A DNA stretch of 62,545 nt, filler included, from Choristocarpus tenellus KU-1152 (lineage: Eukaryota; Protista; Phaeophyceae), in the NCBI GenBank assembly GCA_964200185.2. It is 7 parts of 7 records of this genome, joined end to end, with 100 filler letters (N's around TTAATTAATTAA, not from the genome) between each part and the next. Parts side by side here need not be neighbours in the genome. Positions count along the whole stretch, not along the records: positions 10,214 to 17,779 come from CAXNAD020005953.1; 6 more parts are not named here. One strand, given 5' to 3'. The position numbers were made by a program, and so were the translations under genes. Below the pieces are notes generated by a model. It was not told where the DNA came from, searched no databases, and saw only the letters and a list, made by a program, of their open reading frames with translations. Of the stretch, positions 1-62,545 are shown piece after piece. Every line of letters begins with the position of its first letter. The stretch's first letter is position 1.

Positions 1-192
1 CTCACACCAACAAGTCACCCCAACAAGTCACACCAACAAGTCACACCAACAAGTCACACCAACAAGTCACACCAACAAGTCACACCAACAAGTCACACCA
101 ACAAGTCACACCAACAAGTCACACCAACAAGTCACACCATCAAGTCACACCAACAAGTCACACCATCAAGTCACACCAACAAGTCACACCAT
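1..192. repeat. 13-bp minisatellite (CAAGTCACACCAA)n, ~14 copies, intronic in the VPS9 gene
   Basis: Directly visible tandem array with occasional CAT variants; it continues past the window start. Confidence 0.95.
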
Positions 193-351
193 CACGACCT
201 CTTAATTGAACGCATTATGAATTAACAACACTGACCAAGACTGTCATAACTAACAACAATCAAGGCACACACACGCCGTCCCTTCCCTTTACAAACACCC
301 CTCCCACAACTACAACCCAAGCAACACCACAGACTGTTTTGAAAGGATCAC

Positions 352-3300
352 CTTCAGCTCCAGGATCTTGTCCATAGGGGTAGCTAGCATAGACACTCGA
401 CGGAGAGTTTGACCCGCTTTGGACAGATCGCATTGAAATCTGGCATTAACACCAAAGTCACTCTGACAACAAAAAAAAAGGAGCCATCAAGACATAAGGC
501 ATCAAGGCATCAAGGGGTGAGGAGATCGGAAAGCCACAACAGAACAAAAAAACATCCCAAAGCAGGGTTTGATATTACATGATAGGCGATGGGGGGAAAA
601 AGTAGAATAGAGTACCGCAACATACAACAATGGGGGGACAGAGAGAGAGAGTTATGTTATCATCATTGAAAAGCATGATTTTGGTTTTGTGATATGTAGG
701 AAAGATACTGGTTATGGGATGGAAGAGAGGCAAGAGTACAGGGTATTGTATCTGAAAATTGTTCTATATCCTTCGAAAGTGGGATGTTTCTCAAAAATGT
801 TGAAAGACCAATTTTGTGCTCACTTAGGGTTAGGATTAGGGTTAGGGTTCATGGCTTCGTACAAAAAAAAACGGTTCTCCGAAGTATCTGCCAACAATGG
901 AGTCACCAAAAAAGCCCGATGTCTTTCTCATCCCCGTTCCACACCAGATCAATACGTGTACTCTGCAAACATACAAGAATTGTGGGAATAATTGTGGGAA
1001 TAATCACAAAGCCTAACCCTTACCCTTACCCTAACCCTTACCCTAACCCTAGCTTGAAGGTTCAGCGGAGGTTATTATGAACAGTGTAAGCACCAAAAAG
1101 CACTTTCCCGTCAGTGTTGTACTAGTACTTAATAGACTACTCCTCAATACAACTGGCCCTTGGTCAATAAACAATTTGCACTGCATGTTGACCATAACCC
1201 CCAAAAATGCACGGGATCAGTTGGTGACCCTTAACCAATGTTCAACTCTTCAACCCAACCTAACCCTAACCCTAACCCTAACCCTAACCCTAACCATGGC
1301 ACCTTCAACATTGATATCGATATTGAGAATGATGAATGACCCTACTAGCATAATATCAATAAATATATACCTACAGCATGTCCAATTATTAGTGTTGTTA
1401 ATTAGTGTTTGGGTTAGAGTTATGGTTAGGGTTACGGTCAGAAAGTAAAAAGACAAAAAAAAAATCATGCACTGACAAAAGCGCAATACCTGTGTGCTGT
1501 GGCAAAGTTGCAAACACGCCTTCTTAAGGACTCCATCCAACCCCTCATGCAAACGGGATATCCATGGATACAAGTAAGAGTGAAGGTTTCTCAACAGGTA
1601 GCTCTCAGCAACCTGCATCAACACCGCCTGACAAGGCGACACAACAGATGCAGATCATAACGTTTGGGGTGAGACAAAACACAACTCATACCTCATTCAG
1701 ATTCCCATTTTGTCTTCTGTGCCTCAAAACTTCAACCCACTTATAAAAATAAAATAGCGTTGGAGCACCTTGCCAGCAACACACCCTTACATGAATAAGA
1801 AGCTATCGGTGGTGCCACTACCAAGCAACTCCAAGTAAAAAGAGGACAGAGTCAAAGTATCTTTTAGGGTTAGGGTAGAGCCGCGTCCATTTGGGGGTCA
1901 AAATCCAACGCTGCGATTTTGATGTAATTTGTACTATCATGTTTGTTAGCACGAGTTAATGTCCTCGTTCCGTTCACACCTTTTCATAACGTATACGTTT
2001 TACCTGCTCTGAAACATTTCGGAGTAGGAAAATATCATTAATAAAAGTGTGGGAAGCCAAGCCCCAAACGAACATACAGGGCAAAATTCGTACCCTCTAA
2101 GACACTTTCACTCACATTTATCATCAATCCTGCGAGTGTCTCAATCCTGTCCGTGTACTGTGGGAGGGAGGTCTACGACAAGAGTCACTATTGCACAGTA
2201 TTAGGGTTAGGGTTAGGGTTTTCCAAAAAAAAAAATACACAAGAAATAACATATGACAGCTCTATTCAGGAAAGACTATGGTTTGGAATCATAACAAGAT
2301 TGAGGGAGGGAGGGCAGTTGTAAGGCAGGGGCATTGCACTGGCTTATTATACCTACAGGCCCTTTCTATTGGTGGAAATATACACAATACCTCTCTACTG
2401 ATGGAATTGTCGATTTCTATCTACAGAAATATATCATTCTATCCATTGCCAAAAGAGCCAAAGTATCTTAGGGTTAGGGTAGAGTCGCGTCCGTTTGGGG
2501 GCCAAAATCCAATGTTAAGATTTTGATGTAATTTTGGCTATTGTGTTTATTAGGAAGTATCAGTATCCTTGTTCCGAACACACGTTTTCACAACATACAT
2601 AATTCTCCTACTCTGAAATATTTCGGAGTAGGTAAGTTGTCATTAAAAAAACCCCTGGGAAGCCAAGCTCCAAATGGACAAACAGGGGAAATTCGTTCCC
2701 TCTAAGATACTTTCACTCAAATACCTACCTTTCTGTCAATGGAAAGTCTCATTCCATCATAGGAATCATTCAACGAATATTTCATTTGTATAAAAGTCCC
2801 TTCCCATCAAAGTACATGCATCTCTCTCATGATAGAAATGAATCTTCTTCAAAAGTATAATAACAAACAGGAAGTAGTATCTCGTAAAAGGAAAATGTCG
2901 TACATTCAATGCAATCATTTTACGACCCCATTTAGTATATATATATATATATATATATTTGTACCGCATTCCCTAACCCTAACCTCTATGTGATAATAAA
3001 TAGTAATAATCTCAACATGACTACTGCCTATGATCGGGTTAGGGCTAGGGTTCAGCTACTGCTACGAAATTGTTCTGTTGACATTGTTGCCAGGGTCTAA
3101 GAAGTTTCTGTGAGGGCAGTCGCAGACATTTCAAGTGATTTGCAATAGTATTTGCAGTATGATACATGGACTACACCAGGGGCCATCATAGATGACCACA
3201 TCCAATTGTGGTATGCTTTGTCTTAAAGTGTATGAAACTATACCACTCATAGCACTAAGTATAAAACATGATCTTATTACTATAATCATTACTAATATGT

Positions 3301-6300
3301 CACCATTTCACTAGAATTAGGGTATGGTTTGAGGTTGGAGTAGGTTTACTTTTTGCTCTTCAACAGTGGAGTTCAAAAACAAATGTTCAAAAACAAACAC
3401 CTTAGTAACCTTAGTAACCTTAGTAACCTTAGTATCCCTCTTCTAAATGGTGCTTTTTGAATAGCTTCAGCTCGGTGCATTTGTAAGCGCTTGAATCCGT
3501 GGAATTGGATTGATGTGCACAACATAGACAGTAGCTAACTGGATTACCCTTCACCTGGCCCTAATTCTAATCCTACTTCACCAATAAAACGTCCACAAGT
3601 ATCTCACATATACCCCTCTCAACAAAACTCTACGATATAGTGTGTGTGTGTGTGTGCGTGTGAATCCCCAAGAACCTGTAGAAACAGGTTTCAGTTACAC
3701 GCTTTGAACTGAAGGGGTTTATAAGCAAAGGTTAAATCTGGCCAAATCTTCTAATGCGCTCAAATTTTGAATTATCTCAAATTTTGAATTATCAAAATTG
3801 GGCAGAAATGCAGGAAGCAATGCAAATAATGTGCTGAGTGCTACAGAACTTTGCAACTAGGGCACACAAACACACACATGAGAACAGAACCATATGACAA
3901 CCATCCCTCCGCTTTCAGGTTCAATTGATCACCAGTAGAATCATATGAATTCAATCAATTCGATTCAAGGTGTTAATTCAAGTATACTGACTACCTAAGG
4001 GGTCTCTGACTTGTGCACAGTCCTGATTGGTTAACCATCATGATGAATGGCACACAATTTAGGTGCACACCATGTTTTCCTTGTCAGGAATTTTACTACG
4101 ACTTTGGACAGCCCCAAAAACCTTCTCCCCCCTCCCCCTATCTTGGAGACACTCCAACCTAGCCCTATTCTTAATCCTTCCTTTCCCCACTCTTGTTACA
4201 AAAGCTCCCAACAACTCCATTCAACATACCCCCTGTCACGTGTAAACATTGATATCACCACTATAGGTATCAATTTTCACCTCCTACGGGAGGCTGGTAC
4301 CTCAAGCTTAAATCCTTCACAGCTGCAATGTCCAGCTTCACTCCCCACTGTATATTACACACCTTGCAAAGGCATTGGCTGTATCTTTCATTGGATTTGG
4401 TTTCTACATATGCCCTGCCTCCATGCACCCTACACAATTGCAACATACATATAAAGACAGTTAGCACTCATACATAAACAAAATCAGTAATTACTCCTCA
4501 CCTCCCTCTCCTCCTTCCCTGCCCAATCTCCCCCAAGTCCATCAGCTGCACCTCTCCCACGAAGGCATTCAGACGCTGCCAGCCATATGGAACTCCTCGA
4601 CCACTGCTCTTTGACACATTGCTGCAGACCTGCCCTTGAGTCATGAGACCCAGCCTTACCGCCCCTTGAGAGCACCCTACCAACCTCCACTGCAAAACGC
4701 TCCATTTCCAAGAACACGCCTTCCAGCTCTGTTGTATGGCAGTAGACATCAGTAGAATAACATACAGTGCATCCTACCACAAAACTGAGTAGTACTTAGT
4801 TCAACAAAAAGGAGAATAAATAATAAAAAAAATGCAATCAAAATATTTCATCTTACTAATTATTTTTTTGCCCTGCAGTACAGTACAGTACAGTACATAC
4901 ATGCATACCATCCACAACTTACCACAACTTAGAATCATAACCTGCCACAATGACTATTTGTCGAGCACCAGGCACTACTTGAAAACGACCTAGAAGGGCT
5001 CCCTAAAGTTGAGACTCAAACAGGAATCTTCAGGCGTGTCATGCAATTCTATTTGAACTGGAAACTTCGGGTCAGTGGGCTAGGAGGGGCTTGACTAACT
5101 TGTAGGATTCTTCCCTTACTTCTCAACCACGACAAACCTGGCAAATAGAAACCTTTCAACTGCCAACACTAGCAAGACACACCTTCTTACGCATGCGGAA
5201 ACAACAGTTGATCACTTGGAGGGTGATTTACGGGCTGGAACAAAAAGTACATATTCAGGTAGTACTCGATCCTATTGTAACACACATTAAAGTACTTAAC
5301 AAGCGTCAGGCATGTACTAGAAGTACATAGGAAAGTAGTCAGAAAAATGATCAAGGAGCATATGAATAGGTATCACACATATCACTGTGTTGGTGGTACC
5401 TGGATGAGAACGTAAGAAGGCCATGTACTTGGTCACCACTGAGGTATCAATCTCGTGAAGGCACTCCGGAGGAGACACTAGACCCCCCAGGAGTGGTCTT
5501 GCTAAGTGCAGCAGGCGTACCATTGCCTCCCCCTTGTTGACAGAAACCTGGAGAGGACAAGAACAACCATATCATACAAACGTAACTTCTAAAAAGCAAC
5601 CAGATATAAGCAAGTGCTGCCATGTACTAACTGTAAAAACACACGCTTGCACATACACACACACAAAAATGCAAAAATAAAAAATGAATAATCCACATGC
5701 CACGCAGTCATCATGTGTAAGAGTAATATGCAAATGCAAAACTAGATCAACCACAACGATCAAGGTAACTAGTAACAAGCAAACAGTGTGCAGCCCTAGA
5801 CCCTTGTGCCAACCAAATTATTCCATTCACTGTGTACTCCATTTCCCCAATCTTACAAGGCACCATATCCCATCAAAAGCACTCACCACATTGTCTTCAG
5901 CACTCAGAAGAGTCCCATTTATCAAGTCCTGTCACATCACCCCCCTTCCCACCCCCACTCCCACACACATCATCACCACTCAGAGGCATTTCTGAACAAC
6001 TACAGAAGGGATAGTCTATTCTCAATGCAGAGAGAGAGATAGCAGAGGGTAGAAGTAAAAGGGGGTTGCCTCACCTTTGTAGCCTTTGTAACCTTGTTAC
6101 CAGACAGATCCTTCTTGTTAGATCGCTCTCCTCTACCCAGTCTTAATTGCCTTACACCCCACTCCCCCTCCCCCCCCTTTGTCTCCTCACTCTCACTCAT
6201 TGTAATGACATCAACGAAGGGGGAACCATTCTTCCTCCCTGCCCCCCCCCCTTCAACCTCAACAAGATCCTCAGCAGTGGATGATGATGGCTCCTCATCC

Positions 6301-7568
6301 CCATCAACATGAGGTGGCAGCAAAACCTCATATTCTGTCTTCTCAGAATCAAGATGAGACCGGCGACCTCCATGCAATTTTTTGTGGCTAGAAGGAGAGC
6401 CTGAATGAGATGAGGGTTGACTCAAACGTTTTGAAGGGACCATCCCTGTTGTAGACCAGCCCACTCTGTACAGGTACTGATCCATGCTCTCAGACATTAG
6501 AACGCGTACCTTGCGAGGTGGTCGTGGGAAGCCATCTCCGCAAACCACCTTCAATTGTCAACAAAAGGTATAGTGAAATGAGGTACATAATGGAGTAAGG
6601 GTTGCTTTAGAACATTGATCTCTTGGGAAAATTCTGATTCCTTACACTAAGCCCAAGTCAAACTCAATCGCTCTACTACTGTACATTTTGGGGAGTTACG
6701 GTAGGGGTGACTAGGACGTGAGGACTAGAGAGTTACGGTTCAACACCACACCTATATATGTACTCTCGGAGCATTGTTGAGGTTTTTGGGAGCAGGGGGA
6801 TGGAATGGCACTAAGCTACTTTAGCATTGATCAAGTATTTGCTTCTCAAGAACAGGACATGATCACTAGCATACTATACAAGAAATTCACTTTGAATAGA
6901 GTGCTGGATTTAATGCAAAACAGTACAATACCTCATCTCATAACACTACTCCACTCTACCATGTGAGGGCATGGCAGGTGGGGTCCTGCAGGTCCTTGAA
7001 AAATATCAAATCTACATAAAAGAGAAATCCACCGTACTAACTCTAATCTCATGACAAGAATTGCATCTTATCTACCCCAACCTCAGCACCAACACCAACC
7101 TCATCCCCGATGATACTAACAGTCCATCCATTGTGTGTTGAGTATTCTCCTGGCTCCTTAGATGGAAATAGCACATGAGCTTGAAATTCCTCCCTAGAGA
7201 GCTTGCCAGATGTCAAAGAAGTGCTCTGAGGCCGTCAAGAATCAAGATAGAAGAGGATGGGAATATACGTAACATTTGGTTACTGGTTCCCTACCGCATA
7301 TATGTATCTTGTTATGTACGACTTGTGGCTCGAGGATTTTGACGGAAAATGTGGAGTGAGGGAAGCACTTGGGTCATCCCATTAAAGGCATGTGGATACA
7401 TTCTAAGCACGGTATTCGTCTGCACAATCGTGAGGAGTGAGAGTGCCGCCTTGTCACCTGTGGGCAACAAACCACAGCATTCTCCGTTGACAGAACTGCG
7501 GTATTCCAAAGGTCTGGGAAGTTCGAGCGCAGCAGGTGCAGGAAGTAGAGAGGATCTTGTTGTTGCAT
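352..7568 (-). CDS. ANKRD27/VARP-like VPS9-domain Rab GEF, 5' portion (3' end lies beyond the window start)
   Basis: Phase-consistent GT-AG exons: 7568-7458 (MQQQDPLYFLHLLRSNFPDLW...VVCCPQ), 7225-7100 (STSLTSGKLSREEFQAHVLFPSKEPGEYSTHNGWTVSIIGDE), 6548-6075 (VVCGDGFPRPPRKVRVLMSES...), 5547-5400 (..VRLLHLARPLLGG..), 4728-4502, 1627-1490 (AVLMQVAESYLLRNLHSYLYPWI...), 462-352 (SDFGVNARFQCDLSKAGQTLRRVSMLATPMDKILELK). The N-terminus parallels the VARP pattern (F-x-S-H-I-L, T-x-NG, G-x-GF, L-C-I-x-x-PL), and the last exon resembles the start of a VPS9 domain (TPxDK). Confidence 0.8.
824..1437. repeat. Interstitial telomere-like (TTAGGG/CCCTAA)n tracts
   Basis: TTAGGG tract 824-849; CCCTAA tracts 1012-1051 and 1253-1295; degenerate TTAGGG 1410-1437. 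Others at ~2200-2220, 2971-3052, 18541-18562, 21800-21822, 55585-55624, 55761-55809, 60340-60355. Confidence 0.9.
1854..2108 (+). mobile_element. MITE family A copy 1 (~250 bp)
   Basis: TIR AAAGTATCT...AGA(C/T)ACTTT; internal GTCCATTTGGG and GGGAAGCCAAGCCCCAAA; homologous copies at 2460, 53493 and 60852. Confidence 0.8.
2460..2713 (+). mobile_element. MITE family A copy 2
   Basis: AAAGTATCTTAGGG...CCCTCTAAGATACTTT, colinear with copy 1. Confidence 0.8.
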
Positions 7569-7774
7569 GGTTGTCGTCTAAATCATATCAGCATGTCGGG
7601 ACAAGAGGGGAAGAAATGCTGTCGGTCAAGGTTTGGCTTCACGGAGAGATCGATCGCATTTTACTAGGTCAGCATGGGATCGCAGGCGAGACAACCACCA
7701 GTACGTCACCTCGAATAATAAACACACTTCCAAATTATTGAATCGGCACCTCATTACGGTGACCGGGTCACTCA

Positions 7775-8265
7775 TCATCCTCCACAACAAAGCCTAACAC
7801 ACTTCACACCGAACGGGATGGCACCATGGCCAGCGACCATCTCAAGGAATTTACTAGGAGTGAACCCAACAACGTTATCAAATGAAAGATCCCTCAACAA
7901 TTTGCTGACCTTTTCAGAAGAGTGAACATGAAAGGTTGGCTGCAGGCCGCAGAGAACAGTGTGAATTCCTCCCAGTAACAACTCATCTAGGGAGTGCCAC
8001 CTTGCCGAGGCATCACCCTCACAGCGTGGGCACGTGCAGTCAAACTCACACATCTCTTTTTCATCATCACTATTTTCACTGTCGGGATATCCCCTACCCA
8101 GAGTGCACACGTTGGCAACCCTATCAAATATCGAGAAGAACCATCGTGCAGGGTTATCAACTATTGAAAAAGGTTTGCTCATCACGAAGTCAGGGAGCCC
8201 TAAGAATTCTCGACTTATGCAATCCTTCCTTTCGTCCTCCCCCTCCCCCTCGACCCAACAAAACT
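7775..8265 (-). CDS. Unidentified ORF or terminal exon with an acidic patch and a CTCPRC motif
   Basis: The frame is open from ~8265 to the stop at 7775 (track ORF 7775..8185) with protein-like composition; no family recognised. Confidence 0.3.
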
Positions 8266-8526
8266 TTCTCTACTCCATCACATACAATTTAGCACGATCA
8301 AATCCCGTTTGCTTATCTCTTGTAGAGAAAGGGTTGCAACAAATGTTGAGGTTTGGGGAGTGGCGAAATCATAGGAAGTAACGCCTTGAAAAACGTAACG
8401 CACACATAACACAACACAGTTACGACCAGGATTACATGTTTATGTGGTCATATTTCTGAATCTGATTTCTGATTCATATGTGATTAATATATCTATATAT
8501 TATTATGCGCTCTGATCCCTTGCACT

Positions 8527-8975
8527 ATGGAGAACGGTAGCCCATTCGTAGTGGACAGGAAAATCCGTACGGATGTGGTCTTCCATGGGGGCACTTGTGG
8601 ACGCCGGATCAGCTTCCTACTACCGGGACAAAGGCCTCCTCCACGATGTTATGTTTGCAGAATTGCAAGCAGCCTCCCATCTGCCACACTCATCCACCAG
8701 CAACGGTGTAGCTGCTGCTGCAACTGACGCACGAAAGTGCACCCACTACGAGGGTTCTTTTGGCCCTCTTAGTTTTAACCTCAACACCTTCATCATGGAA
8801 AGTATTAGACGCCTCAGCAAGCAAGCAGAAAGTTTTCTGGATGAATTGGCTACACACGCAGTAGTAGGAGGGGGGAGAAGGGTGGGAAGCTACAACAGGA
8901 AAGGGGCTATCAAATCCCATTTACGACAGATAGTGTCCGTCACTACACAAGTGACTCTATCAAGATGTGTCATGC
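8527..8975 (+). mobile_element. Degenerate non-LTR retrotransposon 3' fragment (restriction-enzyme-like endonuclease, CRE-like)
   Basis: Frameshifted translation ENGSPFVVDRKIRTDVVF...AAAATDARKCTHY...FIMESIRRLSKQAESFLDELA...LRQIVSVTTQ fits the REL endonuclease C-terminus pattern (RxD..D..K..Y..E..GR..L..LA..QxxSV). Confidence 0.6.
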
Positions 8976-9750
8976 AAGGAGGGCCTGGAGACACCAGGGA
9001 TATGTGCAAGGAGGGGCCTGTCGGGTTCTTGGGATACTTCCCTAGTCCTTCACCCTGTGGTGTAGGGCTAAAGCTAGGTTGTAGGCATAGGAGAGGAGTG
9101 GTGTAGCATAGCTGGTAGTATATTGATTTTGGAGAGATACCTTTCACATTTCGACAACTCTTACTTTTGCAGGGATCCTTATATATTGGATTGGTTTTTC
9201 CCCTGACACATCTACAAAATATCAGAGGACATAATAATATGTAGGAAAACCTTGTCACGACTGTTCTGAACTGTGTATGTCCCTTCTTCACTTTATCCTT
9301 CGAGAAGTATTTCTTGTTTTTTCTAATGACAATCTAAACAATATTTCAGTGAGCATATACTTCGAAGTAATAGTGGTCGAAATCAGCAAGCATTAGAACA
9401 ATTTCTACAACGAACAGATCCAAGAATTTTGAAAGTGACCACTCTTGAAGCTCTTTTGTAGTAATAACAAGGTTTCATAGTGTTTGATTTTGGTATTTTT
9501 CCCTTCCCTCACTCCTACACAACACATCCCCAAAACATGAGTCATAATATGAAATAGTGTGATAGCCATCTTCCAAACTAAGGTATACGTTTGAGGTGAC
9601 CTATCTTGAGGGGATGCACTTCATAGTCACTTGCTCATCATATAACATCTGCTTTTGCGTGTTGATGTTAACATCTGCTTGAAGTAAATAGAAGGTGGTT
9701 TGAGAGGACCTTGTAAACCCCCCTCACTCACTTTTTGCTTGTTCACTCTT

Positions 9751-9902
9751 TGACCCAAATTATCTTGGGGGGGGGTCTACACCAGGGTGTCCATTTGGGT
9801 TATAACCAGGAAAAGTACACTTACATCATCCATCTGACGTATGCAACCGAAAAAATTGACCCCAAATGGACAGCCGCCACCCCCCCCCCAGATACGTTGA
9901 GC
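9751..9902 (+). mobile_element. MITE family B copy (~150-170 bp)
   Basis: CAAA(G/T)TATCT-G-run...CTACACCAGGGTGTCCATTTGGG...CCCAAATGGACAGCCGCCACCCC-CAGATAC; further copies at 26300 (partial), 29923 (rev), 30211 (partial), 49121, 55912 and 62372 (rev). Confidence 0.8.
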
Positions 9903-10113
9903 CTGAGGTGGGAGAGCACTTTCACAGTACTTGGGGGAACCTCTTACTACCTCTGTGCCATAAGTTTGTGCCACAAAAACATATGGGCTTACCGAGCAAG
10001 AACGGCACCGAATCGGGCGATAACTCAACAGAATGAAATCGGGTTGACAACCTCAGCTTTCAGAAAAGGTGGGGGCGGAAGTTCATCAGGTACAAACTAG
10101 AGGTGCTTCAAGC

Positions 10114-10213
10114 NNNNNNNNNNNNNNNNNNNNNNNNNNNNNNNNNNNNNNNNNNNNTTAATTAATTAANNNNNNNNNNNNNNNNNNNNNNNNNNNNNNN
10201 NNNNNNNNNNNNN
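10114..10213. other. Assembly gap with artificial TTAATTAATTAA spacer (also at ~17780, ~26358, 30111, 47584, 52737)
   Basis: The same N-run + TTAATTAATTAA + N-run structure occurs six times; the spacer has stops in all six frames. Confidence 0.97.
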
Positions 10214-10599
10214 CCCACCTTCGACACCATAAGAGCCCCTGAATGAAGAGAAGGCGGGAGCAAGTGTGTAGGTCCGGCATGCGTCAAACTTGACAGTGAT
10301 ATCACACAAGTAGGTATCGTAGGGATTAATGAAATCTCATACCACTAACATTATAATAGTACAATGAGTGTGGAACGCAAGGCAAATAACAAATGCAAAA
10401 AATGCAAACAATAGGAAATTCTGTAATAGAAGGAAAGACAGCAAAAATAATGTAGTCAAGACAATTAACACCAGCATGCGATTCTCGTACAATGAAACAA
10501 AGAACTACGAAGGACCCGGGGGAAAGAGCAAGAGATACAAAAGGAAATAGAAGGTACGAAGAACATGAAACAATATGGGGAAAGTGAAAAAGAAAGACA

Positions 10600-13500
10600 C
10601 ACGACATAATCTGTATCTCCTGAACGGCCGCATAATATTCGATGGGCACACGGACAGACTAATAACGACCATGGCGGATTGCAATAGTCTCCCGCAATAT
10701 ACCCCGTATTTCAGCGCTGGCGAACTCTGCAACTCACCGTTTAGGTGATGTAATTGCGCGGCCCACGGGTGGGGCAAAAATATCGCGATGGTGCCCTGAG
10801 GATATATCTTCACCTGCAAGCACTCAACCACCTGGCACAAGTGTGTGTTGGTCGCCTCTTCGTCGTTGAGGAGTCTTGGCTCGGCGGCAATGGACACTAT
10901 GGCGAGCTTTGGCGCATTGCGGAAGGCGAACTCTTTCAGGCGGTCTAAGGGTACCGTAGGGTTGAGAGGGCGAAGGTCGTGTAGTGCAGTGCTCTCAGTC
11001 CTGGTTGGACATCATGACACACGACACAGTAGACAGACAGCACGACAAGAAGGACAGCGTCGTAAGCAACGGTGCAGGCAATAGTATCAATAAGTGAGGT
11101 CCTGACAATATCTCTACGGCATCCCCAAAATGTCAAGCCGTACCCTCCACAATGCCAGACCCATCAGATACATCTCGTGGAAGGAGGGTAGAGTAAAAAA
11201 ACTAAGTTCCATGGCCCATGGAAACCTCCAAAAAACGACACATCCAATGCACAAAGGATGAGCAATCCACATGATGTACAAGCAGCCAAGACCTACATGC
11301 AAACCAACGCGAAACCAAACACGTAGAGACGACTTGTATGTCCGTATAATGTGCAACCACACCGAGACCCACATACACTTCTCCATGTCCGCCGTTTCGC
11401 TGCGTGAGGGGGGACGTAAAAGGCTTTGCCTGGTGGTTGACCCGCCTGCGCTCCTTGCGTGACCCTTACCCTTGTCCCTGCCCCTGCCCCGACCCACCTC
11501 TTCGTTCCCCACCGATCCAGACCCTTCATTGCCCTCCTGTGTCATGGGGCAATTGATACATAATCGATCCTTGTGCCTCTCGTCGCCTGCAATCTCCATG
11601 TAGGCACATTCGCCCATATGCGTGATGGAGCACTTTGGGCATGAATACCTGTCGCGCGTGTCATCGAACAAGAGTGTTAAACAGACAGGATAGTATTTTT
11701 CCAAATCATTAATTGGGCGCAACAACACAATGCGGGGATCCACAGTTACGAAGGACCACGAAATTGGCGGCGCAAAGCAGTACGAAGTAGTACAGGTGAG
11801 ATACAACAGTCGGCGATGTACATGCATTAACAAACAATCGGACTGTGGCAAATAACGAGACGTGGGGGTAGCGACCGCAGCGCCACACACAAAGAGACCC
11901 CGCAAGTTCCACCTGTTCAATGGCATGCACCGCTAAAGCAAGACAACCTAGTTAGCCGTTCGGGGGATTGGATGGAAACCAATCTTACGCCATTAATTAC
12001 CCGCCATCCGCGTGTGTGCACTGTTACAACCACATTACTCACCAAGACGTAGGTGGAGGATTGCATTCAGTACAGCAAACGCCCGTATTCCACCCTCCAT
12101 GACCGTTTTGTTCTTCTTCCGCACCAGGAACGCTGCCGACAGAACCCCCTTCGCCTGTATCCTCCCTGTCTGGCAATCCGTCCCCTCCCTCGTCTTCGTC
12201 CCCTGCTTTGTGTTCGCACCCTCCCTCGCCTTCTTTCTCACGGCCATCTGATGCTGAACCGTTCTTGCTCTCGACGTCTGCGCCGCCGCCATCACAGCCC
12301 CACCCGCTGTGAACCCGGTGGAGGTTGACCTGGTTGAGGACATCCTGGTATTTCCCATCCCAGGTGGTGAGGTAAGCGCGTAGAGTCGAGTCCTTCTCGA
12401 GAATCTGGTGGTGGACACAGCGGAGGATTTTGTTGAGGAGAGGAGGGGACGATGGCGACGTCAAAAATGGGAGAGTGTAATGGAAGTACGAGAGCATGTC
12501 AATCAAACAGAGCAAATGATACGGTTGACGTGGTGAACGTGTTTAATGGAGGTGGCTTGCGGGGCGAAATAGTTTGAAAGAGGTCCATGTCGAGGACGCC
12601 AGCCTGTCTGTAGGTTACGACAGTGACGCGTGTTGGAGGCAGAAACGAGGTGGAGATCGACCAAGATCGTTGTCTAGAGTTGAAGGCAACGGTTGGCTAT
12701 TCCCGCTATTAGCAACGAAAGACTAGAACTGACAAAACAGGATCGTTTGTTGTAGGGAAGGCAACTCTGTCGCTCATGATGATGATGAAGACCCACCACC
12801 AATCCTACCAAGCGTCAACTAATTGTTTTTGTACAAGCCATTTCAGCTGTAATTACGAACACAGGAGGCACACTCACGGCTCTGACCCATTGCAGAGGTT
12901 TCATTCCGACAACCGTCGAGATGTTTGCCCTCAGCTGCCAGACGGGCCCCCTTGTTGGTCGCCAGATGAAACCTTCTGCAGAAGTTTGGGCCACCTCCCT
13001 CTTCCTCTCCTCGTGGTGGGGCTTGACCCAGAGGTCGTGCATATTGCACTTCTCATATGCGAGCCTGTCCATTTCCCTGGCAGCCCGTGTTACATTCTCG
13101 TAACGTCCGAAATTCAGAGCAGTTTTGCAACAATCAATAAGTGCGGTGCCGAAAAAGACGCTGACGGTATATTTTATAATTGAGGGGCGCATGGCGACGT
13201 ATGGGTGCACAGGAGATACGGAAAAGGCAAGAAAAGAGAACCGCTGCAACTGCAACATTTACCAACCTTTAGAACTCTGGTGTCCACTTCTCCTTGGGTA
13301 CAATCTGCCTGGTGCACGAGACAACCATCTCAGACATGTGCGCGTCCGATTCGATGTGGCTCTGATGTCACACGTCACACACCCGTATCTCTCCCCTCTT
13401 CCACATCGGTATGCATCCCTGGATGTACAAACACATTTTGATTGCTTCCTAGGAGGATCACAGAGCTATCACTCTCTCCTCAATCACCAAATGATAGTGC

Positions 13501-16290
13501 GGGGGATCCATGTTTGAGCTCGATAAAGACAAGGGATTCATCAATGGATGAAAAATATCCCTTGTCTACCCCCTACAAGGATCAAACCTGGACGGATCGT
13601 CATTGAGGTGAAAAGAGGAACTGAGAAGCGCCTATCTCCATCATACTTTACTCGGAGTTTGGAGAGCTCCTGATTGCTCTGATTACCAGTGCTTTTTGTT
13701 ACCATTTCAAGAACTGTCAAGTACTCCGAAGTATCGGACCTCAACTTTGGCGACCACTTGATGTAGGAAGAAGCAATTTGCGCAAGTCATTGTGCGTGTT
13801 GACTCAAATCATACCAGTTTGAGAACAACGTTTGCCAGGGGGTGTATTCACACAAGACTAACTGATTGACATCAAGCATACAAGAATTGGTGATGCGGAA
13901 CCAAAACACCATTCCGCTTTAGGTATTGCTTGCAAAACAAACGGGGGTATGCTAGAGAATTAGTAGTGGACAGGGTGATGAACGTCAACAGGACACTCTC
14001 CAATATCTCCCTTCATAGTGAGAAGTTTGATATGACACGCAATGACAATTGCATACACAAAGTAGAAAAGTATTTCAAACACCTTCCTGGGCAGGTCATT
14101 ATCTCCTCTTCTGCACACTGGTCTCAATGTGTTGATCATGTCCATTTCAAAACGAGTACCATGCAGGTGTTTGGTGGCTTAAGAAATACTCTTGCTCTAA
14201 ATCAACACAATTGCAGGAGAGGAAGTGCAAGATCTTCCACTTCCAGATCCTCCAAACCAAAAAGAAAGGGAAAACCTGTGAGTTCATCTTCTCTCGCGGG
14301 CAAGCAAAAGCGTGGTCATTCCACCACAAAAGGTGAGAGCGCACCTGGAAGCAGCTGCCATTTTGTCTCTGGTGCCTCAAACAATCTGTTGTTAGGGTAA
14401 TTCGAGAAGTGTAACAGATTTACGTGCCAAGTTTATCACGATTTATCTCTCATTGTAAACCTAACCAAGGATACACTCTTTTTTGCTAGTGATGTTATTT
14501 TTGCTGTAGGAATTTCGCCGTAGGAACCTTCCCGTTGAACGACTCGTACCTGCAAAACGAGAATGGCCATGAAGGACGTCAACGAGAACGATGTGCAGGT
14601 AATGATGAGGAAAGGGTCGCCCCTGCAGAAAATATTCATGGGTCGATTGTCGTAGTTCAGAAAAGACAAGAGCGCACATACACAGAAAACACACACTGTT
14701 CGTAGAATTTCCACAATACAACGAAGGGTTCTTCGTTCGACACAACAATGGCCGACTACATTCTTCATTGTAGGAGACACTTATTTAACGTTCCTGTGAA
14801 ATGTACTGCGACCTGCACACATTGCGCTTACTGCTGTATACACGATAAAACAAAGTGGCGGTTTGACTTGCCTAGCAAGCAGATGGATGCATAGCCCCTG
14901 CTTGAGAGAAGTGAAGCCAGCAAATTCCTCACGACTCAGATAGTTGAGTGTGACTGCATTGCGGTCAACCTGTGGTGACAAGGTCTCACACACTTCTTCC
15001 AGTACCTTGAAGGACTCTGGTCGAAGGTACTTTACGCCTTGCTGCCAGTTTCATAGAGTTCTTTTCGGCGGGGGAGGAACTCCCACCTTCGTGATGGGCA
15101 GAAAACGGAAAATATTATGCACCCAGTCAGCGATTATGAGGCATCGCTATTACCAGGCCAACAGGGTATGTATGAATGTGGGGGGGGGGGGTTCAGGCAA
15201 CACCGTCGATAAAACAAGCAAGGACACTTTTTATTGTTCGTCTGTGGTTAACCACACATACATACTACATGGTCACCCGAAAATCAATAAGTTGGTTGAC
15301 AGGGTTCCTAAACGCGGGATAACTATCTCGACTTAGGTTGAATAGGAGGACACAGAGAGATTTCACAACAGCTCTAACCCAACTAGAGGAGGAGTAGAGC
15401 GCCACCATCCCACCAACGTTGACAACTCCCTTACCTTTTTGTACATTTTGCGGATCTCTACTAGTGACGCTTATTTTTTCTTCGTCTGTTGCTTGATAGC
15501 TTCTTCAAGCTCGTGCTGAAAAAATATATCTTATTGTACAGCGTGCGCTCAACCACACTCTCGGTCGCGTCGTTGAATGCCATAAGCGTGGTCCCACGGT
15601 GTATTGGGCGAATGGGACAAGGGGTAGGTGGGAAGTGGTCATGGGACACACGCGGCATGCAGTAGTGAGCAACATGTTGCTATCGACAGAAAGACCATGA
15701 GGGGTAAAAAAGATAAACAACAAATAGATCCTCAGTGGGCTGACAGATGATGAAGCAAACAAAGGAAACTCGGCAACAACTTCGTACATCAGAAGAGTCA
15801 TCAGGCGATCATGGAACAACGAAAACACTCAACTTACTTTGTTGCTTTGATCAGAATAGTCAGGCGATCATGGAACAACGACAACACTCCACCACCCACC
15901 GTTGGCAATTAGCCTCTCTTCTGCTTGGTTGAACTCCATGTAGACCCGCCTCATGAAAGCGCGTTCGGGTTCAAACTCTCTCTTCAGCACCGTTATTCTA
16001 TGGTTTCCGTCCAGTGTAGGTCCTGCAATGGCGAGCGCAGTTTCGGCGGTGAGCTGGTCTCCATTACCTAAACAGTCTCGCTGGATTACGACAGATGAAG
16101 CAAACTGCTCCAACCAGCCTTTCTCGTGGATAGACTTTTGACGCGCGCAAGGCCACGCTCGCTCAGTGGATGACCATCTCCGTGCATGTGATGTTGCTTA
16201 GGTTCATCCGGTACGTGCCGAGGTAGTGATGTTCTAGGAGCGAGGACATGCCCTTCAGATCGCTGTCCCACGTTTTTGATCCATGGGCTG
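10600..16290 (-). pseudogene. Decayed multi-exon gene: ParB/Srx-like domain + linker + PHD-like finger + putative amino-DNA-methyltransferase-like region (probably TE cargo)
   Basis: Stitched across frameshifts. 16290-15900: LGTYRMNLSNITCTEMVI/PLSERGLARVK/SIHEKGWLEQFASSVV...TLDGNHRITVLK...EERLIAN. ~15590-15435: AFNDATESVVERTLYNKIYFF. ~15080-14870: NWQQGVKYLRPESFKVLEEVC. Further exons ~14550-14465 and ~13110-12888. ~12430-12040: acidic/Gly-rich linker. ~11695-11550: YPVC..CPKCSITHMGEC..CINC. ~10990-10600: PKLAIVSI...CLQVKIYPQGTIAIF, then frameshifted NPPWSLLV...TDYVVC. In-frame stops and frameshifts are present. Confidence 0.55.
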
Positions 16291-16589
16291 CGCCATCGGC
16301 GGGCGAGTGGGTTGTTGTTTAGCGAATGCTGGACATGGTGAAGGTTGGGAGGGTGTGACAGGGATCGATAAATAACAGGTGCATGTGGTACGTATGGAAG
16401 GGAACGAATTGAAATGAGGACTGAGGGATGGGAGGTGCTGCTTTATTTCATCCGGTCGGTCGGTCCTCAAAACTCAGATTTCTCTTTCCGTTGACACTTG
16501 TGTTATAAAAAATACGAATATCGAACAGCATACGATTTCATATTGGAAAGAGACAAAGAGTAACAGTTTTTTGTGATCTTTTCGTTTTG

Positions 16590-17645
16590 TACGTTTCAAA
16601 CGTATTGGATCAATGAAGTATGTGGTTTGTATTTGTATTTGTTGATGTAAAGATTAGAATATTGATATTATTTCTTAAAAAACCTAACGCACGTGTTTTG
16701 GGTCTTCAAGGGTTTAGAAGATCAGATCGGATCTTTAAAACTCTAGATCCGCTTTTTTGTCGTCTCTAGTATTTTTAAGAATACTAAAGTCGCCAAAAAG
16801 CGGTTATAGTATTTAAATAAATTGTGCGTACCAGTTGGAAGTGACCTTTTAGTTTCTGAAAATTGGAAACGTGTGAGACTCATAAAGTGTGTGCTTTGCA
16901 TTTTCAAAAATTGTAAGAACGGTTATTACTGGATTTACTATTTCTAAAAATCCGAATGCACGTGTTTTGGGTGTTCAAGGGCTTAGCGGATCCGATCGGA
17001 TCCGCTAAACCCAAAGAACCGCGTTTTGTCGTCTCTAGTATTTTCAAGAATGCAAATGTCCAACAAGTTAAGATGTTGTACTTAAAAAAATTAGAGGGTG
17101 CCAGTTTTTTTTTTACCTTTTGGTTTCTGAACATTGGAAACGTACAAGATCAATGAAGTATGTGCTTTGTATTTTTAAAAGGTGTAAGTACTGGTATAAT
17201 CGGATTTGCAACTTCCGAAAACCGTAATGCACGGATTTTCAGGACCATGGATCTCAGGGTGGTCCCACGGATAGCCCAGAGCTCAAAGAAAGTTGGTTTC
17301 GGAACATTGGAAACGTACAATATCAATTAAGTATGTGATTTGTATTTAAAAAAAAATTGTAAGTACGGATATAATCGGATTTACAACTTCCGAAAACCGT
17401 AATACACGGATTTTCAGGATCATGGAACTCAGGGTGGTCCCACGGATAGCCCAGAGCTCTAATAAAGTTGGTTACGAAACATTGGAAACGTACAATATCA
17501 ATTAAGTATGTGATTTGTATTTTTTTTTTAAATGTAAGTACGGATATAATCGGATTTACAGCTTCCGAAAACCGCAATGCACGGATTTTTGGGATCATGG
17601 ATCTCAGGGTGGTCCCACGGATAGCCTGGAGCTCAAACAAAGTTC
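16590..17645. repeat. Hierarchical tandem array: two ~270-bp units followed by three ~174-bp units that share a common first ~110 bp
   Basis: Unit starts (AACATTGGAAACGTACAA-like) at ~16590, ~16860, 17130, 17303 and 17478. The short units end in CTCAGGGTGGTCCCACGGATAGCC(C/T)(A/G)GAGCTC. The long units carry a palindrome (perfect at 16983-17008). Confidence 0.85.
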
Positions 17646-17914
17646 ATATGCCCCGCCTTTGAATCTCATCACTCCTAGACCTTCTCACTGCCCAAGACCG
17701 CCTGTTGCCCGAAAACACCATGACAGTTGCTTCCAGAGCAAGGGGGTGGCTTTTGTCGCCTACGTCTCCCCCTGTGTTGNNNNNNNNNNNNNNNNNNNNN
17801 NNNNNNNNNNNNNNNNNNNNNNNTTAATTAATTAANNNNNNNNNNNNNNNNNNNNNNNNNNNNNNNNNNNNNNNNNNNNCCCCCTCCCACTCCCCCTCAA
17901 ATAACAAAGCTCAC

Positions 17915-20900
17915 GTAGTGGAGGTGCATGGTGTCACCCTGAGAGAACGGCTCTGTGCCTGTGAAGGGACCATAGTTCACTGTTTCCCCCTTTACACTAG
18001 TCTTGCCAGAGATGTTTGTCATGTCGATGATCTGGTGCGGAACCCCGGAAGGTGCGATTGATTTCATTGATTGATTGATTGGCTCTTTCATTGATGGGGA
18101 GTGGTTAACCAACAAAAACAATATATATATATATATATATATTGTCCGACCAGTGGTCAGAGGATACACAAAGGAATATTCAGAAAAAAATCAGCAGTAC
18201 ATCAACATTGAATAAGTTTATGTACAGAAGTATTAAAAAAGAAAAATGTCATCACCGATACAGAGTAAAAGAATTGGCTGTTGAGGCAGCGTCACCCACA
18301 CTGCAACAGTGTTGACTCTCACGTATCCACCTACACATTCCACATTAACAAATATATACATTTTTGAAGTGGTGCATGAAGGCGAGCATGGGCAGTCAGT
18401 ATCCATTAAAAGGGAGACATTACTTCAAGGCAAAAGAGGTATAGCACAAGCAATGTTTATAACGAACTTATTGTTGCACATAAGTTCATACATATATATA
18501 TGCGTGTGTGTGTGTGTGTGCTTGGGGTAGGGAAGGGGGGGGTTAGGGTTAGGCTTAGGGCTACAAATGCAAGTTAAGAAATCGGATAGGCAATATCTTC
18601 TTATTGGCTAGAAGGGATTAATCCATTTATCCACATCAAACCCAGCTGAGGCAAATACACACTTCAGAAAATATGCTATATTTACTCCATTTCTTTTGCA
18701 GTCCTCCCTCACGTTATCTACACACCACTGCTGTATGAATAGCACCAACTGTAAACAAAACACACACACACACACACAACTGTAAGCAACAAATTGGGGG
18801 TTTAAATCCTTATCCTGCTGCCCTTTCTTTCTCTTCTCCTCTCCTGCACTCTCTCCATACTGCCCACCACCACCCCATCACTCCAAGGACTAAAGTCCTG
18901 CTACAAAAAACAAAGTCTACTCCTTCAAACAACACGAAGGATGGCCTAATACCCTGACACACTACACATGCAATAAAGACGTAAAAGTCTATTATAGGGC
19001 TAGACCTAGGAACGCGAATCATACACACACACACATATATAAATAAATACAGCCAAGGACCAAAATGATTTATAGGGAGGTCTGTAACAATGGTACTACC
19101 ACTGGAGGGTATATCCAATGGTTGCAGAACCAAGCTGTGTTACAAGAAGAGCAAGGCCATCATAAATCAAACCCAAGCTTTCAAGAATGGAGCTGGTATA
19201 TACTCCCCTTGCGGAGTTTGTACTGTCTCTGCCTTTGCAGGTTCTTTTATTATGTTGGTTGGGATTATTGCGAATGCCCGGATAAATGGTTCAAACAACC
19301 CCCCCCTCACATTTCTCCAAGGTTTAAAAATCAACCAAAAACCTTAAAAGAGAACAAATCCAATCGATGTACCAAAAAATCTAGTAAAGTAACACACTGG
19401 CTCCAGTTAAAGTGTTCCAATATAAAAATAAATATAAATGCTGCAATGATGATGCACTCTGAACACTTCCCAATAAAGCAAATAAGAACCGCAACATGCA
19501 CAAAAAAATTAAATATCATTAAAGTGCACCATAACCATGGGTATCACAAAAACATCAAACACAGTTATGGAAAAACAAAATTAAAAAGTGGAGAAAAGCT
19601 AAAAAAAAATCCTCAAGGATATCGTACAAAATAACGCCTTTTCGGTGCAACACGCAGCCGTACCAGTTAAAAAAAAAAAAGAAACAAGATTTTTTTTTCA
19701 AAATCACGCTCTATATCTCCAGGTGTCAAAAGTACTGGACACAAGTGCAAAAAAATAACATGATGTACCTACATGCAGTGGTGTTGAAAACTTATATATA
19801 TTTTAATAAAAAACAAAAAAATAGAAAAAATGTCGAACTGCTACAGACATCAAAAAACACCCGACGTAGTAGTAATGAATAAAATAAATAAAATACTACT
19901 ACACAACCACAAATAAAAGGCAGTGCTGAGGAGTAAGATCATGACAAAAAGAGGTACATGTACCTACAAGGAAGGAAGGTCTCACCTCCTTGCTGCCAAG
20001 TCGAACAGAGGTGCTCTGTGTGGTGGTGGCGTAGGGCGACCCAACCAGCATGGAGCCGGTGTATAACACCAACTGGTTATCCACCTGAGTTATCTCCTTG
20101 GGAAATGCCTCCAGATAATCCGTGTATATGGCAGTAATCTGAACAAATTGGATTTAAAAAAAAAAGCATCATGCATGTACGCACACAGACATATTTAAGA
20201 ATAAAATATCCACAGCAATAAAAAAAAAGCATTATCCATGTACGCACACAGACATATTTAAGAATAAAATATCCACAGCAATAACCTCAACGGTTGACAA
20301 TCACTCTTACAATGCCTTCTTCCTGCCAACAAAACTACAACCCCTGTAAAACCACCTGAAACACGCTGTTGCCCCTTGAGGGCATTTCAGGCTAGCTGAG
20401 TCTCATCCCATGCAGAGCATAAATATCCTTTTTTTTTTTATTCTACCCGAGAAAACTCGTTTCTTTTCTCAGAAGGTTCCCAAATGCCTTCACATCCCCC
20501 AAAATTGAGCTGCGCAACAGACAGTAGAGTATCCCCCCCAAAAGAGGTGATTCCGCTGACTGACTATTAATCAAGCAATCTGCATGCACAGGTAACAGAA
20601 AACAAACTCTCATCAAGTTTTTCTAACCAACAAATGTCTGGAAGGAAGTTACCATTGTTCCGAAGGGTTTACTCAAGTCCCCCCCCCCCCACACACACAC
20701 AAAAGAAATAGAACATACGGTACAGAAAAGGTGACATTGTTGACTTTTTCCCAACGAGGACAACTGTTATCGAGAATCTTATTATTATTATTATTATTCA
20801 CAATTGTCTAGAGGTACTTTCTATTCAAGACTGTTTTGACCCTGTCTTTTTCAATTGGCAGTTTGAATATGTCACATTTCTGCTGCCCATGCTTGATACC

Positions 20901-23900
20901 CGCCATGTACCCCTCTCAGTCCTTGTCAGACCACGTCAGGTCCTCGATCAAACCATCAATCCCCAGACTTTACAGTACCGGCCGGACCTCACACGTTCGC
21001 AACACGCCTGCAAGGATCACAACAAAACCCTCGATAAAAATTGACCAATTGAGCCGGACGGCACGACTCTCCACCGTTCTGATTGGACGAACAAAGACCA
21101 ATGTAGAAATAATAATAATAATACAACGTCCTCAAACAGCGACAACAACCAGCAGAGAGATCTTCTCCGATGTCTCCTGAGTGAACTATTGGTTAAAAGA
21201 AGGCATGGATGACCTACAGCAGGGGGCGTGCTCATGAAGAGACTGACTGACAACCGAGGCCAGTAGGCGAGGGATGGGGACGGGGACGGGGGGGGGGACG
21301 GGCGGAATCAGGAGGTTGCAAGACAACCCAGCACCTCTCAAGCCGACTAGGAGAATGACGGGTGATCATTTCGAACGTCTCCTGAGGACAGAATTCTTGT
21401 TGGTTGTAAAGCTACAGCGTGCTGAGTCTTAGCCATGAAGCGGAGACTACCTACCGGACGAAAGTAGGAACCAATAAAAAAACAAAAAAATCTTGAAAAA
21501 AACAAAAAACATAAACAAACACACACACACACACATATTAGAATTATTGAGACACAATGGCACAATGTGGTACTTTTCCAAAAATAAAACAAAGAGGCAC
21601 GGTGCGTACTACAGAAGAGTCAGAAAAAAAAAACTTTCTGTTTGATTTGGTTCTTTTCAACAGAGTGAATACAGGAGTGCAAAAGAAGTGAACCACACTC
21701 TGCCGTACGATCAAGCCTCACCAATACATGTACTGCCTGTCCTACATTCACATCTCTCTTCATAAAAAAAGACGAGCATCTAGAGGGTACACCCTCTGAC
21801 CCTAACCCTAACCCTAACCCTAAAAATGCACGCAATTAGTTAAATCAATTACCTCCCCTACGAAGCCCCTCCAAAAGCAGTAACCACACCGCTACGGCCC
21901 TACCCGTGAGCAAATGGTTCTAAAAAAAATGTTAAATATATATATATATATATAATCTACGTCCTTTATAGCTCCAATTCAAGTTCTTATTCAATTATTC
22001 AGAAGAGTCACGAGTGCCTGCAAGCAAGACAGCTAAGCCACCTCTCTGTCTGAGCGTAACACCTCTTCATGCCAACTTCAAGAGAGAAAAGTCAACCACA
22101 AGAAGATTTCGTACGAGCCCAAACATGTGAAAATCGGGACAACAAAAAATTCTCTCCAACAACCAACTCGATCGCAGCAACGACTGACTGACCCTGCTGT
22201 GGGGCCCTGAAAACAGCTGTCAATGAAGCTATATAGTAAAAAAAAAAATGGTACTTAAACAATTTCTCTCCAACAACCAACTCGGTCGCAGCAACAACTG
22301 ACTGACCCTGCTGTGGGGCCCTGAAAACAGCTGCCAATGAAGCTATATAGTAAAAAAAAATAATTGGTACTTAAAAAAATTCTCTCCAACAACCAACTCG
22401 GTCGCAGCAACGACTGACTGACCCTGCTGTGGGCCCCTGAAAACAGCTGCCAATGAAGCTATATAGTAAAAAAAACAAACTGGTACTTGAGCGTTGACAC
22501 CCCCCAACAAAACATCTTAAAAAAAAATTCCAAGAAAGTAAAACAATAAATAATAATAACCAACACGCTTGGCAGGTACTATAAACTCTATGGAGAAAAG
22601 GAAAACTGCTACATTCAACCAAGTGACAAAACAAAAAACTTACATATTTTATAGTGAAGGTATATGTATGAACTTTTTCATTTGAGCGAAAAGATAAGAA
22701 AAACAGTAGATAAGTAAACGTGTTGAGCACATTCAATGGTTATATACTATTTCGAGGTACCCAATGGAACCAACAGTTCTACCACCTCATAATCGGCTAC
22801 TGGGATTGCAGGACAGTTTCAGGGGTTGGGAGGGAGGGGGCTGGTGACGGAAGTGAAGTGGCACTTATTTTGGGGTCTTGACTCTTTTTCATTCCAGCCG
22901 CAACAAAATTGTATCCAAAATTCGAAATTTTTTCATATTTACAAGGGTCATTCCAACCTCAGGGGAGACTACAATTGTCCATGATACGATATATGCCTGG
23001 AAAATATGTGAAACCTTTATGCCAGGCCTCTGATATACCTGCAATACTGAAGAGACTGATCACTTGTATGATAGCTTATGAGACAGTATGCTCAACATAC
23101 TCCAAGCACTTGGTGAAACACTTCATGTAAGGTACCCCTGGTGAGAGGTGCCTTCCACTTCTGGCAGCACATATTACTTGTTAATAACGAAGTATGAGAA
23201 GTAGTCCATTACTCCTACAACCACTATTCATTCTACTTCTGTCAAGTCCATCGCTGCTGGAGCATTGTCATCAACAGGATGCTACAGCGCAAAGCCAGAG
23301 GGGTGTTGAGACTTCAACTCCCACCTTACACAGTTTTTGATGGCTGTTATATCGTGCACATCAAAGTGCCAAGATTTAAGATCTAGCCCCCTTAATGATT
23401 TGAATACAATAAACTGTAGACAGCACACGTATATTTTCATACTCGTGTAGGAATGTGCATGTACTATTATGATGACATTGTAGTGCGTAGTGTTTATCAT
23501 TATGCCCTAGTACTGATCTACAAATAGTGTCATACGTGTAAGGACTACTAATTCTAATAATAGTATTTGATGACTGATATCAAGCACCTCTCTGCAACAT
23601 CATGTCAAGTATGTAGGGAACGAGAACGAAGTAGAGCATGCTTACATTGCAGAATCTGATCAAGCAGAGAAAAACGGCCCAACTTTGGAACAAAAACAAC
23701 ATGAAACCGTTATCATGGTTTGTGGTGAGCACTGTGCTGTAAGGGATAACAACTATGGATGGAGGTACAACAGTCAATTTGTATTCTGTAACACGCTGAC
23801 TTTTTTTGTCCTTCCTTCCCTAATAGGGATTTTCATCCTGTAAGGGGGGAATTAAATGATATTGTATGTCGTTTGAGACTGGGGGGCTTTCCAGATACAT

Positions 23901-24875
23901 AAACATCCCATTGCTTTGACCTCCAGAGATGTAAGAAACCTTAAAAAGAGTAATATTTTGGCGTAGTAAACGCAAACAAAATTGAGACGCTAAAATGCTA
24001 ACACCAGTCAGCTTGCTGTTATGCAAGGCTCTCTTTCGGTAGATCTGAACATGTGGCAAAAATATTCCTTTTGTTTCACTGGACAATACACCACTCACCA
24101 CGATCTCAACGCTATCCCCGCCACCCTTGGCATCAAGGGCATACATTGTTAGATCTTTCGAATCCTCTCGCTCTCGCCTCTCGGGAACAACGATATCTCC
24201 TTTGACCGTAGCACTGATATAAGCTACGCGATCACTGCTGCTTGCAGGGAGGCCGAAGGAGTAGGAGCTGCCCACACCGTCCACTTGGTATGTCGTTTTT
24301 GTCTGGGTAGTAAGTGGGAGGGTATTGTAGTTATTGGCAAACCTAAACAGATATAATAGGGTAAGGTTCATGGCGGTTATCCATCGAGCCCTGGAGAGTG
24401 GTATTCAATGCAATTGATCCAATATTTGAGCTAAGTCGTGAGTGTATTCACGTCGGCAAAGAGTCGGAGTGAGGAAGTGATAAGGAGCATAAGGGTAAAG
24501 ATTTCGGATTAAACAATACCAACCTTTCAACCCCCGATAGCGCAATCACCCACGCGAAAAGAAATATGATGTGAAGGGTGGCACGAGTGCGTGCCAAGTA
24601 AATTGCACTCCACCTCAAACAATCGATCCTGATAGTAGGGTATGTTTCCCATATGCTACATCTCAACCAGCTGTTGGAATGGAGATCCTCACCCTGACCA
24701 TCTGAGTCGATATGTCAATGAGCCTTTTGATTTTGGAGTTTACCACCTCCGCTTTCGCACATCCGCACAGGGATCCCAAGATCGTCCAGACCAAACACAG
24801 CAGAACCACCTCCCTCTGCAATTTCTTCGTCCTTGTTAGTCGACCTGTTTTCGACTTCACATCGGGAGCCGCCAT
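17915..24875 (-). CDS. RPN1: Ribophorin I (oligosaccharyltransferase subunit 1), exons 1-4 only; truncated at an assembly gap
   Basis: Phase-0 GT-AG exons: 24875-24693 (signal peptide...AEVVNSKIKRLIDISTQMVR), 24302-24099 (TKTTYQVDG..YSFGLP..RVAYISAT..), 20138-19986 (ITAIYTDYLEAFPKEITQVDNQLVLYTGS..SPYATTTQST), 18031-17915 (..GETVNYGPF..MHLHY). The PxEIxQ, SPY and YGPF motifs are characteristic of ribophorin I/Ost1. Confidence 0.9.
20159..20282. repeat. Local tandem duplication (~61 bp x2) next to the acceptor of RPN1 exon 3
   Basis: AAAAAGCAT..CATGTACGCACACAGACATATTTAAGAATAAAATATCCACAGCAATA occurs twice. Confidence 0.9.
22143..22488. repeat. ~118-bp tandem triplication in an RPN1 intron
   Basis: Three near-identical copies of TTCTCTCCAACAACCAACTCG..GACTGACCCTGCTGTGGGGCCCTGAAAACAGCTGCCAATGAAGCTATATAGTA(n)..GGTACTT. 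Confidence 0.9.
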
Positions 24876-26899
24876 ACCCACCATTGGATGCAGCCCTTGT
24901 GCAAATCTTGGGTTTGGCCAAGGTCGACCCATGAGATCCTGGCGTGTCCCGATTGCCTATCCGTAGAAGAACGAGTTATGGTAAGGTCTATTTTGGGCGG
25001 ATGGATGGATGGACGATGAATACTCCACTCCATCTATTAAAGAACCCAAAGTTGTTGGTACACCTAAATGCAGAGGTTGGGGTATGTCGTCTAGTTGATC
25101 GCTGAGTTCGATGTGCTCTTCAACTGGATTGTCTGTTACCATTCGAAATGGATATTGGTCTTGAGTCGTTCAGCCTGGTCAATGGAAGCAATTTTTGCAA
25201 TCGGTACAGTCCCTCAAATCCTCTATACTCTGTTACTTACCCTTGACTCATAAGCTGCTGGGAAGCGTCAACAATGGACCGGGTAGAAGGGTAGAGAGAG
25301 CATTCAAACTCATAGAGGTGAAACGGTCGAGGCAGAAAGTCTGTTGGGCCGCGTAGAAACCGAGGTATGGGGTCGCCATTGATTATGTCACCATTGCACA
25401 TACGCATACGATTGTAGTGGTCTGATGTAGGAGACAGGGGATGCTGTTTGCGGTGGTGTTTTCAGAGTTTTCCTTGAGAATCTATACACGTAAGACCGGG
25501 TAGGTAAGAAGATGGGAAGAAAGCACTGAAAGAATTACTTCATCTCCTAAACTTGTTTCCTCCTTCTGCTGTTATCGTATAGATAGTATGGGCAACATTC
25601 AGTGGGCAGTAATATTGCACACAAATCGCAGGAGTAGTGTTGTTTCCCAAACTGGAAACAACTGGATCTCAAATTACACCCATCCCTAAAAGCTTAGCGT
25701 AGTGTACTTGAAATTTATTCAATATGAGTCGTCAGCATACCCAAAGCTGGCCATGATTCATCCCCAACACCTGTATCCTCATAGTCACAACACTGTGACC
25801 AACATTTGTCTACTCATGTCATTCCTACAGCTCACACAAGGGCATTATCTGGGCTGCTATTTGTGCGCACACAATTTAAATCCATTATTTTACAGATTAT
25901 AATATTATAATTATCATACTAGTACCCATCAAAGAGGCTGTTCCTGATCAAACCTCTGGTGACCTTCCCCTTGCCTCAAGGTCCATCGGATGAATTTTCT
26001 AAATTCAAGATCATTAGATCTTTCAGGGGGCAATAATCGAACCGTGAAGCCATTAGTACTGGTTGGAAGAGTTAGAGAACCTTGTTGGGGACTTCTTTAC
26101 TGTGTCTCTTCATTTTTGCCACTCCTTAACCCCCTTTCTCTACTGCGGAAGTGAGCATTATCATTGTACTGTAAATCGCCAATACTAAGAGCAATTTTGG
26201 ATGAGCAACGGAGCATGCTTTGAAGTACATCTGTTGAGCATAGAACTGGAGAGTCATCTGCTTATATAACGGTAAATAAAGAAAGGCGATAGTGCATGGG
26301 CTCAAAGGATCTGGGGGGGGGGGGATTTCTACACCAGGGTGTCCATTTGGACCCTANNNNNNNNNNNNNNNNNNNNNNNNNNNNNNNNNNNNNNNNNNNN
26401 TTAATTAATTAANNNNNNNNNNNNNNNNNNNNNNNNNNNNNNNNNNNNNNNNNNNNCTTGGGAACACCAGTTTCTTTAATAGTGTACATATCACACATCA
26501 TTCCCTACCCCAAACACACGGTATTATCTCTCACACGTTTTACCAAGCTTGGACAATTTCACACGATAAAATAATAGAGGGTTCTTGTGTCTCGCATGCT
26601 CTGAAGATGCTCATCGAGTAGATATATTCCTCCTTTCAGTATCTTTTGTCCATTACCAAAACACAGCACATATCACCAAATTATGGTTCATTCCATATCG
26701 TCCTACCCTGCCTGCTTTTTATCCATGTGACATGCATTGCTTGTCACATACATTGCTTGTCACATGGAGCTATGGGTTCCAAAACTGCCCAAATATCTTG
26801 AACCACTCGAACTCCTTTGCTTCCTCCTTCTCCTCGTCATTTGCCTCCTCGTGTACTGTATGTAACAGGGGTCAGCTGAGTTTACATGCATTATATCAT

Positions 26900-28330
26900 T
26901 ACGCCGGATAATATCGCCAAGTCCGGACACGACTTTCATTATTTCAAAGAAGAAACGTGTGTCGCCCACAAGAACGCGGTCGTGAACCTGCAGACCTAAC
27001 CAGGAAGGCATCGTTATTACATGCACTGTCCTCGGCGACAATCACGACCCAGATCGTATCCAACTCCTGATCAACAACCTCTCCAACTTCTGCAATTTTG
27101 CACCTCCACGACACTGGTAGAGGGTGGCGTATCTACGCCTGGAGATAGTGGAGGACTCGATCCCGATAGTGATGAAGAGGAACAGGAGATGCCATTGCCT
27201 AACCCAACAGAAGGGACACACTATGGGAGCAGCCTGGCAACCCCAACCTCGGAACACGACTCTACAGGCGATAGGGACCGATATCTGGTCTAGCGTTTTG
27301 TCATCTTCAGAGAAGGATGTCAAGGAAGACATGGGAGAGGTGCTAGACAGGGGATAGGAGTCCATCCCTGCGGGAAATGATCCTGGAATGTCGCCAATCG
27401 TCCATGCAGTGGGTAGCAGCCGGGATAAGTCCGTCGATCTAGACCCAACGGGTAAAAGGGAGAGGAATGGCGAGACTGGGGAGCGAAGTGGGACCTCCAC
27501 CCATGCCGAGCAATGGAACCTATGGCTGAGAGGAAATCATCAGGTTCTTCTCTGAGAGACAAGTCTTCAGCGAAAAAGGAAAACCTTGACAAGACTAAAA
27601 CTTCGGTCAATAGGAAGAAGAGGTCGGCAACAGTTGTCGGACGGATCAGGCCCTTCAAACAGCCTCGTGCAAATGATGGTATGAACGACAATAAAGCTTC
27701 TTCACGAATATATTCGCTTCTGCCAGTACGAACAGAGAGGTGGAAACAGCAGCGACAAACAAAAGAGTACATCAGAGAGACACACTGGTCACAAAAGGTT
27801 CAGATGCCGCGGTCCAGGACGAAGATGGGGACAGTCCTGCACATGGTGATGACCCCTGCGCCTCACAGCAATCAGTCAACTCCGGTGGTCCAACCATAGT
27901 GGGAACAACAGAAGCTCTCGTGGAGGGATGCGTGGAGGGATGCGTGACGGAAATCCTCCAATTGGTCACAAAACCTGCACCTTAGCAGTACCATGTCCAG
28001 ACACAGCTCCTAACCCAGGCCATACAACCATGGGTTCAGACAAGTCAAGGTCGGCAGAGCAGCCAAAAATCATGTCCAAGGGGATCACTGTGATGTACAC
28101 GAGTAAATCCTAAAAACCTGAGTGGTGATGGAGGGAAGCCGAAGAGCACGTTGCATGTTGAGCATGTGGAAGCCCTCCGTGCAAGAAAAGCCATATTCAT
28201 GAGCCTGGTGAAGCCAGAACCGTGGAACGAGGGTTATTCCACACGACCCAACCCGTGGCACCAACTAACCGAGGTTTTCCCAAACCTTGTAGAGTGGTGG
28301 GAGAAGGGGGTGACCATTGCCAATTCCGAT
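26900..28330 (+). mobile_element. Probable decayed retroelement ORF1/gag-like low-complexity coding remnant
   Basis: GC-richer region with broken, overlapping acidic/basic ORFs (27021, 27513, 27740) and no introns or recognisable domain. Confidence 0.25.
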
Positions 28331-28629
28331 ATGCCCATCAATAAGAATAGAGCCTTGTTCTTTTCATATTTTTCTTGAAGTACGGGTTGCGTTACTTGTG
28401 TCTGATTCGGTCGGCCCAAACTGTACCGTAGAAGGTTAGAATTAACATGTTCATGCAGTTTCCATCCGATGGTTTATGGATTCCACGGTGGTATCGGATA
28501 CATGCGGACTAGTCAGAGGTGTCAGTGCATCATGTATGATGATACTCATCTTGAGGGTTAGACTTATGTTGTTATTTTTTTAACGAAATGTGTCCAATCC
28601 AAGGCTCAGACTGCTAAGAAATATATCAT

Positions 28630-29190
28630 ATTTTATAACCAACTCTTCTCATTCTTTGCGGCTAAGTTTCCAAACACGTTGCTAAGGTCTGCATTAGACA
28701 CCTTATAATCTTTCCAGGCGCTAACTATTCTCTTAACCCTACCTAGCTCCCTTCTACTTCTCATCCTTCCATGCACCATATTAAAACTAACCATACATCA
28801 TCCTTTCCCGACTATGTCCCTCTGGTGAACCCAATGCTTCTTCATCATACCCATTGACGCTTACCAAAATATGGCTTCGGTTCAATATTCGGGTTCACCT
28901 TCCTAACCTCAAAATAGCCTGAACATAATCATAACACGTACATACTCCATGATTGCAAACCTCACACTCACACTTCAAGCTTATGTCTACACTTCTTCAC
29001 CTCTTCACCTCGAAACCACTCTTCCCCACAATGTAGAGAGGGATTGATCATAACCCTATCTGCGATGCATGGCGTAGGATCCAACCATCTTCGCACAATT
29101 ACTTATTTGTGGTACCTAACCCCAACACGAACGCTGATCCTCCCGCCTGTTAAAATATTCCACACTGGACCCGTGGCTTCGTGCTTGATG
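28630..29190 (-). mobile_element. RTE-like LINE 3' remnant
   Basis: Broken minus-strand translation ..RERMMYG..G.R..W...DL..F..LAAKNEKSW resembles the RTE post-RT C-terminal tail. Confidence 0.4.
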
Positions 29191-29922
29191 GAAGACAATG
29201 AATAGCTTAGTGTATATATGCAATATTAGTGCTAGAGGGGCTTATGGTCTCGATTCCGCTGACTGAATTGATAGGGTGAGATAAGCCTAGACTACGATTA
29301 TTAATTCCTATAGTGTGGGGTTTGCAATCGTCCACACAAATTTACTATGAATCACTATTTAATTTGTCTTCAGCTTATAGCAAGTGTATGTTGAACATGA
29401 CATGAATCAATGGATACTAGCGAGTAAATACATATGGTGTATCTATCGCTGGCTCTCCATCATATTATCTAACCCACCGGTGGTGTCCATAGCGTATCAG
29501 CAGCACTATCTACGAACACTCTCCCTTACTGCGCAGACACTATGCACCCTAAATATCTACATCTCTGAAACTAGAGAAAAACAAACTTCTGCTAGCTCTC
29601 TCAAAAACAATGCCACAAATACTCCCTAACATCAATGTTGACGTTGGGTCTGTGTAGGTACTATAAATCAGTCATCACTCTACTACCGTTTCTATTGCAG
29701 TCTCTGTGTAAACATTTTTGGGGGGTATTTTCTCCTGCAGGTCCTCAACAATACCATGTTGCATCTCCTACGATCAACAAAATCCTCCCTCTAGTACATC
29801 ATCATTACTTGCAATAAATAGAAGAATTGCAGTTACCATCAATATTGGTCTGGGGTCATTAAGAATCAGCCACCCATCTGTCCTATTGCAGTCTCATGTG
29901 GGAACATTCTCAGGTACTTTCT

Positions 29923-30078
29923 GGGTCAAAGTATCTGGGGAGGGGGTGATAGGTGTCCATTTGGGGTCAATTTTTTCATGTCGCGATTTTTGTTTGATTT
30001 GGTTGCATACATCGGATGGATAATGTAACTATACTTTTCCTGATTTCGACCCAAATGGATACACTGGTGTAGATATTT
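29923..30078 (-). mobile_element. MITE family B copy (reverse orientation)
   Basis: GGGTCAAAGTATCTGGGG...GTCCATTTGGGGTCAATTTTTTCATGTCGCG...CCCAAATGGATACACTGGTGTAGA. Confidence 0.8.
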
Positions 30079-30254
30079 CTCACGTCCCCTTTTCTTTTTT
30101 TTTTTAGTAGNNNNNNNNNNNNNNNNNNNNNNNNNNNNNNNNNNNNNNNNNNNNTTAATTAATTAANNNNNNNNNNNNNNNNNNNNNNNNNNNNNNNNNN
30201 NNNNNNNNNNCTAAATGGACAGCCGCCACACCCTCCCAGATACTTTGAGCCCTC

Positions 30255-30685
30255 TAGCCTAGCTTAGCCCTACACAAGTGGGCAAGGAGGTAAGGAAGCA
30301 TCCCAAGAGTCTGACAGACCACTTCTTGCCCATCTGCTTGGTGTCTCTAGTTTGAAATACACAGCGTGTCTTGAGAGAGCCACTTGTGTACCTGTCCTCC
30401 TGCCTTAGGTCAAGGATGAGTACGTTGGATGTTGACATTATTCCTCCTGCACCCAACCATCGGGCACCTGTTGGATAGGGTCACCCTCCCTAGAGATCTG
30501 GTGGCAGTGAGTCTTAACTCTATGGAAGGGATTTGGCGTGCTGGTTTCAGGGGCTGTGTGGAAACACATGCAATGGCCCCTTGTCCACACTGGTTCTGGT
30601 GGCGGACCAGGGCTAGCAAAGAACTTTATCTCCCTGGTTGTGCAATGTGGGGGAGGTTGGCCAATTGCATGTGGAAAGACTTAAG
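30255..30685 (-). mobile_element. Non-LTR retrotransposon remnant (zinc-knuckle region upstream of the REL endonuclease)
   Basis: ..NQCGQGAIACVSTQP...IPSIELRLTATRSLG...RCPMVGC.. matches the post-RT/CCHC region of CRE-like elements; a related short stretch lies at ~52850-52900. Confidence 0.5.
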
Positions 30686-31084
30686 ATACTCATCCATACT
30701 TTCCATGTTGTACTATTATCATTACCTCTACCTCAATAATATAATATCGATACGGATATTTCAAATGTAATGTTGATATGTGTTTCTGTCCATTAAAGCA
30801 CGAATTTAAATATACTATTGGATTCCACACTGCCCTCCACATTCCAAAAGCATCTTGGTTCACTATCACGTTATCAGGTTTCATGGAACCTTCCTTCTGG
30901 TGCATGAGTTCTGCCAGTCCTGACCTTTGTGTCCTTCCTCAGCAGGGGCAGTTAGTAAGTGTTGTCCCCCTTCTATAGCATGATCGATCGACTCCCGCTT
31001 GCAGGGTCGTCCGCACTAAGGTGTATTACGTGAACCTTGGCTTTAGGGTTAGGGCTATCTATATCTTTTTGGGACGATCAACTA

Positions 31085-31385
31085 TATAGATGATGGATGA
31101 CCAACTACGTTGTAAGGCTTCTGATGGGGATGACATTCACGGGTTACCGAAAGCTCACCCATATTAATATATTTGCGTCCCCTATTCGCCTTCCATAGCG
31201 AGCCGAGCGCCGGATCAAGGATGTCTTGACCCTTGTGCTGCCTATGATCACCCTTCCATAGTCGTTGATGAAGACGATGCCGAAAGTGCCAACAACCCGT
31301 TTGAGGTCCCCTTTGACCAGAACTGCCTGGAACGAGATCCAGGATCACAACATTTCTCTCTGAATTCGTTAGATTCTTCCTCTTC
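31085..31385 (-). mobile_element. Tc1/mariner-type transposase N-terminal remnant
   Basis: Translation KRKNLTNSERNVVILDL...RLWK...KANRGRKYI resembles the N-terminal HTH region of plant/stramenopile mariner transposases; frameshifted. Confidence 0.4.
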
Positions 31386-31915
31386 GTATGTCGGTATCCC
31401 TTTCCTTGTTGGAGATGTGTGAAGGTGATCAGAAGACCTTTTTCATGTCCGGCCTACACAAGGAAGTTCACATTGGATTGGTGGGACTTAATACAAATTC
31501 AAAATTTCGAAAAGTATCTAGATAGAAATGGAAATTATTTTCTTAAAACGTCAAAAAGAAATTCGTTGTATGACAAGAGGTGTGACATCCAATTTCTGTA
31601 TTAATCTTTCTTTTTAAACCAAACAAACTTCTATTAGTATTATTGTTAATACATTATATTTATTATTATGTCCTCTTACATTTTGCAGATGTGTCAGGGG
31701 GGAAACCAATGAAAATATTAATACATTATCAGTGTTGGAACATGCATAAAAATATACAAGAATGATGTTTTTATTTCTACAGTAGTCGTATTTTATACTT
31801 CATATTTCACATAAATATACTACATACATGTAATGTTCATCCCCCCCTTCTCCAATTTTGTTATTGCTTTTGTGATTATGTACATTTATGTGTTGGAGAT
31901 GGTCAAAACCACATC

Positions 31916-34900
31916 ATGATCCTCTCTGCTTTTCTAACGCTCTCACCTCTGCCCAGCTCCGCAAGCTTTCGACCATGCATTTGCCACGAACCTTCTGCTA
32001 AGTTGAACTCCTTTTCAGATAGGGGGAAGGTCGTACCAGGGATAGGCCGCGTTGCTGCCAATGGGGTTCATTTAGGTGTCCTTCCAATTGAAGGAGAAAA
32101 AACAGCCCAGGTTCAGCGCCCTCCTGATGGCACGGAGGGTAGAAATGGTCGCTACCACGGATGGAGTCGAGGTTATAGCTCTAGAAATCGATGTCTAGAG
32201 AAACAGGGGACCATAAGGCGCGGTTGGGGAATCGGTGCTGTTAGGAAGAGAGCATTAAAAAGGTCATCGAAACACACATCGATGATGTCTATGACAAGAC
32301 CAGAGAAAAGTCCGGCCGAGAAACGGCAGAGGGACGATTTCTTTCGGCTTGTGGATGCCGCTCGGAATCGAAACACCAATCTCCTCCGGTCTGTGGTCGA
32401 TGGGCTAATTGAAAACGAAGACAAGGTGCGATCGGAGACAGGTTTATCTCCGAATGTACGACCCCTGCAGGATGTCTTACTCAGGGCTGCCAGCCGTTGC
32501 GGACAACTGGTCTTGGCGGAAAGGGTGTTCAAGGTGATTCGATCTGCAGTTTTCTACGTATTAGCTAGGCTTCCCCTGCGCAAATAGCGATTGCGTTTCC
32601 TTTTGGGCATTGCTGAGTTGTAGGTCAATGTCTTGGACTGTCTGAAAGGCCTTTAGCTCTGATGTCTACCAATATTTTGGCTTTGTCTCACAATTATGTG
32701 CCCAGTCCTTCGAGATGAGCGTCGCAATTATCAAACTTCTCCAGTCTTGGGTACATTGAATATGAAGAGTCCTCAAACTCCTCTTACCCTTGCTCGAACG
32801 AATTAGTTTGAGGTACCTTATTTTTCTACTTGGTCAAGTGCCACTGAAAGTCATGGGCTCGGGAAGAGTTCTCTCCCAATTCGTAAGGTCTCTCTCTCCT
32901 TTTGTACAATACATGCAATCTTTATATATTCCCAGGTAATGCTCAACACTGGGCAGTGTCCAACCCTTCACACAGCAGGGGCGTTCTTGGACGCTCTTAA
33001 GACAGCGAGACAAGCAGACCGCTGTGTTGCAGTATCATCCCAACTGCTGGCACTGGGGGCAACTTTGAGTGATGTTTGTTTGAACATTGTTGTTGCAGCT
33101 CTTGTTCAGGTATTGAAACTCAGTACAACACCTTTCAATGGCCACAAATATATGAAGCACGTTGTCCTGAGTCGTATGATACTCACCAATACATCATTAT
33201 TACAACGTCTCTTTAGCTGGATTATTGTTCTGATACTATAATCTTTTGTAGCACGTTAATATCATTTTATACTTTTTCCTTCAACTGTTTTCCTTTACAT
33301 ACTTGCATCCTATGCGCATGCCATTTTTTGGTGCTTCAATTGAATAGTTCAAGACCAGAAGATTTCAGAACAAAATATAATTGTGTGAGAAAGGGGAGAG
33401 ATTAACAAGGGTCCCATGCACTTGTGGATATTTGTGTTCTTCACCTGTGATATGTTGACCAGAACCGGATGCATCAGTGGTGGTGATACAACAATAATTA
33501 ATAGTTGGAATATACATAAATGCTGCTGGTGCTCCTCTTCCCATGGTTAGGTGCTAGTGACACACCATATTCTATGCCATACCTTACCCATTGTACCTTA
33601 TTCGGGAATGTGTATTCGGGGCATGCAATATTCCCCTTTACATGATATAGAGTGTTTGGGGATTGTCTACTACTTGAAGTAGAATGTGGTTTTGTGGGGC
33701 CCAGCATATACAGCTAGTTTCTTAATTTTGTCTAAATAGAACCTCTAGGCTAGTACTGAAAAGAGGGACTATGGTGCTCACTCTTGGAATTTTACGTTCA
33801 GTATTGCTGCCAAGCTATCCTTACTTACTGCATTGCTGCTTGCTTGGTAGTCACTTGTTTTTGTCTGCTATTGACTCACCGATGAAATTATTGACATCTT
33901 TTTTGTTATGAATAGGCTGGAGACTTCAAGAGGGGCATGGATACCCTCAAGGAAGCAGAGACAGAGTGGGGTATTCGTCCAGACACCTGCACGTGAGAGA
34001 ATTTTGCATGATTGCAGTGGTTGTTCTGTTCCTAAGTAGATTGTAGGGATATTTGTGCAATTGCACAAAATGAAGTGACATTTCCACTGTCTTGACCTTG
34101 AAGTGTAAGGGGATGAACATGTGTGAGAAGTGTTGAAGCAAGGTTTCTGTGTTGAGCAATAGTAGTTTTGTGTAATGCAAGATATTCTCAAGAGTGATGT
34201 TGAGTTGAGTAAGGCAAACACCTCTCTGGTTATATATGGCAGTGTTGTCAGGATGTGCCTAATTATTATACAGAACAAGTTGTGCGCAACAACTCATCAT
34301 ACACAGAGTACACACACCAAAGTACAAGGGAAAGCTGACTCCTCGTATGAATGTTGTGACATGTGTCAATTTATAGATAAGCCTCTTTATCGTTAGATTT
34401 GCGTTAATGGTGGTGCATCTTGGTGAACCTCTGCAAGTATATCTCTCTGCTTGCTTGTAGTGTCTGTTTTGGGACTGACAAAAGTTGACTGAAATTTCAT
34501 CACTTATTTGCAGCTTTTGTGCAAAATCCTCTATTTTATGATGGCAAGGTTCTTCAATACATTATTTTGATGAAACAGAGCAAATCCCAGGCTTTTCATT
34601 GGGCCAGGCAGTTGGTCAGTCCAGCTTCTGATCCAGGGCATCAGGCCAGTCTGTGGACTGGACTGTGGACACAATTGACGGCCTGGGATTAAATCTTTCG
34701 GATATGTACTGCACAATAAGCTGGGTTGGGCTAATAACTGAAGCATGTAATTTTTGAGATCGGGGCTATTAACGAAGTGTTTTACCAGGCTTATCCAAAA
34801 CTTGAAATAAAAAATGTCTCCGGGGGTCAGACCTATGAAAAACATCTTACATCGGGCCTGCCCATTCGATCTACATCTGTTCAACCCCCTGACTCAGTTG

Positions 34901-37900
34901 TGAGTGAGTCAGTCAACCTAGAGGTCATTTTACTGTGCCTACATAGCTATTCTTCTCAGGCTCTCTCTTTTGTACAGTTCCTCCTACCACTGTACATACA
35001 ATTGAAAGACCCGGTCGCAGTTCAACTGCACAGTACAACCAGACGCAATAACACCTTCATTTTATTTTTTCAAAACTTTCCAGCAACTGCCGTATAAACT
35101 GGATCAACCTCATTGGAATCGAGGAAGTTTGGATTATATCAGACCAGCCCGTGGACCAGACCTTCAAGATTTCTGAGCCTCTTGGGGCCAGATGTATCAA
35201 AATATGTTACGTAAGGCCAGCCCATTGTGATGACCTTTCGGAAAGATGTTGCACAGGGTCAGGTCAGGGACTGGAAATTTGAAATATCTCAGTAGCCTGG
35301 GACCACACCTATCAGGAACATACATCAATCCATTGCAAAGACCAGAGTTTTCAGATTATGCAGGCGTTGTAAAATGACATATAACGATATTTTTTTTAGA
35401 GTACCTCAGTTGACTTCAACATTTTGCGCCAATAATAATTCTTTGTTAGAAGTGATTGCACATAAGTATGTTGGGTGCAACTGTTAAGATCACTACTGAA
35501 GCGCTTAAAGTACTGGTCATGATTCTAGGATTCAGATATTTGCAGGGGTTGGCAATTCCCTTTCAGGTACAACCACTACACACTCAATGATTGTCAAGCA
35601 CACCATTGTGTTGAATCGCACACAGGAGTGGGATTGCTACTCTATTGGTTTCATGATTGTTGGATTTTTTGTATCGTATCCTAGCAAATTTCTTTTCCCT
35701 TTGACCATGTACATCATTCACACAAAGCTGCTGTACCTCTATGAAGATATGTGTGACACATACTTTTCAAGGAAGTATATTCCAGTCATTGTCCATGTCT
35801 ATAGATTTGACAGCGTGTCCCCCTCAGGACAATTTATTGAATCCTTTTACGGCTTAGAGTACACTTGTGCTGCTCAAGCAGTAGGTACCCTTCTAAGTTT
35901 CCAAGAGGCATACCAGACTGTGCATCTACCTGGACTTGGTTGGCAATGGATTGTATTCAAACATCAAGAATTTCTAGCCTGAAATATTTGAATTGGTCCC
36001 AATGGACTGGTTCTAAAGTGTAAATCCCTCCTAGCTATCCTCAATTACTAAGGAATTCAAGTCCTATATTGGTTGCTGATGGGAACGTGGTGATGGCTTA
36101 ATGTGTAGGGTTTCACCGTCAAACACATTGGGTCTGCCCCCCTCCCCACCATCTAGGGCACCAAGGATGATTATTTAAACTTTTGAGTGTAGACTCAGGA
36201 ATCATGAGTTTAGTCTCGGATCTACAGCAACACAAGAGTAGGTATATATTTGATGTGTAGAAATTAGATTCCTGGCTCCATGTGAATGAGGTCAAAGGTT
36301 TGAACCCCCCCATGAACGGTTTGGGTATACACAATCAGTAGAAGACATGAGTAGTAACAACTGTATGAATACCTGAAAAGGTTGAACTGGATCTTAAAGA
36401 GTTGATATTCTACTGGTTTATACTTTTATATGTGGCAATAGGAAGGAGGACAGATCCTGGTCAGTGCATCACACAGGTTTGGGAAAATGGAGAGATACGA
36501 TTTGAGACCTTCCACCTAATAGTTCTATTCTTTGTTGAACTCCTGAGACCTTGTGCCTGCCACAGTAGAGTGCTTAAATTAGTCAGATGCATCTTTGTTT
36601 TATGCAAATGTTGATATTGTTAGTAACAGCGTGTAAGATGCCGATAAGAGTGTGCACCATTGCTGTAACTAGTCACAAGTCATAGAGCTCTGATTAATTT
36701 AAGTTATTAATGCCTTGAGCTGAAAATGTCCTGAGACCAGGCATATAGAACATCACCAAATAGCATCATGCCAATAATTTCCCAGTACAGCATCATCTCC
36801 AATGTTGATGTTTTACAGGAAAATATAACTTTGGTCACCACAATACACTACTCTCCATGAGTGTGCATCTTACAGTAGTCTTAGTCTTTTTCCGGTGCCC
36901 TTTCTTCTCTGGCCAGACGGTTTCTTATTTTTGATATTTCCCATACCTCCCAATATCGAGATGCTCTTTCTCGCTCCCTGGGATTTGGGGGCCATACTTT
37001 TGTACTTTCCACCAGCAGAAGAGGATCACGAAAGTGGAAAGTATTGGTCTGTGTTTTTTAACCTTGGTTGTGAACACAACTTGTTGATTAACTCTTCTTT
37101 GATCATCACCCAGTGACTTACAGTACCTTAACAATGCTTGCCTAGATTGACACAGACCATAGTTGTATCCTTTTTATGCTCTTTGATTTGATTCCAAGTA
37201 CTGTAAGGTAATAGGCCTTGCTTTATTAAAACATCTTAAAAAAATTGGTAGGGACATTTCTGATCCGGATTGTCCCTTGTAGAATTTGGGTTGGGTTGGT
37301 AAAGCCTAATTTTATGCACTTTGTATGCACCATACTACCAATTAAGACGGCATCTCTACATCCTGTTGCGAACAGGGAATTAAGGTGTGAGTATGGTATG
37401 GGGTGTTGAGATGTGTCTTCAGTGCATGTTTCCTGTTTATCTACTTCTAATTTTGTCTACATTTGCTGGATTTGTTGATGTACCCCTCTATGTGTGTTAT
37501 TGGCTAGCATGACATATACTTTGTTCAGTGTTCGCCTCTTTTGTCTGCCGTCATGTTGGAAATCATGCCCTAAGTTGGAACTTTTTACTACAAGTGATGA
37601 CCAATTGCAATTGGGTCTTAGGAGCCCCCAAACATGTGCTCATGGTTGGGGTTACTTTGATATTTGGAGATACACGTTTCTGGATTGCTGCCATTTTAGA
37701 TTGGGTACTCTCCACAAGCATTTAGGGGCCACTGGCATCACCACATTTTCTCCTTGTACTACTGCTACTTGCACTATTTGATATTGTTGCCTTTTCAGGT
37801 TTAACACCATACTCAATGAAGCAGTTAAACAAGGTAGTACAGCAGGTGAAGCTGCAGCAGAGGAGGCATACAAGCTCATGACTCTCTGGGGTGTTGCACC

Positions 37901-40900
37901 TGACTGTTTCACAGTTAATTCCCAGATCAGTCATGCCATTAAAGGAGGGCAGGTTGTCAAGGCAATTGAATTGTTTGAGCTGGTCTTGGAAGGGGTGAGT
38001 AGGCATTTTAAGGTGGAGGGCCTGTTCAATTTCACTCTGTTGATGAAAGTATCATTGTAATGTTTGTTGTGTTTTGCAATTAAGGTTTGCAGACTAAGAC
38101 ACCGTTTTCATCTCAACCCCATGTGAAATAGGTAAGTGTTGCTCCATAGTCCATATTAGACATGTGCTGTTGCTATAGTCACCAAGACCATGAACATGTG
38201 CACGCTGATTCCCCTCAAACATTTTGTTAATTATTAATATACTCTTCTAGTGCTGTGCAGAGGGTATCAACTTATTTTTTGGAAAAAAGAAGTACCACAA
38301 GAATTTTTTATAATACAACTTTTGCGAAGGAATATTCATGTGGCTTCACTTACCAACTACTCTAAGTTCGTAAGTTCAATATTTATGAAAATCTGTTGTG
38401 ATTATCACTTCTCCCACCAGGTGCCTTCAATGTTTGCAGCGCTTTAGTTCTCAAGACCTAATAGTTCGAAGCATCCTCCTAGAAATTTGCTGAAGGTTGC
38501 TAGCTGTCTGGCCATATATATGTGTGGTTACTTTTGGTACAAGTGTTTTTTACTGATGGCACTTGTAATTGTCATTTTAGCATCTTGTCACATATTAAAT
38601 TTAAATACATCTTATTCCTACCTTACTTTGGCAGCTTCCTCGAATACCTTAAGCCAATATAGCCTCTGGTGCACCCAGGTTACCATCTGAGCTTTTGTTT
38701 CTGCCAAATAATATCTCAGGGAATAAGCGGTGTGCTTCCAGACATAATTACATTCAACACCGGCATATCAGCATACATGGCCAACCTAGAGGATGATAAG
38801 GCCATGTCTCTGCTTGATGAGATAAAGAGGAGGGATTTGGAGGCTAGAGCAGATACCTTCAACACAATTCTCACAGGACTGATTAAGGTTGGTGTGGATG
38901 CTTTATATCAAAATCTATTTCTGAAAATATTGCCGATATTTACTGCCTGCATGTTGTATTTTTGTTCTCTGACCGCTTACCCATTACTTCAACTCCCCAC
39001 CTCCCCCCAGATGGGCCAAACACAAAGAGCTCTGCAGATGTTCAATGATTACCTCCGATTTGATCAAGCAACCAAAACCAGCTCCATCAGACCATCTACT
39101 GTGACATACAACCTGGTGAGCGCTACTGTGATACATCATGCATTTTTATGGAGCATATCTTGGTATTGTTTTAGAGGCACATCTACACTTCACCAGACTG
39201 AAGGCTAATCATGCAATTAATTCTACATGAGCAATGGAAACACCCTGCAAAAACAATGTTTTTTTACACAATGTAGTCTCTTTGACAGCATTGACTGTAT
39301 TTTGCGAGTGACAAGGTTCATTTTTGGTAAGGGATGATACTTTTGAAAGGTAATTGGTAATATCAAGAACCAGTGGAATATCAAGGTCTGGGCCACGTAT
39401 TGGAATTATGACCTAATTTCATGAACCATACAAAGATGGAGTAGGGGGATTCTGTCATCTGATGTGATTACCTTGCCACAAGGTCATCCCAAAGAGTTAC
39501 ATGCATAAAGTAACAGACTTGTGGGACAGAGGGGGTATAATATCAGTAACACAAAAGGTGAGTAGCCTATGTTCAACATGGTCCAGACCTTCCTATATTT
39601 TTTCAAATATAACTCATCTTACGCAATATTTCCTGAGGAATCCAATGCAAAAATCCGTTTTGAAATCGGAGGTCATACCGAAGAGGTACTTACATAAAGG
39701 AACAGACTTATGGGACAGAGGGAGTATTGGAATATAACTGATAATTTTCTCATATATGTATTTATTCTTGTTTGACCCTGGAATTGTGGCATCAGGTTCC
39801 TCTGATGAAGGTTGAGTATTTTTTTGGTTGTGAGTTCTTACTATTTCTGATATTAAAAGAGTTTTCAGACAGTTTGCTACAGTTGAAGCTTTCGTTGAAT
39901 ACATAATTTTGCTGTCCTGCTGTTTGTTTTGTTGTTTAGACATGTCTTCTTTTTATACCTCAATTTTTTTAGTGTAATACAATATAATACTTCCCTCCCT
40001 CACCGTCGTTGCTTGCAAAGTGTGGAGAACGTAACGTGAGCAGTGATAGAATAAGACATACATCAAATCGGGAAAATATTTCACATTTTTTTACAAGCTC
40101 CCCCCAACTTGGAGAGATTCTGCCCAGATGTGGAAGGAAAGTTGAGGTTTACTGCCATCCTTCCAAGCTTACCTTACAAGAATCAACTAAAGTAGAAGTA
40201 TAGAGATGTATTTCATCTGCCACTTGAAGACACGTTCAACATTTGGACCAACTACATGTCGATTAATATGTGTGTGCATTACAACACTGTAGGGCATTTA
40301 ATATAGGCTCTGAATCACCCCTCTGCAACCTTTGGGACCATATTTGAGCTCGAACCTTGATGTCACAAAATTGAATTTGTTTGAACTTTATGACAATGTT
40401 AGGGGTAAGATCATGCATCCTCTCCATCACTTCCATTGTTTGTAAACTTGCTATGTTAGTCAAATGGTTTTGTGAGGAGACTACAAACCAAATCAAAATG
40501 TTTAATTTTACTGGTTATTATATAAAAAATGCACACCCATCCAAAGTAAGGCGCCAAAGAAGTGTGTGCTGCGTGGATTGTAACCAAGCGCACAATGCAT
40601 ATTTGTGCAGAAAATAGCCAAGTTTGATCCTGTTCTCAACTACCAAATCGAATGAACTGGTACAATTAAAAAACTACGCTATATATTGTATACGACAATT
40701 GAGTTGTTGTCCTTGGGTGTAACTAACTGTTTTCAAACTATCCCACAAATCCAGTCTTTAGTATCTGGGAATTTTGATTTGACAAAATAGTAAGAGATGC
40801 AGAATGTTTGAGTATTGCTGAACCTGGAAGTGGCAAAATGAAGATTTGGTGCATTACTGAATACAGATTTGCACTCACCAAGTTCAACATCAAAATATGC

Positions 40901-43900
40901 ATATTATCTTCTTCCAGTGTTGAAGTTAGTCAAGCACCACACTAAGTATTGCAGTGCACAACCCAGACAGGTTTTTTCATTTTTCCTCAGACCATTGTTT
41001 TGTAAGGTAAGGAGAGTGAGTTGGATACCTCTTTCTGTGCTACAATTTGTGTAATTTTTGATACTTCATTTTTTGGACTTTAGTATGAGGCAAGGAATCT
41101 AGCCCAACTTGAGGCTCAACACATTTGTCACAAACTACTACTATTGCAACTAACTTTGCACTACCACTAGCTATACTCTGTGTACTTGCCATGCTTCTTA
41201 TGTGTTGGATTCAGTCATCCCACCACCTGTTCCTCCTCCTCCTACCTCAGATCTTGTGCTGTATTCACCTTTCTGGAAAATAACCATGCCACCAAGTTTC
41301 AGTTTTTTTGCATTTTATCGTTTGGAAATAAGTGGCATAGTACAGGCGTATAATTTGTTGTGCTTGGCACGTGGTCGGTTGAAACCAGCATTGCCTGGAA
41401 ATGTTTTTGGCAACGACTGGTTTCAGACCATTGCATTCCTTTGGAAGAAGCTTAGTTATTTTCAGCAATTCACCAACAACCTATGAGTATACTCATACCT
41501 CCCAAGGAGTTACTTTTATTGGAGGCATGAGGGCACTGTATCATTTAGTGCTTCCTCCTGAGTGGAAGGAAACCTTTTGTCCCATTGTCGGTTTTTCTGC
41601 CTACCTCTTTGTAAGCAGGTGCTGGAGGCACTTCGTCTTGACGGCACCAAAGGCAACAAAGCTGAGGCAGAACTAATTTTCAAGGAAATGGAAACTCGGG
41701 GTGTCAAGCCAGACAGGTGAGGCTTGCGTTTTGGAGTGGACAGAGTGACAGATAGTTAGAACCATGCCTTGCTAATTTTTTTAAAGCGTGACTCTTCAAA
41801 TTGCCATGTGTATTTATTGGAATCCCTGGGATGAGTGAAGTAGGAAAAACTCCTGAGACCATGAGTTAAATGGAATTTTCCATTGGAAGTTGCGCATAGG
41901 TGGTACTGGTGCCATTTTGTGTGTATATCATCTCTAAGTGTGAATTTTACTAATGACAATGGTGCCTGACTTGGCAGATCTTGAATGCCTTCCGTTTTTT
42001 CTGTGATGTCTCTAATTCTGTGATATTTTTTTTTGTTGTTGACTTCTCTTGTTCTTGGTTTCCAGTGTCACACTTGGTACAATGGTCCGCCAACAGGGCA
42101 ATGCGGAAAATGTGTACAAGTTGATGCGCAAGGCAATCTCATTGCGGTTGCCACCCTCAAGAACGTTCCTGAATAGCTGCATCCGTGCACTGGGGGACCA
42201 TGGAGACCTGTATGGAGCATGTCGAATATTGGACTACCTTCAGTATGCAGGCAGCATAAATCCTGATGTTGTTTCATACAACTCACTGATGTATGCATTG
42301 GTTCAAGATCCATGGGTGACACAGGTGACTTGAATGTGACATCATGCTTGTTACAGAAAAGGCATGTTCTTACCTGCAAGAGGATTAGAGTGCACCAGTA
42401 TGGTCTCATTGTTCCTGTTCATGCTTTAAGGAGAGTGTCATCCATCCTCTTGAGGAAACTCTTGAGTGGTAGAAATATTTCCAGAAGCATTATCCCTCAA
42501 AAACATGTGCTTCACATTTGTTGTGGGTGCCTTATTGTCCTTTTAGGTGTTCAACATGTTCTTTATCTTGAAGGTCGTAGAACACCCAATGTGTACCTTT
42601 TCTTGTAGACTAACACTTTAATGGTGGTACTTACCACCTGTTATCCATTTTGCTCACATTTCTGATGTGATTCAGACTAGTTTGTGGGTGTAAAGGTGCC
42701 AAAACATTTTAGTTGTGTGTATGGTGGTGTGAGGTTGTCCACAATTGAAAGCTATCATCTTGATAATGAAGTCATCATTTCAAATAAAAATAAAAGTACT
42801 TGATTCAAATCAAATGCTGGAGCCAAAAATACTTGATTTAGACCTCCCAAAGTGTCCACCAGTTACATGGACTTTAATGTGAGTAAGAATTCAATAACCC
42901 CAATTCTCTTTTTTGATTTAATCGAGCACTCTTGGGTAGACCTTACGAAATGTTCACTGCGTTTGAAATCATGACACTGCACTGGTATTGCTTTCTGTTT
43001 TACCCCCTTTTTTGGAGAACTTATAATTCAGTGCATCAGAAAATATTGGTCTGGACTACTGTTGGTAGTCGGATTTGATGAGATTTTTGTGCTTCAACTT
43101 TTTATCTGTTGCAAATTTGAGGTGCAACTAGGGGCTTTATTATTCCTCACAACCAGGGTCATAATTGTAATAACTTAAGAGGTGTTGACTCATTTTAGGT
43201 ATCATGTTATGCTCCACCAAAGGACAGAAGCTGAACATCTTACTGCATCGATAGCCTATGTATCATTATACAATAGACTATGAATTTAGAATATTGAGCA
43301 TAGTGGGTAACGTTGTTCAGTTCCTTTAAGTATTTTGATGCCTATTGTTTGTCATTGACAGAACAATTGTTGACTTGTGAACCTTCTTACAAGGTATAGA
43401 TAATTGTATTGTACTTTTGAATGGTTGAACATGCATGTGGCCTTTGACCATTGGTGGTAGAAAACGGTTTGTGACTGTTACACAATGCATCATCCAGATA
43501 AATGAATTTTCGTACAACTTTGTAGGTAATTGAAGGTGAAAGTGGAAATGAACCATTCACACCAATATATGCAACAGCTAATATGGGTGACCCTACAGAG
43601 ACTCCTCAGGGGGAGGACAGCAGTCAAGGTGCACACATCAAAGGTAAACCTGTCGATAAAAAATGTAGTGTGCACATCAAGCTCATGCAAGTTTGATCTG
43701 CCATGAATTGTGTAGGTATCTATAGTGCATTGTGTTGCCCATACACTTCATCCCAACTTCAAAAAACCTGTGTGTTTATTGAATTAATTATTGGCATAGA
43801 TATAACCAGTTCTATATCCTGATGCACTGATTTTGTGATCAAATTGCTGACTCTACTTTGCCTTGTGCATGTACTCCATTTTAGTTGATTGAACAGTAGG

Positions 43901-46665
43901 TGCAATGGGATATGTAGACCAACCGAAAGACTCCCTTCGTCACAAATTCAGGTGAAACTGTGGCCTCCCTCACAGGCATGACAGGGGCTCAAGCAGCCAT
44001 GCTTTTGTTGGACAAGATGAAGACACTTGATAGTAAAAGCTATCCAGACACCTTCTCTTATACAACTGTGATGTATGGGGTTTTGCGTGCTGATGTAAGA
44101 TTTCCAGTTGTGGAAATACCCGAGAGTTGGGACTAACGTGTTAAATACTGGGACAAGCGGTTTTTGTATCCCCCTGTTGAAATCTCAACCCACAAATACA
44201 TTCCTTTTCAACACGAACATGCCTTGTTTGCAACTGTGGGTTCTTTGCTGATTTATTGTGACCAATCATTTCTTGAGCACTGTGCTTTCTTTTTTTTGAT
44301 GACATTGCTAGTAGTATTATGATTGGAAAGAGCTTACATAAAGTCATAACACCACTTTAAATGAACTGCCATTCCTTCTTTAGGCTGCTGGTGTCCAGTA
44401 TAGGGTAAGGCCTTACTATATTACCAGGACTCTAGAGAGCAATGGCAAAAGGATTAGGCAGGCAGGAAGGGAACCTCCATGTAAAGAAACCTGCAAGGCC
44501 TTGTTTGAAGATGCAAGATCAAGAGGTGTTCAAATTAATGGCATGCTCATCAATGTTATCATGATGGGTTTTGGGGATGACATCGAGGTAAACACGACCT
44601 GATAATACGTTTGTTTATGTATCGGTTGTACATTCTATCTCTCACCGTCTATCCTCAATCAAGCCAACACTTCTCTGCAAATTATTTGAAGCAATACATA
44701 CTGAATGTTGAAGCACAAATTTCTTTCTGGGCCTACAGGTCTTGGTCTTGCAGACTGCTACGTAACTCACTTTAATTGAGCAATATGATGCACCAAATTG
44801 TGTCAGGCAATGCATGAACGAAGTATGGATACATTGGCTCCTCCTTAGTCGATACAGTTGGTACAGGTAACACCTGATCACAGTCTGATTGCTGTTGCAA
44901 CAGTGGTGTAAGCTGTTGGCACTAGGTTAGGGTTTTGTAGCGGCATGAACAATATATACATTTATGGTAGTTTTCAACAGTACAATGACAAGCACATGGT
45001 CTTAATGGTATACTGCGGTAAAGAAATCTGCAGTGCAATGGTGGCGGCTCCTGTAAACATACATTTACATTGTGTTGCTAAACTGCCATGAACTACTATT
45101 CCATACCCAATCTAGACTTTGAATCAACAAAAGATGAGATGAAAAAGAGGAAAAGTAGCTCTAGAGGAAGGAACAGAATGAGGCATCGTAAGGGGGTGAA
45201 GGTGCAGAAGGATTTACTGGTTGAACTCATCTGTGCAACACCCTCTCTTTCTGTGTTTTTCAACAGGGTGCAGTTGCCTTCTGGAAGCGTCACGTGCGCC
45301 AAGCTTTAACAGTTAAGGGAATACCAGACCAACAGGGAGGACGCTTCACATCGGAGAGAAAAACCTTGTTGAAACAACTCCAGAAGGACCTTTTTGCAGC
45401 ATACACTGGACTGGTGCATGTGTGAGTTGTTGGTGGTCGAACTAGCAGTATGACCTATTTTCATTCTCCATTTAATATCCTCTTGATATTTTTGTGTAAC
45501 CTCAAAGTAGGGTTTGCTCACTGCTGGTCCAAGATTGTTTAAAGTCTGTTTTAGATATATTTCTTAGTGTAAGAATACCTTCACCATCAGAAAAGATTCA
45601 TGGCCCTGTGCTGACTTTGAATATTTTCTGCAACAGATGTGGTCGAGCAAGAAGGGCAGATGTTGCTGTAAAAATTGTGTATGCAATGCGCAGAGATGGA
45701 CTTACTCCTACATCAGTCCAGTCTAACACATACTTCAAGGCAAAAGAGGTGGGCAAGTTAATTCAAGATATATTGATACTTCAGTGTGCCAACATGCTTC
45801 ACAAACCAACTTCTTAGCACAAATGTGACAGATCCTTAGTTAAACATAAGGGATGAAACAGTGGGGATTAGAGTGTTCCTCTTGAATCCCCAGCTCTAAG
45901 GGTGGACTGGTTCCAACAAAATTTGGCTTTTGGTTGATTAACAAATAGCAATTGTTTTGGGTAGGTAGGCCATATGAACAGACTTACTAGATTGTGATTG
46001 TAACTTTACACATCACTGGCAAAGGCTGTCGAGGACACATGTTTGCATTGCAAGAACCAAAAAATGTTCAGTCCCTTCACATCATAGTGGTTCGAGTTTT
46101 TTTCTGGGTGGGGAGTGTATTCATCTTTGTCATTGCATAAGAACAGCTATGCAGCTTTGCACATGTGCTACTCCCACAACACTCAAGGGATCATCTCAAT
46201 CCAGAGGTAGATACTCAGAAGCTAGAAAAAAAATCTTACAAATTCGAAACTATGTGCATGGAGGTAATGTATCCGTTTGGCAAATTTTGTTCATGAAAGG
46301 GACTTGTCGTCAAAACGAGCCTCCCTTCCGAGGACCTGCGCAAATCAAGTAGTTGCTAACTTAGACTTGGATATTTTTAGAGAGTATTGAATTCTGGTTA
46401 CATAATTCTTTTGCAATACTCTCTGTTCCAGGGGATGATAGACTAATCTCACCCCTCTCCTCTATGCACACAGGACACGGAGCGAGTATTAGACGGAGAT
46501 GGGAAGGGAAACAATTTCTCCATGTCAGCGATACTGCGGGGACAAATGGAGAGTTTACTGGAAGTCGAATGTGGTCTATCCGAGTACTCTGCACCGATGA
46601 ACTTGCCAATAGAGAAAATTCGTATACGTTTAAAAGGTAGTAAGAATGGCGATAAGCGTGGGTAA
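31916..46665 (+). CDS. Pentatricopeptide-repeat (PPR) protein, probably plastid-targeted, 13 exons
   Basis: Phase-consistent GT-AG exons: 31916-32533, 32936-33109, 33916-33992, 37799-37994, 38720-38887, 39011-39115, 41619-41716, 42066-42324, 43918-44094, 44384-44587, 45267-45421, 45637-45748, 46474-46665. PPR motifs include GIRPDTCTFNTIL, GVLPDIITFNTGI, INPDVVSYNSLM and PDTFSYTTVM. The N-terminus MILSAFLTLSPLPSSAS-F looks like a signal peptide plus Phe. Confidence 0.9.
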
Positions 46666-46699
46666 TCCCTCCTATTGGGTGAGTGAGCTCATCAATATC

Positions 46700-47107
46700 C
46701 TAGCCTCCGAGCATCCATTTGATCATCTTTTTCTGCTTGCCATCCACAAGTCGCGTCTGTCCCAGCTGCTGCAACTTTGACCTCGGTTTTGGACCTGTAC
46801 CGTGCCGCATTCCAGCCTGTCCTCGCTTGACATTACCCGAGCTGGTAAGGCGGAATCGTTTCTTGGCCGAAGAACGCTGTAACCAAGGGAGAGGGAGAGG
46901 GAGGTTGGCCACATGATTATTGAGAGGAAACTAAAGTGAAATACGCCCCTACTCTACTTATTCTCAACACCAACCTACCGTCTTGTTTCCTCTGGAGAGT
47001 ATTCCTCCTCCTATCCATGGATTCAGCTGCGATGTGACCTTGCAAAGAGTGATGGCAAAGGGGTGAAGGAGAGATGAGCTCTGATAGGAGAGTGCATGTC
47101 TCCACAT
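46700..47107 (-). CDS. rpmI: Organellar (likely mitochondrial) ribosomal protein bL35
   Basis: Exon 1 47107-46979 (MWRHALS...GNKT, presequence-like); exon 2 46876-46700 (RSSAKKRFRLTSSGNVKRGQAGMRHGTGPKPRSKLQQL...). The splice gives KTRSSAKKRF, the L35 signature. Confidence 0.9.
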
Positions 47108-47485
47108 GAAGTCAAACTTTTCCTGGTCAGTTCTATACCTTCCATGACTTGCAGGTTCGAAGGAAGGTGTTCGAAAAAGCGAACATTTGATATCGTAACA
47201 ACAATCCGTCACCCAGTGAGGGAAGAAAAATGTTGATGGTGAAGAGGTTATCGTCCCTTCAGGTTGGTAGGACTACCCTAGTCAATGATTTAACAACTGT
47301 ACTTAGAACATACCCTCATTTTCGTCCGAACAAAGTACCAAGGTCTTACATTGGACTGGTAGTACTTGTCTGTACCAGCGCTTCTATATTCAACTATTTT
47401 ACACCTCAATTAAAACACATCCTCATTTTTATCTGAACAAAATACCACGGTCTTACATTGGACCGTTAGTACGCGTACGGACCAG

Positions 47486-47583
47486 TTCCAGATTGAACTG
47501 GGTTGGGTTCCAGATTGAACTGGGTTGGGTTCCAGATTGAACTGGGTTGGGTTCCAGATTGAACTGGGTTGGGTTCCAGATTG
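47486..47583. repeat. 22-bp minisatellite (TTCCAGATTGAACTGGGTTGGG)n running into a gap
   Basis: About 4.5 exact copies, ending at the N gap. Confidence 0.95.
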
Positions 47584-47978
47584 NNNNNNNNNNNNNNNNN
47601 NNNNNNNNNNNNNNNNNNNNNNNNNNNTTAATTAATTAANNNNNNNNNNNNNNNNNNNNNNNNNNNNNNNNNNNNNNNNNNNNAAAAAAAAGAGTTGTTT
47701 GACCGAAACGGACGCCCCCTCACAAACCACCACCACCACCCCAGATACTTTGACCCGATTTTTGTTTTCCTGGATGACTCTAGGTGGCCCTATTGCAGCG
47801 TCTCTCTATATATACAATATGTATGTGACACCCTCTCGGTTACGACAGGTCTTAACAATTACGTGAATGCGTTGCAACTATAGATTCATTGTATTTTTAT
47901 ATTCCGTACCTCTTAATGAGCCTTTGGTCAGCCTCAAACTTTGCTTTCTGCTTGCCCCACTTGTCTCATTTTTCCACA

Positions 47979-48959
47979 ATGGTGATAGCTGCAAAGATCA
48001 TCAACCTGAAACCTTCAACATCTGACAGCCAAGCCCTGGAGAAGATTCGTAAAATGTTTGTGCGTGAGGTGGATGCCATGGTAAGGCTACGATCAGAGCA
48101 CACAGTGAAAATCTTTGGATCGATCACATCCACACCAGGGAGACTCATCCTAGTGATGGAGCTCATGGAAGGGGGGGACTTGCGGGAGTTTCTGGCTAAG
48201 GATGTGACACCTCTTGAGACACCTGTGGCTCTGGCACTTGTACAAGATGTGGCCAAGGGCTTGGACTTCTTGCACTCTAATGGTGTTGTCCATGGTGACA
48301 TCAAGTCGCCCAATATATTGCTGACGAGTGGTCATAGAGCTAAGGTCAGCAACAAGCCGTAAATTACACTTGAGTAGATGATGCCATGTGTCGAATTTTT
48401 CCAGTAGTGTTGCGTGCACTCAACCTACTTGTTTGAGCAATATGTCCGCCATTTTTGTAGGTGTTTCATTTTCTCTCCATTGTGAGTTCTCAACCCTCTT
48501 TTGTTGATGCCTGTGAAGTACCACCGCTATTCACAGCCCTAAACAATGGAAGTTCTCTCCTTCCTTCCAATATTGTTGCTTCCTGCAAACCAGATCTCCG
48601 ACCTGGGCTCTGCCCAAATGACTGAGGAAATGACGACCTTGGTTGCTGATGGTGCAAATGGAGCAATATCCAGCACGACCCTCAAATGGGCTGCACCTGA
48701 AGTGCTTAATGACGAGCAGATAAACTTTATGAGTGATATCTACAGCTTTGGTATTGTGGTGTGGGAAGTTATTACCAGGCAGCTCCCATGGGCTGAAACC
48801 ACAGCTAAGGAGCTCATAGTGAGGGTGTGCACCGGGAAGCGTCCACCTGTCCCTGAGAGTGCTACATTGACCCTTCGCTCCGTTATGGAAAAGTGCTGGG
48901 TAGACTTGCCAGATGCTAGGCCCAGTTCAGGGGAAATTCTGTGCTTGCTTGATGTGTAG
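47979..48959 (+). CDS. TKL-group Ser/Thr protein kinase (catalytic domain lacking subdomain I in this contig)
   Basis: Exons ~47979-48344 (IAAK, REVDAM, MELMEGGDL, HGDIKSPNIL) and 48594-48959 (ISDLG, WAAPE, SDIYSFGIVVWE, CW...RP), joined by a phase-0 GT-AG intron. Confidence 0.88.
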
Positions 48960-49120
48960 TTCAAACCATTGAATTGCCTGTGGCTAATGATGCTTGCATG
49001 GAATGGAATCAGCCCTACTGTAGCCGACAAGCTCTAGGCACTTGTGTATTGACAATCGCATGATTTGGTGATAAACATAGATCCTTTTTTACTTGGAATG
49101 TCCGATCGTTGATGAGGATT

Positions 49121-49297
49121 TGACCCAAAGTATCTGGTAGGGGGGGGGGTCTACACCAGGGTGTCCATTTGGGGCAAAATCGATAAAGTGCATTTACATT
49201 ATCCATCCGACATATGCAACCAAATCACCCAAAAGTCGCGATATGAAAAGATTGACCCCAAATGGACAGCCGCCACCCCCTCCCGGATACTTTGATC
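49121..49297 (+). mobile_element. MITE family B copy
   Basis: CAAAGTATCTGG...CCGGATACTTTG termini with the conserved internal sequence. Confidence 0.8.
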
Positions 49298-51092
49298 CTT
49301 TTAACTGGATGAACACAACGCAAGAGGGCACCATTTTGCATTGTTGAAAAGGAAGATTGATACCCGACCTAGAGTGAGCATTGAAGAGATAGATACAGAA
49401 GGTGCCGCATTATGCATGATCACCAAACCTGCGTGCAAGTAGTCTGGTATTCAGATAGTTGAGCACGTTTCTCATATCTACACCTTCAACCTTCATCTGA
49501 AAGTGTGTGTGATGTGATGTCTGTTTGTCGGGGTGTATCTGTGCTATTTTCTGGGCGAGTTGATACGAGAATATGGGTGTAGAGTGGGGTGTGATGTTTG
49601 AGTAGGAAACGTAAAGGTTGAGGATTCATATCACTTGGTGCTTATTGGAGTGCGTGTAACTCAAAACGAAATTACACCCAGGTTGAACTAGACCATAAGA
49701 GTGGAATCATATTATGTTCAAATTTCAATGGCATTTAATTTTCTGAGGTGGAATGAAATCAGCATTTTCTTTTGCTCATGTGGAGTTTATTACTGGAGAA
49801 GAGCCTGACCAAACAAGTCTTGTGTGTTGCCTTACGTGCTTTAGTGGATCCCTGTTTTTGTTGCCTTTTGAGGACCATATAAGTATGTGTTGTGTACCAG
49901 AATTATTGTCGAGTTTGCTTGTATGCTAATGTGATGTTTGTACGTATTTATGATGTTACAGATAGTAGCAGCAATGGTGCGGGTTGAAGGAGTGGAAGTC
50001 GTTACAACAATAACGATGAAAACAATATAATTTGGAAAGCCATATTTCCTGCTCGTGATGATGTTCATTCTTGGTGGTTGCTACTGTCAAAAGCGCTATT
50101 TATCATTATTTATTTATATTGGCCATCTCTTCCTATATTTATTATTGATTGTGTAGTAGGTAGTGGGTAAATTAATGGAAGGCAGCCTTTAGGCATCACC
50201 ACAAAAAAGTAGAATCTGAATGATTGCTGTTGTGTTGACTATGTGTTGGAATTATGCAGCATGAAGTAATAAAACTTTATGTTGCAGGTAGTACGTTATT
50301 TGTGACATAATACATGCCACATGTCAGATAAATATCGATACATTTGTGCTTAACAGATCAGCAGACCAAAAAAGATGTACTCTGTACATTTGTATGTGAA
50401 GGTTGAAGGGGTGGTAAAGATGTAAAATCAGTTCTACCCAAATCTCTTGTGCCACAAGTAATGTACTGAGTACAACCCAATGTTGAGGAATATGTACAAA
50501 ACTCGATTTTTCAACAAAATAACCTTGTTGGTTAACATGTATCATGATTTGTATGTACCACATTTTAATCAACATGTGTACGCCATTGTCCCTATGCGTT
50601 GAGAGAAGATAAGTATGTATTGCTGATCTGTCCCTACTCATCTTCATACTATTATGTTTGTACACTACCAACGAGTGTGCTGCTATACCAAGAAGATAAT
50701 GATGTCGAATGTGCTCTATTAAGTTATAGTAAAGAGTGAGTCCTATCCATAAGGGGGGGTAGTTCCTAATCTCCGTAACCACACTTTCACGCAATTTATT
50801 AGATCAACTAATTCATTTTCCTCGAACCCTACATCAACATCACTATATTCCAATGTTCCGATCCATCACTAATCTATTGCCTTACACATATTATCTTGCG
50901 ACATACATTACTAATTCATGTATACCAATAGCAACATTTAGTGTTTACAACACTTCTAAACACCTCCTTATTATGCGAACATCGTCCCCTACTGTCAACT
51001 CACAAATATTCTATCACAATGCGACACTGATCCTAGGTTTACCCTAGCTTCACTTCAAATCCTAATGCCCATCGTCCTGGAAAATCAAATCA

Positions 51093-52330
51093 TTAGAAGT
51101 TTATTATAGCCCTCACATGATACATAAAACTATCGTGATTGAGAAGCATGATGAAAAAATCAGCAAGTTGCTCCTCAGATCCTGTTGATCCCACATGCGC
51201 AACTTCTATAATCTTGTCCCTAACCAACTGCCTGAGGAAATGGTGATGTACATGTATATGCTTTGTCCTGAACCCATTGATGTTTGGGTTTTCTGACAGC
51301 TTCACTACCCCCTCCTTGTCCTCGTACATCAAGGTGCAACTAGTGGTCCTCTCCAGGTTTACAAACTCTAATACCTGTCTCAAGAAGAGCACTCATCTTC
51401 TGTCGTAGACAGAGCCACCACCTTTTGCAACCTAGAAAACCACAATAATGCTGCACTTCCAATGGTAAGTAATCCCGCAGATACAGACGCCGCTGGTCCA
51501 GATCAGATGCATAGTCCACATCAGCAAACGCCTCCAGTCATTTTTCCAGCTTTCAGTTGTATGTGATGCCAGTCCCCCTCCTTGTGTGAACCATATACCT
51601 CAAAATCTGTTTAACGACTTTCCAATGCCTCTGCCCTGGGTTACCGCTAAATCTGGTCACAGTCATTACTACGTTAGCGATATCAGGCCTGGTCGTGGTA
51701 TCTAACCAGATTAATGACCCCACTGCTTCCCTATATGGAGTAGATGGGGTCCAGCTCCTCACACGAATCCTTCTCAGATAGATTTCTGGTTGTAGATCCA
51801 GGCATATGGTACTCTTTGGTGATCTCGAAGGGTTCCACCAGCCCTTCCATGTATCCTTGCTGATTGATCTTCAGTGTCCTCATCTTACAACCCCGTGTGA
51901 TACGCCATCCCAAACACAGCTTTACAATCTCCAAATCCTTTACAGTGAATCCCTTGTTCAGAGCTTCCACCACCACCCTGCCCTTCTTGTGCGAGCAACT
52001 AGCCATCAACAGATCATCCACATGTGTGGCCATCAGCACTTCCGTCACCCTGTTTCCACCAGAAAAAGCAAACAAGGGCCAGCCTCACATTGCTCGAAAC
52101 CTAATCCCTTGAGAGTCCCAACTAGTTTCAAATGATGCCAGTTGCGCGATGTACCAAGCCAAACAAAGATCTCTTGAGCTTTCTTACCATTCCTGGAGCT
52201 GCTGTCACATCCTCTGGCAGTTCGATCTAAATGTCCTCCTTGATATCCACTTGCACAAAAGCCTGCCCTGCATCAATCAGCATGTCGTAGCTAGAGGTCC
52301 TCAAATACGGCGATTGCCATCACCAACAGT
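51093..52330 (-). mobile_element. Ty1/copia LTR retrotransposon pol remnant (RT + RNase H), frameshifted
   Basis: HVDDLLM, VKDLE..LG..I, INQQGY, PYREAVGSLIWL..TRPDIA, HWKVVKQILRY, RTKHIHVHHHFLRQ, EEQLAD. Confidence 0.9.
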
Positions 52331-53492
52331 AATCACCTTGGAGTTGTAGTTGGTGCTATTTTTGTTGTTGGAAGTTTGATAGTGTTGTATTATTTCTGAT
52401 GTACTTCCTTTCCAAAAATATTTTAATGTCCCTCCCTCCCCACCCTTTTCCCCTTTTTATCTCGGTTGTCCTGTGAGTGCCTTTTTAATGATCTGTGAAG
52501 TCGTCTGTGCACCCATCCAACGACATGCGGATGCTTTTCTTGGGAAGGTGTACTATACATATGAGTGAATGCATCGTAATGATGAGTGTAATTTACCAAA
52601 GCTGCAGTACTGTATATATATATGACGCTGGTATACTGTGCAGGGGTGGTGTAAACAGCAGATTCTCAAAATTGAGGATGATGCGGGACTATGAGGATGG
52701 TTGTTTTGCGAAAATCGTCTTAAAAAAGTACCAGATNNNNNNNNNNNNNNNNNNNNNNNNNNNNNNNNNNNNNNNNNNNNTTAATTAATTAANNNNNNNN
52801 NNNNNNNNNNNNNNNNNNNNNNNNNNNNNNNNNNNNGGGGGGGGGAGCTAGGGAGGCATCCCAAGAATCCAACAGACCCCTCCGTGCCCATCTCCCTGGT
52901 GACATTCATAAATATCATTTGGAGACTTGATGCTATTAACGATTATTCTTACATATCTGAACAAATATCTCATAGAAAAACACTGTATGGTATTGACTGC
53001 ACAATAATGTTATGTTAATTACTACAAAATATTTACTAATACATTTTTTCAAGTTATTGCTTGTATCAATTATAGAAATGTGATAGATGTGCTACTGAAA
53101 TATAAATTGTAATCAATTACTGGTAAAATTGAAGGTAGATGAATTCACCTTCAATTACAGCAATAATTTAATCAACTGGTGGAGTACAGAAGTTCAAGTG
53201 CCATCGTAAATATTGATACTAAAAGTCAAATCACATCTATGATAACATAACCAATATATATATACACTACTTTTCTACCCACTCACAACACCTGACAGCT
53301 CATAAGATTACTAACCTGCATGCAACACGAGAGCAAACAATTTCCATGACTTCAACAAAGGGGATTTAGGAGGTAGCTGGAGCTCATGGAATCCCTTTGT
53401 TCTTTTGGCCCTGATCAAGCCATGGTTCCACAGTAGTGGTGTTAATAGTGCTTTTTGTGGTTATGTGAGCATGTTGATGTCGCGCTTGAGCC

Positions 53493-53745
53493 AAATTATC
53501 TTAGAGGGTAGAGTCGCGTCCATTTGGGGTTCAACATCCAATGTTGCGATTTTGACGTTACTCTGGCTATCATGTTTGCTAGGAAGTGTCAATATCCTCG
53601 TTCCGGACAAACCTCCTTTTCATAACGTAAACATTTTACCTACTCCGAAACATTTTGGAGTAGGGAAATGTCATAAAAAGAGACCATGGGAAGCCAAGCC
53701 CCAAATGGACAAACAGGGGAAAAATCGTACCCTCTAAGGTCCTTT
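53493..53745 (+). mobile_element. MITE family A copy 3
   Basis: AAATTATCTTAGAGGGTAG...TACCCTCTAAGGTCCTTT, colinear with the other copies. Confidence 0.8.
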
Positions 53746-55483
53746 CACTCGCTTGCATTCTCGCCTTTTCTTGGTAACAACGTAGCGAAGACAGAGATCC
53801 CCCCTACTTAACACATCAGGTAAATAACAAATGATTCATGTGTTGGTTGTCGGGCTTCTGAAATATTGTTTCCTACTTGCTTGCAATCAAGCTGTTCATT
53901 CTATAGCAGTAGAGAATAATCCAGTTCAACAACCCTACATCAACCATACATACAAGGATAAAGACCACACAACCTTGGGCATGCAATTAACCCTTTGCTC
54001 GATCAAACCATCTAACCACAACTTCAACCTGATTTGCCAAACATCCAACCCTGCAAACCCAACATTCACAGTGCTGGTACTACATGGAGGTATGTTCCTT
54101 AATCCATGCAGAGCTTGACATCCTTATCTGAATCACATCACACACTAATCCTTCTACCTCCACCTTCAACCCCTTTCACCCTACTTCATTGACTGGTTTT
54201 ATGCTGGTGTCTGATTTGGTGACTCGTTCAGAGATGACATACCCAACTCCGTATAGGATGTGGGTCAACATCTCAAGTGTTGATTTTCGTCTCAGACAGC
54301 GACTTTGTGTGAGGTGTCCCTATAATCACACATCTGGAAAGCGCACACACACAAATAAAAAAAAAAGAGTGTTTTATCCAACCCCAAAATGACGCCCAGG
54401 ACTGCCATAGAAAGATTCCCTCCATTCCACAACAAGGCCTGTATAATGTACAACATTAATAGTTCAACTGTAGCAATGACAAAAGGGTCCCAATCCATGT
54501 CATGCTTTTCAGGAACCAGCAACCCCGTCCACTGAATTTGCGACTACTTCCGACCTCATTAAAACACGGAAACTCAATTTCCTTCTCCTGATTGATTGAT
54601 TGATTGATTGATGGACTAATATGTACACATTAGTATTAGTACCATTAATAGTATTAGAAAAACATGCGCAATAATGCTTGGACGGGCATGTAGCCAAAAG
54701 TTAACAAAATAAGACAGTACTCAAGATCTACCCGTTTCTAGTTTGGTTTGTACTTTATGTTCAAACAGAGACCAAATAAGAAAAATAGGCAGGCAGGTCC
54801 CTCTACACGTATCCATCCGCTTGTGATATGTGGTGGTACAATGGAGAGACAAGAAGAGGAGTGACAACCGACCCAGCGGCATGACCCTACAGCACAAAAG
54901 AGAGGGATTCAAAGGCACTTTGACACCAGAGTTAGTTGTGGGGCCCACACATACCCTTTCTATTTTGTTTTTCTCTGTATTCTACATGAAACCGACCACC
55001 TCACCACCAGCTAGATATTATGATACTACTCCATACAATTATAGAGACTCGACCTGCTGCTCTTTCTCAGCTCTGTGCGACACTCTGTTGTTGACTATCT
55101 GCAGCAAATGGCCACTTGTGTAGGTTGGCCATCCCTGCCACTAGAAAAAAGCGCACCATCTATTATCTTTAATTCACAGTGAGTGGTAGAACAGAGTAAG
55201 AAGGGTTTGGGACAATAATCCTTGTCGCAAAAGCTGTTGTTATGAGTACGTTTTTTGTGCTGATACAAGTATATTACACTGTGTTACAACCTCACGTAAG
55301 TTTATGGCATGTCATACGTAGCGGTACGATGAGTCAGACTTTGTTTTATATGTCAGGCGATGCCTAAGACAGGAGGCCATCGGATAATTAATAATCAGTA
55401 TATGTTAACCATCTAACCCACCAGCAGCGCATGGCGACAAGCCTTTCCTGAGCAAGGCTGTTTCCTTAATCTGGAACCCTGCA

Positions 55484-55892
55484 GTGCACATGGGAGATCC
55501 CCTGTCTTTGGAAGCCCCCACTGTCATTGGGGAACCCCCGCTACTGTCGTACTTTTTTCACTTCTTCGCACACATTTTTTAAAACCTAACCCCATCTTGA
55601 ACCCTAACCCTAGCCCTAACTAACTTGTGTGTGAAAACATCCCTACTAACCAGCCATGGAGACATTCTAGAAGTGGTGAAGGAGTGAGTACTTTGTGGAC
55701 CAGGGAACCACAACTTCTCAAGAATCCACCACTTTTCACTTTTAGACACTTTTTCGAGAATCTAACTCCAACCCTAACCCTAACCCTAACCCTAACCCTA
55801 ACCCTAACCTGTGTGTGAAAAATAACCCTAAGTAGAAGTGAAAAAAGTATTACAGTGTGGGTTCCCGCAGACAGGGGACCTCCCCTGTGTAC
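55484..55892. mobile_element. Foldback/MITE element with long imperfect TIRs enclosing (CCCTAA)n tracts
   Basis: Left GTGCACATGGGAGATCCCCTGTCT vs right AGACAGGGGACCTCCCCTGTGTAC; inner inverted pair TACTTTTTTCACTTCT / AGAAGTGAAAAAAGTA; a related left arm lies at ~62275-62365. Confidence 0.65.
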
Positions 55893-55911
55893 AACACCTT
55901 ATTATGAACTT

Positions 55912-56091
55912 TGACCTAAAGTATCTGGGAGGGGGGGAGGGTCTACACCACGGTGTCCATTTGGGGCTAACCAGGAAAAGTGTACTTACATTATCTATCC
56001 GACGTATGCAACCAAATCACACAAAAATCGCGACATGAAAAAATTGACCCCAAAATGGACAACCGCCAACCCCCCTCAGATACTTTGAACC
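55912..56091 (+). mobile_element. MITE family B copy
   Basis: AAAGTATCTGGG...CAGATACTTTG termini with the conserved interior. Confidence 0.8.
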
Positions 56092-56585
56092 TTTTTTAGA
56101 CCTCAGGAGGATTGTATATATTGTGAGTGAGGGTACCTATTTGTAAGTTCTTAAAATAATGTACCTTGCATGGTGTTTTTCTCCCTTTTTTCTTTAGAAT
56201 AGAGAGCCAAGGTTAACGAGATATACCCAGGTCTTACCCGTTTGCATTTTATCCCAGTCTTTAAATCTTTCACAATTCACACATATTTTTGTGGATGAAG
56301 TAACTTGACTTGAGAACGTTGATTTCTCTGTTTTTTCAAGAATATCCACACAATTCAGAAAATATCCTGTATACAATTGAAAACAGATGAATTTTGTACA
56401 TGTGTGTCAGTATCCTTAAAATGCAACTCTGTATACCTCTCGTTTACTTCGAATCGGAATATATTTTTGAGTGTGTTTGATTGAAGTTTTGTTAGTTTAT
56501 AAAACCATTGGAGGCTTGTCTCATGCATGTAGTTGGTTGTCCAACATAACTATTATTTTGAGTCAAAACTTGACGTGGTATTGTC

Positions 56586-57716
56586 ATGTCTCCACGACTA
56601 AGACTAAGACTAGGACCTGCAGCTCTAGGCTTGGCCTGTTGCGTCCTCGTGAGGCATTCTCGTCCCTTCTTGATTCAACCGCGAATCACATCCGTCCGAT
56701 GGACTTCACACACTTCCTCAGGACTACGCATGGCTAAGGGCTTTGGAGATAAACTGCCCCCTAAATCTTCCGGAGAGTCGCCAAAACCAAAGCAAGCTAA
56801 GTCCGTACCGGTCGATCTGATGGCAGCTGCTTCGAAGCTTCTCCCGAAACAAGATGAAACGGGCAAGGTCACCTTTAATAATCCCGCTGTTGGTGACTTT
56901 CAAGTGTTCGACTCCTTGGTTGAGGTGAGGATTCTGAGCAACCCTCATAGTTTGACTTTGATTGTTCACTCCACTTTACTCTTCGTACGTTGAGAGCCAA
57001 GTAAAATTTCACTTAGTAACGAACACATATCGACTCTTGTCGCCTTCTCCAGTACCCAGGGGACTTTGAGATGAAAGTGATAGGAGTCAATGAGGGTGAT
57101 TTTGTAAATGACATTCGCAGTGCAGTGGCAGGATGCTTAACAGGAGGGGATAAAGGAGTAGTGCAATTCTCCACAAGGGAAAAGGGCAAGTACACCAGCA
57201 TTACTCTGAAGGTTCATGTTGATAACTCCGCACAGCTCTACAAGGTAAGCTTAGTCTTTCCCACTCCACATTTGAGTCCAATGAGTAAATGTGACTGGTA
57301 TTCCTCCCTCGTGCTTACCATGAAGTATCTTCCGATAGCATGATGATTTGACAGCATTTGGCAACAGACCATGCCCTTGCTCCACATAGACTGCACGTGC
57401 AATTGTCCTGTGATTCACAGGAAGTTACTTTGTAACGATAATTGTGGATCGAGGATCTTTGAGGTTGCCGTTCCCAAGCACCCCTTTCCCAGCCCCCACC
57501 CTCCATCGCAGTCCAACACCTGTTCAGAGCATCGTAGCGTTCTAGATCGAAAAGCAACATAATCAAATGACACCACCTAACAAAGTATCTCTGTTCATCA
57601 AGGCACTCTAATTTGGGAACACAGTGACTGGCCTGACACGTAACGTACTCCGCAAAATATTTCTACAGTGCTACGAAGTAATCAATGAGGACTCCCGTGT
57701 AAAGTTCAAGTTTTGA
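56586..57716 (+). CDS. DUF493 / YbeD-HP0495-like protein, probably plastid-targeted
   Basis: Exons 56586-56924, 57053-57244 and 57669-57716 (all phase 0) give ...FDSLVE|YPGDFEMKVIG..F...STREKGKYTSITLKVHVDNSAQLYK|CYEVINEDSRVKFKF*. The N-terminus is a signal peptide plus F and a transit-like region. Confidence 0.85.
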
Positions 57717-57732
57717 CGGGTGGCGTGTGGAG

Positions 57733-59240
57733 CTATGCATCCCATATCTCGTGTTGCCAGCATACATTGATGCGAGCATAGCGGTGACTGAAAGAGAAAA
57801 CAAGCATTTAATCCAGGAAACACAAGGGAACCACAAGTACGTCTCACAGGCAAAGCGTTCCATTCTCAACATGACCTTTCTTTGGCGAATATTTGATGGT
57901 CTGTTCTGGTATATTCCCCCTCACATGTTTGAACTGTTGGCACAACAAGCTGATCTGACACGGACCATTACAAGACTAGCCTGCTTGCTTCATATTGGCG
58001 TGCCAACTAGATTTGAACCATAAATACAGCTAGCACAGGCTTACGTGATGTGTTGAGGGGAAACCTATCACGACATTGAAGTTACTTGGCCCTACCCCAG
58101 GAGAGAGGGCATTGGTCACACTTCAATGTAATGAACATCAATTGCTTGTGGTGGTTTTTATTGTTTGAGATGCTGTGTCATGCTGCGTGCCTCTTTTTCT
58201 TGTTCAGCACTGTTTATAGATCTACCCTGCCGATGTGTGGTTTTTGTCTATCTAGAGATGATGACTGCTAGTTTACGGGGCAAGAAAAAAACAGGTTTTG
58301 CATCAAATTTCCCTTTATATTGCAGCCTCTTCTTTATTTAAAGTGTGTGAGGTAATTTGTAGAAAAAAAATATAGTATGCTGTGAGGTAAAAAAAATATA
58401 GACTTTTTGAGGCGACTCCCGGAACTTTTTTTACCGGAGGAAGTAATCACTGTACTTTTTTTCTCAAGGATATATCTATATCTATATATATTAATTCTCC
58501 TTTTTCCGGCTAAGTGCAAAGCACTGCAAAGTGAATCAATAGGTGCTTTGGTACACATCCTGGAGAGAAATCACTCATCACTCCATTGCATGCTTGAAGG
58601 TAAAACATTACCAAGGCCTCCCCATGTGCGTAGTGTGCTTTGTCAAGGAGTGACTTGGGCTTCGGTTCGATCTGCACAACAGACCGGAAAAGCTGTACTT
58701 CTTGAGAGCGCCCTTCATACAATTGGTTGACACAGTAATGATATCCATGCAGGATTCTGGGTTCGAAATGTTTAGTGATGCAACTTACCAGTACTTGCTT
58801 GGTGTTGGATGTTGTAGTACTGTTTTGCTACCGTAGACTAGTGGTTATTGACACTGTGTTTTCATGCACATAATGTCATACCGTCTATGTACACTGCTCA
58901 AATCAATTCAAAACTATACAGAATACTCTTAGTCAAACAATGTTGTTGGCCTCTTGATTATGAGGCACCACAACGCACCCAAGACAAGATTAAATACTGT
59001 ACCTGATCGAGCAAACAATCGTTTAGATCTACTTGGAACTATTTGTTGTATTTTTATCCGTATACTGTACATAGACGGCAAACGTTCACAAGATAGGGTG
59101 GGTGGCATCACACTGCTGTCAATGTCACGATTGATAAGACTTTGTGCTCTTGACAGAGACATTCACCTGGATATCAAAGTTATTGACTCTGTAGTGCTCT
59201 GGAGTAGCTATGGAGGAAGCACGACCAATGCTGTATAGAA
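57733..59240 (-). CDS. Possible unidentified multi-exon gene convergent with DUF493
   Basis: Candidate exons with GT/AG ends: IGRASSIATPEHYRVNNFDIQ (~59230-59168), FQVDLNDCLLDQ, ..CEGEYTRTDHQIFAKE, terminal SHRYARINVCWQHEIWDA*. The full chain could not be closed. Confidence 0.25.
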
Positions 59241-60851
59241 GGAAATGTGCCATCGAGGTTGCCAGAGGTAATTGCGCTCTACATATCATCAGGCAGCCCA
59301 CTTTCGTATCTCACATAGATGGTGATATGTGAGCGGTTGCTGAAATTCTCTGGGATATTAAAATAGTAAGGAGTGTGAGTCCCACATTACAGACTCGCTT
59401 GTGAAGTGCAAGACACAATTGGTGTAATCGATGGAGCTAGCTATGCCTGTCTGCTATCATCCCCACCCATCTTTATACGACTCTTCTGGATTTGATTGAA
59501 ACAAACATGCTCTCCTGATGTGATCACGGTGTTTTGCACTGATTGGATTGTGACTTAAACCAACATGAGTTCGTGAGTATTCAATATTTTATCAAATTTG
59601 CAATATAAAAGAGATTATTTTGAGCTCCAAAATGTGCGAGTCGCTGGCATCTATCTCCACTTTTCCTTTGGGCTCTATGGAGTAGATCATTGATATTCTG
59701 CAATGCAGACCATGCAAACATTTTGTGTCCCACCCCTCATTGTACATGAGATGTTGTGGAACTGAGTGTCTATCCGTTTTTGTCTGTCTAGTGTTCTGTC
59801 AGTACTTTACCAAAACCAACTATTTTCCTCATTCGTGCTCACGTCAATGCCTATGTCAAATGGCCCCTTCTAAAAAGGAGAAATATATATTAACATTAAA
59901 CAATAACCCATGGATTGAGTCAACTTGAATCGGCTCTATCTCACTACTGTCAATTCCTCTTCATTTCTCTGCTTGCCATCTCACGCTAAGTGTTCTCACA
60001 TCGCTGGTACCGGCTCTCGTTACTGTTTGTGTGCTCGTGCTAACTGCATGCACCTACCACACCATCCTTGGACTCCATGTTGTGCTGGGTCTGACCAGTT
60101 GGTTCTACGCAACACTATATTAGTTGCACAGAAGTTGTTCATCATTTCCGGTCCCATGTGTGTGCTTGCCATCTCACAACTTAGTGTGTTCTAAGTAGAA
60201 TGTTCCACGACTGCCCCTGGAGTAGTAGCACCCTCCACTTCAGGTAAGACTACGATTATTATCCCAGATGATAAGGTGTGGCATATTAACCTTGCCCCAC
60301 CTTTGTTGTTGAATCGAACCGAACAACTAGGAGGTGTTGCCTAACCCTAACCCTTACTAACGTTGAGAATGATCTACTTCCTTTGTCTGATTAACTAAAA
60401 TCGGGAGTAGGTGTTAAGCAATGATTGGCAGATTCCCCTCCATATAACCCAAGTCACACTCAACTGTTTTGTTCCCGTTTTTCAATTTTGAAAGTGAACC
60501 AGTCAACCACTGGAAAAGATATACTGTTTACTATTCCACTGAGTCAAGGTAAACGAGAGGTAATCAGAATTATATTTGAGAATGCCAGCAAATACGTGGA
60601 AAATTCGGGATTTTTGCAAATAAAGCTGGATGCTTTCCGAATTATGTCACAAATGTTCAAACAAATCAACCCTCTCGACTCAAGTTTAGCAAACTTCATC
60701 CATAGAAATATGGGTGAATTGCGTAAGATTGAAAATTTGGGTCATAAGGTGAAGTGGAAGTTTACAGAGTAATCTGAGTTTTGTGGATGGGAGAATTCTG
60801 GAATGATGTATGGGGAGTGGAGTGTTTATTAGTTGAAAAAGAAAATGAGCC

Positions 60852-61097
60852 AAGATATCTGAGAGGTTAGAGCCGCGTCCATTGGGGACCAAAATCCAAT
60901 GTTGCGATATTGATGTAATTTTGGCTATCGTGTTTGTTAGGAAGTGTCAATATCTATGTTTCGGACACATATTTTTCATAAAATACACACTTTACCTACT
61001 CCTAAACATTTGCAGTAGGAAAATGTCATAAGAAAAACTGGGAAGCCAAGCCCCAAATGGAGAAACAGGGTAAAACTCGTACCCTCTAAGATACTTT
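60852..61097 (+). mobile_element. MITE family A copy 4
   Basis: AAGATATCTGAGAGG...TACCCTCTAAGATACTTT, colinear with the other copies. Confidence 0.8.
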
Positions 61098-62371
61098 CAA
61101 TCACATCATGAAGGTGGATGAAGAGTGAATTACTGGGTAGCTAGGAGGCAGAAGAGGTAGGAGAGAAGTTAGAAATGGGTGGTAGGTGGAAGCACAAGGT
61201 AGGCAGGGATGGGACAAAACACGAGGTAAATCTGTGGTTGGTGGGACAGGATTAGAACAAGGCAACCTCCGAGCAATCTTTCCCACCCATGCACCCTTTC
61301 TATTGCTCATGGCCGACTGGGATGCTGGACAATAGGGGGGAGGAGGTCAAGTTTGGGTGGGGTAGATGTCTTCCAGTTTAAAGGCACGGTATTTAAGTGT
61401 ATGATGAAGGGGTGTTCTTGGATTTTTTTGGAGGGGTTGAGTGGTGTTAAATGGTGTGGTGAAGTGGAAAGTGATGTGGGGTTGAATGGTGGGGAGGAAG
61501 GTGGATAGATTAGTGGAAATTGGTGGTGAGAATTGGTTGCACAGGTTGATCATCCGATATGGTTGGTGACTGGAATTCAAGGGTGAAGATTGGTTGTACT
61601 GGTTGGTCACTAGATATGCTGGTAGCTGGAAATCAGTTGCGAAGATTGTCCACATTGGTGGGAGACTGGAAATCAGTGATGGAGGTGGTGGCACTGGTTT
61701 ATCACCAGCAGTGTTACAATGGGGGAGGAGTAGAATGGGTGGAATGGTAGCAAGATAATCGTGAACAACAATCTAGAATTTGTAAACAAAGCAAGACGAC
61801 CTAAAACTGGGTACCTCTTGTTTACCTTGACTCATTACTACCTTTTAAGGTTCTCCACCAAAGATGGCACAAATAAATTCAGCAACACATCAACAATAAA
61901 AAATATGTCAAACTAAAATCAAATGTTTCCCTCTTTGAAACTCGATCTTCAATATTCTAATTGATAAGAGTGTCACTGACTGGCAAATAGCTGTATCTCT
62001 TATTATCGTTTTTTTTGTGTACCAGTAGTATCTAGTTGATACTTAGGGTTAGTGTTTTTATTTTTTATGCACTTGATGCTTGTTTTTTCAACACATCAAC
62101 GACTTATATAACAGAGAAACGTGGGCCAGGAAAAAGTGAAAATCACGACCAACAACACACTAGATATTTTTCCCCAGTTAAATCTTGTTGGATGGTCTTT
62201 TTACCTTTTCTTGACATTTCCTAGAAAGCAAAATGTTTCAGACAAGATCTACATGTCAACAGTTTCTTCACAGTGAAGTACACAGGGGAACCCCGTTGTC
62301 TTTGGGAGCCCTCACTGTCCTTGGGCAAACCCCATTGTAATTATTTTGTTCACTTTTTCCCCACGTATTTT

Positions 62372-62545
62372 GGTTCAGATTTTCTGGGGGGGGGGGTGGC
62401 GGCTGTCCATTCAGGGTCAATTTTTCCATGTCGCTATTTTTGGGTGATTTGGTTGCATGCGTCAGATGGATAATGTAAGTGCACTTCTCCTGGTCAGAGG
62501 TCCCGAATGGACACCCTGGTGTAGATTCTTCCTCCCCCCCCTCCC
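62372..62545 (-). mobile_element. MITE family B copy (reverse, cut by the window end)
   Basis: G-run GTGGCGGCTGTCCATT...GGACACCCTGGTGTAGA, the reverse complement of the family B consensus. Confidence 0.75.

Follow-up and report, generated by a model that had tools for sequence, protein, structure and literature searches.

A ParB-like passenger gene in a probable fragment of a large brown-algal DNA transposon

The window analysed here is a stretch of 62,545 nucleotides, filler included, from the brown alga Choristocarpus tenellus KU-1152, and the piece under study (positions 10,214–17,779, record CAXNAD020005953.1) probably derives from the interior of a large, very abundant DNA transposon of brown algae, here in a decayed copy, with Sola-1 as the likeliest superfamily; it carries a ParB-like passenger gene. 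The gene is conserved across brown algae: collinear exons were found in L001 (Sphacelaria rigidula), L011 (a Logan contig), L013 and L012 (Ectocarpus sp. 12). A previous sequence-only reading had left open whether its segments occur together elsewhere, and they do, with their order kept both in other copies and in other brown-algal species.

Gene structure and the N-terminal domain

The gene lies on the minus strand and is divided into eight exons that run, by translation, from about 16249 to 10739; the encoded protein reaches about 620 aa up to exon 8. Splicing was read from X3, a public run whose library type is not on record and in which the evidence consists of intron-skipping joints or loose ends. 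Its depth was confined to the exons, and its contigs skipped four introns (15580–15899, 13077–13266, 12405–12877 and 11649–12042), with GT..AG ends at the two joints that were cleanly resolved. The spliced minus-strand path that had been proposed is therefore borne out by both the translation and the intron joints.

Exon 1 (15900–16249, minus strand, as for all exons) encodes the ParB/Srx-like N-terminal domain (MSSLLEHHYLG ... LDGNHR ... LIAN), recognised by translation, a phmmer family, an AF2 model and fold searches, and is joined to exon 2 (15435–15579) at 15579->15900. Exon 2 (AFNDATESVVERTLY...) is helical and reads intact in P0002 and P0009. The boundaries of exon 3 (14868–15041; QGVKYLRPESF...LLARQ) were inferred from splice signals only; the exon has collinear tblastn matches in L001 and L011 and coincides with a depth peak of X3 at 14800–14999. 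Exon 4 (13267–13357; IESDAHMSEMVV...KWTPEF) and the helical exon 5 (12878–13076; REMDRLAYEK...KPLQWVRA) have homologues in the same two loci, and both introns flanking exon 5 were seen in X3 as joints whose minus-strand ends are GT..AG, the one between exons 4 and 5 at 13075/13077->13266. Exon 6 (12043–12404), matched in L003, L011, L013 and L001, comprises a conserved WDGKYQD..NQVNLH segment, the acidic linker described before, which is also Gly-rich, and the first half of a Cys/His finger (GVCCTECNPPPTS). A loose end at 12041 connects it to 11646/11648, at the start of exon 7 (11372–11648), where the finger is completed (YSCPKCSITHMGEC...CINCP) and followed by an RG-rich basic linker ending in MEKCM; L003 and L013 both conserve exon 7. 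In X3, the junction between exons 7 and 8 (near 10998–11371) showed as a joint and a loose end at 10997, and exon 8 (10739–10997) encodes a conserved C-terminal alpha/beta unit (PKLxIVSIAAEPRLL ... GTIAxxVPHPW ... HRLxG).

Element sequence continues on both sides of the exons. The 3' region (10214–10738, minus strand), which is an intron or the 3' flank of the gene, matched L002 at 78–79% and L003 at 87% in blastn; it extends past the left edge of the piece, L003 running about 600 nt further, and is kept in L002, an internally deleted derivative. The promoter-side upstream region (16250–16713) also occurs in L002, a Choristocarpus copy, with 16713–16300 matching L002 845–1262 at 72%.

As modelled, exon 1 holds a ParB/Srx fold around LDGNHR. 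Its AF2 model had a pLDDT of 84.7, and all 50 of the top 50 Foldseek matches in the PDB were ParB/Srx proteins. The same was true of the top eight VIA-align rows (rmsd 2.6–4.1, 78–97 aligned residues), namely PadC (Z 10.0), KorB (9.3), sulfiredoxin (9.1), pNOB8 ParB (8.7), SerK (8.3), human Srx (7.6), SbnI (7.5) and Atu1540 (6.6), the next row falling to Z 4.4. The ParB-domain relatives form a phmmer family of 37 members, some of which match PHROG families of "ParB-like partition protein" (E 5e-6 and 4e-5), and share the motif (V/T)LDGNHR(V/I), in which G and H never vary and L and D hardly do. Thus, AF2, Foldseek, VIA-align and PHROG agree with the ParB/Srx-like domain that had been read around LDGNHR, whereas the Pfam ParBc and methyltransferase matches expected along with it were not obtained. 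Pfam gave only sub-threshold hits to DUF6551, GmrSD_N and DndB, which we take to be ParB-clan families, and a PDB profile search returned nothing relevant.

The N-terminal fold is common to bacterial and plasmid ParB/Srx proteins (ParB/Spo0J, KorB, Noc, PadC, sulfiredoxin; Z 10 to 6.6), which also have a Gly-x-His-Arg-type motif at the equivalent strand-helix turn, and the palindromic repeat array near the gene recalls parS or sopC. In contrast, identity in the structural alignments is 11–21%, and the GERRxRA-type CTP-binding box of chromosomal ParB CTPase clamps was not found in the domain, where LDGNHR stands instead. Furthermore, unlike bacterial ParB, the protein is encoded by a eukaryotic gene that has introns; no partner resembling ParA was seen, and Pfam ParBc was not hit at threshold.

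The divergent reading frame and the carrier

The sequence-only reading recognised no transposase in the contig. This has to be corrected, since relatives of the locus carry a divergent Sola1-1-like ORF and its first 20 codons (MTVASRARGWLLSPTSPPVL) stand at the right edge, at 17720–17779 on the plus strand, where the piece cuts the frame. These codons are probably the start of a Sola1-like transposase gene. They are 50% identical to residues 1–20 of the L011 ORF at 576–1076(-), the match at this position being the best in the window, with a score that 2 of 5000 shuffles reached. In L011 and in L004 (2239–2838(-)), the ORF lies on the strand opposite the ParB gene and about 700–800 bp upstream of it; the two ORFs match each other with E 1e-18, and the head-to-head layout is seen in L011 and L004/L005.

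Judging from this ORF, the carrier transposon most likely belongs to the Sola-1 superfamily. The reference is Sola1-1_Ec32, a 21.5-kb Sola-1 transposon of Ectocarpus that carries, on the strand opposite the transposase, an accessory gene for a 1104-aa protein with a ParB-like domain and an N4C/N6A methyltransferase (Genome Biol 2025, PMC12477816). Compared by eye with the Sola1-1_Ec32_tpase sequence printed in the supplement of that paper, the L011 and L004 ORFs showed about 45% identity over about 75 aa, all within the non-catalytic N-terminus, with shared runs such as DRKRFV and GSM(I/L)A..PVC. The fetched contigs cover this N-terminal exon only, the catalytic core falling outside all of them. 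Both carriers are giant DNA transposons of brown algae with high copy number and mostly defective copies, and in both the ParB-like gene is opposite a transposase or, for the window gene, opposite the transposase-like ORF that lies head to head with it in relatives. In contrast to the 1104-aa Ectocarpus protein with its recognisable methyltransferase, no such domain was detected in the window gene, which encodes about 620 aa to exon 8 and has a C4HC3 finger and an acidic linker not mentioned for Sola1-1_Ec32. As neither the length nor the methyltransferase domain of the Ectocarpus accessory protein was found here, the two are at most putative orthologues.

It is distinctly unlikely that the carrier of the passenger gene is instead a giant element from a different superfamily, be it KDZ/Plavaka, EnSpm or one not yet described, and that the divergent ORF is not a Sola-1 transposase. 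Such a carrier would have precedents, as Ectocarpus commonly harbours giant elements of the KDZ and EnSpm types that bring accessory genes with them, and Plavaka (KDZ) giant transposons of the red alga Bostrychia moritziana encode PAG3, a ParB-like accessory protein (doi 10.1101/2025.02.11.637652); moreover, the likeness to Sola-1 was judged by eye over a non-catalytic N-terminus. However, the shared runs and the common head-to-head layout speak for Sola-1, and GSMIAA and EEDRKRF occur in Sola1-1_Ec32_tpase but are absent from all the other proteins in the Ectocarpus TE library of the PMC12477816 supplement. In both PAG3 and the window protein, a ParB-like domain forms the N-terminus of an accessory protein encoded by a transposon; in contrast, PAG3 has a 2OG-dependent oxygenase domain and a Plavaka carrier, and the window protein a zinc finger, an alpha/beta unit and a Sola-1-looking carrier.

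A tandem array occupies the divergent intergenic region 5' of the gene (16567–17644) and consists of two units of about 271–277 bp followed by three 175-bp units, which share the first ~150 nt of the longer ones; the structured repeat array noted at first is accordingly present. It contains palindromes at 16754–16799 and 16979–17012, whose DNA folding z-scores are -5.9 and -4.0, compared with -1.8 to -2.4 for the 175-bp units. The array is a candidate, rather than an established, component of the repeated family: the read layout reached 16399, short of the array, and L002 diverges upstream of the point matching 16713.

These features suggest how the Sola-1-like element might use its passenger gene. 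The gene would diverge from the transposase gene with the palindrome-bearing array between them, and the ParB-like protein may bind the inverted repeats in the array of the element that encodes it, by analogy with ParB-parS/sopC and with PAG3. The red-algal PAG3 genes adjoin tandem arrays of inverted repeats, and PAG3 has been proposed to bind its own element (doi 10.1101/2025.02.11.637652), as we propose here. The protein comprises, in order, the ParB/Srx-fold domain, helical exons, the acidic linker, the C4HC3 finger, the RG-rich linker and the C-terminal alpha/beta unit; its zinc finger and acidic and basic linkers may link the array site with chromatin or with further proteins. In this way the divergent promoter, the chromatin state of the element or its transposition could be controlled.

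The finger and the C-terminal unit

The Cys/His finger has a C4HC3 pattern and is divided by an intron between exons 6 and 7. Read across the X3 transcript junction, its spacing is C-x2-C-x9-C-x2-C-x3-H-x3-C-x15-C-x2-C; the ligand order fits C4HC3, and the Trp two residues before the seventh ligand is absent. Its two x3 loops are each one residue off the usual PHD spacing, which is x4-5 and x2. L003 and L013 retain the pattern; in L001 of Sphacelaria it was not seen. Searches of Pfam, PHD (PF00628) included, with the two halves taken separately gave no match. The C4HC3-like finger described earlier is accordingly present in the gene.

The region that had been called methyltransferase-like is exon 8, whose alignment (A3) spans five lineages including Ectocarpus and Sphacelaria. 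The beta-class amino-methyltransferase motifs reported for 10508–11011 were not found there. At the position expected for DPPY, the sequence is AEPR or AEQR in eight of eight aligned sequences, in all lineages, and neither the window piece nor the 13 fetched loci, with the 2.3 kb that follow exon 8 in L013, contain (D/N/S)PP(Y/F/W) in a stop-free context in any frame. Neither exon 8 nor the downstream blocks of L013 and L003 matched a methyltransferase family in Pfam, PHROG or PADLOC or gave a PDB profile match. Because motif IV is absent and the profile and fold tests are negative or at noise level, the reading of the locus as a DNA-modification system is unsupported.

We consider it very unlikely that the element encodes, or encoded before its decay, a chromatin-guided amino-methyltransferase, in which ParB provides the targeting to DNA, histone tails are read by a PHD finger, and the element's DNA is modified by a beta-class N6A/N4C domain made of exon 8 and downstream exons left of the piece. 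The Ectocarpus Sola1-1 accessory gene, with the same layout and its reported methyltransferase, speaks for it. The exon 8 model (pLDDT 62) also has a Rossmann-like beta-alpha-beta-alpha layout, SAM methyltransferases make up about a third of its weak VIA rows, and hhalign places its helix-strand on the segment after DPPY of E. coli YhdJ, though weakly (P 0.017, probability 2.7%). Conserved blocks also go on downstream of exon 8 in L013, L003 and L002. However, the best VIA match of the model is Z 4.4, at noise level, and Foldseek returned nothing below E 1. Against YhdJ, the downstream blocks of L013 and L003 were neither significant (probability 0.3%) nor collinear, and the reading frame ends within 10 codons past exon 8 in Sphacelaria and L013. 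Together with the conserved AEPR/AEQR and the missing motif and profile matches, this argues against such a reading.

ParB-type N-terminal modules combined with further DNA- or chromatin-related modules are otherwise known from phage and plasmid ParB-methyltransferase fusions and from chlorophyte and chytrid ParB-HTH-Dam proteins (Iyer et al. 2015, PMC4738411). The window family resembles them in this make-up, and two of its members gave a weak PHROG match to a "DNA methyltransferase" family (E 0.2); unlike the methyltransferase fusions, it has no methyltransferase motifs or profile matches.

A bolder extension of the passenger-gene reading, which we regard as unlikely, is a "centromere-like" module on giant brown-algal Sola-1 transposons: the DGNHR ParB/Srx protein would bind the palindromic promoter array and, by means of the PHD-like finger and a catalytically dead methyltransferase-like C-terminus (AEPR for DPPY), tether the element in chromatin or mark it there. 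If true, the transposon would control its chromatin state, or its inheritance, through a ParB/parS-type system that it encodes itself. In brown algae, or at least in Ectocarpus, 5mC is negligible and H3K9 and H3K27 methylation are lacking, and how transposons are silenced without these marks is unknown (PMC12477816). ParB-like accessory genes on giant algal transposons with adjoining inverted-repeat arrays were published in 2025, and passenger genes that bind, and perhaps mark, their own transposon DNA are a recent hypothesis for red, green and brown algae. To this the locus adds a pan-brown-algal family (Choristocarpus, Sphacelaria, Ectocarpus) with a ParB/Srx fold, an adjoining palindromic array as a candidate binding site, and a combination of domains, with a C4HC3 finger but without a detectable catalytic domain, unlike the published ParB-methyltransferase and ParB-oxygenase versions. 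Its value is that of an annotation and a test case; it establishes no new principle.

Copy number and decay

The sequence is highly repeated, introns and flanks included. On 6 kb, 3,823 (X1) and 3,422 (X2) contig pieces of 90–99% identity were placed, and the summed depth over the locus was 5,000–30,000 in X1/X2. L003 is a second copy at 87% identity, and in L002 the 5' 1.3 kb is joined to the 3' end. Searches of the 7.5-kb piece for terminal repeats, inverted or direct, were negative and, because it holds no element termini (TIRs, TSDs), mobility is inferred from the copy number and the derivatives. These data support the original view that the copy is decayed and belongs to a mobile, multi-copy element bearing a ParB/Srx gene with a C4HC3 finger. 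That the window holds instead one pseudogene of a lineage-specific multi-copy host gene family or segmental duplication is highly improbable: the gene is indeed intron-bearing, transcribed and conserved at the protein level across brown-algal orders, and the piece shows no termini or target-site duplications, but thousands of contig pieces at 90–99% identity that extend into introns and flanks, an exon 2 frameshift in nearly all genomic contigs, a deleted derivative that retains both ends and a transposase-like ORF adjoining the gene in relatives all argue for a transposon.

The window copy is dead, and the frameshifts and stops noted in it are present. Exon 1 has two 1-nt deletions, near 16172/16173 and 16137/16138, where other copies have one extra base at each. 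Exon 2 has a 2-nt insertion near 15519 and a stop TAA (15471–15473) private to this copy, which has A at 15473 on the plus strand where all other contigs have C, and exon 4 has an in-frame TAA at 13269–13271. A private insertion of 1,159 bp (13358–14516), whose ORFs gave no Pfam match, lies at the intron 3/exon 4 border and replaces 12–14 nt of other copies: its depth is 25–40, against 5,000–30,000 alongside, and X1 and X2 show a joint 13357->14517 with 12–14 other letters between the sides. In contrast to the private stop, the exon 2 frameshift is common to nearly all genomic contigs, which shows that most copies derive from an already frameshifted master and that the transcribed copies are the intact ones. 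Since most genomic copies carry this frameshift, they were probably amplified in trans.

Gene structure and domain composition

The minus strand of the Choristocarpus tenellus piece (10214-17779) carries a run of successive open stretches, with the frame changing between them. Contigs of three public runs from one study (X1, X2 and X3) were aligned to 10400-16399. Run X3, whose library type is not on record, behaves like a transcriptome; its depth was restricted to stretches picked beforehand as exons. The X3 contigs omit 12405-12877 and 13077-13266, each GT..AG on the minus strand, and also 15580-15899 and about 10998-11371. At a loose end at 12041, position 11646/11648 is joined to 12043, which removes 11649-12042 and unites both halves of a zinc finger. 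The open stretches and the intron skipping in X3 therefore indicate that the gene consists of eight exons on the minus strand, from 16249 to 10739 (15900-16249, 15435-15579, 14868-15041, 13267-13357, 12878-13076, 12043-12404, 11372-11648 and 10739-10997), with both ends of exon 3 and the beginning of exon 4 placed from splice signals only. Plus-strand open reading frames of the piece had no match in Pfam, and no RNA family was found in Rfam. Intron 1 contains a 40-nt direct repeat (15794-15833 and 15853-15892, 88% identity, 59 nt apart), one copy of which is missing from one X1 contig (joint 15800->15860).

The ParB/Srx-like domain (LDGNHR) of the sequence-only reading was borne out by several comparisons. 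Families annotated as "ParB-like partition protein" in PHROG matched members of the protein family with E values of 5e-6 and 4e-5. The AlphaFold2 model of the domain had a pLDDT of 84.7, and all of the top 50 Foldseek matches to it were ParB/Srx proteins. Structural alignment with VIA-align gave Z scores of 10.0 for PadC, 9.3 for KorB, 9.1 for Arabidopsis sulfiredoxin, 8.7 for pNOB8 ParB, 8.3 for free serine kinase (SerK), 7.6 for human sulfiredoxin, 7.5 for SbnI and 6.6 for Atu1540; after these eight ParB/Srx rows, the next row dropped to 4.4. In Pfam, none of ten exon pieces reached the threshold, and the sub-threshold matches of this domain were only to DUF6551, GmrSD_N and DndB, which we take to be ParB-clan families. 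The motif here is DGNHR, whereas chromosomal ParB has the CTP-binding GERRxRA box.

Among 1.84 billion representatives searched by phmmer, the LDGNHR piece matched only 37 proteins, all short fragments; two of the listed matches carried an organism name, those of the brown algae C. tenellus and Sphacelaria rigidula. The long phmmer matches P0022 and P0037, made up of many short stretches, were rejected as spurious and repetitive. In the alignment of the phmmer family, conservation spans a domain of about 120 residues, and an intron follows directly after ...IAN. Comparison of the ParB alignment with PDB profiles gave chance matches only, NCBIfam and PADLOC gave no meaningful match to the domain, and look-alikes of exon 1 in the ESM Atlas gave no usable match. 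Pattern matches occurred in contigs of JGI metagenomes, IMG/VR viruses and GTDB genomes, but by tblastn none of these contigs held a relative of the domain. A distant branch of the ParB family, at 44% identity, occurs in metagenome-derived contigs from ENA and Logan (L004-L010).

The end of exon 6 encodes an acidic, Gly-rich stretch followed by ...GVCCTECNPPPTS, and exon 7 begins with (W)YSCPKCSITHMGEC...CINCP. Across the transcript junction, the two form a finger of the type C-x2-C-x9-C-x2-C-x3-H-x3-C-x15-C-x2-C, with its ligands in C4HC3 order. Another Choristocarpus copy (L003) and, at a greater distance, the Logan contig L013 retain both halves, which were not found in the Sphacelaria locus. 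The C4HC3-like finger and acidic linker of the sequence-only reading are both present. The PHD consensus has set ligand spacings and usually a Trp ahead of the seventh ligand; relative to it, two spacings of the present finger are off by one residue and the Trp is absent. When the finger halves were searched separately, each exon alone, no match was obtained.

Exon 8 and the methyltransferase question

Exon 8 (10739-10997) is second only to the ParB domain in conservation, with homologues in Choristocarpus, Sphacelaria, Ectocarpus sp. 12 and two Logan contigs. It lies in the region that had been likened to a beta-class amino-methyltransferase, and our results do not support that assignment. 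At the position of DPPY, which follows a hydrophobic strand in the beta-class enzyme, all eight sequences have AEPR or AEQR. A search for (D/N/S)PP(Y/F/W) in any frame found no stop-free occurrence in the piece or in the fetched loci, the latter covering also the 2.3 kb that follow exon 8 in L013. No methyltransferase match was obtained in Pfam, PHROG, PADLOC or the PDB profile search, and the exon 8 alignment gave only chance matches to PDB profiles. Look-alikes of exon 8 in the ESM Atlas were likewise of no use. The AlphaFold2 model of exon 8 was weak (pLDDT 62) and showed a beta-alpha-beta-alpha unit, for which Foldseek returned no match below E 1; in VIA-align, the best Z was 4.4, at noise level, and SAM methyltransferases made up about a third of the weak rows. 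With E. coli YhdJ, a beta-class adenine methyltransferase, as the comparison enzyme, hhalign placed the helix-strand of exon 8 just after the YhdJ DPPY, with a probability of 2.7% (P 0.017). The exon 8 region could still be a degenerate, catalytically dead remnant of a methyltransferase.

Conserved blocks extend downstream of exon 8 on the strand of the gene, beyond the left edge of the window, in L013 (2065-2397 and 2663-2854), L003 (2024-2336) and the other Choristocarpus copy, L002 (2742-3460). Peptides of these blocks include FTCN.RVTVDD.FGH and RYT.AGDTVVS.SAE...GKWK. Mismatches show a weak third-position excess (49 vs 34 and 37), leaving the coding status of the blocks uncertain, and the frame stops within 10 codons past exon 8 in Sphacelaria and L013. 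The blocks could represent additional exons or else conserved sequence at the end of the element. A collinear mapping by eye of exon 8 and these blocks onto beta-class methyltransferase motifs (the DPPY region, the TFN/TCN segment and the GD.V..DPF.GS region) was discarded, as hhalign gave no support for the blocks.

The tandem array and a probable linked transposase

The structured repeat array noted 5' of the gene was confirmed at 16567-17644. It is built of two units of about 271-277 bp and, after these, three 175-bp units, which share roughly the first 150 nt of the longer units. Two clear palindromes lie in it, at 16754-16799 and 16979-17012, with folding z-scores as single-stranded DNA of -5.9 and -4.0, respectively; the 175-bp units hold weaker ones (z -1.8 to -2.4). 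Beyond the point matching 16713, L002 continues in unrelated sequence, which is palindromic too.

The array occupies the divergent intergenic region between the ParB gene and a transposase-like open reading frame. In three contigs of more distant relatives (L011, L004 and L005), such a frame is found on the other strand, some 700-800 bp upstream of the ParB gene, and that of L011 matches those of L004/L005 with an E value of 1e-18. Compared by eye with the Sola1-1_Ec32 transposase as printed in the supplement of the Ectocarpus transposable element paper (PMC12477816), these frames are about 45% identical to its N-terminus over about 75 residues. Runs common to both include CC..L.C, LE.EQ, DRK.F, GSM(I/L)A..PVC, F.VS and (C)KG(T); GSMIAA and EEDRKRF are unique to the Sola1-1_Ec32 transposase among the proteins of the Ectocarpus transposable element library. 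The putative link to Sola-1 was thus drawn partly by visual comparison. Peptides and DNA words of the family had no match in the supplement of that library, whose consensus file was covered up to 400 kb, a part containing no Sola1-1 header.

The sequence-only reading had recognized no transposase in the contig. However, the plus strand at the right edge of the piece (17720-17779, 60 bases) encodes MTVASRARGWLLSPTSPPVL, which aligns start-to-start with the L011 frame at 50% identity; its score is reached by 2 of 5000 shuffles. The transposase gene therefore most likely starts there and runs off the piece.

Giant Sola-1, KDZ and EnSpm transposons of Ectocarpus carry accessory genes; that of Sola1-1_Ec32 encodes a 1104-aa protein with ParB-like and N4C/N6A-methyltransferase domains on the strand opposite the transposase (PMC12477816). 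PAG3 of Bostrychia is a ParB-like and 2OG-oxygenase protein on Plavaka elements, whose gene is adjoined by tandem arrays of inverted repeats and which has been proposed to bind its own transposon (10.1101/2025.02.11.637652). ParB-linked methyltransferases occur in chlorophytes and chytrid fungi, and phage ParB-terminase loci have also been listed (Iyer et al., PMC4738411). The present locus resembles these cases in layout and ParB domain, but differs from them in the remainder of its protein. By analogy with ParB on parS/sopC, the array palindromes, situated in the bidirectional promoter region of the element itself, would be bound by the ParB-like domain together with the helical exons after it. 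Chromatin or partner proteins would then be tied to the bound array through the finger and through the linkers, one acidic and one basic, and the outcome would be control of the element's transcription, chromatin state or transposition.

Decay, copy number and extent of the element

A reading of the locus as an endogenous phaeovirus was rejected on the grounds of the introns, the copy number and the lack of matches in viral contigs. Comparison with other contigs and homologues showed that this particular copy is dead, in agreement with the proposed decay. Single nucleotides are deleted from exon 1 at two places, near 16172/3 and 16137/8, where other copies have one more base each. A 2-nt insertion near 15519 shifts the frame of exon 2, which also contains a stop codon (15471-15473) shared with no other contig, and TAA (13269-13271) lies at the end of exon 4. 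A 1,159-bp insertion of low depth (13358-14516) at the border of intron 3 and exon 4 replaces 12-14 nt of other copies, which read CTTTGTAGTCCC there; its open reading frames had no match in Pfam.

On 10400-16399, X1 and X2 gave 3,823 and 3,422 contig pieces, respectively, at 90-99% identity. Over nearly all of the stretch, the depth summed to 5,000-30,000, whereas it was 25-40 in 13400-14400; as such a sum does not equal copy number, we take it only as roughly hundreds of copies. The insertion at 13358-14516 has single-copy-like depth within the otherwise highly repeated element. Nearly all contigs from X1 and X2, and none from X3, carry the exon 2 frameshift near 15519. Therefore, most genomic copies apparently come from an already broken master, and intact copies are the source of the transcripts.

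The element is longer than 7.5 kb. No terminal inverted or long terminal repeats were detected within the piece or between its 5' and 3' parts. The match of L003 to 12228-10214 is at 87% identity, and this contig extends about 600 nt past the left edge; an 87% match to a C. tenellus contig suggests that species, or a close relative, as the source of the three runs. L002 (1-3568), from C. tenellus, is an internally deleted copy: window 16713-15390, the 5' 1.3 kb, is fused directly to 10591-10214 at the 3' end, and its 3' segment is duplicated (2091-2368 and 2382-2764). Upstream of the gene, L002 also contains a long hairpin-forming inverted repeat at about 700-830. A 138-nt segment of L003 (2630-2767), just beyond the end of the L003/L002 3' match, is 78% identical in the same orientation to L002 150-289, which lies upstream of the 5' homology boundary of L002 by about 550 nt. 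The match may reflect a direct repeat at the ends of the element, copies in tandem or an unrelated repeat.
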